NCBI GenBank assembly: GCA_021613535.1
Contig: CP075496.1
Span: forward strand, 8,060,001 to 8,124,000
Direction of reading: 5' to 3'
Length of the DNA stretch: 64,000 nucleotides
Origin: Adineta vaga
Lineage: Eukaryota > Animalia > Rotifera
The position numbers were made by a program, and so were the translations under genes. Positions within the stretch are counted from its first letter, which is position 1. Each line of letters starts with the position of its first letter. Shown here one piece after another: positions 1 to 64,000 of this stretch. The notes below the pieces were generated by a model. The model saw nothing but the letters and a program-made list of their open reading frames with translations, had not been told where the DNA came from and ran no database searches.

Positions 1-2
1 CA

Positions 3-170
3 CATGGTGAAGATAGAATTGTAACCATCACATCCTTTAATGAATGGCATGAAGGTACACAAATTGAACCAGCTATTGAAAAAACTGATACAAAAACTAT
101 CACCTATGAGAAATATCATCAAGGTCCTTTCACATATATTCATTTGACACGTGAACTTATTTTCGCTTAG
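3..170 (+). CDS. MANEA: 3' end of glycoprotein endo-alpha-1,2-mannosidase (GH99), truncated by the window start
   Basis: Frame from nt 3 reads HGEDRIVTITSFNEWHEGTQIEPAIEKTD...YIHLTRELIFA*. ITSFNEWHEGTQIEPA is the GH99 catalytic motif. Not in the ORF track. Confidence 0.9.
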   Translation, partial: HGEDRIVTITSFNEWHEGTQIEPAIEKTDTKTITYEKYHQGPFTYIHLTRELIFA

Positions 171-1619
171 ATTGTGATAAATTTTGTTTGTCTTTCAAAT
201 AAAAATGACGTAATTTGTATTTTCATGTATCTTTTCTAAACATGGGAGAAAATAAGACATCTTCTACTTCTTAAAAAAAAGAAACATTCGTCTCGACCGT
301 TACAGAAAGAGAGAGAGGGAGGGAGGGAGGGAGGGAGAGAAGGTGAAACAACAAAAATAAAGAATTGCTTCGGGTTGTTTGATACATTTATAGGAATAAA
401 TTGTGGATCAATACGAAGATATTATTTGATATTTCACTAAGTATTTTTCTTCTCGTTAAAGTATATGTTGACATAAATAACAGTGACTTGTATTTCATAT
501 GTATATATCTACTTATACGAAAGCATCTTATGTAAAGAATAATAAATCTTTTTGTCCTTAGTTCTCAATCTGCATCAATTCATTTTTACTTTATTATCAT
601 TGATTGAAAAGTTTTCAATTCATAAGGAGTATGAGTAGTCGAAACGTACGACAGAACACTTCATTTCTAGTTGTGATGTTTTTCTTCTAAACGTTTCTTT
701 TTCAATGATTAGAATAGAAAACTGCGATCTTTTCTGTCTGTGTTTTTTTTGAAAATTATAAAATCAATCATCCTCCAGGGTAAATAATAGAAGAAAAGAA
801 CATCAAAATAACACTTCGTCTTTTTTTCTCTTTTCAATGACATCCTCCTTATTCATTTTAGCATTTGTGTAGGTGATAAAAACGACGAAGTTAGGTAAGG
901 TAGAATAACGATTCATTAGTAGTATAGAGATTTATTCAAAAAGTAAAAGAGACCTTGTTAAGAACGTGTGAAATCTGTTTAGACGTAGGATGTACAATCT
1001 TTATCTTAATCCAAAATTTAAATGTCTGTTCAGAGAAATAGTGTACATTTTATCTTTTTACTTGAAGAATAACGATTTTTTCTTCTTTGAGTATAAGTCG
1101 AATTAAATCATCAAGAAAATAGATATTGAGAATAAGGAAACATCAATTAAAACAGATATTTATGTCTGTTCAATACTTATCACCATGAAAATTGATTACA
1201 TATATATATATATATATATATAGAACGAAGATTTAACTGCGTAGAGAAGTACAAAAGTATGAGTGAGAATAGTGTTAATTAATTTGAGAATAAGAACGAT
1301 CTGGTATGAGTATCAAGATACCTTTATCTTTGTTATCGCCATCTATAGATTTCGCTAGTTGTCAGTAGTCTTATCACTCATGGTTGGTTTATATAATGAG
1401 ACAATAGACATCATGAAGACTGCGTCATGATTCGTTTCCTTTCTATCTAATTAGTTTAGCTCGTACTTGTACATGCATGTCTGTCTTTTTTCTTAGTCTA
1501 AACAAACAAGAGAATAAAAATGTTCTTATTTATAGATATCAAAGTAAAAGAAATATTTTCTCTATTTAGATGTTTTTGTCTTCCATTCGTGTCGTAATTA
1601 AATATTCTTTGTTTTACTA

Positions 1620-4600
1620 ATGAATGATCAAATAGAAGATTCAACACCTCAGGATGATCGATTTAAAAAACAAACACGAGGTTCTCAATCTTCACGAAAA
1701 TCTCGTTCGATAAGTCGATATTTTCTTGGCACAAAACGTTCTAGTGTTGATATAACAACACAAGATAGTGATATAACACGTTGTTTAACATCCATTGGAA
1801 TCTTTGATAGTTATGAACTTTGGACAAATGTAACATTATTTCGTGATTATCGAACATGTCGACGTTTATTGATTCTTACTGAGAAAAATCAATTAATTAT
1901 CGGTAAATCCAATCCTAAACAATCATTATTTAAAATCAAACATCGAATCGATCTTCATCGAATTTGGTTACATACAAATTTTCTGGATTCGATTGCTTCT
2001 GAAATAACATCATTGACTTATTATGATCATTCACGTTCATTAATTCTTGGTTGGCCATTAGCTGAAAATTTTCTTGTTGAATTTGATACAAAAGACATTC
2101 GAAATACTTGGCATGGACGAATTCAATCGTAAGTAATTCTAATCGACGAAATCTTTCATCTTATATTCAGTCATAAAAATTCATTAGTTTATCTTTTAAC
2201 AACTTCATACTGAGTCTTATATATTCCTTTAAGGTGGAATAATCTTATCTAAATATATATATATATATATTACTTCGAGCGAATATGTAAAAGATTTCTT
2301 TCTCCTATCAAATGTCAATAAAGATGATTAACAAATCTCATGAGAAACACATTATACTGAACAAATATTTCGTTGAAACAAAACTTCAAAATATACATTT
2401 GAATTCTATCTATCGATAAATCACGTAATGAATATTCTTTTAGAATTTTAAATAGTTGGTGGGAATTAAATTGTTCGAATACTGAACATGTTCGCATAGT
2501 AATCGATCAAAATCAAGAATCTGATCAAAATAATAATACTAATACAACATCATTTGTAATTGTAAGTTGAAGAGTATCAATTGAATGAAAAGATAAACAT
2601 ATATTCTCTTTTAGCGTAAAGTAATCGGTATTCGACCACAAGAAACCGTTCGAGATTTGATTAAAAAATGTATTGATACATCACATCTTCAAGTATGTTG
2701 AAGATATTCTTTTTTTGTTTCTTTTTGAATATTCATTGATTTTAATAAAGGATTCATCAGTGGATAATTATGTTCTATATGCACTCAACGATGTAAATCT
2801 CACTTCAACAACAAATCCGAATCTCAGTCAAGCAATAAATTCATCTTTACAATCAAATCAAACACAATTAATACCGTTGATTGGTACGTTTAGTTTTTAA
2901 ATCACGTGTTTTTCGAGAATATGTTTTTTTTTCTTCGTTTTATTTCATATATTACGTATTTTGATAACGAATACTACGAAAAGAAATGAAGACAGAATAT
3001 AAATATATGTAACTTCATTCTACAGGTGTATATATATATGTACATGCAAATTCTCATCTGTCCTCCTCCAGTTTTTTCTTCTCTCCTCTTTATTTTTTTA
3101 CCCTTTCTAGAATTATAAGAGTATACTTAAGATATATACGTAACTAGTAGTTTGTGATTCGTTTGAGTATTCAACATCGTACAAATCAATAGTGATTGGA
3201 AGAATTATTTTATCGAACTAAGTGTCTTTTTTTTTATAAAAGAAGAAAAAAAATGATCAACGAACGATCACAAAAGTTCGATCGATATCAATCGACTCTT
3301 TTTTCATTCTTTCGTCCAACAAATATCCGTTCGAAAAGTCTTGAAAATGTTTCTGATCGCAATCAGCAGAAGAAAGGTAAACGAAATCTTTGATATTATC
3401 AATTGTAATAGTATTATTGACCTTGTTTGTATATATCAGACAAGAAGAAAAATGCAGAGGAAGAGGAGGAGAAGTAGTTAGACGCCTACATTGAAAATGT
3501 ATTCTTGACATTTTTTTAAGAATTAGTCAAAACAAGAGAAAACGAAAAGATGAATATATGTATAAACGCGTGTGTGTGTATGTACATCGATGATGGCGAC
3601 ATAAATATGTTAAGCACATACGGGAAATCAATGTCACTATGAGTTTGATCTTTCTCATTAGACAATCAAAAGAATAGTGACATGCATATATACATTCATT
3701 CGTGTATCCTGTCTTTTCTTGATAAGAAAAGTGGTTTGAATTGATTGGTTCAGATGAAAGAAAAAAGAAGTCGATCATATATCTTAGTTTGAGTAGAATG
3801 TAAAAAAAAAGGGAGACAGAACGAAAAGAAGTCGTTCAACGAAAAGAAAAAAGAATGGGGGGAAAATGTTGTTCATGTACATAGTTAAGACAAACATTGA
3901 CGATGGGTATATACCATGTATGAACTCCCAACTATTTTAAACATTCGAGGTAAACGAGAAAAAGAGAAAAAAAAATCTTCGACAGAACAGAACAAACGAA
4001 GATGAATTCAAACCAAATAGATAGTAGATAATGTTTCGAATGAGCAATAGTACATCACGATACAATTTGAATCGTTATTCATATAGTATGCATAAAAAAC
4101 AAAAAGTTTTTCTTGTTTTTTTTTCTGCTTCTTCTATTAATGAAAATCTTCTCTCTATTTAGGTCATGAATATCCCTATGCAATTAAAATGAAACATTTA
4201 AAAACATCCAATAATATCTCATTCGATGGTGATGATCATTCATCTTTACAAAGTCATCATAATAGTTCAACGACAAGTTTAAATAATATTTCGATTAATT
4301 CTCATGATTTTGAATTACGGAAACGTGATACAGATCATCAAAGTAAAAAACATCGCTTTTTTCATAAAAGAAAAATCAAAGAAAACTATTCCAAACCACC
4401 CATTCATCAAATAAATGATGATAATCATTCATCAACACCAGTTCGAAGAAAATCGACCTATCAATTTTTTGGACATGTACTTGATGATTTAGTCAAAAAA
4501 TCAAATAATCAATTACCAGCTGTGATTCAAGTAAAGAAATCAAATTTTAGACAAAAGAAAACCACGAAACTATTTCTATTGATTTTGTTTTGTTTTGTTT

Positions 4601-7468
4601 TAGCAACTACTTGAAGTTCTCTATTTCAAAGGACCAGAAACCACTGGAATCTTTCGGAAAGTTGCGAATACACGATCAGTTAAAGAATCAATTGAAAAAA
4701 TTGAACGACATATTCTATTACAAAATGATGATTTACATCCCATATTAGCAGCTGGAATCTTTAAGGTATGTATTTTCTATTTAAATATAAAAGAAGATTT
4801 GACTGAATAAATGGCCATAAACATATTTTCTTTTTCTGCTAGGAGTATAAAAGGTAAGAAGAGAGTGAGAAAGCCAAACCCCTCCATGATTTTTTTTATT
4901 CCCGCATGATATTTTGTGTGTAAATTTGTCTGATAATCATTATTTTAGCATTTTTTACGAAATTTACCTGATCCCGTGTTCAATACAATTCAATATGATC
5001 ATTGGAAGAAATGTCTTCGTCTGCCAACCTTACAAGAAAAAGTTACATTTGCAAGAAGAAGGTAAATAAATCAATGAAATTAAATAAAATGCCATGTCTT
5101 TCTTCTTTCAGTATCATTGGTACACTTTTGGAATCAAATCATTTATTATTAAAAGGTTTTATCTGTGTTCTTTATCGTATCTCTCAAAATGCTGATACAA
5201 ATGGAATGAATCCATTCAATTTGGGTTTATGTGTATCAAATAGTTTATTTAAAACTGAATCAACAACTATTACATCAGGCAAACAAGAAGCTGATGTGAT
5301 GTCATCAATTGTTGAATTTTTAATTCTTAATTGTTCATCATTATTTGGTTCAGATATTCTAACATGCATTCCAGACAAACATATTATGGTTCATCAAATA
5401 CCGAGTTTAAGTATGATTTGAAAATATTTTAATCAATATATATTATTTGAATGTAATGATGATTTTTAGCACGACCAGCTGCTTCTTCGATTGAGAGTCT
5501 CGATGAAGTTGAATCTTCACCGCATTTACCTGTTGTCAATCGTTCACGTGATTCAGGTTTAGCGACATCAGATCAACCATTCAATGATGATAGTTCAGAA
5601 ATAAGTGAATATTTTCGACGTCTTACGCCTGTTTCTCCACCTGATTGGACATCATCGGTTGCATGTGGTAGTGGGACTGTTTTAACAAGTATTATTCTTC
5701 CAACAACAACAGCATTATCAATAACACGATGTCGAAATCTAAAGAATACTTATAAACCATCGAAACGTTTTATGGAAAGAGAAAAATTAAAAAATGATAC
5801 AACAGATGATTCGGATCATGATGGATTAAATGGCGATTCTAGTATCCGTTCATCGACAACTACAGTTCATAATATGGCAATCGGAAAAATTAAACGAACA
5901 AAACCGATCTCACGACATTCCTCTTTGGGTAGTAATGAACATCATAATCAACAACAACAGCAACAGCAGCAGCAACAACAAGAAGCATTTATCAAAGAAT
6001 CAAAACGTTTAACAACAACAAATGATGTGAAACGTGCTTCATCATTGAAACAATTTCATCATCTATCTGACGAAGGTGATGATGATGATGAACAAAATAA
6101 ATCTTTACATATAAATAATCATATGAAAAAGAAAGTATCAACATTAGTAAAAAAACATGAACAAATTTTACCTTCGACATCAGCAGTAAATAGTAAAAGT
6201 TTAATTAATGAGCGACGATCAAGATTAGTTAAATCAAAAGCGAAAACGAGTGATGATGAATCGATGACGACAAGGTAAATGATCATATATTTTCTATTCA
6301 TTGTAAATTTATCTTTTCTGGAAAGAATGTAGAAAACTATTCAACTATATCCTATTTGCATATTTTCTTTTTCGATGCTGATCATTAACTTTTAGAAAAG
6401 ATAACTTCATCATTGTTCAAGGAATACAGATCAAACTTTTTGTAGTACGAGACTTTTGGATAGTTTGCAAGAATGAAAAAGATATTTTCCAGTGCTTATT
6501 CTGTGATTAACATTTCAACATTTTTATTTTACAGATTGTAAATAGTTTAAGTACTAAAAGAAAATACGGTATGTAAGGGATGGTTGCTCAGACAAACAAT
6601 CTCTAACGATCGCTATATTAAGACAAAAACTATTGATATTGAATCGAATTATTATTAAAATCGATTAATTTTATATATTTTGTAGAACAACACCTCTCGA
6701 GCAACAAGATTTGGATTTAACAAGTGAACCATTAAGTACAATAAATCAACGTTTGATAAATTCTTCAACAACACGATCAGCCTCATTCTCATTAAATCCA
6801 GCAAATAAAAATTTCGATTCATCTTCAGCTACTCAATCATTACAAGCACCTGTTTTTATAAATTATCCATCTCGAAAAAGACACCCACCACCACACCACC
6901 AACTATCGTTGATGATCGTTCACGACCAAACGGTCCATTGATTGCTACAACAAATCAATTTTATATAACTACTCGAGATGAACATCCCAGTCAAACAAAT
7001 TCCAATACGCAAATAAAAACTGAACGTGATCGAACATTTATTCATCATTCTGATTCTCGTCCATTTAAACTTGGTACAGCCGTACAAATGAAACCAATTG
7101 ATGATTTCATCTTATCATCAGCGAATGGACGTTGTCGTCCATGTCATCGACAAAATGCACTTCGATATAAAACAAATGAACAAGAAACACACACCGATCG
7201 ACCATCACGTTCATCTACACCAGTTATTATCAATCAAAATCGTATATATTCAAGTGAAAATACATCCACAACGATTCCACGTTATCAATCAGTCGAAAGA
7301 CGTATTTCATCAACTCAAAAACATCAACAACCCGTCAAAGCTTTTTCCCTTGATACAAATACTGAACTTCGATCAGCTGATATATCTTGGTCTGTTCGCG
7401 AAAAAGCGAAAATATTTGAACATACTAATCAAACACAATTCTCTACAGGTCGTGAAAATTATGTGTGA
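1620..7468 (+). CDS. ARHGAP20: Multi-exon Rho GTPase-activating protein with PH-like, RA and RhoGAP domains (ARHGAP20-like)
   Basis: PH-like exon (RRLLILTEKNQLIIGK...NFLVEFDTKDIRNTW), RA region ending LIG|HEYPYAIKM, and RhoGAP motifs FFGHVL, KGPETTGIFRK, FLRNLPDP, NGMNPFNLGLC. Poly-Q at 5948-5980 and C-terminal ENYV. Frame break near 6890 (see findings). Confidence 0.85.
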
Positions 7469-8194
7469 TTTATTTCTCCCTCTCTCTCTCTTTATTTGTG
7501 AATTTGTTTTGACAACCGGTGATGTGTGATATATTCGAGTTTTCTCTCATTAATATGTCAAATTTTCTTTGGTTCGCTTCTTCCTAATCTCACGCTCAGG
7601 TGTTCGAGTTCAGCAGCAATAATCTATGTTGTACATATCCTACTTGTCTGTTGTGAGCTTTTATAATTTTCTTTCACGCTTCTTGCGATTTCTTTTCTTA
7701 AATAATAGCGCAAAACTTTCTCGTTTTTTCCTTCTTTCTTTTTCGTTAAAACAACATGGAATTCGTGCATACTTATCATTTCTTATTTTCGTTTCCTTTC
7801 TTTTTCTTTTTTGTTCGACTTAATTGCAACCAAAAAAAAATCATAGAACGGAGAAGTATCTAATGTTGCTTTTTCTTTATGGAGAAACAAAAAATAAGTA
7901 AAAGATCTTTTTTTTATTGTTTATGTGCATATCTATATATAATAGCAGAGAAATTGAACATTGTTGTTTGTAGATATGATCAAAAATGAATGTATGATAC
8001 CGTTATTGATATGTTATGCTGCATCGTTGATGAGTTTTCAGTTTGAATGTATTGAAGTGATTCACTAGTTTGCACGAGTAAGCTAGATTAATGGATCGTT
8101 TCGCTAAACATTTCATGGCTTCAATAGAGAAAATTCAAATGGATTTGCTAATGAAAAGAATAATTGCGCTAATTTTTTCTCTTTTCTTCGAATT

Positions 8195-8749
8195 ATGCAT
8201 TATTATCGTGCACAACCATTATCTACCTTAGATCAAGCATTTCATGAAGCTCGATTACAAATTCATCGAATGCCTATTGAAATTCTTCAAAGATTAAACA
8301 CGGATTCAACTGAATTATCTCACTTCATTCAAACATTACCAACGATTCGAACTTTCGAAAACCAATGTCAACAATTGATCGAACATACTCAGCAGTTAGC
8401 AAAGAATAATCTGAAAAGAGAACCTGAATTGTTATTTAAACGTCAGAAATTATCTAATACGTTTGCTGAATTAGAAGTATTACGTGACCAATATCTGAAA
8501 TATCAATCAACAGTACAGGATGAGAGTTCTTCGCCAACGTTGATTTTAGCTCAACTTCAATCGACCGTTCATTTCTATGAACGATCAAATGATGAAATGA
8601 TCGATACATTTCTACATACTTCTCATAAAGATCATGATATAGATCTGTTTGTGAAGAAATTTCTTCAAGATCGACAAAAAACTATCGAACTTCGTTGTAA
8701 AACAGACAAATTTTTTGATTTATATGAACGTGAAAAACAAAAGAAATGA
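8195..8749 (+). CDS. VPS37: ESCRT-I subunit VPS37-like (Mod(r) domain), intronless
   Basis: 184-aa helical ORF with LAKNNLKREPEL, LAQLQSTVH...EMIDTFL and DIDLFVKKFLQDRQK, matching the Mod_r/VPS37 C-terminal pattern. Confidence 0.75.
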   Translation: MHYYRAQPLSTLDQAFHEARLQIHRMPIEILQRLNTDSTELSHFIQTLPTIRTFENQCQQLIEHTQQLAKNNLKREPELLFKRQKLSNTFAELEVLRDQYLKYQSTVQDESSSPTLILAQLQSTVHFYERSNDEMIDTFLHTSHKDHDIDLFVKKFLQDRQKTIELRCKTDKFFDLYEREKQKK

Positions 8750-8784
8750 ACGCTTTTTTTCTGGTTTCAGATAAATTCTTTTCG

Positions 8785-11700
8785 ATGGCTTCAGGTATTC
8801 AACAGGTACGATAAAAGAGGAAAAACTAGAAACGAAATTATTTCTTTTTCCGATTATCTAGTGGCGACGATTTACTTTTTTTGATAAGGAAATTGTCAAA
8901 CGAAAAGATGGCAAAGCTTTAGAAGATTTTAAAGTAAATAAATCGAAGAAAACAGACTTTAAAGAAGGAATTCTATCAATTTTATTTAGAAAATTAAAGT
9001 TATCGCATCGACTAGTACTAATGGTGCTGGCGATGGTCAATTGATATTTGGTTGTGATGATGGATCGTTATGTGTTTTAAATCGTGATTATGAAGCGAAT
9101 CATATTCATTCATTTGATACGTCACTAGATTTATTAGCACATTCAGTTGGTGATACATTGATTGCCATTGGAGTAAGAAGAAAGATTTTGAATGAAAGAG
9201 ATAGAACAACAAATGAACGATGTCCTGTAATTCTTTTCAGATGGATGTCAATGAAACAAAACAAACGATCAAAATTTGGAAAACAGATAAAGTTAGTTGG
9301 ATTTTATTGAAAGAAGAAATCTTTCATCAATTTCGAAATTTCTAGCCACTTGTGGAAAAAGAAAATACTGAACCAGCTAAAATTATTTCAGTTTTGCCAA
9401 ATGAACATCCAAATTCAAAAGTATATCTTGTGTTTCGTTTTAATAAGAAAAAAATTATTTATTATTTTCATTAGATATGTGCAGTAGCTATTACCGATCG
9501 TCATATAGCACTTGGTTGTCTAAATGGAGCTATCTATTTTTTTGGATCGAACGATTTAATTAAAGAAAAGTATGTCTTGATTCAGATAGGTTCATTCGTT
9601 GTTGTCATAACTTTTAAATTTCATCTCTTCTCATAGTTTTTCAACTTCAATTGAAGATATTCTTCTTAATCTAAAGAAATCTATACATTTATTTTGTTTT
9701 GCTTTCGTAGACGTTACAAATTTTCACCACCATTCTATCAAGCTGAAAGTCCTATAACTAGTCTAGCTTTTGCTGAAGAAAACAAACAATTTTCTGATTT
9801 AATTCTCTATGCGACAACTGAATCAACTGTAGTTTCTTTTCGTTTGGTGCAAACAACACCCCCAGTTGGTATATCAGCGGCTGTTGCTGTTGCTAATTCT
9901 GTATCATCGACTTTAACATCGACATTACGCGATCGTCGACCATTTCACATAACTGCTCATCAACAACCAGTAGCACAATTTAAGACAACAAATCTTGAAA
10001 CCTCGATTGGTTGTGCTCCAGGTTGTGCTGTTTTAGCACAATCAGAATTAGATGATGAACAACAATTTGTAATCGCCAATTCTTTAGGCGTCTTTTCATA
10101 TGTGAGAGATGATAAGCGTCTTGGTTTAGCAATTGAAGGTGAAAAATCAGCTGTACATTGGTGGTTCAATTATTTAATAACAGTAACAAAAGGAAATTCC
10201 AAATCAGTCTCTATGAATAAAACAAAACTACAATCGAATATTCTTTCACAATTAACAGCAAAGTAAATTTCTATATCCAAATTTTTCTTTCGATGTTCTG
10301 TTCTGTTCTTCTCATTTAATTTAGTCAGACAACAACAGAATTACAAACATTAGCTGTTTATGATACAAATCCACAATTAACAGCCTATTCAATTGGAATG
10401 GCAAGTATACAATGTGTATTAAATGAATGGGGTTACATACATATATTAACCGGTGATGGAGATTTGCATCGTTTGATTGAAAGAGATTTACATTCAAGAT
10501 TACGGTTACTATTCAGAACAAATTGTTATCAATTAGCACTTCAGTCAGTTATTTAAATTCAAAATACGATCATGTTCATCAATATTTGCTTTAATACGAT
10601 TTAGATTAGCGAAAAAGAATCGAACCAGTAAAGAAGGTATGGCAGAAATTTTCAAACAATTTGGTGATTATCTATATGGGTAAATAATGTTAATCTTTTA
10701 TCTTTTGAATGAGTTCATTTCAATGTGTATTTTCTGCATTGTCTTCTTTTTATCGAATAGAAAAAATGAATATGAAACTGCAACTGATCAATATTGTAAA
10801 ACGATTGGCTTTTTAGAACCATCCTATGTTATAAAAAAAGTAAATCCTCCTTTAATTCAATGTTAATATTAAACAAATCAATTTGATTCTTATAGTTTCT
10901 TGATTCTCAACATATCGATCATTTAACTCGATATTTAGAAGAATTACATCGCGAAAAATTAGCTAATGTTGATCATACAACTTTACTCCTCAATTGTTAT
11001 ACAAAACATCCTGATCGAATCAATCGTTTAGCTCAATTCATTGGTTTAAATGAAATTTCGTCATCAACAGCTGATGTCGATTTAACTTTCGATGTTGATA
11101 TAGCTATTGATGTTTGCCGTCAAGCTAGTTTGTATTCTCAATCATCATTCATTTCGAATAATTCGTTTTTGCTTCATATCTATTTCAGATTATTTGGATG
11201 AAGCATTAGCTCTTTCAGCTAAATATCGTCGTCATGATAAATATATTAAAATACAATGTGAAAATAAGAAAGATTATGATAAAGCATTAACATATATTCA
11301 AACATTAAAATTTGATGATGCTCTACAAGCATTTCGAAATTATGGAAAGACTTTAATTCGAGAACAACCAAAATTAACAACAAAATTATTAAAACAATTA
11401 AATCCAACACCACAACAAATTGAACAAGAACAATTACCTGAATCATTGATTAATCTATTTATGAATAATCCAGATGAATTACTTGATTATTTAGAATATG
11501 CTGTTAAGGTAGAATTATTTATATTTTGTAGATATCGAAGATTTTTATTTTTATTTTTAGCAATATCCAAGTGAACATCTGGGATCCAGTGTTTATGATA
11601 CAATTTTAGAATTACTTTTACAAAAATATAGTAAAATACAAGATATAAAAGAACGTGATCGATTAAGTCAACAAATTTTAAGTTTATTACAAAATCCCAA

Positions 11701-13140
11701 GGTAAATTTTTATCAAATATGATCGAATGAACAAACTGTAGAAACAGATTTGCATTAGAATGGAATTGTGATATGATTCTATTCAATAGAAATAGACAAC
11801 GTTTTTGAGGGTGTATTTCTATTGAAACACAACACTGATAATAAAGACATTATAACCCCATTCGATAGATCTTCTTTGAATTGATTAGGAGATGAACGCT
11901 ATATTCCACATTTAATCTCAAAATTTGTAAGCAATTATTTGAAATTTAGATTGGTATTGATGTGACACGTGCCATGGTTGTATGTCAAAAATATAATTTC
12001 AAACCAGGTGTGATTTGTTTATATGATAAAGCTAGATTGTAAGAGAATTCTTCAATGATGAAAAAAGCAAATTTAATATTGAGATATTGTTTAATTTCGA
12101 TTAGATATCAACAAATTTTACAATATCAAATGGAAAATAAAGATGATGATGAAATTGTTGCTACTTGTCGTAAATATGGTGATGAAGATCCTCAATTATG
12201 GATTCAAGCTTTAAGTTATTTTTCGAAATTAAAACGTGCCGATGGTTGTCGAAAAGAAATTCAACAAATTTTAAAATGTTCGTTGAATATTTCTATAAAA
12301 ACGACAATTGATTATGTTTTCTTTGTTTTTTTGATTCTCGGTAGATATTGATGAGAAAGATCTTCTATCGCCTTTATTAGTTATTCAAACATTGAGTAAT
12401 AATGAATCAACTAGTCTAGATTTACTTAAAGTAAGTTTAATTTTCGATATAAATTTATATTTGAATTTCATTGTTAAGGATTATTTAATTCGTAAACTTC
12501 GTACTGAACAAGAACAAATTGAAAAAGATCAAACAGAAGTTCGTCGTTTTCGTCAAGAAAGTGAATTTTATGTGCAAAAAATCAAACAATTAGAAACTGA
12601 GTTTGTTGAATTCAATATCTTTTTCTAATCATTGAATTCTTTCTTGTAATTTTAGTCCGATTCTTTGTCAAGATCCAAAATGTAGTGCATGTAAAATGGA
12701 CTTAGATATTCCATGTGTTCATTTCTTTTGTGAACATTCTTTTCATGAACAGTCAGTTGTTTTGCAATGAATTCAATTCTTCTTGGAGATACAAATTTTA
12801 TTCATTTCTTTAGTTGTGCCTATGCTGTTGAGTCACCAAATTCAACCGAGATTACCTATGAATGTCCATTATGTTCCGGTGATAATCGGTAAGTAGATAA
12901 CTAAGAAATACTATTCAATCGAATGATAAATTTTGACGTTTTGTTTAGTAAATGGCTTGGTTTGATAAATAGTCAACGAGCAGATAAAGATATTCATGAA
13001 ACATTTCATCGAGAATTAGATAGTCATCAAGATAAATTTGGTGTTATTGCTGAATTTCTCGGTCATCGACTTTTCGACAAAGTAACGTCGATCTTTTTTT
13101 TCGATAAAAATAAAAATGTATTTTTCTTTCTTAGGAATAA
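8785..13140 (+). CDS. VPS11: Vacuolar protein sorting 11 (CORVET/HOPS core subunit), multi-exon
   Basis: MASGIQQ|WRRFTFFDK start, FKQFGDYLY, KTIGFLEPSYVIKK|FLDSQ, HTTLLLNCYTK, RING CSACKMDLDIPCVHFFCEHSFHE, end KFGVIAEFLGHRLFDK|E*. Confidence 0.95.
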
Positions 13141-13259
13141 AAACAAACAAATGATTATTATTGATGATTCCGTGATTCTTCTTTTTTTATTGTAATTTAT
13201 TTCAAATAAAACAAAATTTCTATTTGTGATATATTGATGAAAATATCATTATCAAATAA

Positions 13260-14672
13260 TCAAAGAAGATTTTCATTCTTTTCTGTCACGGTTCGAGTTG
13301 TTGCACTGTTTTTACGATTATTATTAACCGCTGAAAATGTTCGAAAAATAATTCATTTTCAAAACGAATTTCATAATAACTTACGTATATTCACAATGGT
13401 TGAATGCATTTGTTTTGTTGGATTAGTTGAAATTTTAATTGAACAAATATAACGATGACAAAAAAAATAAACCATAAAAATAGTAAAGACAACTAAGATT
13501 ATGAGAAAAAATGTGATGATTAAGATTCCACGCCATTGATTATATTTATGGATTAAATGATGTTGCTTGTCAGATTCATTATTTATACGATTAATGGATT
13601 CACTTGAATGAATAAGACATGATTGATTTAATAGTTCATCTGATCCATCCAAACAATGTGGAACACCTAGTTTATCAAATCTTTTATACGAATAAGAAAA
13701 TAACAAGAAGTATAACCTACCATCACAAAGAAGTAGACTACTAATACAATCACCATTGAAACAAGAAAATTCCTCATCTGTTGAATCACATGGATGTGAT
13801 TTATTCGCTAAGGAGATGAAAAATAGACCATGTTAATAGTTGGATTTATACTTACGATATCGAAACGAAGTAAGAACAACTTTAAATCCATGACCATTAA
13901 CATTACCACCGTCCGTACTGAAAAATGAAATTATTCATTTGATAAACAATTATTCTTCTTTCTTTCTTTCTTCTTACCTAAAATGTGCAGTAACAATACC
14001 TGTAGGTGAAATAAAATTAATCTTTTCTGATCCATTCAATTGACCACATTCAACGGAAACCTTAAGAAAAAAACAAAAATAACCAATTTGTGTTGGAGAA
14101 GATTTATGAAAATAAGTTTCCTATTACGAGTTTATCTTTGTCACGCATATATGGTGATTTATAAAAACGAAGTGAATCTAAACAATTCACTCCACCATAG
14201 ATATCATTCATGTCCATTGAAAGAATTTGTACACGAATAAGATTATTTGATCGCCGAGCCTAAAATCTTCTTCGTATATATTCTTGTTCTACTCGTATTT
14301 TCAATATTTCAAACCTGAAACGTCATAAAACAATCTTCATAAGGTAAATATGTTTCACTTGTTGTATATCGAAAAGATTTGAGAAGAGCACCTTCAATAC
14401 GATATCCATCACCACAAACATTCGAATTCTTCATACCATCACTCACTCTTGAAGTCATAATATCTATTTAAAGAAAGAAGAAGAAGAAAAACTCTCAAGT
14501 ATTCATCATTAAAACATCATTTACATTCTTCAGCTTCTCTGAGACGAATTCTACGATAAGTATAATCATTCAATGATGATGCTTGTACTTGTATTAGATA
14601 AATGTTAATAAAAATGGCAAATATCAAGCATAAAGAAATATTAAAAGAAATTGTTTGTATTTGAATAAACAT
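13260..14672 (-). CDS. Single-pass membrane protein with signal peptide, CUB and LDL-receptor class A domains
   Basis: Spliced minus strand: hydrophobic N-terminus MFIQ...CLIFAIFINIYLIQVQA, CUB-like (YLPYEDC, NCLDSLRFY, VTAHF|STDGGNVNGHGFKVVLTSF), LDLa (EEFSCFNGDCISSLLLCD|GVPHCLDGSDE), TM GILIITFFLIILVVFTIFMVYFFC. Confidence 0.8.
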
Positions 14673-15525
14673 TCACTTGAAAAGAAAAGAAACTTTTTGA
14701 ATGCACCTACTAGTTGGATTTGAAAAGATATCAATCAACTTACATTTCATTATTAGGAGCAAAATATGATATACATGCAATATAATTATATGTCACAGGA
14801 TTTTTACACCTTGTTACCAAATTAATATCCTGTAGCCATGTTCATTGTTAGTTGTCAATCCTCAAATAAATAAATGGAAGTAGAAGCTTTCTGTCTAGCA
14901 TCGAGATGGCAGTATTCATCGTAGAGAAAACGGAAGGAAAAGAACTGATGTTAACATTAGAATTCTAATGACATTTGCCTGGCTCGTATGTCTATAGAGT
15001 TTACTGAATAATGATAGAACAACATTTTCATAATCATCGAAGAAGATTATTGTACTATAATAAATAAAGATGATTGATCTATAAAATGCAATAATATGAG
15101 ATACGAAAACGAAATTTGAAAACTTATAAGCTATTGAATACTGTGAAAATGATAAAGTGGTTGTGAGATATTTGCGATTGCAAACAGATTTTCTCCTTGC
15201 CCATAGATTCATCAAAATTCTATTGAATTTGTCAATAGGAAATAACCAATGCGTGTAGTATATACGCAGTCGCGTGTCAAAATTATCTTGAAATATTTTT
15301 TATCACATGAGAGAATAAGCTGATTATTAGGTACATTCTAGAAGAAAATGAAAATATATGTATTATAAATATCAGTTCTCCATAATATTTCGACAACATA
15401 TGTTCTTCTATAGACTAAGTGACTTCATCAAGGAAAAAAAACAACTCGAACGATTCCATATGACATATTTAAATCTGGCGCTGATATACTTAATCATTTC
15501 TCGTAATTAGTTACATTATCAAAAA

Positions 15526-18500
15526 ATGTATATGATGATTACTGTTCTATTCATAATCAGAAGTAAATTGACTTATCTTTCATCATCAAATATTCGTTGT
15601 AATAATATATTATTAATAAATTCTTCGTATAATACTTCTCAAGAATATATTCCTCTTCATTATACAATGCAAAAAAGCTTGATTATAACAAATCCATGTC
15701 ATGTAGAGCAATCAATTTTTGTTCAAAATCATACTCTATATGGATTTCAATCAAAACAATTGCAATGGAAACGTTTATGTATTGCACATAATAGTGTGGA
15801 TGAAAAAGTATTGAAATGAGAGAAACAATGAGGTTTTTTTTCTGAAATTGAAAAATTTGTAGATTCCAATTGTAAATTCAATTGCTTATTTAAATAGTGA
15901 TATAATTCTATTAATTCATGGAATATTATATCGCACACAAGATATCATTAGTTCTACGGAAAATGATGATATTATCTATCGAATCTCGCGTTATTCTAGT
16001 AAGGAATTTTACAACAGATTTAATCTATTTTTTCATTTATCAAAATAGATATATCAGTTTTATTTGAAAAGATCGATTATGTATTCACTACACCTTGTTG
16101 TATATGTTACGAAAATATAAGTTATCATTCCACAAGTCAAATATATAATGATTATGTTATATTAGCGAATAAGAATGGAGATGTGAACCTTTTTCATCTT
16201 CCTTCAATGGCAGTTGCATACAATTTTGAAAATATTTTCCAATCTCAATCTGTAAGTATTCAATGAAATTAATATCGATATGTTTAAAAATGAACTTCAT
16301 AGATTTGTCAATCGAATCAATGTGATATTCTCTATCTTGGACTCTTTCATACCATACCAATACTTATGTGTATTGTCAAATACAAAACTGAGAAAGTATA
16401 GTTTCGATTGATTGTCATACGGTTGTGCGAAGTCCTAGAGAAAATATTTCTTACAACAAAAAATATTACATATGAGTCTACAATGATTGAATCTTCTCAT
16501 CTGTTCTCTTTGGAGACATTTTCTCAAACAACACTTATGTTGTATATTTAATTATTGCAAAATTTCTTTCTAGGCAATAATTTATCATCGACCATTCTTA
16601 GAATTTACTTCATCTTTTCAAAACTCGACATTTCTTAATTTAACCGATGGAACTTTATATATCACACCAACAACGTTTCCTAATGCATTCTTTTTCTGGG
16701 ATACAAAAAAGATTTATTATACACCAAATGGTGGTCTAACATTATCTGAAGTAACACTCAACGGTTGTCAATTTGATTATTTAGATAATATGAATGAAAA
16801 TCAATTGAAAGCCTATTATAATGATCTTGAAATTGATTATGATAATATAACTTTATTAACAAAAGATATGTTTTGTTCAAATTTAACGATTGATTATATA
16901 ATCATTTCCAATAGAGAATTTTATCTACAAACTGAGAATAGTAAGTTCTAATTAATAAAAACATAAATTTTATAAAATTATTTCAAAGATTATTGGCTAT
17001 ATGGAAAAGAATCATTTTTTCCATCAATTATGAAACTTCCATTAGACAATGAATGTATTCCATTAATACAAGATCAACAAAATCTCTCTATGCCATATAT
17101 AAATATTAATATAAGTCAATGTTTAGCTAATCTGAATCTGCAAATCATACCTTGTTCATCGTTTGCTCAATCATTCTGTTCATATTTACGTTTTGAACCA
17201 TTATTCGATACTCATCAATTATATATTCTAGAGAAAAATAGTCGAGAAGAGTTTCAATTTATTCTTGAAGCTTATACGATTATTCCTATAATGATCAGTA
17301 GTATAGAATCAGCTTTTTTTGATTATTCAGTTAATTATAAAATTAATTATATCAATAATGGTATCATTCAAATTATAGGAGTGAGTAAAAAAAAGATTTC
17401 GAAACGAAAAGAAGAGATATATACATATGACATAGAACAGAATATTGTTATTTCAACAAGAAATCAAACAAGGTACAGTATTGTTGGTACTTTCAAATAA
17501 TCTCATTGAGTTAATCGGACAGATATACAAAATTTCACGTACTGCTTTCGAAGTAATGTTCATCAATATGGTAGTTATTTACACATCTTAACGACAGAAT
17601 TTGTCATTTATTACACAGTTCATACGATTTAGTCAGTCTCATTTACCTGCCAGTATAATTTATTATCATTTCATTTATTTTCTACTTGTCACATTCGATT
17701 AAACTTCAATCGACATAAATCTTGATGATTTCTTAATAGTGATCTGTATGGTTCGAGTTTGAGCTCATTTCGACTCGGTCTTATTCAATATGATCATGCA
17801 TGTACTCAAACACCTACTTTTGTAAAAAGAACAAGAAAGTAATTTTTTGTTGATTTGAAACTTTGGTAATTTATTTTAGGCTTTCCAAGTTGAAGCATCT
17901 TGTTCGACAGATAGTGTACTACGAGTAAAATCGTAAGAAATAATTGCATCTTTCTACTTTTATTTGGAATGATACTTTCTTTTAATGAAAGAGACAATGA
18001 ATTTGAAGTGTGGAATCAATATAATCCAGTAATTGATATCGAATGGTAAGATTTTAATACTTTAAAATAGTTAAAATTTTTCTAGGTAGCGATTTTTTAT
18101 CTGAAGGATTGAACAAAATCTTCCGATAAACGCCATTCATCAATTCTCTCCAATTTATATTAAACATAAACAAAATGATCCACTATTACTAAATTATCAA
18201 TAGTACAGAAAAGAAAAACTTTTCTTTTTCTACTTAGTACTCTAAATCTTTTCGTCTAGTTGCTTCAATAACATATGTCAATCGATTGATGATCATGAAC
18301 TGAAATCATTAATTATATATGCAATACCTATAAATAAAGAACATGATGATTATGCACGTTATTTAATTAATCGAACAGATACTTGTATACCATTTAATCA
18401 ATCTATTTATGAATTATGGCTACAATGGACATTGAATATGACTGACAAGACACAACATTTTCAAGTAAGAATATATCATTCAAGTGTTATCTGCAGTTGA

Positions 18501-19330
18501 AATTTATCAATTTTTAACTTATTGTTTTCAAATTACAAAGTTAATTTCTTCATTAAATAAACAGATTGAATATTTACATCAGTTCTTCTTTATAATGTTT
18601 TGTAATTCACATGTTCTTTCATCAACATCTTAGATTAAATAGATTTTATAATTTAATACAAATTATTAATCTCTTTTAGATTCCATATGAACGTCGTACT
18701 TTCTATCGAACATTATTAAATATCTCTTTAATTTCTAATCAATCTTGTCTTTTCTTTAATGGATCCGATTATCTGCATATAAATAACACACTAAATCAAG
18801 TATCAAATGATTATCTAAAATTTCTCATTCATATTATTGCTTACAATACGAAATATAGGTATTCAATTATAGACAAAAAAGTCTCTTCTAATGAATGTTT
18901 GTTTAGTTATTGTGATTTGGAAACATTTCTACTACTTGAAATCGAACCTATTCATCACATACAAACAACTTATCGTGGTTTTGCTTTTTTAATCACATTA
19001 TTCATATTTATATTATCTTTTATTTTATTTCTTTATATTTATACTTATTATAAACAACATCAAAGAAAAACTTCTCTTGAATATCATCGTTTAAATCAAA
19101 TTGATGCAGGACAGTATGTCAAAATCTGTTCAAGAAAAAACAAACTATATTCTTTTCTCTTTATTAGATTTCATCAATGGTATGATATTGCTCGATACTT
19201 AAATGAAAATCGAAATACGACTGAGTATCATTTAATACATACTCATCTACAAAATCTTCAACCAACAACTAATCTAACGAAACGTTTGATGGAATATCAC
19301 AAGAAACCAAAGACGAATGACATCAATTGA
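15526..19330 (+). CDS. Large orphan type-I membrane protein, possibly with a degenerate cadherin-like membrane-proximal repeat
   Basis: Chain of in-phase exons (e.g. about 16574-16940, 16990-17380, 18261-18463), many N-x-S/T sequons, PFNQSIYE motif, one TM GFAFLITLFIFILSFILFLYIY followed by a basic juxtamembrane segment. No family recognised. Confidence 0.6.
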
Positions 19331-21573
19331 ATGTATGATTTTCTCGATCAAACACAACTCATCATTTTGAAAATGTTCTTTTTTGGTAGAAAAGAAAACG
19401 TGTACGTCGTCATGTATTTGTTTCGCATGGTAAATTATTTGCGTAAAAATATGCCACTAAAAACAATACAACCATATGAGATGTCATAACTTCACCTGAC
19501 AAGTTGCCTAAATTTAATAAAATTCAAGCGAAAATTCATATCTTTCAATTAATTCAATTATTATAGTAGAACTACTGTATACAAGAGAGAAAAGAAATCT
19601 TGACTATATCTTTTTCTTCTGACATATCATACAGTTAGTAATAGGTTATGTTTGTTTTTTGACTATTTCAGAATCGACACATGTTAGACATATCTTGTTT
19701 TCAAAATACGAAATAGGAAGAGTAAGTCATATCGCAAATAACACCTACACGCACTGCTCTAACGACCAGAACTACTCGTTTATATTTTTCTGTGTTTTTC
19801 TATAAGTTTGAAAAGTAAATTGGAAGAACGTTTTGCTCATTCTGTTCGTGCACTTAGGTAGTTTGTTCTGTTTCTCATCTGATGTCGTCAATGACGGTAG
19901 GTAAGTTTTTCGTAACTCTGATTTAGATAAACTGGCCTCTCTGCTTGTTACTAAAGTAGTCCAACGACAAACATACTATCGTCTTTTAACATTCCTTCGT
20001 CGAGTTAGATAGGAAAAAAGAGGTAAATGAGAGAGAAAAAAAGACGATAGCGATGATGAAGGTGATAATGACTTTGATTAAGACTCAGCGAAAAGAAAAA
20101 TAAGAAAGAAAACAGTAGTTAGTACACATACACAATCATGCATATGTATGTCCTATCATTCGACTAGGCATATAACTTATTGTAGTAAGACTAGTCATAA
20201 TTTTATGTAAAAGCACATTATTGTCACACTCGGCTGCTCGAATCGAAAAAAGCAAGTTAACACAAAAATACCCAATATATATACAGAATGAAAGTCACTG
20301 TTTTTCGAAGAATTACTAATGTAATGTAGACAAGTACAAGTATGTAAGCTTTTGTCCATTGTAAACATAGAACGCATTTACTTAAGAAGCAGAATTATTG
20401 GTGAGTGAATCGAGGAAAGAATAAAGTGATTATAACGTACGCCTAAGAAAAGAGAGAGAATAGAAGACATAGACACCCGAATGTTGCTGAAAACAACCTT
20501 TTTGAATTACTTGAATATAATCGACAGCAACAATAGTCGAAGAAGAAGAAGAAGAAGAAAAAGAAGAAACGTATGTGTCAAAAAAATACATTGCCTATGC
20601 ATTCAGATTGTATAGTACAAAGATCTCACTAGTTAAAATAAATAAAAAGATTCTCGTTTGTTGCCACATCGATTTGCTTATGGTGAATTATAAAGAAATT
20701 CTAGATGCTTGTATTTATTGTAAGTGAAACATGGTTTTAAAATAAAGGAAGAAAGAAAGAAAGCAAGAAAGAGAGCGCGTGTAAGAGAAGAAAGGAATGT
20801 CGTTGGTGCTCATTCTACATGGCTCACCGAAGCGACCTCCTCAGCAGGGCTCTGGTTTGTTACTTGTGAATGATCGCTTCCTGTTCTCATCCTGTGTGCA
20901 TGTACGTGTATACCCATTTTTTTCTCGCATCGGCATCGTCTTTCTCGTCGTCATCTTTTCTTTTTTATTCGTTTGTTATTGTTGTACGGAAGGTAAGAGT
21001 GAAGGTGGTACTAGACACCATCTATTACAGAATTTTCTCTTGCTCTCTCGGAGTTTTTTTTTTTGAAAAAAAAGACGATGACGATGTCGACGACAGAGCA
21101 ACCGAAGGAAGACGAAAACGCATTTGCGTATATAGTTATATATATATCTGGATTAGGGAGAAGCAAGCATAAAACAGGGACGTTGAAGAATAAGTCGAAG
21201 AAGAAGAAGAAGAAGAAAAAAGAAGAAAGGAAGAAGAGAAATAATAATATGAATAAAACTATGACTACATGATGTGGGACACTCCAAAAGTATAGCTCTC
21301 ACTCTCACACATACTCTCGCTTTCAGTCACTTTGCACAATACGAAGACAGAGAGAACATAAAGCAAAGAACATCAGTGCTTGGCAACAACACACATCGTG
21401 TCTACCTGCCCTATGTAATGATGTGTCGTATTTAGTTTAGAATCTCATACTAAAACTTCATGTGTTTTTTTCCTCTTTCATTTTAGATTGAATCATTTTC
21501 TTTCTCTCTTTTAGTTTCTTTTCTTCTTTTTTTCAATTTTTTTTTCGTTGTTTTTTCATTAATCTAAATCGTT

Positions 21574-22798
21574 ATGAACGATCAAGCAACAGATTATTCT
21601 TCAATCGATTCATTTCATGTTGGTCGTCGTCGAAAACCAAACTTTACCGATCATGAAGTTTTGTATATAATTGATCAATATGATACTTACAAAGAATTAT
21701 TACATTCACGTGAAGCATCAAAAAGTGTTATTGCACAAAAACAAGCTATATGGAAACGAATAACCGATAATCTCAACACATCATATCCACAAGTGGAACG
21801 AACTGTTGAAGATGTTCGACGAAAATGGAAAAAATTACAAAGTGAAGCAAAACGTGAATCTGCTGCTTATCGTGCCGCGCAAGCAGCAGGTGTAACAACA
21901 GCCATATCCAATAAACAATTGACTGTTTATAATCGAATTCTAAATATTTGTCGTCCATCAACAACATCTACATCTCATTTTCCTCCAGCAGCAGTTGCCG
22001 TTGCTTTACAACATCAACATTTACTACAGCAACAACAATCAAGTTTAAATCATCATCATAATCATGATACATCATATAATGAACAGGTTAGTTATTCATG
22101 TAAACATTTGTCTTTGATAACTTGTCAAAACTAATTAAATGAAATCGTGCATATTAATAAATTCTTTTTTCTTCTCTTGTCTCTTTTAGTCTTCAGATAA
22201 AGTTGATTCTCCATCATCAGATCTTGCTAATGGTGTTAGTGGTCAATTAGATTCTCCAGGTGATGAAAGTGCTAGTCTAATTGGTAATGATGACAATTCA
22301 CCAAGTCCACTAATCAATTATCAAATGGCATCCCATCTTCCTTCCCAACAAATTCATTCATCAACAACAGCAATATCGGGTAATGGTCAAGTATCTAAAC
22401 GTACATTAGATAAACGTCGTAAATTATTGAAAACATCGTTAAATCAACAAATTGTGAATAATATCAATAGAGCACATGGACAATCACCACAACAACAACA
22501 AAATTCTCTTCGATATGAATCATTAATGAAACGAAAACGTACATTAGAATTAACCAGTCAACGATTGATCTATGATAAAGAACGTTTATTACTTGAAAGA
22601 AAAACTCTTGATATTCAATTAGCGACGAATGAATGCGAAAATGAACGTATTGCTATTGAAAAACGTCGTACAGATTTAGCTATACAAAAACTTCAATCTG
22701 ACATACCATTATCAAGCAATGGTAATCATAATTTATCTGATCAGGAAGATCATGACGACAATAATAGTCTCGATGATATGAGTGATATAAATGAGTAG
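21574..22798 (+). CDS. Myb/SANT-like DNA-binding domain protein (MSANTD/NAIF1-type) with C-terminal coiled coil
   Basis: RRKPNFTDHEVLYII...KQAIWKRITDNLN...RTVEDVRRKWKKLQSEAK. Intron 22087-22189. Coiled coil LLLERKTLDIQL...IAIEKRR. Confidence 0.85.
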
Positions 22799-23435
22799 GT
22801 TATTTATATTCATCCAATATAGATTTCTTATCACCAGTTCAAACATCCGTCCACTTCATTTTTCTTCTTCTTGTTCTTCTTTTTTTATTCGCTATTCCCG
22901 AATCTCTTTTTTCTTTTCTGTACCTAGCAACAGTGTGATATTTTCTTTTCTTTCTTCTAGTATTTTCATTTGTTTTTCCCTTTCGTGCGTACTTATGTGA
23001 TACTCAAATTTGAACAGAACAGAAGCTAAAAAACTGGAACAAAATAGAATGTCATTGTGATATATATATCTTTCCGTCGTTTTTTTTTTATATACTTATA
23101 TTCGAAATTAACATGCAACAAAACTAATATTCTTTCCAATACAAATGCACAGACACTAACAAAGTGTGTTTTTTCTTTTGTTGATCTTTCTTACAATATT
23201 TTTCTTTTACTTTTTTTTCGCAAAAACGTCCACTACACGACACATGTGTATGCATCCTTTATGCATTTTTCTTTCTCTTCTTTTTTCGTATCATATAGCT
23301 TCTTATGATTTCTTTTTTTTTTCTATATATATGTATGTGTGCGTGTATGTATTGTCAAAACGAGAGAAAAAGAAGACGAATACAAGGAGTGAAATCATAT
23401 TCTTTTCAGTTTATTTCAAAAGAAAGATGTTTTCG

Positions 23436-24065
23436 TTACCAATCCGGTACAAAACCACATTGTTCACAAAGTTTCTTCTCTCCAATATTCGAATGTTCTT
23501 GTTTTAATGGACAACCTTCGATTTGTTCGCGAATTGTACATGTTAAACCAATATGAGTTGCATCACAAATTGGCGGACGTTTCGTATATTTACATGCACA
23601 TATTAAATATACGGTCTGTGCCCGTTCCGGTACAGTCCATTTCAAGGGACGAAATGAAGTATCTTTATGCGAACCTGAAAGAAAAACATCCAAGAAAATT
23701 ATCATTAATATCTATTCGATCAGTTCTACAAGATTGTATGTTTCCTTTATTCACATTGAATATTCGAGATATGTGAACGATTTAGAAAAGTTATATAGTT
23801 AATTTCATGTCAATGAAAGAAAGAAATCAATTTTTACCATCACACCATGGTTGTTTTTTACTCAATCCACATGTACACCATAATTTTACTTCACCTGGTT
23901 TTAAATCTCGTATTGAACATGGACCATACTATCAAAAATGAAGTTTTAGAATAGAATAAATTGATAAATCAATTAATCATAATCAGCAGAATGCGTTTTT
24001 TTCTTGTGAGCGTTTTTTTTTACCGTTGGAACATGAGGCTTTAACGTTAGTTGTGGATCAGACAT
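23436..24065 (-). CDS. Two-CDGSH iron-sulfur (NEET, CISD3-type) protein with an extra Cys/His C-terminal tail
   Basis: MSDPQLTLKPHVPT|YGPCSIRDLKPGEVKLWCTCGLSKKQPWCD|GSHK...ICACKYTKRPPICDATH...LCEQCGFVPDW. Confidence 0.88.
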
Positions 24066-24390
24066 TTTTCACGAATGATTCATCCGTTGTCTTGACAGCT
24101 ATCTCGTCGACCAATGAAAAATATCTCAAATGAAACCTTTATCGAACTAAGAATTATAAAAACAAAAGATTTCTTTCGAAACTTAATTATTTTAATTTGA
24201 TTTCAATTTTACTAAAAAGAATTTTTCCGTTTTCAACAAAAAAATTAAACACAAACAATTGCATTCCATAGAATATTTCATGGATAGAAGAAAAACTGCT
24301 CTGTACATTATTTAGTCGAATAGACAAATCAAGTTATTTATTACAGAAGAATGAATTCTTTTTTAATTTTAATTCATTTTAGATAACGAT

Positions 24391-24859
24391 ATGTCAACTG
24401 AAGCGACTAAAACCGCTAAGGAACCATTTGTTCCTAAATATGAAATCTCTGCAGGTCTTCACAAAGGTCGTAAATTGGAAAAATTCGTCACAAAACGTAT
24501 TCGACCAACACGTCGTACACAAGTAGAAATTTTTTCCAATTGATCAATTTCGATTTCTATTTTTGATTTTGATTTTAAGAAAAAAAGTAAACGAGTTAAA
24601 TTCGTTCGTGATCTTGTTCGTGAACTCGTTGGTTTTATGCCATATGAACGACGAGCAATGGAATTGATGAAGGTCGGACGAGATAAACGTGCATTTAAAT
24701 ATGTCAAAGCCCGTGTATGTATTTCAAAAATCTATCAAAGATTGATTTTACGAATCTTATGAAATTTCTTTCTTTTAGTTAGGAAGCCATCAACGAGCCA
24801 AGAAGAAACGTGATGAACTCCAAGCCGCTATTCTTGCTCAACGCAAAGCACATAAATAA
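24391..24859 (+). CDS. RPL36: 60S ribosomal protein L36 (eL36), 3 exons
   Basis: GLHKGRK...[39 protein letters not shown]|[14 protein letters not shown]. Confidence 0.96.
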
Positions 24860-24973
24860 AACCAATCGAAAACTTTGTTTATGCTTTGTTTTTAAAAGAA
24901 AACTAAATAAATAAAAACGAAACATCATATACAACAATAGATATTCTTCATTTTTCCTTCTTGAAGATTCATC

Positions 24974-25256
24974 ATGGATAGAACATCAATGCATGATCCA
25001 TCGATGACACCATCATCAAATACAATACCGAGTAGTAGTAGTAGTACGACAACGAATCTATTGAATCAGATAGGAATGAAAACAACGATCTATATTTGTG
25101 GAGAATGTCATAAAGATAATGAATTAAAATCGACGGATGTTATTCGATGTAAAATTGCATTCATTTTGTTTTTCTTCTGTAGGTAATGAATGTGAATATC
25201 GGATTTTATATTAAAAAAAACGAACAAAATAGTTGATTGTATACGATGATCGATAG
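24974..25256 (+). pseudogene. POLR2K: RNA polymerase I/II/III shared subunit RPB12 (RPABC4) pseudogene
   Basis: [20 protein letters not shown]|CNECEYRILY*KKRTK*LIVYDDR*. Two in-frame stops, G>E and A>D changes in the conserved CGYR and DAR motifs, and an unusually short 34-nt intron (25149-25182). Confidence 0.8.
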
Positions 25257-25714
25257 ATTTTCTTCTTGTATTTTTGTTCTCTATACAGATTAAAGAGAAA
25301 TATGTCAGATATATCAATAAATAAAACGAATATCTTGTATAAGAAAAATTCAAAATAAAACAACTATAATTGATGAAGTCAATTATAGCAAAGTGGATTT
25401 ATCCATTTTCCATTGAAATTAACAACTTAAAATCTGAACATGTTCTCTATTGTTTTCTAATCTTAAAAGTATCTTTTCTCATTAGATGGTGATAAGAATC
25501 AAGATATGAAGATAGTTTTGTTCTTTGAAGTGTGACCGAAAACTAAATATGTACATATATCAACATTGTTTATTCAAGGAAGAGAGATATCGAAGGGAGA
25601 AGAAGAAATCAAACTGAAGCGACGTGTTCAAATAAACATTTATTTGAATAGTAGATAGAAAGAAATCAAATATCATTTGAAAGACGAGGTCATTTCACAT
25701 CGGTCAGATCTATC

Positions 25715-28526
25715 ATGAAATATATCCAAGGTAAAATTAAAATCTTTCCATTGATCATTTTCATTTAATTTCCAATAAAGGTTCATCTTTCGTATGGTTT
25801 CTTATCACAACAATTTCAGCTGTAACTATTTCACCACATGGTGGTTATTTGTCAGTTGATGAAGGAGCTGATTTATATATCGAATGTATTGGTACTAATC
25901 CACAATGGATTATCGCGCAACGGCTAACATCTGATACAGCTCAGTAAAATTGATTTTATTAAATGTAGAAAAAAAATTAATTCTTTTCTATTCTTTATAG
26001 TATTTCTACAGAATTAATCGAATATAATCGAAAATCAATTTTAACGATTCATGGAATGGATGGAACTCTTGCAGGTCCATATCTTTGTCAGACAAATGAA
26101 AGTGTTTCAACAATTATTCTTCAATTAATAAGTGAGAAAAAAGTTCAATAGATGAATAGTATTCGAAAAGAAGACTTTCGATTTTAGAACGTAAATCTGA
26201 TATGACAAAACAGATTCGTTTTATGAGTACAACTACTAATCAAACTGTTGTACATGGAGATCATGTTCGATTGAATTGTTTTGCTCAATATTATAGCGAA
26301 AAAGTATATGAAAACTAGGAAATATCAGATCATTTCATTGATTTCTGTATTCGAAGGCAATGGATTCACCTTATCTTCCGAAACTTCTCTGGTTTTTCGA
26401 ACGACGACAAATACATAATAATAGTAAATTATTAAATTTGAACTTTTATGTTTTTTAATAATTCATATTGTTTATTTGTAAACTAGGTGAAAAATATGTT
26501 TTGGGTACTGATAGTTTAGTTATTCGAGATTTTAATTATTATGATCAAGGTGTTTATTATTGTCGAGCTTTTATAACATTACGAAACAGTTTTCTCAGTA
26601 AACTCTATCCAATCTATGTTCAATTACAAAGTAATAAAGAATTGATTGGATGAATTATTTCATTTTCAAACATTGAATTTTCATTTCATTCAAGATGCAT
26701 CATCATTTATCAACGATACATTTCTATCAAAGATTGAAAATAAAAAATGCATTGATTTTCACGAACATCTCATTACGAATAATACAATAACCTATTGTAA
26801 TACGGATGGTTATGTATCAAATCAAACATGTCCAATCAATCAAATTTGGTATGAAGATTATTTACAATGTATTCCATCAACGAGTATGTCATTTTTTTGT
26901 TTAATTATGTTATATAGGAAAAGTGTTTGACTAAAGAATAGAAGTGAATTGAATTGAAGTTCGGAAATATTGATATGTCTGAAGGAATCATATCAAATTA
27001 CTTGAAGTATATCATTGAGATGCGTCAATTTGACAGCACTCAGAATATTCTTTTCAATAAAAGAAAAATTAATGATGTAGAAAAATTCACTAAGAGTTCT
27101 TTTTTTTCTTCCCTTGATACAATTATTAGAATACACTTTAGTAAACTCAGTTGAATATGTTATTAATTCATCTCAACACATATTGATAAGATATAAAGAT
27201 TTCAGACGAATTGAGGAATAATAATATTCTATTTACAGTTTTAAATATATATATATATATATGATAAATAGCATGGTTCCTTGTTCTAATAAGTATTTTT
27301 TTGAAATAGGAAAGAAAACGGAACTAGATCTTTTCCTGTAACAATATCTTTTAACTATTTTTTTTCATCTATTGAAACTTGTTATTAACAAAATAAATGA
27401 TAATCTTGAAAAGAAGAATCTTTCTATTCTATATAGATCATAATCAAATTTTACAAATTTTCCCTAATCTTTCTCATATAAATGTGGAATTGGGTCGTAT
27501 ATATACATTTCTTTGTCAATCAAACGATCAACATGTGGAACCAGAGTGGACTTATGAAAATGGCACGATTATTGGAGCGAGTACATCAACCGATCAACAG
27601 TAAAATTACATGCACAAGTTTGAAATCTAAATGTATTTTGTTATTTTAATAGAATAACAACATATACATTAAGTGATCCTCATGCACTCTATCTCCGGTT
27701 AGCACCGGTTACGATCGGCACGTATATTTGTCGTTCACATTCTCCAGCAAGCCCAATGAATCAAACGGAAGTAACAGTAACAACGACATCGATTACTTTG
27801 ACAGCACAAAGTCAGTTCGAATTAAACGGCAAAAAAGTCTTTTTTCCTAATGAAAAATGTTCTATGCTTTCTTGTTCTTTGTTTTTTTTTATTAGTAATT
27901 GCGGAAACTAATGGAATATCATTTCAATCATCAACATTACCAGAATATCATGTTCGAACAAATTCAACATTATTCATTGCTTGTCGACCAGAATATTTCG
28001 ATTTTCAATTAAAAAGAAATTCAACATCTGTAACAATTGCTCATCTCATTCGTCTCAATGGTAATCGATGGGAAAAAAAATGAATTTTTGTTTTCATCAT
28101 TTCTCTGTTTAGATAATCATCATTTTCAACTTTCCGAAACGATGGATGGTCTACTTATTGATCGTATAGGAAAGAACGAAAGTGGAATGTATTTATGTCA
28201 CGGTAAAATTCCATTACCGAATCAATTGATCAGCTCAATTTATCCTGTTATGGTTTTTATTTCTGATCCATTATGTAAGAATATCATTTTTTTATATATT
28301 TTTTTGCACTGGTTTTTCTGTATTCTAGAAAAGAAGAAAGAAACGAGAAGAAATAACACGTTCTTGTCGGCAAATAGAAATTACATGACTTGTCTCCCTC
28401 TCTTTCCCCTCTCTCTCACTCTTTTCTTTTGCTTTGTTTCATATTATTCTTGTCTGTTTTACTTCTCTCTCTTTTTTTTTCAAAAAAAATAAAAAATAAA
28501 AAAAAATCATTTTAGTCGATCTATAA
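25715..28526 (+). CDS. Secreted immunoglobulin-superfamily protein: signal peptide, Ig-Ig, chitin-binding-type-2-like Cys module, Ig-Ig
   Basis: Signal MKYIQG|SSFVWFLITTISA. Ig motifs YIEC...PQW...AGPYLC, VRLNC...LLWF...DQGVYYC, YTFLC...PEW...GTYIC, FIAC...ESGMYLC. Cys module KKC...TYC...QTCPINQIWYEDYLQC. No TM seen. Last exon uncertain. Confidence 0.75.
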
Positions 28527-29303
28527 AAACACATAATTACCAACAACAAAAGCAGTTTAATACAAAGGTGGTATATATATACATTATTATTTCTAATGAT
28601 TGACTACTCACTAGGGAGGAAAATAAGCGAGTTTGAGTATTGTTGATTTTTTCTTTCCAAATGATTGCTCAGTCATTTATATATTTACACATGTCAATAG
28701 AATACAATTTACATGCACGATACACGCAAATGTTTGTTTGAAAATGAAAGAATTATGGTAAAATAGATATTGTTCTTGCAGAATTTAAGTCTAAGTATCT
28801 TGAAATAAGCAGATTGTCTTTCATATCAAATCCGGTTAATTCAGATATTTATTCAAGCGAAAATCAAGAATAAAGACATTCATACAGACCTTTTATATAC
28901 AAAAGACACAGACTTTTCATGTCTTTGGTAAATATTCAGATAGAATTTGACTGAGTAATTGAGGAAGAAAAACTCTTATTTTCAATCGATTATTTTCTAA
29001 CTAAATGAGATATATGCATCAAAAAAGTTTCCTCTATTTTTTTTCTTTTTCTCTATCTTCCTCCTTTTTTCTTCTTCTCTCAACTCTCAAAGATTATGAT
29101 TACTTTTCTTTTGCTTCGGAAATAGTAGAGATGACAATAAAGCTGCTCTTACTAATTCCTTCTATATTCATTCATTCATACACTTGATTCTTTATATTCA
29201 TATTGTAAAATAACTTTAGATAAGATATAGATACATTCAACATCGTCTCTCCCTTGAGCGATAATCATCTATCACACAAGCAAATCAAGATACAACATGT
29301 TAC

Positions 29304-30577
29304 ATGGAAATTGTAAATCATATTCGACGAATTCTTCTGCCTGAAGAATTCTTATTTCTTTTCTCTTTTTGGTTTTTAGTACGTTGACGATAATAACGAT
29401 CGTTACACATCTCGATGGTCTGTTGGCGAATTTAGAGATCGACAAACAAATATATCGGTTTTTGCAAGAATCAATGAAGAATATGCGGATGCTGAACATT
29501 TTTTTGATTTTACAAGAAAAACTGCTTCCATTCTGTTTCGAACAAGTAATTTTTGTCTAAAACCAGAACTATATCTGACAGTCTGTCTACTTAGAAGGGG
29601 CATCATTATTCTTTGCAGCGTCTCTCGTCTTACCAATAATTATGATCAGTGTTGGTAAGATTTGCTTTTCTTTTATAAAACTATATTTTCTTTTTCAACT
29701 CTACTCGATGTGTAGGTATCTCAAATTTAGAAGAATGTCCATTAAATCGTAATATTCCGGTGTTCGTACTTGTCGGTGGTGCTATAGCTTTATTGAAATT
29801 ATTACAAGTGCTTTGGAAACAATACAATCGTCATAGTGCTCCAGCTGAAGAAGAAGGCAATGATACTCAAAATGGCTCGGTATGATTTGAATTCTTGGAA
29901 AAATCAGCTTATGTTTCTTTCTTTCTTTCTTTGTTTTGTATTATCTCTGTCGAGACTTGTAAGACTCATGAGATTAAGTTAATTACATCAAAGAGGAATA
30001 TATTCAAGTTTCATATGTAATAAATCACATGAACATTATTAGAATATGTTCTCTTCACACTTCTTCTAACACATTAATATAAAATCAAAATATTTTGCAT
30101 TTCTTGACCCAAAAGAAAAGAAATATTTCTATAAGTGTTATATTTAAGTGATATTTTTGTCTTTAAATAGAAATATAAGTTTTTATGTGAAGTATAATAA
30201 ATTTCAAGTATTCTTTCGATTAGACTTCGATAAATGTTGATTTTATAGAAGAGAACTATTTTCTTATCGATGTCTAATCAATTCAATATCTTCTATAGGC
30301 ATTTATGGATGTTCTTACGACACTTTTTCTTATTGCTTGGTTTATCTATGGTAATTATCTAATTTGGTATCATCGTCTACCACGTTTTGAACAAACAACA
30401 GAAGATCCGGAAAATTGGTGTTCAAAAAATGTTTATTCTTTAACAATAATTAGTGTCGCTTATACATATGCAACTGTTACATTAATGATATTAATTGTTG
30501 TTATTGTTGTCTTTACTATTCATTTTCAATATCGTCGTCGTGCCATCCAAGAAGCAAAAGAAGCCGGATGTACCTGA
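29304..30577 (+). CDS. TMEM272: TMEM272-like four-TM protein
   Basis: LVLPIIMISVG|ISNLEECPLNRNIPVFVLVGG and LFLIAWFIYGNYLIW...NWCSKNVY match the TMEM272 family pattern. Start codon approximate. Confidence 0.8.
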
Positions 30578-30673
30578 TGAACTTATATATTTCTTAGTTT
30601 TCTTTTTCTTTCGTTTAATAAATAGAATTATATCACTGTAAAAACTCACACAAAACATGTACAAATATGAATG

Positions 30674-33600
30674 TTATCTTTCAAATCGTCGCAATCGGAA
30701 GACTAAGATGATGAAAATCAAAAGTTTGAGTAATTGAGTAGATGTTTGTAGACAATGGGAAGACGAACTGATATAAATACCACGTTCAATATACACATAT
30801 GTTGTGGTAGGAACTAATGTTGTTGTTGTTGTTGTTGCTGTTGTTGTTGTACGAAAATGTTTTCGAGTATGATTTAATCTTGATGAAGAATTTTTTGTAT
30901 ATCGATGAAATTTTTTCGTTGTAGATGTATAGGTCGTTGTAGACGAAACAATTGTTTCTTCTAGTTATAATGAAGATATGTTTTATGAAATAGAAAAATG
31001 AAAATTTTGAAAAGAAGATGACATACTCAAGAGAAAGACCATGGCTTCTTTTCGTCCATGTATATTTTCAGCAATACAATTATATTGTCCAAAATCATCT
31101 TCATTCGTTAACTAGATAAAAGTTTATTTAGATATGATGATGATAAATAAAAATAAATCATGTCTACTTGAAGATTCAATCGATTTAAAATCATTGTTTG
31201 ATTGATGTGAATATTATTCATTCGATTTTCTGTAATTAAACTTCCTTTCTTCTCCCATGTTATACGAGCTAGTGGTCGACTTGAAACTGAGCATTCGAGT
31301 GTTATATTTTGATATAATTGACTTTGTATTAAATCATTGTTAATCATAACAATAGGTGAAACTAAATATATATATATACATAATCGTTCGTTTTTTTTGA
31401 TTGTAGATAGAAACTTGAACTTACATTCAACATTAATTGTAAAGACACGATTTGATGCTGGTAAAACACCATTATCAGCAATACATTCAACTGTACGTGG
31501 AAATTGATTACTAACGGATGAAATAAACCATATATTGCTATTGTCGGGCGGTACTAAGACAAACAAACATGTGAAGTTTATATGTATATATTAAAACAAA
31601 GGTGTGAACACGATTCTATTGTTCTTTTGCATAACACAATCATTCTCTATGTTTTACTCACTACGCAGCTTCAAAAGTGCGTGTGAAGAAAAAAACAAGA
31701 TGATTGAATATAGACTGTCATTAATATGTCTACTTACTTAGATCAATTCGATTCGTATCAATATCACGAATACGCCAACGTATACGTGGTAATGGTGTGC
31801 CTTCAGCACGACATAATAATGTTAATGATGTACCACTTTGGATAGAAATAATTGAAGGATTTGGACGAAAATCGATAATTCGTGGTGGAACTAAAAATTC
31901 AGTGTGTGAATAAAATTGAGAAAGAGATGATTTTTTATTTTACCTTGAACGGTGAGAAATATTCGTTTCGTTTTTCTTGGTTCAGTATTAATTTGACATT
32001 GATATTCACCTTGATCATCTTCATTCACACGATCAATAATTAAATTATAAGACCCTACATAATCAGATTCAAGTCGATAATGATCTTTATTCGAATAGAC
32101 AACACCATCAAAAGCAATCAATGTTAGTTGTTCATTATTTGTTTGATTTCCACCTAGATTTGTTCGATCGATTTTTTGCCAAAGAACCTAAATAGACAAT
32201 TTAATAATATAATTCATAATTAGCATGTCCAAGGCGGAGAAAACAATCATCGATACATTTATTGATTGACTACCATCAATTTCATTATATTAGTTTAAGT
32301 ATACAGTATGAAGAGAGTTCAAAGACAATTCACAAGTAATTATCGAACTTGTCGAAAGTTTCATTACAATTGGTGTATACTTAAATTTCAGCCAAACATG
32401 TGTGTATATGAGTGTCTATATATCTAACCTTGTAATCGAACTCTAATGTCTTTTTCACACACACACACACACACACACGTTCATTCATTCTATTCACAAG
32501 AGACAGACATACAATCATCATCTTCCGGTTCGTCGCCATCCTACATATGGAAATTTTCAACTTGATCATGTCTTTTCACAATGCAATATGTTGCGCGTCT
32601 GTGCGCCAATGCAAATAATCGTTCCAAATATCAAATTATCCATATCGAACAATAAAATCAAACAAATCGTCTTTTCCTTTCTCTCTTATATGTAAATAAT
32701 TGCTTTCTTCCACCGACTGATCATGTCTCATAGAGATATTGACAGGTTGTGTTTGTTTTCGAAACATGATTTTCTTCTCATGTCACCCTCATGAAATCAA
32801 AGTCGATAATATATATTAAACCGATGTTTATTTTTCCTATCATGAGAAAGTAATATCAAAATTCAGTTGATGAACTTACCTTGAATGAACGAATTTCTGA
32901 AACATAACATGTTAAGACACATTTTCCACTAACTGATACAGTATAATTTTCCGATGTTGTATCGAAAGCCACACTTGAACCAGCTAAATGCATGAGAATA
33001 TACAATAACAACAGCATAGCATTTGATCAATCTTGTTTCTATGATTTTTCTGTCTCTCACACAAGGTGTCAAGTAAAATGGACAAACGTTTTCTTCGTTC
33101 AGTACACACGCATAGTTTTATTCTCTTTTCTCTTCTTCTCTCTTGCTTTCACATTTTTTTCTCTCTCTCTCCCTCTCTTCCCTCTCCTCTTTCTTTCTTT
33201 CTCTTTTTCTACTCGATTATTCCAAAACATTGAACGCTTGTATGCATCTCAAATAAAAAAAAAAGAAATGCGTTCATGTCCAAACGAACGCCTGCTGCTA
33301 ATTATCTTTGTTATTCCATGTTCACTGATCCTATTGAAATCAGCCTCAAGCTGAATTAGAGAGAAAATGAAAATGAATTGACCGACTAGTACGACGGATG
33401 CTTGTCGGATAATTGAAAGATGAGTGATGTTTGAAAAAAAATATATCAATCGGGTGTGGCAGTTTTGAACATGGTAAGCATGAATGACCAAGGTCATTGG
33501 ATATTAGAAACGCTTGAACAATAATGATTATTCTTATTTATATCAAAAGCAGGTAGTGAATTGAACCGACATTAGTTAAAAAGGAAATCAACTTGGTATG

Positions 33601-34661
33601 GGGGATTTTCCAGACGAATGATGTGTTATTAGCAAGAAACATCTGTTTATAAATTTGATAAGATTTAAGAAGAAGAAGAAGAAGAAAAAGTTTGTGAACT
33701 GTTGCATAATTGCTGTTCAATTCAATCGTTCATTTCAAACGATAGAATGGGACATTATTATCTGTTTGACAGTTGTTACGAACAAAAGGACGAGTCTATA
33801 CTCAAGAGACGTTTCTAACTAATCGTATTTTCAATCGATATTATCAGATAAATATGGTACGATGAATCGAACGTTCTCAATACGAGAGAGAAAAAAAAGC
33901 GAGAAGAGAAAATTTGAACAAAGATTTCTTGTCATAGTTTCTTCATGAGCTGTTCAAAAGAAGCCCTAAAGGCAAAAAATGGATTAAAGAATTCATTTGT
34001 AAAGTAGTTATACAGAGAAGAAAGCTGCATTACTGAGTTAATCTTTTATCTTCCTGCCGGCATCTCTATTTGACATTCGAAAAATTGATTGCTTTTCTTT
34101 TCTTACATGAATCATTGTCAAATTTCAGATAATTTTCACAATTTTATAGGCAACTCACTCACCTAGATAGAATCTCTCACATACATTCTCTCCAGAATAA
34201 TCATCTACACCTGAATTATACGTTTTTCTAGGAAAGTAAAATTTTACTGTATATAACGTTGAACATATGTCAAATTTCTCATAATACATATTTATATCTA
34301 TCGCGATCGAAAAGTCATTTGATTAGAAAGTTAATTGAGCAGCTTTTCGTGCTCTAGTCAAAGAAGCAAGTAGCTTTCTCATTAAGATGTTAGCTTTTCA
34401 ATAGAAAATTGAATTGATCGTTAACTATTTCATTTCTTTGTTACTTGTCATAAAAATAAGTGAACTAGGTGATGAGATGTTCATCGCATTTATGAAAGAA
34501 AGATGAAATTGATTGATATATTCAAAGGAAAAATGAGCTTTTTAATTCGAAAACAAAAACTTACAAAGATCTTCTTCATTATTCGTAATCCAAAGTTTTT
34601 CAGGTCGATGAGCATTAATACAGCTTGTTACACTGAATAAGATCAATAGTAACCAGTACAT
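30674..34661 (-). CDS. Lachesin/IgLON/DIP-like three-Ig cell-surface protein with Thr-rich stalk and hydrophobic (GPI-like) tail
   Basis: Signal exon 34565-34661 MYWLLLILFSVTSCINA. CVLTCYV...|VLWQK, YNLIIDRVNEDDQGEYQCQINTEP, LLCRAEGTPLPRIRW, ECIADNGVLPA, ITLECSVSSRPLARITW. Thr run and LLKLLIFIILVF tail. Confidence 0.85.
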
Positions 34662-35345
34662 ATTCTGTTAAATAAATGACAATCATAAAACAAGATGCAA
34701 AGAGAAGAAGAAAAAAAAAGAACAATATGATAAATGATGAACGGATGGGCTATTCAATTACAGTCTACAAGAGAATAGAGATATGTATAGTTAATCGGCA
34801 TTGTCAATAGTCATTGTCGAACTCAAGCAGGTAGTACTTAATAGATAATAAAATTACTCAGAAGATGAGTATACTTTCGCGAACTTCATTGCTATCGTAT
34901 GTGTAAGAATTTGTTCGCAAGAGAAGAACATCAATCGAATGTTAATAGTGAAACATTTCCGTCTTGATTCTAATTAAACCGTATGGTTTCCATATTAGCC
35001 AAGACTATAAAACAATACTAAATGCCAGAGATGATTATTGAATGATGTCATTTCTTCGTCTCGTATACAATGCTTCTACACATGATTAATTGTTCTCATT
35101 GTTATTTTACACTTGAACACCATGTGTACACACATCGATGATTAGGTCGAGTGATAGTAGAAGACGACATACGTAAGAAAACGAGAATCTTAACATCTGT
35201 TTATCAATACAGAGAAAAAAAAAGTTGATAGGCTAAATATTTGTTTATATACTTGTCCTTGTCTAAATAGTTCAGAACGATGTTCAAAATCACTTTTCCT
35301 TCACTTTCCCATTCTTGTAAGTAGATAATTAATATGAAATCTATC

Positions 35346-36015
35346 TGATAACCAATAATGATATGTTTTGAAGTTTATCTTTTCAAATATGTTTTAATTT
35401 AATGAAAAAAAAAGAAAACAAATTCATCTGATAAGTTATAAACTTCAAAATGTTCGATGGTAAAAACTATACTTTTCAAATCTTCTGTCAAGCAAAAGAT
35501 AAATAATGTATTTTTTAACTTTATGTTGTTTACAACTTAGAAATTACATTCACTAATCTCATTCAATGAAAATTCAGCTTGTAATCTAATTTCATCAGCG
35601 AAATCCTGATGAACTTTGTTACTTTCATATATATTCGATGAGAGAGTCAAAGCATTCAGACGTTGTACTGCTTGAAAAAAAAATCATATTTATATAGCAC
35701 ATATCTCTATAGAAGTTCGACATAAACATTTTGACTACCAAATAAATGAAATACATCACATAACAAACTATCTTGAGAGGTTAGTTGTTTTGTAGTAACC
35801 ATATAACAATTCGATGAAAAAGTTAATATAGTAAGCATTAATTTTACAAGTGTCAAATCATAATCAAGTAATGTACTAATATATTTCGTACGCTGAACAT
35901 TATCAAAACCATATAGAGGTATTAGAGCATTTTCGCTATATCGATTATAAAATATACCAGCTTCACGAAATCAGCAATACATTCGATAAATGATTGTAAC
36001 GATGTATAAACTATA
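35346..36015 (-). pseudogene. Truncated, deleted duplicate of the 3' half (LBD plus 3' flank) of the nuclear receptor at 40267-41596
   Basis: Direct repeat of 40083-40888 with about 58, 24 and 85 bp deletions and an A-run frameshift. Confidence 0.92.
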
Positions 36016-37919
36016 CCAAGGGGGTAAGTGCAGACATACAGCGCCCAAAAATAGCGGTAGGTGCTGGATGGGTGCTGAGATATTGATTGATTTTCGAGAG
36101 AAGGATGTAGATTATAGTCGTGATATATAACCGAATGATAGCATCCTCTATCATATTCATCGTTATACTCTAGTTCTGCATGAATAGAAAACGTTCAAAT
36201 CACGGAAAAAAAATACCCATGTTTTCAAAACCTTTAACTCTGTCTATCTAACGTATAACTGATTACCATTCCGACTGTCAGATGAAAAATGAGTTTCCAT
36301 CTATTCGGCGAATGGTGAACTATTCAAATTAAGTTTGACTGTTCATTTAACTAAGTGGAATAGGTTTTCCCTGAGATATTTCAATGCTGTATTGAGGAGA
36401 GACTGATTAGATGAAATTTGAACAGAATAAAATAAGTTTTAAATACATGTTTCAATCACTTGAGAGCATAAATTTCAAGACTGTGCAATACATCAAGCAT
36501 TATCAGACATTTTGAAAAAATAAATCTTTGTTCATGTGTTCCAAGATTACGATAAAATAAATCAAATGAAATCTTTAGGAGAACAAATTTACATTTAGTT
36601 TCATAGGAATATATTATTACGATATTAGATATTTTCTTATGGAAAAAATATTTATTTATATTAGCTAAAAATAATTATATAAACTTATGTGATTAGATTT
36701 ATTTAACATATGAATATTATGAAGAATTAATTGTAAAAATTTTCTTAAGATAAATCTTCAATAGGATATTATTTGTTTGTATTTCTATAGAATTATTTGT
36801 GTTAATATTAATCCATTGAATGTAATTAGTGGAAATTGTTTATATTATTGATATATTAAATGAATGGATTTTAATTGTAGATTATAGATTATCGAATGTT
36901 ATTATTCTAAAACTAATGTTTAATCAAATGAAAAATATACGGTTAAGAGAAATCTTTTAATTTTCTCTTCATTGAATTATATTTTGTTATTTTATTAAAA
37001 CATCGCAAGTATTAAATGATGAATTATGTGGTGTACGAGTAGATGTTCGAAGTATTGAAACATTAACAAGTACATTATAAAAATGAATGAAAGAACTGAC
37101 ATAAAAGATAAATTTGATTTTGTTTTATTTAGGTTTGAATAGATTTTTTCCATATGTTACTGAAAATTTGCATGTACTTTTTAACAATGATGTCGTACTC
37201 AAATCTAATTCAAATTGATATTATGATCAAAGTATAAGAATATTAATTAGAATAAAATCGATAATTTGTTTCTGTATCGTTTTTTCTCTCTTTATGTTAT
37301 AGAATTCTCATTTCGTTTTTTTTCTCTGTAGGATCGATGCTATTTTTTGAATATAAATAATGATACAAATAAAGAAATAAAAATAAATAAAGATCGATGA
37401 ACTTCAAATGAATTGGTTGTCTTTTTTTTTTGAATAAAAAGTTATTGGTTTTTCATTCAATCTATGAAAGGTAAAGAACATTGTTGAAGGAATTTGGAAA
37501 ACAATTTTTAGGATTATTTCTTGATCAATGAAGAATATCTTCAAAAATGTCATTGAAAATTTTATGTAAACGTTTATTTTATTCGAAATAAATTAGAATT
37601 TTATTTCGAACAACCTGTCTATCACAACACCCAAATATTCAATGAAAATCATTAATCTTGTTATATGCTTCATTGAATATGATCTAAACGTTTAGTACAC
37701 ATTCATTTAAATATTCAATATTATATTGATAATTTTTTTATGGATTTTTATAGTCTTTCAATATCTTCGTAAAGAAATTGTTCATTGCGTTATTCGTTGA
37801 ATGATCGTTTATTTTATCATGGTAAATCAGCAAATTAAAAATGAAGTAAATGCCTAGTTTTGTATGTTTTATTCTTTAAAATAACTAAATGTTAAAAATC
37901 TGACTTTTAAGATACAATC

Positions 37920-39600
37920 TCACTCATACACACAGCACATTCTCACGTATTACCATCCGATAAGGCCGAATAGCAACCACAACACAACGAAACATGAAAA
38001 CAAACACACAAACACAAACATAAATCGTTTAAAATCCTTCCAGTTACACACACAAGCTCAACGTAACAACTACTGTATTTTTATGTAATAAACGACTAGA
38101 AAGGACACGTTTTTCTCAAGACAATCGTAAAGCCCTGGTTATTTAAAAAAGGAAAAAATTGTAATGAGAGACCACTCAAACAACGCAGGTCAAACAATCC
38201 GGTCCGGAACCGTCCAGTTCCAGGACCTTCCGGAGATTTCATAGAAGCAGTGTTCCGGTAACCAAATCCTGTCATCGGATTTACCCGGTTTTACTGGAAG
38301 CCGACAAGAACCTGCCATACGATCTGCCGTAAATCACACAAATTGATTCTGCGAAAGCCAAAGCAGAAACTGAGTAACATACTGTCAACATGTCCAAAGG
38401 TTTATTCCATGAATCTTTATCCGGTACATAATACAAATGGATGGCAAAAATAATTACGTTTCCCATCGCGGCTAAGAAAACAAAACAAATTGAATTCCGA
38501 TCTAAAAACATAAAGTAATAGAAATATAGAGTAAAATTCATGTTAACAAAGTCCTTTTTTTAGAACTATTTAGGTAATTCCGCAATCGCTTCATCCATTC
38601 TTCACTTTCAGCAAGCAATTCTTGAACTAGCAAAAACAAAAGAACTACTCAAAACTAGTAAAAAAATGCATCAGTTTTTCGTTTTTTAGTTCGAATTTTT
38701 TTGTTTTGTTTTTTTCCTCGGCGTTTGTCTTGTGAGATTCTTTTTCAATCTTAAGTGTATGATTTCGAAAGCATCTATAGTTTTTTTATTAGGTGGGTGC
38801 TATGTTTTTCGTTGTTTAATCGATGGAACAAATAATGAATGCTTTGCGTTTGGTTAGCACGATTCATTAACGAATAGAATAGTGCAGTGTTTGGATTACC
38901 AAAAATTTATTTCGGTTTAGGTGTTATTGACAGTTTTTTCGGTTTGTATTACTATTACGGGATATGGTTAATGATTATATAATGCTCTGGGGTAGTGTGT
39001 CGAATTATTGGTGTGATAGAACGGTTGTGAATTAGTGATGGTCGGTTCTAGGGGTACTCATGCTTTCGAAATTGTACAATATGCTAAAGTTAAGTTCGTT
39101 TCTCGTGACTATGACTAAGGAAATATTTGACAGAGAATTGTTTCGCGATGTTAGTTGTTGATGTCTTACTTGTTCTTTTTGTTATCATCTGATGGAACGT
39201 TGTTCGTTGTTTTGTTTGAGTTGCTTTGTTTTTGTTGGCGTTCTAAAGAATTCTTTAATTAGATCAAACAAAAAATAATTGTAGTGTTTTTCATGTCTTT
39301 TGCTGAGGTATTCTGTGAAGGAGGAGACTTAGCTGAATGTGTTTGATTGGTGACAAAAGTCTGCTATTTAGTTTTATAAATTTTTTGGAAATTATTTTCT
39401 TACTTAATCGTTGATTTGTATCGGGTTACAAGTGTTAGAAAATGTTCGATGTGAAAAGAAAAATGTATGAGAGTAGACAATGCAACGGTGGGTCGTTGTT
39501 GAAGAATCACTTTTCTTGTGATGTTTAGTCAGACATGTACTGAATGTATCGACTATTTTCTCGTATTTTGCTGTTCTTTACATACATTCTTTTTATCTGT
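37920..39600. repeat. Degenerate transposon/repeat-like sequence with CCGG-rich motifs and strong G/T strand skew
   Basis: Composition shift, clustered CCGG motifs at about 38198-38290, G/T-rich + strand at about 38700-39400 with a stop-ridden minus-strand frame. Confidence 0.35.
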
Positions 39601-39982
39601 TCTATTAAGATACGTTTAAATGAAAGAAAACATAAGTTATAGAGACGTGATTGACTATAGTCATCGATCATGGTAATCTATTGAAGTGAATCATTCACAT
39701 ATTTTATTGAACTTTTATTAATAATTATTAATTTCTTGTTTCTCAAAATATTTTTACGAATATTGATAATAATCAATAATCAATAATTAGTTCATCATCG
39801 TACATCAAAGTATTCAGTTTAGGAAAATTGATTGTTTTATTCATCTGAAATGAGTAAGGAAAATTTTCTTATAATCAATTCAATAGAAGAGTTTGTCTTT
39901 CTTTAGAATACAAAAATTGAGCAAATAAAAGAACTAAAGGTTTAGTTTCGTTTTGATTATAATTTTTTTTCAGCTTTTCCTT

Positions 39983-40082
39983 CAAGGGGGTAAGTGCAGA
40001 CCGGACGTCGCCAGCACCTCAGCACTCATCCGACACCTACCGCTATATTTTTGGGTGCTGGATGCCTGCACTTACCCCCTTG
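39983..40082. mobile_element. 100-bp MITE-like element with 17-bp perfect terminal inverted repeats
   Basis: CAAGGGGGTAAGTGCAG at 39983 and CTGCACTTACCCCCTTG ending at 40082. GC-rich island in AT-rich DNA. No short TSD seen. Confidence 0.75.
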
Positions 40083-40266
40083 TGATAACCACTAATGATA
40101 TGTTTTGAAGAAGAAAAAAAAGAAAACAAATTCATCTGATAAGTTATATACTTCAAAATGTTCGATGGTAAAAACAATACTTTTCAAATCTTCTATCAAG
40201 CAAAAGATAAATAATGTATTTTTTAACTTTATGTTGTTTACAACTTAGAAATTACATTCACTAATC

Positions 40267-41596
40267 TCAGTGTTTATTTACATATTCTTTTTTGCCCCAT
40301 AATGGTGTATCTTCTGTAGTATTTAAATTCAATGAAAATTCAGTTTGTAATGTAATTTCATCAGCGAAATCCTGATGAACTTTGTTACTTTCATATATAT
40401 TCGATGAGAGAGTCAAAGCATCAAGTGCAACTTTAACTAAAGCATTCAGACGTTGTACTGCTTGAAAGAAATCATATTTGTATAGCATATATCTCCATAG
40501 AAGTTCGACATAAACATTTTGACTACCAAATAAACGAAATGTACCGCATAACAAACTATCTTGAGATGCTAGTTGTTCTGTAGTAACCATATAACAATTC
40601 GATGAAAAAGTCAATATAGTAAGCATTAATTTTACAAGTGTCAAATCATAATCAAGTAATGTACTAATATATTTTGTACGCTGAACATTATCAAAACCAT
40701 ATAGAGGTATTAGAGCATTTTCGCTATATCTATTATAAAATATACCAGCTTCACGAAATGAAGTTACGCAATAGAATGCTAATAAGCCTTGCATATTCCG
40801 TTGAAATAATGAAGATTGTTCTTCACTTGTCATTACACGAAAATCAGCAATACACTCAATAAATGATTGTAACGATATATAAATTATAGTCATAATATTC
40901 AAGGAATTTCTTATATCGTGTTCTTTATTTGGAAATGTATTATCGACTAGTTTCACAATGTCTTTCGTAATTGGTACGCAACTGTAAGTATCAAAAGCGT
41001 GAACAATATTTGAAAGTAATCTCCAATTCGTTGATGTCAGAATTGACCGATCAGTGGATAAGAGATCTAATGAACATGGTTGTGAGAAAGTCTAAATATG
41101 AAAAGTTTTGTTTTCTTATCTTTTTTTCTGAAGAATAATCTTATTTTCTAAAGGTATAATTATACATACGACGAATTCTTTTGATGCTAATTGTCTTTGA
41201 CATTTCTTTGAACTTCGATATTTTTCATAGAAATCTTCTTTACGAATTAAATCTGACCTCATTCCTATTGCCAAGCATTTTTTTAAACGACATGCAGTAC
41301 AATATTTTCTTGTTCCAATCGTTATTGGACAAAATCCTTGATAAGAACAAGTTAACATATTCTAGGAGACGAAAACTGCTATATAAGGATAGAAGTATAG
41401 AATTATGAATAGAAGAAACCTTAGAATGGAACCCATGTCGACGAAAGAATGTACGACATGACGAACATGAAAGTGCGCCATAGTTAATTATACGTGCGTG
41501 ATCACCGCAAACTGAACAAATTCCAACATTTGCCGATTGATGATGTCTTCGAATAGATCGAGTTGACGAAACCGATAATGGTCGTTTAAACGACAT
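40267..41596 (-). CDS. Nuclear receptor A (divergent NR1-like, HR96/VDR-type), 3 exons
   Basis: CSVCGDHARIINYGALSCSSCRTFFRR, CSYQGFCPITIGTRKYCTACRLKKCLAIGM, LBD IADFRVMTSEEQSSLF...EDTPLWGKK. Confidence 0.92.
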
Positions 41597-42809
41597 TTTA
41601 ATCGATTGATTTTGATTTTCTTATCTGAAATTGTAAAACAGTTGTTTTCCAGAAAATAATACTACAGAACCAGAATGATATTAACGTAGTTTATAATATG
41701 ACTCTTAGAATGAGTAGGTGTTCTATGATACGTTAGAGGTTGTTTCCGTAATGATATATTTTAAATATAAACGGACACATTTTGTACTAATCATGACAAT
41801 CTCTTTGGAATAAAAAAACACATCGATCTTAAATAAAAATGAAATACTATTCGTCGTACCGTATTTGGACTGTCTAATGAGGATACGGTGTGTCTAGATG
41901 TCCTAAGTATCTTTTTTTTCATATTTTAAAGTAACAAACAGATAATAAGACTTAATCTACTTACGTATCGAACATAAAAGAACGTGTGATGCAATAGCAT
42001 CATGCATAGATCGATGTTTTTATTTTCTTGTCTCCTCTATCTTTTTTTATTTTGCTTTGTTGTTCTCTAGTTACATCCTTTTATTTATTCTCACTCGTTC
42101 ATTCTACAAGAAATGTCAACCAGTAGATAGCTGAAAAAGCGACTTCTCTCTTCTCATTAATGCGAACATAAAAAAAGAAAAATAGAGCAAAACATTCATT
42201 TACAACAAGTATGTGTCTTCATAAGACGAACAGTCTCAATAAGATTTTTTTCTAGAATGAAATAATAGAGCGAAATTAAGATTTCATTAGAAAAATCTGC
42301 GAGATAAAAATGTATCTAATTGATTAGTCTATCTTTCTTGATCTTTGAGTTGAATATACGAAAATATCTCGTCTGAAATTCATGAGATCTTAGATAAAAA
42401 TGGGTTTTGTCACAAGTTTTAATTGAAGATAGAACTTGGAAAACAATTTATCTTGATTGTATTGTCAAAAAAAAAACGCCAGATGAATGATAAGAAAAGA
42501 AAATTAATTACAAAAACTGACTACAGTAAATCCGTTTAACTTCTTTTTTTCGTTCTGTCTCTCCTTCTATCGTGCTATGTTTAGATAAGTATCTTTTAAA
42601 CATGCTCTGGATAGATTATCTTATCAGTAAGTCGTTAGAATATCGCACAACAGGTTATTTATTTTAGACAATATTGATAACAAGAAGAATACTGACAAAA
42701 ATATACAAACAGCTGGAATGTCAATAAAATTTATTTTAACATTTTTGTTTGTTTTGATCGTTCAGTAATATCTATTGATTAAACATAAATTTCATATCAC
42801 ATGTTGAAA

Positions 42810-45222
42810 TCATGTTCGACCCCACAAAACAATGACTTCATCATTATGTTTTGTCAATGAATTTTCCGCTAATTCAGCAGATTCTTCAATAAAATCATGG
42901 TAAAGATCATTTGTTCGATGAATATCTGCAGATATTTGTAAAAGATCAAGTATAGTTTTAACAATTAAAAGCAAACGCATTCCTGCAGTATAATAATCAT
43001 AGCGATAAATCATATATTTCCATAGGATTTCAATATACATATTTTGACTTCCTAATAATCGAAATGTTCCTAATAGTAATCTATCTGGTTGAATATGTTC
43101 ATGTTCATCAACCATGAAACAATTCGAAGAAAAAGCTAAGATGATAAGCATAAATTTGATAACTATTACATCATCTTCAAGTTTCATGATTATATTTTTC
43201 ATTCGATGATAAATATTATATTCATAAGTATTTGTTAGGATACTTTCATTACTTGAAATATTGAACATTCCTGTCATAGATAAAATGAATGTTGCGTATA
43301 GATTAAGTACTCCATGAAGATTTCGTTGATAGAGAGATTGTTTCTCTGCAAGAGTTAATGTTTGAAAATCAGCCGACGATGAAATAAATGAGTCAGTTGA
43401 TGAATAGAATTGACTGAAGAGAGACAGAACTTGTGAAATATCGAAGGAGAGATGTTGTGGCCAAGTAGTTAGATGTTGAGTAAGTTGTCGTGTTTGAGAA
43501 GCTGGAGTAAATTTGTCGAAGGCATGAATAACATTGGAAAGCATTGTCCAATCGAATGGAGTGAGAGATGATTGATCTTGACGAAGAAGATTCAATGTTG
43601 GTAAGTGAACTACAGGCTATGAGAAGAAATAAAATATTACTATCGAAGAATATTTTCTCATAAGCATATATACGTCTAGAAATAGTTCACTAATATAAGC
43701 ATCGTGTTTATTCATTTGTCCAAAGAACACTTCTTTGTGCTGATTACTTACAATAACAATATAGAGTACTTGAACATATTAGATTAGTATTTTTCTAATA
43801 AAGAAATATTTAAGATAACTCTGAACTCTATGATGAGATCTTACATAATTTTCAAATGAAGTCAGTTCTCATCTAAACCGTATGTACTCATACATGTAGT
43901 TACTTAAAACATATTTTATATATATATATTTGCAACATTAAAAAGCAGAAAATTTTCTTTTCTTTGTGTAAATAATTAGTAGATTGTACTTAAATAATCT
44001 CGTGGAAGTTTATCATAAGGTCTCACATAAAAGAATCTTCTTAAAACGCTAGTATTTTTGCCCTGCTATTACAGTATGAACTGAGCTTTATATTTTATCA
44101 TGAAAAAAATTTAATCTTCACTGTATAATTCAGAGAGATTATTGATCTTATGACAGATGATGTTTATTTTATCATTGAAATTAACTTCGGCAAAAAAGTG
44201 TACTCTCGGGAAGATATATATATATAGAAGAAAGAGGAAACTGGTCTGTTTGTAAAGAAGTCGGCGTTTTTATTACAAATTTCATAGAAAAAAAAGGAAG
44301 ACAAAAGTATTTTGACTACACGCCTCTTGACAAACGCAAAAGACGTAATCAATTTGTTTGATGGAGATCGACATAGACAGTTAACCGATTTGGAAAAACC
44401 GTCGTTTGAACTATATTTTTGGTTTAATAAAATGTATTTACTTTGTCAACTGTGAAGACATAATTATGGAGATGATGATGATGGTGACTTCTTCAAAGAT
44501 TAGAAACAGACTATTTGATAAGAATCTAAAAGATTCGTGTCGAAAAATTTTCAACAGACAAGCACAGTTGGTGATCTAGCAATTAGAATCCTATGTCATG
44601 ACTATTTCTACCGAAGTAAAGAAGAAAAAGGAAGATCTAAATTCATCTTTATTATTTGTGCACAAAAAGATATGCATTATCTCATCGACATTGTTGATAA
44701 AATTCATATATTGTTTTTCATTCTATATATAATAGAAAAAACATTTCGGTGTTACACTTTCTTTGTAATAATATCTCATCTAATATGACAATAATAAAAA
44801 AACATACCATAGTCTTTTTCAATGTCATTTGTTTATATTTCATTGAATGTCCTTGTCGATTTTTTGAAGACAAATCTTCTTTACGAATAAAATCTGAATT
44901 CATTCCAGCTGCTAAACATTTCGCAAAACGACAAGCTGAACAATATTTCCTGGTCTCTGTCGTTATGAAACATTCAGCTTCGAAATGACATTCTAAATTC
45001 TATTAAATATACTTGTAGAAATAAGTATGCAGGTGTAAATACAAATATTCATACTTTTGAATGATAACCATGTCGACGAAAGAATGTTTTACAAGATGGA
45101 CAACTAAGTGCTCCATAATTTATAATACACGCTTTATCTCCACATACTTGACAAGTGTCATTTCGAGATGGAATCCTAGCAGATTGATCTGTTATTGGAA
45201 GAATTGTTTTTTTTAAAGACAT
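42810..45222 (-). CDS. Nuclear receptor B (tandem paralog), with a 1.2-kb second intron
   Basis: CQVCGDKACIINYGALSCPSCKTFFRR, CHFEAECFITTETRKYCSACRFAKCLAAGM, LBD ADFQTLTLAEKQSLY...VIVLWGRT. Confidence 0.92.
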
Positions 45223-45662
45223 TTCTTTTCTAATATAGTAAAAACAATAATCTAAACAATATTATTCGAGAGATGAGAGATGTATCGCAGATTGTCTGCA
45301 AAAATATTCAAAAGATCAAGATGATATTTTACAAAAATAATGCAGATTATAAATTGAAAGTATGTATATGTAAAAACGTCATTATAATAAATAAAATATG
45401 GTACAGAAAAGGATGCCTAGCAAAAGTGCTGTAAGTGAATAATATCTTTTGTCTAGAAAATGATAAACTAAAAAAGAAAAACAAGTCTATTTATATTTTC
45501 TCTTTCCTAGTTGTCTATTATCACCTCGTGCATACTCAAATGTTTTATCCACCCTTCAAAATGCGTGAGCGACTATATCTAGAGAAAAATACATTACTTT
45601 TCCATTTCTTTCTCTACAATAAAAACAAGTTATAATGACGAGAGAAGAGAATAGAAAAGAAA

Positions 45663-45686
45663 GTGAGTGAGTGAGTGAGTGAGTGA
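45663..45686 (+). repeat. (GTGA)n tetranucleotide microsatellite upstream of NR-B
   Basis: gtgagtgagtgagtgagtgagtga read directly. Confidence 0.8.
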
Positions 45687-46483
45687 GAGAGAGAAAGAGA
45701 AACGTTAATCACTAAAGCTTCTGATTAGTCATTTCATTATTATACGTATGTTATCATTATAATGTGCTATATCTCAAAGATAATTAATTTAAAAAGTATT
45801 CGATTATGTACAGATGCCTTTTCAAATGACTTTGTATATGTAAACTAAATTATTAAATACTAACGTCATTGAACATAGAGATATGAGAACATCTTGTGTT
45901 CCATGAAGTAACTGTATATCATTGAAACATAATCATGTTTACATAATACTTATTTTGCTAAAGATAAAACAAAATGATGAATTTATTATTTACAAATCTT
46001 ATTATAGTGAATCAAAGGCAGAATTCTTGTCAGTTTTAATTAACATTTAGTAATTGATTTATGGAAGAGTTAATAATATAGGAGTTTTATGCACTGTACA
46101 AAGATTAGATCTACGTTACATCCGAGTTCATATGTTTATCTACTGCAAAGAAATAAACAAGATATAAATGTTTGCAAGTTTATTTTTACGTGTTCTTTAA
46201 GTGTATAAAATCCTTTGAGAATTAATTGACAATAACTACACACAAGGAAAACATCACTTACATGTTTAACTATAGAATATCAAAATACTCCCACAGTCTA
46301 AGTGATGGGTTTATCTGTTTTTTGTTAATCTCTACTTGTTTAACTAAATATACATGCCAATTTCTGGCAATTTAACGTAGGCATAGAATTTCATTCTCAT
46401 AATTAATCAAATATTCGAAGAAACATCTATTTATATAACAGATATGAAGTATTGTCACTATGCTCGACCCCATAAAATAACCA

Positions 46484-46649
46484 CTTCATTCCGAAAGGCA
46501 TGATAGCGAAAGAATATCTTACAAGATACGTACGCCATTCCAACATAATTAAGACAACTCGCTGAATATCCACATACTTGACAAACACGCATCTTTGATG
46601 GTATACTTGATTTTTACTAATGGAACTCAAGTTGATAAAGAGCAGACAT
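46484..46649 (-). pseudogene. Orphan degenerate nuclear receptor first zinc-finger exon
   Basis: A minus frame reads MRVCQVCGYSASCLNYVGMAYVSCKIFFRYHAFRNE (third Cys lost). The upstream ATG frame hits TAG, and no matching second finger or LBD follows. Confidence 0.7.
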
Positions 46650-47405
46650 TTATAAATCTTAGTAGTTTATACCGGAGTACTTTCACTTCAATAGACTTAA
46701 TTCATGAATAAATACGAGGATTCCTTGAAAAAATCATGAGTTTATTAAAATCAGATAAAAATTAATTGTACCTGTAGTTGCAAATAATGAATATTATAAA
46801 AACAGCTCTTTAAAGCAATTATTTACACTATATAATATTTAAAAAAGAACTAATTAAACCACTATTTCTACGTGTCAATACTTTCAAGATACTCAATTCC
46901 TAGTCCACATTTTTCAAATTTGTACTTTAGTCTATTGATACTTGTCATATAATATTATTATTTTATATTTATTTTCTACTAACATCTTGGAAATATTTAT
47001 GACAATATTTTAGAAGACTTTTTCTCATCTTGTTCATTTAGCTATTTAGATGATTGTCTATTAAATGAAAGGTAGAGAACAAAAGATGATGGAATGATGT
47101 TCTTCCACGAAACATACAGTAGAAATGTTCTTGTTTCCTTTGATACTTATCAGGAATGAAATAGTTGATATTCTCGTTCATAGTTATTCAATGAATTTAT
47201 TCACAGTTCTAAAGTATATCAGTAGTTCGGAATTCTAACAAAAGAACACACCCTTAAAGTTTCTATTATTCGTTTATCTTTATTGATCAATTCGTGTTCA
47301 TTTAAGACAATCATTATATACATAAGTAAATAAATGAATACAATTTTCAATAATCTAATTGCGTACATCATAAAAAAAGAAAACAAAATCATATAAATCA
47401 AACTA

Positions 47406-48738
47406 TTATTTCTTTCCCCATAATGGTATAGAATTATTGTCTGTTCCACTCAATGATCTTTGAATTTGTCCAATTGTATGATCAATAAAATTTTGATGAA
47501 GTCGATTATTTTCATACATTTCAAATGAAAATCTCAACACATCAAGGAATTGTTTAACAACTGTAGAAAATCGTTGAACTGAATATTCATGACCATATGT
47601 ATGCAATAAGTATTTCCACAATAATTCAATGTATACATTTTGACTTCCGAATAAACGAAATGTTCCTAATAATAAACTATCACGGTCAATATCTGTGCCA
47701 TTATTTAACATAGAACAATTCGATGAAAATGCTAATGCTACAAGTAGAAGTTTAAAAACGATTGGATCACAATTTAATTGTTGACAAATTAATTTTGCTT
47801 GTTGAAAAACATCATTGCCATAGAATGGTGAGATCATCATTTCATTTTCAGGTCTATCAAAAACACCTAGTTCACGCATGAAATACATTCCACCAATACA
47901 TAATAGACCGAACATATTACGTTGAAATAATGAAGATTGTTCTGTGGTTGTTAATATCCGAAAATCAGGTATAGAACTAATAAATGATTGTAAAGATTTA
48001 TAGAATGATGACATGAGATGAAATGATGGTGGCACACCATATGGTAATACTATCGATGATGATGATGATGATGATGATGATATTGTAGTACTCATGGTCA
48101 TTGTTTGACGAACTTCTGAAACTGGATTGAATGTATCAAATGCATGGATAACATTAGATATCACTTTCCAATCAGAGGGATTGAGTGTGAAATGACCAGC
48201 GCCATAAGATAAATTTAATGCTGATTGTTCAGGTATAGTCTAAAATACATCAAATATCCAAGATAAAAGCAAGTCTATCGATTTGAAGAAAAAAATATAG
48301 ATTAATATATCCAATTATATCTTTAAAAAAGCTTCTCACTTACCACCACATCCAATTGTTTACTCTTCACTTTTTGTGATTTCTCTTTTTTCTTTGATAA
48401 ATCTTGTTTTCGAATGTGATCAGGATTCATACCTATAGCAAGACATTTGGTAAGTCGACATGCTGCACAAACTTTTCTTGTTAACATATTCACTTCACAA
48501 TGTCCATCATAACGACATGTAATTGGTTTCTGTGAAAAGAAATGTGAATTTAAAAACGAAAATTTCATAGATTTCATACTTTAGATGGAAAACCATTTCG
48601 ACGAAAAAATGTTCGACATGATGAACAAGATATAGCACCATAGTTCATTTTTGGCGAATGATCTTCACACACTAGACATAGATTCATCGTAATGGTAGTT
48701 TGTTTTTTCTCTTGATTATGATCATTCGATGAAGCCAT
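47406..48738 (-). CDS. Nuclear receptor C (tandem paralog), 3 exons
   Basis: CLVCEDHSPKMNYGAISCSSCRTFFRR, CRYDGHCEVNMLTRKVCAACRLTKCLAIGM, LBD IPDFRILTTTEQSSLF...SIPLWGKK. Confidence 0.92.
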
Positions 48739-50652
48739 TAATAAAAATCACTTCTAAATATAATACATATTTTAAGAAAAAAGATGAATTTATTATCGAA
48801 ACGAGTCTAGTATCGTTGAATATCTTATGTTTGTAGAAATTAATTTTCTATTATCTCAATAGTCGTAATCGGTTATTTTAATATGAATGGTGACTTATAT
48901 GAAAAAACAGCTACTTTTCGTACATTATCGTAAAGTTTACAATAGAAAATGATTGATTTTCTTCTCTTTTCTTGTATAGACGGCAACTCTTCTTCATTCT
49001 TTTTCTTGCAATAGAAATCTTCGAAAAATTAAAATGTTCTCTTGACTCTTATTTGAACACAAACGTATCTAACGAATCAAATTATACTTAGAAATATAAA
49101 ATTAAGTTTAAAAATGACTTCTTCTATTTTTTCAATCATTAATTATTATGTAAATATGAAAGATATGAAAAATATGATAGGTGCGTCGAATTGTCAGAAT
49201 AGTAAAAGAAAGCTTGAAAGAACCGTAGGAGTAACAAAAAAATCTTTATAAATAGAAACGATTCTCTTTATATTTAAAATACTATCGAGCAATTATTCAT
49301 TGTAGGCAATGCACTTTTTGTACTATTTTTTGATAGGTGTGGATGATGTTAATTTGAACCCTTGAACAGGAATGACAAATGATAATAGCACATTCTTATA
49401 TTCTGTTAACATATGATCAGAACGAGTATGATACAAGATAGATTTAATATATAATGAAACTTTTTGATTGCATGAATACACAAATGAACAATGAAGTAAA
49501 TCATCTGTTTTCTGCCAATTATATTTTCAATTTGATTTCATATGCGATGAAATAGAGTAGAGTTTATTCATCAATCGAATTTTACTAGATATTGAAGTTA
49601 TAGAACATTTTTAAAGTGTCCTGAAAAGTGTGATGTATCCAACAGAGGTTAGCTATGTCGTGTGAGTATTATTCTCAATTATCGACAAGTAGAAATTTGC
49701 AGCACCATACTAAAGGAATGCTCATGTCAATCTTGCGTGTTCTGTTTGTGATGGAATATTTTAAATGAATAATGTTCGAAAAGGTTCAAAATACCACACT
49801 CATTTTTGTGATGTTGCTAATCTTCTGAAAGATTAAGAAGACATCCGATAGGGACAACAATTAGTACTCGTATATGACAAGCATCAAAATAAGATCTGTA
49901 TGCATTGATTGCTTTACCTCCCATTTAGCTAAAAGTTACTGGAAAGAAAAATGAAACATAAGTAGTAATGTATAGATATTACAGTAAATGATATGGTTTT
50001 TGCCATAATAAATAATATGGAATATAGAAAGGGTGTTATTCAGCATTGTCAATTAAGAATATTGTTTTACTCTCGTTCTTATTCTTTTCGATGTAGTTCG
50101 AAATGCAACATTGTATTGTTATATCGATTTACATGTCTCAATACATCGAATGAAATGAATGATCACCAAGGCAAATACAGCATCATTCGTATATTTTCAT
50201 ATAGACGAAAAATATGTTAGTTTAAGGTATGATTTCTTCACATTAAGTTATCATTCTATATGTTACTTCAATCAAATATCATATTAGCCAAATAAGTCAA
50301 CTGAGTAAAACGCGTATTTTTTACCTTGGAAGTTCGCTGTTGGACGAAGCTTCTCATATTGAACTGAAACATAGACATATTCAATGGTCTCTTGATTATA
50401 ATATGAGATCTTCACAAAGAACAGGTTTATTTTGTTTCTCGATTACAACTATATTTTCATATTAAAATAGATAATAATTCAGCATTTCTAAAATACTTTT
50501 ATTTTTATTCTAAGTAAACACGTTTCTAGTTTAGTAATACTTTATCAAAAGGAAGATCAACAATTTGTCAATGTGAAAACATGCACAGAAGTATAACCGT
50601 TAACAGATAGAGAATGTTTTGTATAAAAACGAATACATACGAGATTGTTAAT

Positions 50653-51217
50653 TTAACGACGATAATAAACAGTTTGATAATTTGACCAAAGAAGTCCAGC
50701 ATTGATTATATATGTTGCAATACAAACTAGACATAAATCTTTGAGAATAAAAGCTAAGATAAAAGCTAAATAGAGTGAACCAACACAAGCTAATACAGAT
50801 GAGAATAGAGCGAATTTGGTAAATAGTGGAATTGGTATTAATCCTAAAATAGAATGAAAATAATGAGACATATAGATGACAAATAAAAAGGATTTTGTTT
50901 TTTACCAAAAAGAATTTGTAAACTATAGAAAATAATACCCAAATTACCATTTGATGCATTCAATTTACTATTTTTACCAAATAAAGTACCAGCAATTCCA
51001 AATCCAGTTCCATATCTATCAACAAAATTACTTTTAATTGATCAATTGAACTGATTTGATCTTACTTGCTGGTTAAAACTTTAGTACAACTTGCATTTGG
51101 CCCTATATCGCACATTGCTTTATATTTTGGATTCTTCTCATGTTGTTTTTTGACGTAAAATGAATATAAAGATGCAATAATACCTGCAATACCTAATAGA
51201 ACTTGTTCAACGATCAT
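50653..51217 (-). CDS. VKORC1: Vitamin K epoxide reductase complex subunit 1-like, 3 exons
   Basis: ASLYSFYVK...YKAMCDIGPNASCTKVLTSK|YGTGFG...NASNG...GSLYLAFILAFILKDLCLVCIATYIIN (CxxC active site). Confidence 0.93.
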
Positions 51218-51514
51218 AGTTTTTATTTATCTACAAAAAGCAACGAAGAACTAAGAAAAATAACTTTGATACTTAATTCTCTTCATAGGCACCCGATACA
51301 TATACATACATTGTAGAATAAATAAATTTTGAAAGACACCAAAAAAACCAGAACAATAGAAAATCAAGAAACAAAACACAAGAAAATAGGGAACATATCT
51401 GACTGAAAAATAAAACAAATTTTTTCACACATTGAAAGACATCCAGCAAAATAGAAGAAAAGAATGTTGTTACTGTGAGCATAGATTCAATTAAAATGGT
51501 GAATTATTGAGCAT

Positions 51515-54339
51515 TCAGGAATGAGGCATAATAACGCCGACCATTTCATCAACTTGATAGAGTAAATTAGCACTCAATGGAAGTTGATGTCGATCAGATA
51601 TTGGACGAGATCGACACTAAATTAAAAAGTATATTTGAAAATCTGAATGAAGACTGCTGGCAAATCAAGCTTTTCATCAATGCTATTCGTGACACACATG
51701 TCTTATTTCAATTCTATATGTAACAATTAGTCTGGATCAAGTCTATTTAATTGTGTAGTAAACATCCACAGAGTTTCCTCATTAAAGAGTTAAAAATGGT
51801 AACCAATTGTTAACTTATATCTGTCATTTTGATAAATCAAGTTCTATTATTGCCTTACGATTTGTTTAATCTGATGAATGAAGTTCATACTATTCTACTA
51901 TACAATTCATCTGACAAAAATTCCAATAGATCAGAATGAAATCGATCTTCGAGATTTACCACTACGACACGAGATCATATTGACGCCATCAAAAGAAATT
52001 CTATCTTACGTACATAAATATCTATTCGATAAAAAAAATGCAACTTACACTTGTTCCATTAACTCGTTTCTTTTCGAACGAAACGATATTTTTTTCAATT
52101 TTCACAAGATCTCGACTGACATTGATCAATTCATGTTCACTTTTATGTATTTCTCTATTCTTTTCATTCTCTTGGTTTTCACTAAATGATGTCATGGTAT
52201 TAAAATCCCAAACTTTCTTTCTTAATTTTGCCATTAAAGGTATTATATGTGCTTCAGTTGTAAATATATAATGATTAGCACCATGTTGATTCAAATAATT
52301 CTCTTCATCAAATAACTAAATACATATGGAATTATTCATCAGATATAGATTTTGACTTTTTAACCTTACCAAAAAGAGATATTTGCATGTTTCACTTAGA
52401 AAAAATGATTCCATTCGATCTTCTAATGTTTTATCTCGAACATCATGCACAGTAGCAAAACCACATCTATTGATTAATACAAAAAACAAATGGTCACAAT
52501 CAATGATGAATCAAACAATCACTTTCTCCACCTACTCGACTCGTGTATATGCATTTAAATTATCTAGAATATCTCGACCAACATGTAAATAAAATGGATT
52601 TTTAGTTGCTTGATATAGAAAATATGTTGATTCAATAAATTCTGGTCTTAATGGATAAAATAAAACATCAGGCATTTTGATTTGCCAATTGAATCGTTCA
52701 GGTAAAACACCGAATTTTCTCCAAATTGAATAATATAATGCATGTAAACATATTGCTTCATCAATATCACCACGTAAAACTTGTACAGCAGAGAATGATG
52801 CTTGTAAAGCATCAATCCATGTCGTTGCTAATTGTCCTGTGTGCATGTTAACATTTACAAACATTGGATGAATACCATCTTCATCCATACAATTACCTCG
52901 ACTAAAGTTGCAAAGAAAAAAAAAAGAAAACAAATAATTCAAGATAAAATTATATCGAATAAAACCAACCCTCGACGAAGATACTGTGTAACACTTCGAT
53001 ATGCATCATCGAACATCTGTAGATCAGATTCATCACCAAATAAAATGTAATTCTAAATATACGAAGAAGTTTTTCTACTTTTCTTTCTGTTGGTTAAGAA
53101 AATAAAATTTACTTTAAGAAGATATTCAAAAAAAGAATCAATACCAGCACCAAGACCTGATAATTGACCGAGCCATTCACCACTATTGACATCGATTACA
53201 CTACCTAAAATAAATTATGAATCACTCTTGTGCATGTATACAAGTTTCTAAGTTTGAGAAATAGATATTCGAATCTCTCAATGACAATGCCTGAACTAAA
53301 CTATTCATCTTATACATTTAAGATCTCTACAAACCTAATAGTCCTGTAACATTGTTTCTTTTATCCCATAATGAATTAACTGCACGTCGAGCAACTCGTT
53401 CATAAACTGGATCACCGATAAGACGACTTAAAATACTAAATTCTAATGAGAGTGAACCAGCACCAGCTGTTGATGTATCATTTCTTGATCCATCAACAAT
53501 TCCTGTCATTAAATTGACCTAAAATAAAACAATGAAAAATCGTTCTCGTCGATTTTGAATTGCTCATTCGATCAAACCTACACGAGGAAAAGGTAAACCA
53601 TGTGGTGTATTTTCGAAAGCTGGTAATAATCTCGATGCTAAATCATGTGCAAGATTAAGTAGTTCATTATCATAATCTGCTATTGATAAATTTCCAAATG
53701 GTTGTAATGGATCAACAATTAACAAGTGTGCGGAAAGTAATGCACCAAGTACTCTTTTAAAAACGGAACAAATAGATTCTTATCGAAATGTTCATATTAT
53801 CATTCATACCGAATAGTCGCTTCAAATACTTGAATAGTTGAATTTCTATCGAAATGAACATGATCAATAACAAGTTGAACGGCATGTCGAAATTCGGAAA
53901 CATTGCCCATCACAGCTAAAGTATCCAAACTATCAATTAATGTCAATGAAAATTCTCCAAGTACATCATTGATATTATAATTTTCTCTAAGAATAAAACA
54001 AAAAAATTGATTAGAAAAGATCATGATTTGTTCTTTCTTTTTTCTTTTATCCTACGGTCGTTCACTATCTGGTCCACGACCTCGACAATGAATTGGATCG
54101 AGTTCATCTTGTGGAAAGGCATATTTCATATAGTTATCATAGCCAAATTGAAACATTTCTCGTGCTTTCTCTCGATATTGTAAACGTTCCGACCGAGAGA
54201 AATATAAATAATGTTGATAACGTTGTTCATTGGATATTTTCGTAAAATTAATCGTATTATTTTTAATTAATTCACTCGGATGATAAGCAAATGTCAAAAC
54301 AAATAGAATTAAACTGAAGATAAAGATGAGTAAAGCCAT
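51515..54339 (-). CDS. EDEM1: ER degradation-enhancing alpha-mannosidase-like 1 (GH47), multi-exon
   Basis: [73 protein letters not shown]. The end [20 protein letters not shown] resembles the EDEM1 C-terminus. Confidence 0.93.
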
Positions 54340-54790
54340 GAAATATCGTGAATACAAATCTAACTATGGATAAAACTGTTGTTGATAGATAAAAGAATTA
54401 TGAGAAGAACTCACCATCGAATTTTACTTTTAACATTTTATTTTTGTTTCTAAACGCGTCACATTTCGAGCCATTCAATGAATAATTGTTACGTGTCTTA
54501 AGACGAAATGTATTAGAGATGATTCATATTGATATTAGCGACGTCTTTTAATAACAAAAATATATCTAACACACTAGTGCATTGAGGAGAAAGTGAAGTA
54601 CGTAAACATACCTCATAGGATGGTTCAGATTGACAACCAATCACGAATGAGAAAGAAAGATTTCTATTTCTTTATTGTTTATTTTCTTTTTCAAGACAAG
54701 CAAGAAGAAGAATGTTATTAAGATATGAAAATCATCTTTGATTTTTTAGATTAGATCGTTTTCTTTTTATCATAAATCATAGCCCAAATT

Positions 54791-55518
54791 ATGGCACGTG
54801 GACGTTAGTTTATCAAAGATGATTTGATTCTTAAGTTTTTGAATATAAATGAATATTTAGGTTTCGATCAAGCTTCATCACACGTTCAATGGATGGTGAT
54901 TCGTAACAATTCATCATTTTTACAAAAGCGAAAATTGGGCACATTAACAACTGTTCGTTGATGATTATATCTTTTTTCTCTCTTAAATTTGATTGTTATT
55001 GATTTTTAAGGAACCAAACAATTTAAAAAATCGTAATAACTTCCGTTTCAATGGTCTCGTTCACCCAAAAGTTGTTGGTGTCGAAGCTGTTAAAGATGGT
55101 AAAGGTGTTGTTTTTACAACTGGCAGTTCAAAAAGTAAGATTCTGATTCAATTTAATTAAAAGATTTATTCGAAAATTTGATTGTTTTAGATACCCGAAA
55201 ACCAGCCAAGCGTTTTCGTAAAACAAAACTTACCAAGGATTCACGTCGTACATTAACAAGTATTCGACGAACCATTCGTCATACACGTTATCGTAAAGAC
55301 CTTAAAATGGTTAGTTGAATATTGTTTTTTGGTATAATTTAGAAAAGCGAATGCATTCTTGTTTCTTCTAGGCTGCTCTTCGTCGTGCCTCAGCATTACT
55401 TCGTGGTCAACGATTAGCTTTAACAACTGCCACACCAACAGCAACTAGTACTAAACGTTCTGGTAAAAATACAACAACAACAACAACAACAGCAGCTAGC
55501 GCAACAGCTAGTTCATAG
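54791..55518 (+). CDS. RPL28: 60S ribosomal protein L28 (eL28) with Thr/Ala-rich C-terminal extension
   Basis: [19 protein letters not shown]...[18 protein letters not shown]...YRKDLKM|[11 protein letters not shown]. Confidence 0.95.
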
Positions 55519-56002
55519 ATAAACAAATCTAACATTGATGAAACACAAAAAAAAATTTCTTTGTTTTTCTTCATTTTGATGTTTATTAACAACAAAATAT
55601 TTCATGAAAGAACAGAATAAAATATAACAAAAGAAGAGGAATCATTTTCTTTTATTTCAATATCATATTTATCAAAGAAATCAACAAATCATTTTCATAT
55701 GGAATGAAAATATAATTCAAATATTTTGCTATAAAATATATATTATCATTTGAGAAGTTCTAGTCAACTATTTCATTCCGAGATTGTAGATTCTGATCTA
55801 TAGTTGCCTAGAAAAACTTAAAAATGAAATCTTATTTTCGAAATCGTAGTGAAATACAAAATAGTTTGTTAGTTTCATTCATCATCTGTGTACTTGAAGC
55901 ACTTCTTCAATAAATCACATAAACTGCTATTATACAGAGAAAGAAAAAAGAATAATCATATCAATCAAATCAATATGAACGACAAAATCTGTTATATTTA
56001 AG

Positions 56003-58071
56003 TTATGCAATCGATGATGGATGAGTTTGATGACCAACATTTTCATCGACTTCATCTTCTTGAATAATATTAGTGAGTAAAGGTGTTGTTAAAGCATCGT
56101 CTGTTTCATCGAATAAAACGGCAAAGAAAGCCAAAGTACCAAAGAATAAAAAGATTACAACGATCAATGTTTGCCATTGAATTTCTAATGAACCCGCATA
56201 AAAAAATGCTATAGCAGCCATTAATGACTATAAATATGAAAGAGAGAAGATGTTTTTTGGAAATCTTGTTTCACGAATATTTACTTGAACAAGTTTAAAT
56301 ATTGCAAAAGCTGAAGCAGTCGTTTGTTTATAGCGTGTTGCTAAAACATTCATTAGCTAGACAGAGAGAAATCAAGTTCAATCGTTTTAAATGTTATTTT
56401 TTTCGAAAAATTTACTTGAGTATTTAAACTACTATCACCCAAACCAACAACAAATGATCCAGTAAATGTAATAATTTGACTTGTTGTTGAACTAGAAATG
56501 AATAAATTTAGTATATCTAATGAATTTTCGCATTGATCTACCTGAAATCAAAATATGGTTTTGTTGTGGTTTCTTTCGATGCTGCATCGAAAGGAAAATT
56601 AACAAATACTGAGTAATAATAAAACATTTGTAGAATAAAACCGACAAGAACCATTAATGCTCGTTGTGATGAAGTTTTCGGTTTCGTAATAAAACCAAAT
56701 AAACCACCGCCTAGATAAAAAATACAAGATTTCTTATTCTAATGTAACTATCAATATCAAAAATATCTGTAAATCTTTGCGAATGAGATACCATATATAT
56801 ATATATACTGTTCTAATGAAATTTACCTAAGATCTCTCCACATCCAATAAGTATACCATGTAAACCAATCAATCGTTTTCGTGTATCTAAACAAATAATA
56901 CCAATTCAATACATTTTGAATTTTAAAAAAGAAATTAGAATTTCATTTCTACCTCCATATTTAACATAATGTCCAATACATGTAGCAAAAACTCCTTGAA
57001 AAAGTGTATTTGATAAACCTTTGAGAGAAAGTATTTGTAAAGCAATTGAATAAAACAACATATACATTTATCTACCTGAATAAGCAAATGGAACGAGTAA
57101 TAAAAGCATATTTCGTGTTTTTAATAATCTTCCAGCTACTTTTAATGTATGAACGACATCAGTTAATGTACTTTTTTTCTCTTCTACAATACGACTTAAA
57201 GTATCACGATGTTTCTCAACGTACGAACGCCATATGATAAATATAAATATAACTAAACCAACCGCTGATACAATGGAAAAAACCACAAATAATGGAATTC
57301 GCGTAGCTCGATCAATTATCTGAGCTTTCAATGCGATAAAAACATAAATATTTCCAGCCAAAAGACTATTTTGAGGAAAGAAAGACGGATACATATGAAA
57401 ACAACAATCTATCAACCTACCTGACTTGAAATAGAGCCCAAAAGATTCCAGAATTTCGACTGATAGTTAAATCATCGGAATTATTTGCTAAATAAACTCC
57501 TTGTGCTGTCCATAAAACAGCTGCACCGATTCCGATCAATATCGATACAACATAATATGACCATGTCATTGGATAAATGAATGAAAGGACATAAAGACTA
57601 AACATGAAAATAATTCGTCAATATTGTCAATATTCTACATTACTTACAAATAAGTTGATCCACCGAAAAACATCGAAACAGGTGGACCCAGTATCGAAAC
57701 AATAGCAGGTGCAAATACATTTGTCAAGGCAAAGAATGAATATAAAATAGCCATACTAAAATTAATTCATAAAATTCAGATCGATTTTTAGAAGAAAACA
57801 ATAAATTTATCAAAAAATAGACATGAATACTCTTGAAATCTTTACCTGATGTAACCACTTCCATGAAAACTTGTTCCATTCACTGTTTCATTTTTGACTC
57901 CTTCCAGTACACTTTGCTTTAAATAAAAAGAAGTATGTAAAATAATGATGAATCGCTATCAATCTTTGAGAAAAGTGTTCATACCGATATCATACCAGTG
58001 GCTTGGAATGCTGTAAATAAAACCATAAAAGCTAAGCCCAGTAGAAACACATTAATAAATCGATTATCCAT
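56003..58071 (-). CDS. MFSD11: UNC93-like MFS protein MFSD11, multi-exon
   Basis: MDNRFINVFLLGLAFMVLFTAFQ, LIGIGAAVLWTAQGVYL...RNSGIFWALFQ, GLGDSS-like GLGDSSLNTQ, AFAIFKLVQ. Confidence 0.92.
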
Positions 58072-59321
58072 GATTGTTACGTTAATTTTTATCTATGCCT
58101 ATATGAATGAACAAAAGGAGAAGATGAAGAAATGATTTTTTGTTTGAATAAGAGTTGAAACGAAGAGATTACTAATGACCTTCTATAACTCATAGAAAGA
58201 TAAGATTGTAAAAAGAAAAAGACGAAGAACAAGAGTTAAAGAAGTATCTTTGTTAACTGAAGAAACGTTTGATCTTGTCACTGCAAAGATACGTTCATTT
58301 TCTAATTAATACATCCGATAAAATAAGACGTAATTGATATAAAAGCGTTTCTAATTGATGATGAGAAAACAACGATGATCTAACCATGTTTACTCGATAT
58401 TTAATTTCAAGATGAAGAGACATATTTTTTTTAAAATAGATTAGAAAATTATTGTTAACATCAAAAAAGAAAGAAAGTTTAAGAATCAAATGATCGATTG
58501 ATGGTTGAAAAACTGTATGGATGTCCATTGACCAAATAAGAACCAATCAAAAAGCATCTTGTTAATTTCGGTTATTTCTCCGATAGCAATAATGTCTTTC
58601 TATCGTTTTGATAAAAGTCTTAATTTAATGTAAAATTTTCAAAATGAAAGCATTGTAAAACTGCGTAGAATATTTCAAATTTTTCATTTCTTGTAAATAA
58701 TATTTATGATGCAACTATTCATTAACACGATTGCTTAGCAAACGAAGAGATTATTGTATTAAAAACCTTAGCGATGAATTTAGATCGTACATGTATGTAA
58801 TAATAGATTCGATACATATTGATTTCGATAAGTACTCCTATCATTTTATGTAGTGCGAGGATTCGACTATATCTCTTGATTTGAGAGATTATAGATACTA
58901 TGCATAATAAACTGTTATTGACATTCTGTGAGATCTGATGGAGTATTTAGTATATCAATTCATTCTCTTCAATAAACTTATCCGAGAAAGATGCTCCTTT
59001 TTCAAATTAGTATTATTAATCATTATTTTTTTGATCAATAACGCATTGTACTGTTCTCAAAGGATAGTCCAATCTATTCAATATTTGACAAGGTCGACAC
59101 ACTTAACGAAGTAGAAAAAGAGTCATATCAGTCTTAAACATACGAATATTAGATTAAACCAAAGATCGATCTGTAAAACTCACTGTATAGCGTCCTCTGC
59201 TTGAAACTTCTCCACAATTGGTTAGAATCTAACTACTGATGACTGACACAGTTATTCTCTTCTCTGTTTATTCACATTTCAGTCTTGATATTTATCGTGC
59301 AAATCGTATTATTACAAAGAA

Positions 59322-60590
59322 ATGACATCAGGTAAAAAAGAATGTTGCTTTAAGTTTTTATCCACAAATGAAATTCTTTTACTCATTTTGCAATAGACAC
59401 GTCATTATGGATGAAATTTCTTCTCGAATCAGATTTAACAGCTGATCAGAATACTCTTTTACAATATAGTACAGCATTATCCAAACGATTCAAGACAATT
59501 GACAAACTTTTACGTGTTGATGAGAATGAATTGACTGATCTTGGTATAACAAATCAATACGATCGAAATTGTTTAATTCGACAAGCTCATCTATTAGATG
59601 ATAAAGTAATAAATATTCAAATTATATTTTTCAAGAATCTATTTTTGATTTTATTCAGGAAAATTTACCATTAATTAGGCAATCAACAAGTATGTATATA
59701 CTATAAACCGAAAAACAAACTAATTATTCATTACTAATTTTAGTTTCAAATTATGCAAATGAACATTGGCTTAGTAATAATCAATCAACACCAGTCGATC
59801 CACAATCTAAATGTAATCTATCTCCAGCATTACTCTCTCGAATATCGTTTAATGATCGTTAGTAGACTATTTTCTTTACTTAGCTATTCATTGAATGATG
59901 CATTTCTTTTAGATGCTTCATGTGATGAAGTCACACTTATCAATCCAAATATTTCCAGTGAACATTTTTACACACCAAAACGTGTCGATCATAATGAAAA
60001 ACTTCAAACATTAATCGAATCTGGTCAACAACTTACATCACCTACATCAACTCGTGGTATGCGAATGATCAAATCGATTTCGAGTAACTTGATTTGTTTG
60101 TTTGTCATGATCATTAAGAAAGTCTATTGAATATTCGATTAGATTCAATAGCTTTACAAAAGAAAGTTCTTGTTGGTAATGATCGTTTGAAACGACTTAC
60201 TTTACCACGATCATTAATTAAACGACAGACAGCATTACTTACACAAAAAGTATCGAATCTAACCAATAAACTTATAAATCCATTTGCAAAGAAAAACAAT
60301 AAAAACGATTTGAAATTACATGGAAATACAGACAAACAAAATCGAGAAGTTAAAGAATGCAATGAATATCAAAAAGTAGAAGTTTCAGATCGTAATAATC
60401 TACTAACACATCTCGCTGAAATTGAATCCAAACGTACAGGTAGATACGAAAATCGATATACTATTGATAGTTACATTTTTTGATCGTTTTAGTTTCATCT
60501 ACTCAAACATTTCCTAGCCGAAAATTTAAACTTGGTGCACCAACAAAGTTTCTCACACGTTCACTTGCTAATCATGGTGTTAAAGAATGA
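59322..60590 (+). CDS. Protein with an N-terminal SAM-like domain and a low-complexity basic tail
   Basis: MTS|DTSLWMKFLLES...YSTALSKRFKTIDKLLRVDENELTDLGITNQYDRNCLIRQAH is SAM-like. In-phase short introns lead to a stop at 60588-60590. Confidence 0.6.
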
Positions 60591-60717
60591 AAACTTTCTC
60601 CTTTTATTTCATAGTATATTTAAATCTTTCAGTCTTTCATAAATAATTTGTAATACTTATATTTTTTTTTCTTCTCAAACAGTCAGATTTTTTCTTCTAG
60701 ATTTAAATATTTTCTAA

Positions 60718-62589
<1,872 letters not shown>

Positions 62590-62851
62590 AATTATTGTTT
62601 TGTTTTTTATACCTTTTTTTTCAATCTATCTATCCATGAACATTAAAAAATCAAAAAAATTGTTTGATTAAATATATACATATATCAATAATCGTTACTC
62701 CGAATAACGATTTTATTCATGACGAAAAATACCATTCTTTTGCAAAATGCTTATCATTACACACGTGTATATTTCATCCTTTTCTCCTATCAACAACACT
62801 AACTTTCTAATCGCATGTTGTGTGTCATCATTCTATTTACTTTTGTATAGT

Positions 62852-64000
62852 ATGTCGTTTCATATAACAATTATTGGTGGTGGTATTATCGGTTTGACGA
62901 CTGCCTGTACTTTATTGAAAGAATATTCATCAAATTCACATTTACAATTAGTTATCATTAGTGAAACGTTTTCACCCGAAACAACAGCTGATATTTCGGC
63001 AGGCTATTGGGAACCTTATGGACTTGAAACTATCGACGAACGAACACTTCGTTGGGCTGGATATACATATGATATATATGTTAGTGAATTTTTTTCTACA
63101 AAAGCAGCTCGAGCTGGAATTATGAAAATGCCTGCATATACATTATACGGTTTCAATGGTCAGAGTAGAGGTAAAAATATGCTTAAACCAACGTTTTCAA
63201 CACTAGTTCGACATTTCCGAATGTTAAATGAACATGAAATGGGAATGTTTGATCATTTAAATCCAACTTCTGGCTTTGTTATGTCAACAATAGCTGTCGA
63301 AGTTCGTTATTATCTACATGAATTACGTCGTTTTCTCTCACAAGATTCACGTGTGAAATTTATTCATAAGAAAATTTCATCTTTTCACGAATTAAACAAT
63401 CAAACAAATCTAATTGTTAATTGTACTGGTATAGGAGCACGACAACTTGCTAATGATCTAACCGTTCGACCTGCACGTGGACAAGTAATTTGACATTATT
63501 CGTTAATAAACTATTGAAAAATATTTCAATATTTAGGTAATTCGTATTCATGCACCATGGATAAAAGCTGCTTATAATTTTGATACAGATGAAGGTGAAG
63601 GATATATTATACCTCAAGCAAATTGCGTTGTTCTAGGTGGTACATTTCAATTGAATGATTGGAATACGACAATTGTTAAAAGTGATACAAAGAAAATTCT
63701 TCGTATGTGTGCGAAATGTTTACCAGCATTAGAACAAGTTCATCATGGTAAAGTTCAAGTCGGCCTTCGACCTTATCGAGATGATGGTGTACGACTTGAA
63801 CATGAGAAAACAAGTAATGGTATGGATATTATACATTGTTATGGACATTCTGGTTCAGGTGTTACTCTTGCTTGGGGTTGTGCAAGAGATGTTGTGGAAA
63901 TTATGAAAACAATTTTACCCGTTGCTGAATTACAACAATCAGAAAATGAAATACCATTACATGAACAATTATGGCGTTTAGTAGAAAATAAAAATAGTAA
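62852..64000 (+). CDS. D-amino-acid / D-aspartate oxidase family flavoprotein, open to the window end
   Basis: ITIIGGGIIG FAD motif, IVNCTGIGA, PARGQ|V, VLGGT, VGLRPYR, IHCYGHSGSGVTLAWGCA. Confidence 0.92.

What the first reader, a model, noticed from the sequence alone, without database searches (positions are those of the whole stretch)
8195..8805. VPS37 and VPS11 are 35 bp apart: candidate zero-spacer endolysosomal operon
Seen: the VPS37 TGA (8747-8749) is followed by CGCTTTTTTTCTGGTTTCAG|ATAAATTCTTTTCG and the VPS11 ATG at 8785. There is no room for a promoter or a normal 3' UTR. The only poly(A)-like hexamer, AATGAA (8745-8750), overlaps the stop, so cleavage would fall near the AG at 8770. 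Known: SL trans-splicing occurs in bdelloid rotifers, and nematode SL1-type operons have coincident 3'-end and trans-splice sites. VPS37 (ESCRT-I) and VPS11 (CORVET/HOPS) act in the same endosome-to-lysosome pathway. Inference: one pre-mRNA yields both proteins. Alternatively, VPS37 is an intronless gene inside a VPS11 5'-UTR intron (possible donor GTAAGC at about 8078).
Basis: partly seen in the sequence, partly recalled or inferred. Interest (0 to 1): 0.8.

Follow-up and report, generated by a model that had tools for sequence, protein, structure and literature searches.

The report
Candidate spliced-leader operon, bdelloid rotifer
In a bdelloid rotifer, VPS11 starts 35 bases after the VPS37 stop, behind a splice acceptor kept across bdelloids even where VPS37 has decayed; this looks like an operon cut up by spliced-leader trans-splicing, but no RNA test could be run.

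Summary
Observation confirmed: intronless VPS37 (8195-8749, Mod_r) ends 35 bp before the 21-exon VPS11 (8785-13140). The spacer is a pyrimidine tract plus TTTCAG (8765-8770). The genome (Adineta vaga by its shape) has 42 SL RNA gene copies. In 17 bdelloid loci an AG|A acceptor lies 7-21 nt before the VPS11 ATG. It is TTTCAG in 12 of 17, against 8 of 183 VPS11 cis-intron acceptors. Where VPS37 is intact the spacer is 31-40 bp. [quoted passage not shown] So the lasting neighbour is RhoGAP, VPS11 there needs no promoter inside VPS37, and the 'endolysosomal' link is weak. Best reading (0.65): VPS11 is SL trans-spliced from a precursor that runs through VPS37, possibly from RhoGAP. This scan already noted many similar candidates elsewhere in this genome; I found no paper describing rotifer operons.

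The parts
6809..7468 (+). Last coding stretch of the upstream RhoGAP gene (ARHGAP20-like: RHG20_PH + RhoGAP); candidate first gene of the unit
   Evidence: Pfam on its exons; same gene upstream in L014, L028, L056, L016, L042, L045-L047, L049; L050 by stop and UTR homology
7469..7956 (+). RhoGAP 3' UTR with several conserved blocks (inferred UTR)
   Evidence: alignment A4; the first blocks are shared with the C1 ohnolog
7957..7976 (+). Conserved 20-nt block ending TTTGTAG|ATA, preceded by AATAAA in most lineages (ATTGAA here). Candidate RhoGAP 3' end plus acceptor; also holds GTTTGT, a donor-like hexamer
   Evidence: exact pattern match in 24 loci, unique in the genome, absent from the ohnolog that lost VPS37/VPS11
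8078..8083 (+).
   Evidence: upstream alignment; no GTAAGY between RhoGAP and VPS37 in A. ricciae
8166..8194 (+). GCGC core plus T-tract before the VPS37 ATG, no AG; possible internal promoter or start site (inference)
   Evidence: GCGC core kept 20-50 nt before the ATG in most VPS37-intact loci; the A. steineri locus L056 reads GCGCG
8195..8749 (+). Intronless VPS37 paralog, 184 aa, Mod_r domain; single copy, about 30% identical to the intron-containing VPS37 ohnolog pair on C2/C5
8745..8750 (+). AATGAA overlapping the stop (AATAAA or ATTAAA in relatives); candidate poly(A) signal
   Evidence: missing in L024, L025, L049
8753..8770 (+). Pyrimidine tract and TTTCAG acceptor; candidate SL trans-splice site 8770/8771
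   Evidence: AG|A in 17/17 loci, TTTCAG 12/17 against 8/183 cis acceptors
8771..8784 (+). 14-nt VPS11 5' UTR after the acceptor (inferred)
   Evidence: 7-21 nt in other loci
8785..13140 (+). VPS11, 21 exons, 964 aa, single copy in the genome
   Evidence: A. ricciae model 965 aa

Best explanation
VPS11 is a downstream gene of a polycistronic unit. Polymerase transcribes through VPS37 into VPS11; the 23-nt rotifer spliced leader is joined at TTTCAG 8770/8771, giving a capped VPS11 mRNA with a 14-nt UTR after the leader. VPS37 mRNA gets its 3' end at or near the same AG, by cleavage about 20 nt after the stop-overlapping hexamer or by the trans-splicing cut itself, as in Ciona and C. elegans SL1-type operons. 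The precursor starts either just before VPS37 (GCGC/T-tract) or at the RhoGAP promoter. Shown: layout, conservation, acceptor class, SL genes, dispensability of VPS37. Inferred: SL addition, co-transcription, position of the 3' end, position of the promoter.
For: Spacer 31-40 bp in A. vaga, A. ricciae, A. steineri and six metagenome lineages. Acceptor AG|A in 17/17 loci, 7-21 nt before the ATG; TTTCAG 12/17 and CAG 13/17, against 8/183 and 25/183 at VPS11 cis introns of the same loci. 42 SL exon copies in the genome, those read followed by GGTAAA; over half of bdelloid transcripts carry the SL (PMC1925144). Where VPS37 is decayed (L044, L046) or gone (L042, L043, L045, L047, L050) the acceptor stays and VPS11 has no stops, dN/dS 0.13-0.37; it then lies 88-147 nt behind the RhoGAP block (L042, L045, L050), a typical operon spacing. 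In L047 AATAAA, 17 nt, TTTCAG, then the VPS11 ATG close the RhoGAP UTR directly.
Against: An unpaired acceptor shows splicing, not co-transcription. The hexamer is mostly dictated by codon plus stop, is absent in 7/17 loci, and 3 of 20 cis acceptors in the window have such a hexamer within 30 nt (counted). The 17 loci are related, so the counts are not independent. An invariant GTTTGT upstream could act as a cis donor.
Confidence: 0.65

Rival explanations
1. VPS37 is an intronless gene nested in a VPS11 5' UTR intron. VPS11 starts in or near the RhoGAP 3' UTR, and a cis intron runs from a donor in the conserved block (GTTTGT, 7966-7971) to the AG at 8770.
For: GTTTGT is invariant wherever the block exists and is the donor of two VPS11 introns here. 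Block-to-acceptor distance in VPS37-less loci (88-147 nt) is intron-sized. The block is lost in the ohnolog with VPS11. Flatworm acceptors are often shared by cis- and trans-splicing (PMC12582326).
Against: The acceptor differs from this gene's cis acceptors. L047 keeps the acceptor without the block. The upstream exon would hold conserved ATGs and needs a promoter inside the RhoGAP 3' UTR.
Confidence: 0.15
2. VPS11 is SL trans-spliced but monocistronic: it has its own promoter inside the VPS37 ORF, and the outron merely overlaps VPS37's end.
For: Most SL-spliced genes in tunicates and nematodes are monocistronic (established knowledge; PMC1488885 gives about 50% trans-spliced genes but about 352 operons). 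Explains the acceptor equally well.
Against: The ORF has been eroded or deleted in several lineages with VPS11 intact, and the remaining 88-147 nt share no motif. This speaks for those lineages, not directly for A. vaga.
Confidence: 0.15
3. Two ordinary genes packed tightly: VPS11 has a capped start in the end of VPS37, no splicing at 8770, and the VPS37 3' UTR overlaps the first VPS11 exons (for example ending after AATAAA at 8937).
For: Compact genome; AATAAA hexamers occur in VPS11 introns 1-2 of several loci.
Against: Does not explain an invariant AG|A with a pyrimidine tract in non-coding DNA across lineages whose synonymous sites are near saturation (dS about 0.9-1.0).
Confidence: 0.05

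Closest known systems
Ciona intestinalis operons without intercistronic DNA (PMC1488885)
   Same: Same-strand neighbours under 100 nt apart, one SL type, acceptor expected to abut the upstream 3' end.
   Different: Most Ciona upstream genes (16/18) lack AATAAA; here 10/17 loci have such a hexamer. In Ciona SL addition and 3' ends were mapped; here not.
C. elegans / C. briggsae SL1-type operons (PMC9258526, PMC12582326; Williams 1999 as cited there, not held)
   Same: No intercistronic region; poly(A) signal just upstream of the trans-splice site; TTTCAG acceptor.
   Different: No SL1/SL2 distinction known in rotifers; here the upstream 3' UTR would be only about 21 nt; coincidence of 3' end and splice site untested.
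Oikopleura (23-30 nt spacers), chaetognath and flatworm operons (PMC1488885, PMC12460157, PMC12582326)
   Same: Housekeeping genes packed within 250-300 bp on one strand in an animal with SL trans-splicing.
   Different: Described and read-validated there; for rotifers operons are listed as not determined (PMC2481426) and the A. vaga genome paper does not mention them (PMC8494291).
Bdelloid SL trans-splicing (Pouchkina-Stantcheva and Tunnacliffe 2005, as cited in PMC1925144 and PMC3795323)
   Same: The same 23-nt leader; its genes are in this genome.
   Different: As cited, it concerns leader addition, not polycistron resolution.

Membership tests
SL-resolved operon | Same-strand genes very close together | tested here: met
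   35 bp here, 31-40 bp in relatives
SL-resolved operon | Organism has SL RNA genes | tested here: met
   42 copies with a GT donor after the leader in those read
SL-resolved operon | 3' splice acceptor before the downstream ATG | tested here: met
   17/17 loci
SL-resolved operon | That acceptor has no cis donor | tested here: inconclusive
   GTAAGC not conserved; GTTTGT in the block is invariant except in L047
SL-resolved operon | SL joined to the downstream mRNA | not testable with these tools
SL-resolved operon | One promoter, polycistronic precursor | not testable with these tools
   only indirect: VPS11 survives loss of the VPS37 ORF
Zero-spacer (SL1-type / Ciona-type) operon | Upstream poly(A) site abuts the trans-splice site | tested here: inconclusive
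   hexamer 13-22 nt before the AG end in 10/17 loci, partly forced by codon plus stop; no 3'-end reads
VPS37 (Mod_r) family | PF07200 above cut-off | tested here: met
   71.5 bits against 30.1
VPS11 family | N-terminal propeller, clathrin-type repeat, C-terminal domain | tested here: met
   PF23341, PF23266, PF23356 on window exons; PF12451 on the homologous exon in relatives
Retrogene | Intronless copy of an intron-containing parent; poly(A) remnant and target duplication | tested here: inconclusive
   intronless against three introns in the C5 paralog, but only about 30% identity; no insertion marks recognisable

The most novel reading that the evidence does not exclude
A three-gene rotifer operon RhoGAP > VPS37 > VPS11 with two zero-spacer joints (poly(A) signal, 14-20 nt, AG|AT), in which the middle gene is an old retrocopy that has been lost repeatedly while the joints stayed. 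It would be a natural deletion series showing how genes enter and leave an animal operon, in a phylum with no described operons.
Probability: 0.3. Interest if true: 0.7.

Novelty: new member of a known kind. Interest (0 to 1): 0.45.

Why it matters
Operons are not described for rotifers in the papers I could search, although bdelloids trans-splice over half of their mRNAs and one monogonont EST survey found no leader. A conserved 35-bp joint is a compact test case for an open question raised in Ciona: whether one precursor can yield both mRNAs when the 3' end and the trans-splice site coincide. The lineages that lost VPS37 give natural controls. As one of many such candidates in this genome, the locus adds a case, not a new principle.

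Tried and rejected
It did not call the stretch human-like. The script machine was lost: the acceptor weight-matrix score, the Fisher test and the GCGC map were not run; spacer and hexamer counts were made by hand from earlier outputs. The spliced VPS11 model was searched exon by exon by reference only; the joined search (and any SL-plus-exon pattern) was left out. Exons were put together only inside scripts, to check the frame and to build a tree, and were not printed or searched. The big protein search was not used: both proteins were identified, and I make no claim of absence in Rotaria or monogononts (not tested). No transcript contig turned up among metagenome, ENA or Logan hits. Rfam found nothing in the window. 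Williams 1999 and Pouchkina-Stantcheva 2005 are not held. Rejected: GTAAGC as a conserved donor; a VPS37-VPS11 fusion protein (stop conserved in all intact loci); a conserved acceptor right before the VPS37 ATG (none); pathway co-regulation as the reason for linkage (VPS37 lost repeatedly, other VPS37 paralogs on C2/C5).

Full report
Observation. The sequence is as described. An intronless 184-codon ORF at 8195-8749 ends with TGA at 8747-8749; 35 bp later VPS11 starts at 8785. The ORF is a Mod_r/VPS37 protein and the exons behind it are VPS11. Twenty GT-AG introns give a 964-codon open frame ending at 13140. The spacer is a T-rich tract, TTTCAG (8765-8770) and 14 nt. TTTCAGAT is expected about 0.002 times in such a spacer. 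The genome has 100.8 Mb in six contigs, with paralogy between contigs 1/4 and 2/5; this matches the Adineta vaga assembly (PMC8494291), an inference from shape.

Trans-splicing machinery. The rotifer leader taken from PMC3795323 matches 42 places in the genome and the reversed control none; all copies read are followed by GGTAAA, so they are SL RNA genes. PMC1925144 reports the leader on more than half of bdelloid transcripts.

Conservation of the joint. VPS37 followed by VPS11 was found in A. ricciae, A. steineri and six metagenome lineages. The spacer is 31-40 bp. A scan with VPS11 exon 3 added more loci. Over 17 non-redundant loci, an AG followed by A lies 7-21 nt before the VPS11 ATG in all; it is TTTCAG in 12, CTTCAG in 1, TTTTAG in 3, TTTAAG in 1 (counted by hand). 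The cis introns of VPS11 in the same loci end in TTTCAG only 8 of 183 times and in CAG 25 of 183. The site is therefore a constrained acceptor of a stricter kind than the gene's cis acceptors. The loci are related, so this is not 17 independent trials, but synonymous divergence across the set reaches about 1.0.

VPS37 is dispensable at this place. VPS37 is broken by frameshifts and deletions in L044 and L046, has a premature stop in L049 (a long-read error is possible), and is absent in L042, L043, L045, L047 and L050. L042 and L043 keep a few bases that resemble its last codons. On an unrooted VPS11 tree the intact loci fall in two well-supported groups with decayed or empty loci between them, which points to repeated loss; some loci may be ohnologs, and gain versus loss at L047 cannot be told without a root. 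VPS11 in the empty loci has no stops and dN/dS of 0.13-0.37, so it is in use. It sits 88, 111 and 147 nt behind the RhoGAP 3' block in L042, L045 and L050, and these remnants share no motif. In L047 the RhoGAP UTR runs straight into AATAAA, 17 nt, TTTCAG and the VPS11 start, at the same distance from the RhoGAP stop (about 500 nt) as the block in the window. So the lasting order is RhoGAP then VPS11. This argues against a needed promoter in the VPS37 ORF and against pathway co-regulation as the cause of linkage.

The upstream block. A 20-nt block at 7957-7976 is nearly invariant and unique in the genome. It follows AATAAA in most lineages and ends in TTTGTAG|AT, the same layout as the VPS37/VPS11 joint. 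The RhoGAP ohnolog on contig 1 has lost VPS37, VPS11 and this block but kept the earlier UTR blocks. It may be the RhoGAP 3' end fused to an acceptor. Against SL addition there, an ATG usually follows at once and the VPS37 start is 90-300 nt away. The block also contains GTTTGT, a donor used by two VPS11 introns, so a cis intron over VPS37 remains possible. A GCGC core with a T-tract is kept before the VPS37 ATG and is missing from L042, L045 and L050, which lack VPS37; an internal promoter is a guess.

The 3' end of VPS37. AATAAA, ATTAAA or AATGAA overlaps the stop in the Adineta-side loci and is missing in L024, L025 and L049; over all 17 loci such a hexamer lies shortly before the acceptor in 10. 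Three of 20 cis acceptors in the window have one within 30 nt. Since a last codon ending in AA plus TAA supplies five of six letters, the signal is weak. Zero spacing is plausible, about even odds within the operon reading.

Origin of this VPS37. It is single copy and intronless, about 30% identical to an ohnolog pair on contigs 2 and 5, of which the contig 5 copy has three introns. An old retrocopy is likely but not shown.

Mechanism. Most likely (0.65) a precursor runs through VPS37 into VPS11, the leader is joined at 8770/8771, and VPS37 mRNA ends at or near the same AG. PMC1488885 notes that in such joints one molecule may give only one of the two mRNAs, so 'one pre-mRNA yields both proteins' may hold for the unit but not for each molecule. 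Rivals: nested gene in a cis intron (0.15), monocistronic SL gene with a promoter in VPS37 (0.15), plain overlap (0.05).

What was not tested.

Comparison and verdict. It works like a Ciona or SL1-type operon; membership is unproven because SL addition and co-transcription were not testable. Searches of the held literature found no description of rotifer operons ('not determined' in PMC2481426), though PMC12460157 names rotifers in a general sentence on trans-splicing and operons. This scan has noted many similar candidates elsewhere in this genome; these are unchecked notes and were not used as support. New member of a known kind; interest 0.45.

Noticed in passing
window 51217-51260 (- strand): VKOR gene (PF07884) starts at 51217 behind TTTTTGTAG|AT, 13 nt before the ATG, right after the 3' end of a GH47 (EDEM-like) gene; one frame puts that stop only 33 bp upstream (frame not verified). 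Another candidate tight joint.
   Followed up: partly
window 60590-60740 and 62590-62853 (+): An unnamed gene, a Sir2-family gene and a DAO-family gene follow head to tail about 150 and 160-260 bp apart, with pyrimidine-AG sites before the starts; candidate operon.
   Followed up: no
L015:5580-7130 (A. steineri, GCA_905250035.1): A copy with the upstream block, VPS37 and only the first VPS11 exons, next to a separin gene and without RhoGAP; other A. steineri assemblies have the full locus. Partial duplication or assembly join.
   Followed up: partly
G000:C1:5057052-5060531 (L053): Ohnolog region: RhoGAP faces the LDL-repeat gene directly; VPS37 and VPS11 are both gone.
   Followed up: yes
L030-L041: Many SL RNA genes stand as divergent pairs about 130 bp apart, clustered on contigs 2 and 5; the genomic base before the leader is T, not G.
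   Followed up: no
L016, L020: VPS11 intron 2 is precisely missing in these two related loci.
   Followed up: no
window 7516-7612: RhoGAP 3' UTR holds short blocks invariant across all lineages and the ohnolog; function unknown.
   Followed up: no
window 40267-48164 (- strand): Several ORFs that look like nuclear receptor exons in tandem; not checked.
   Followed up: no
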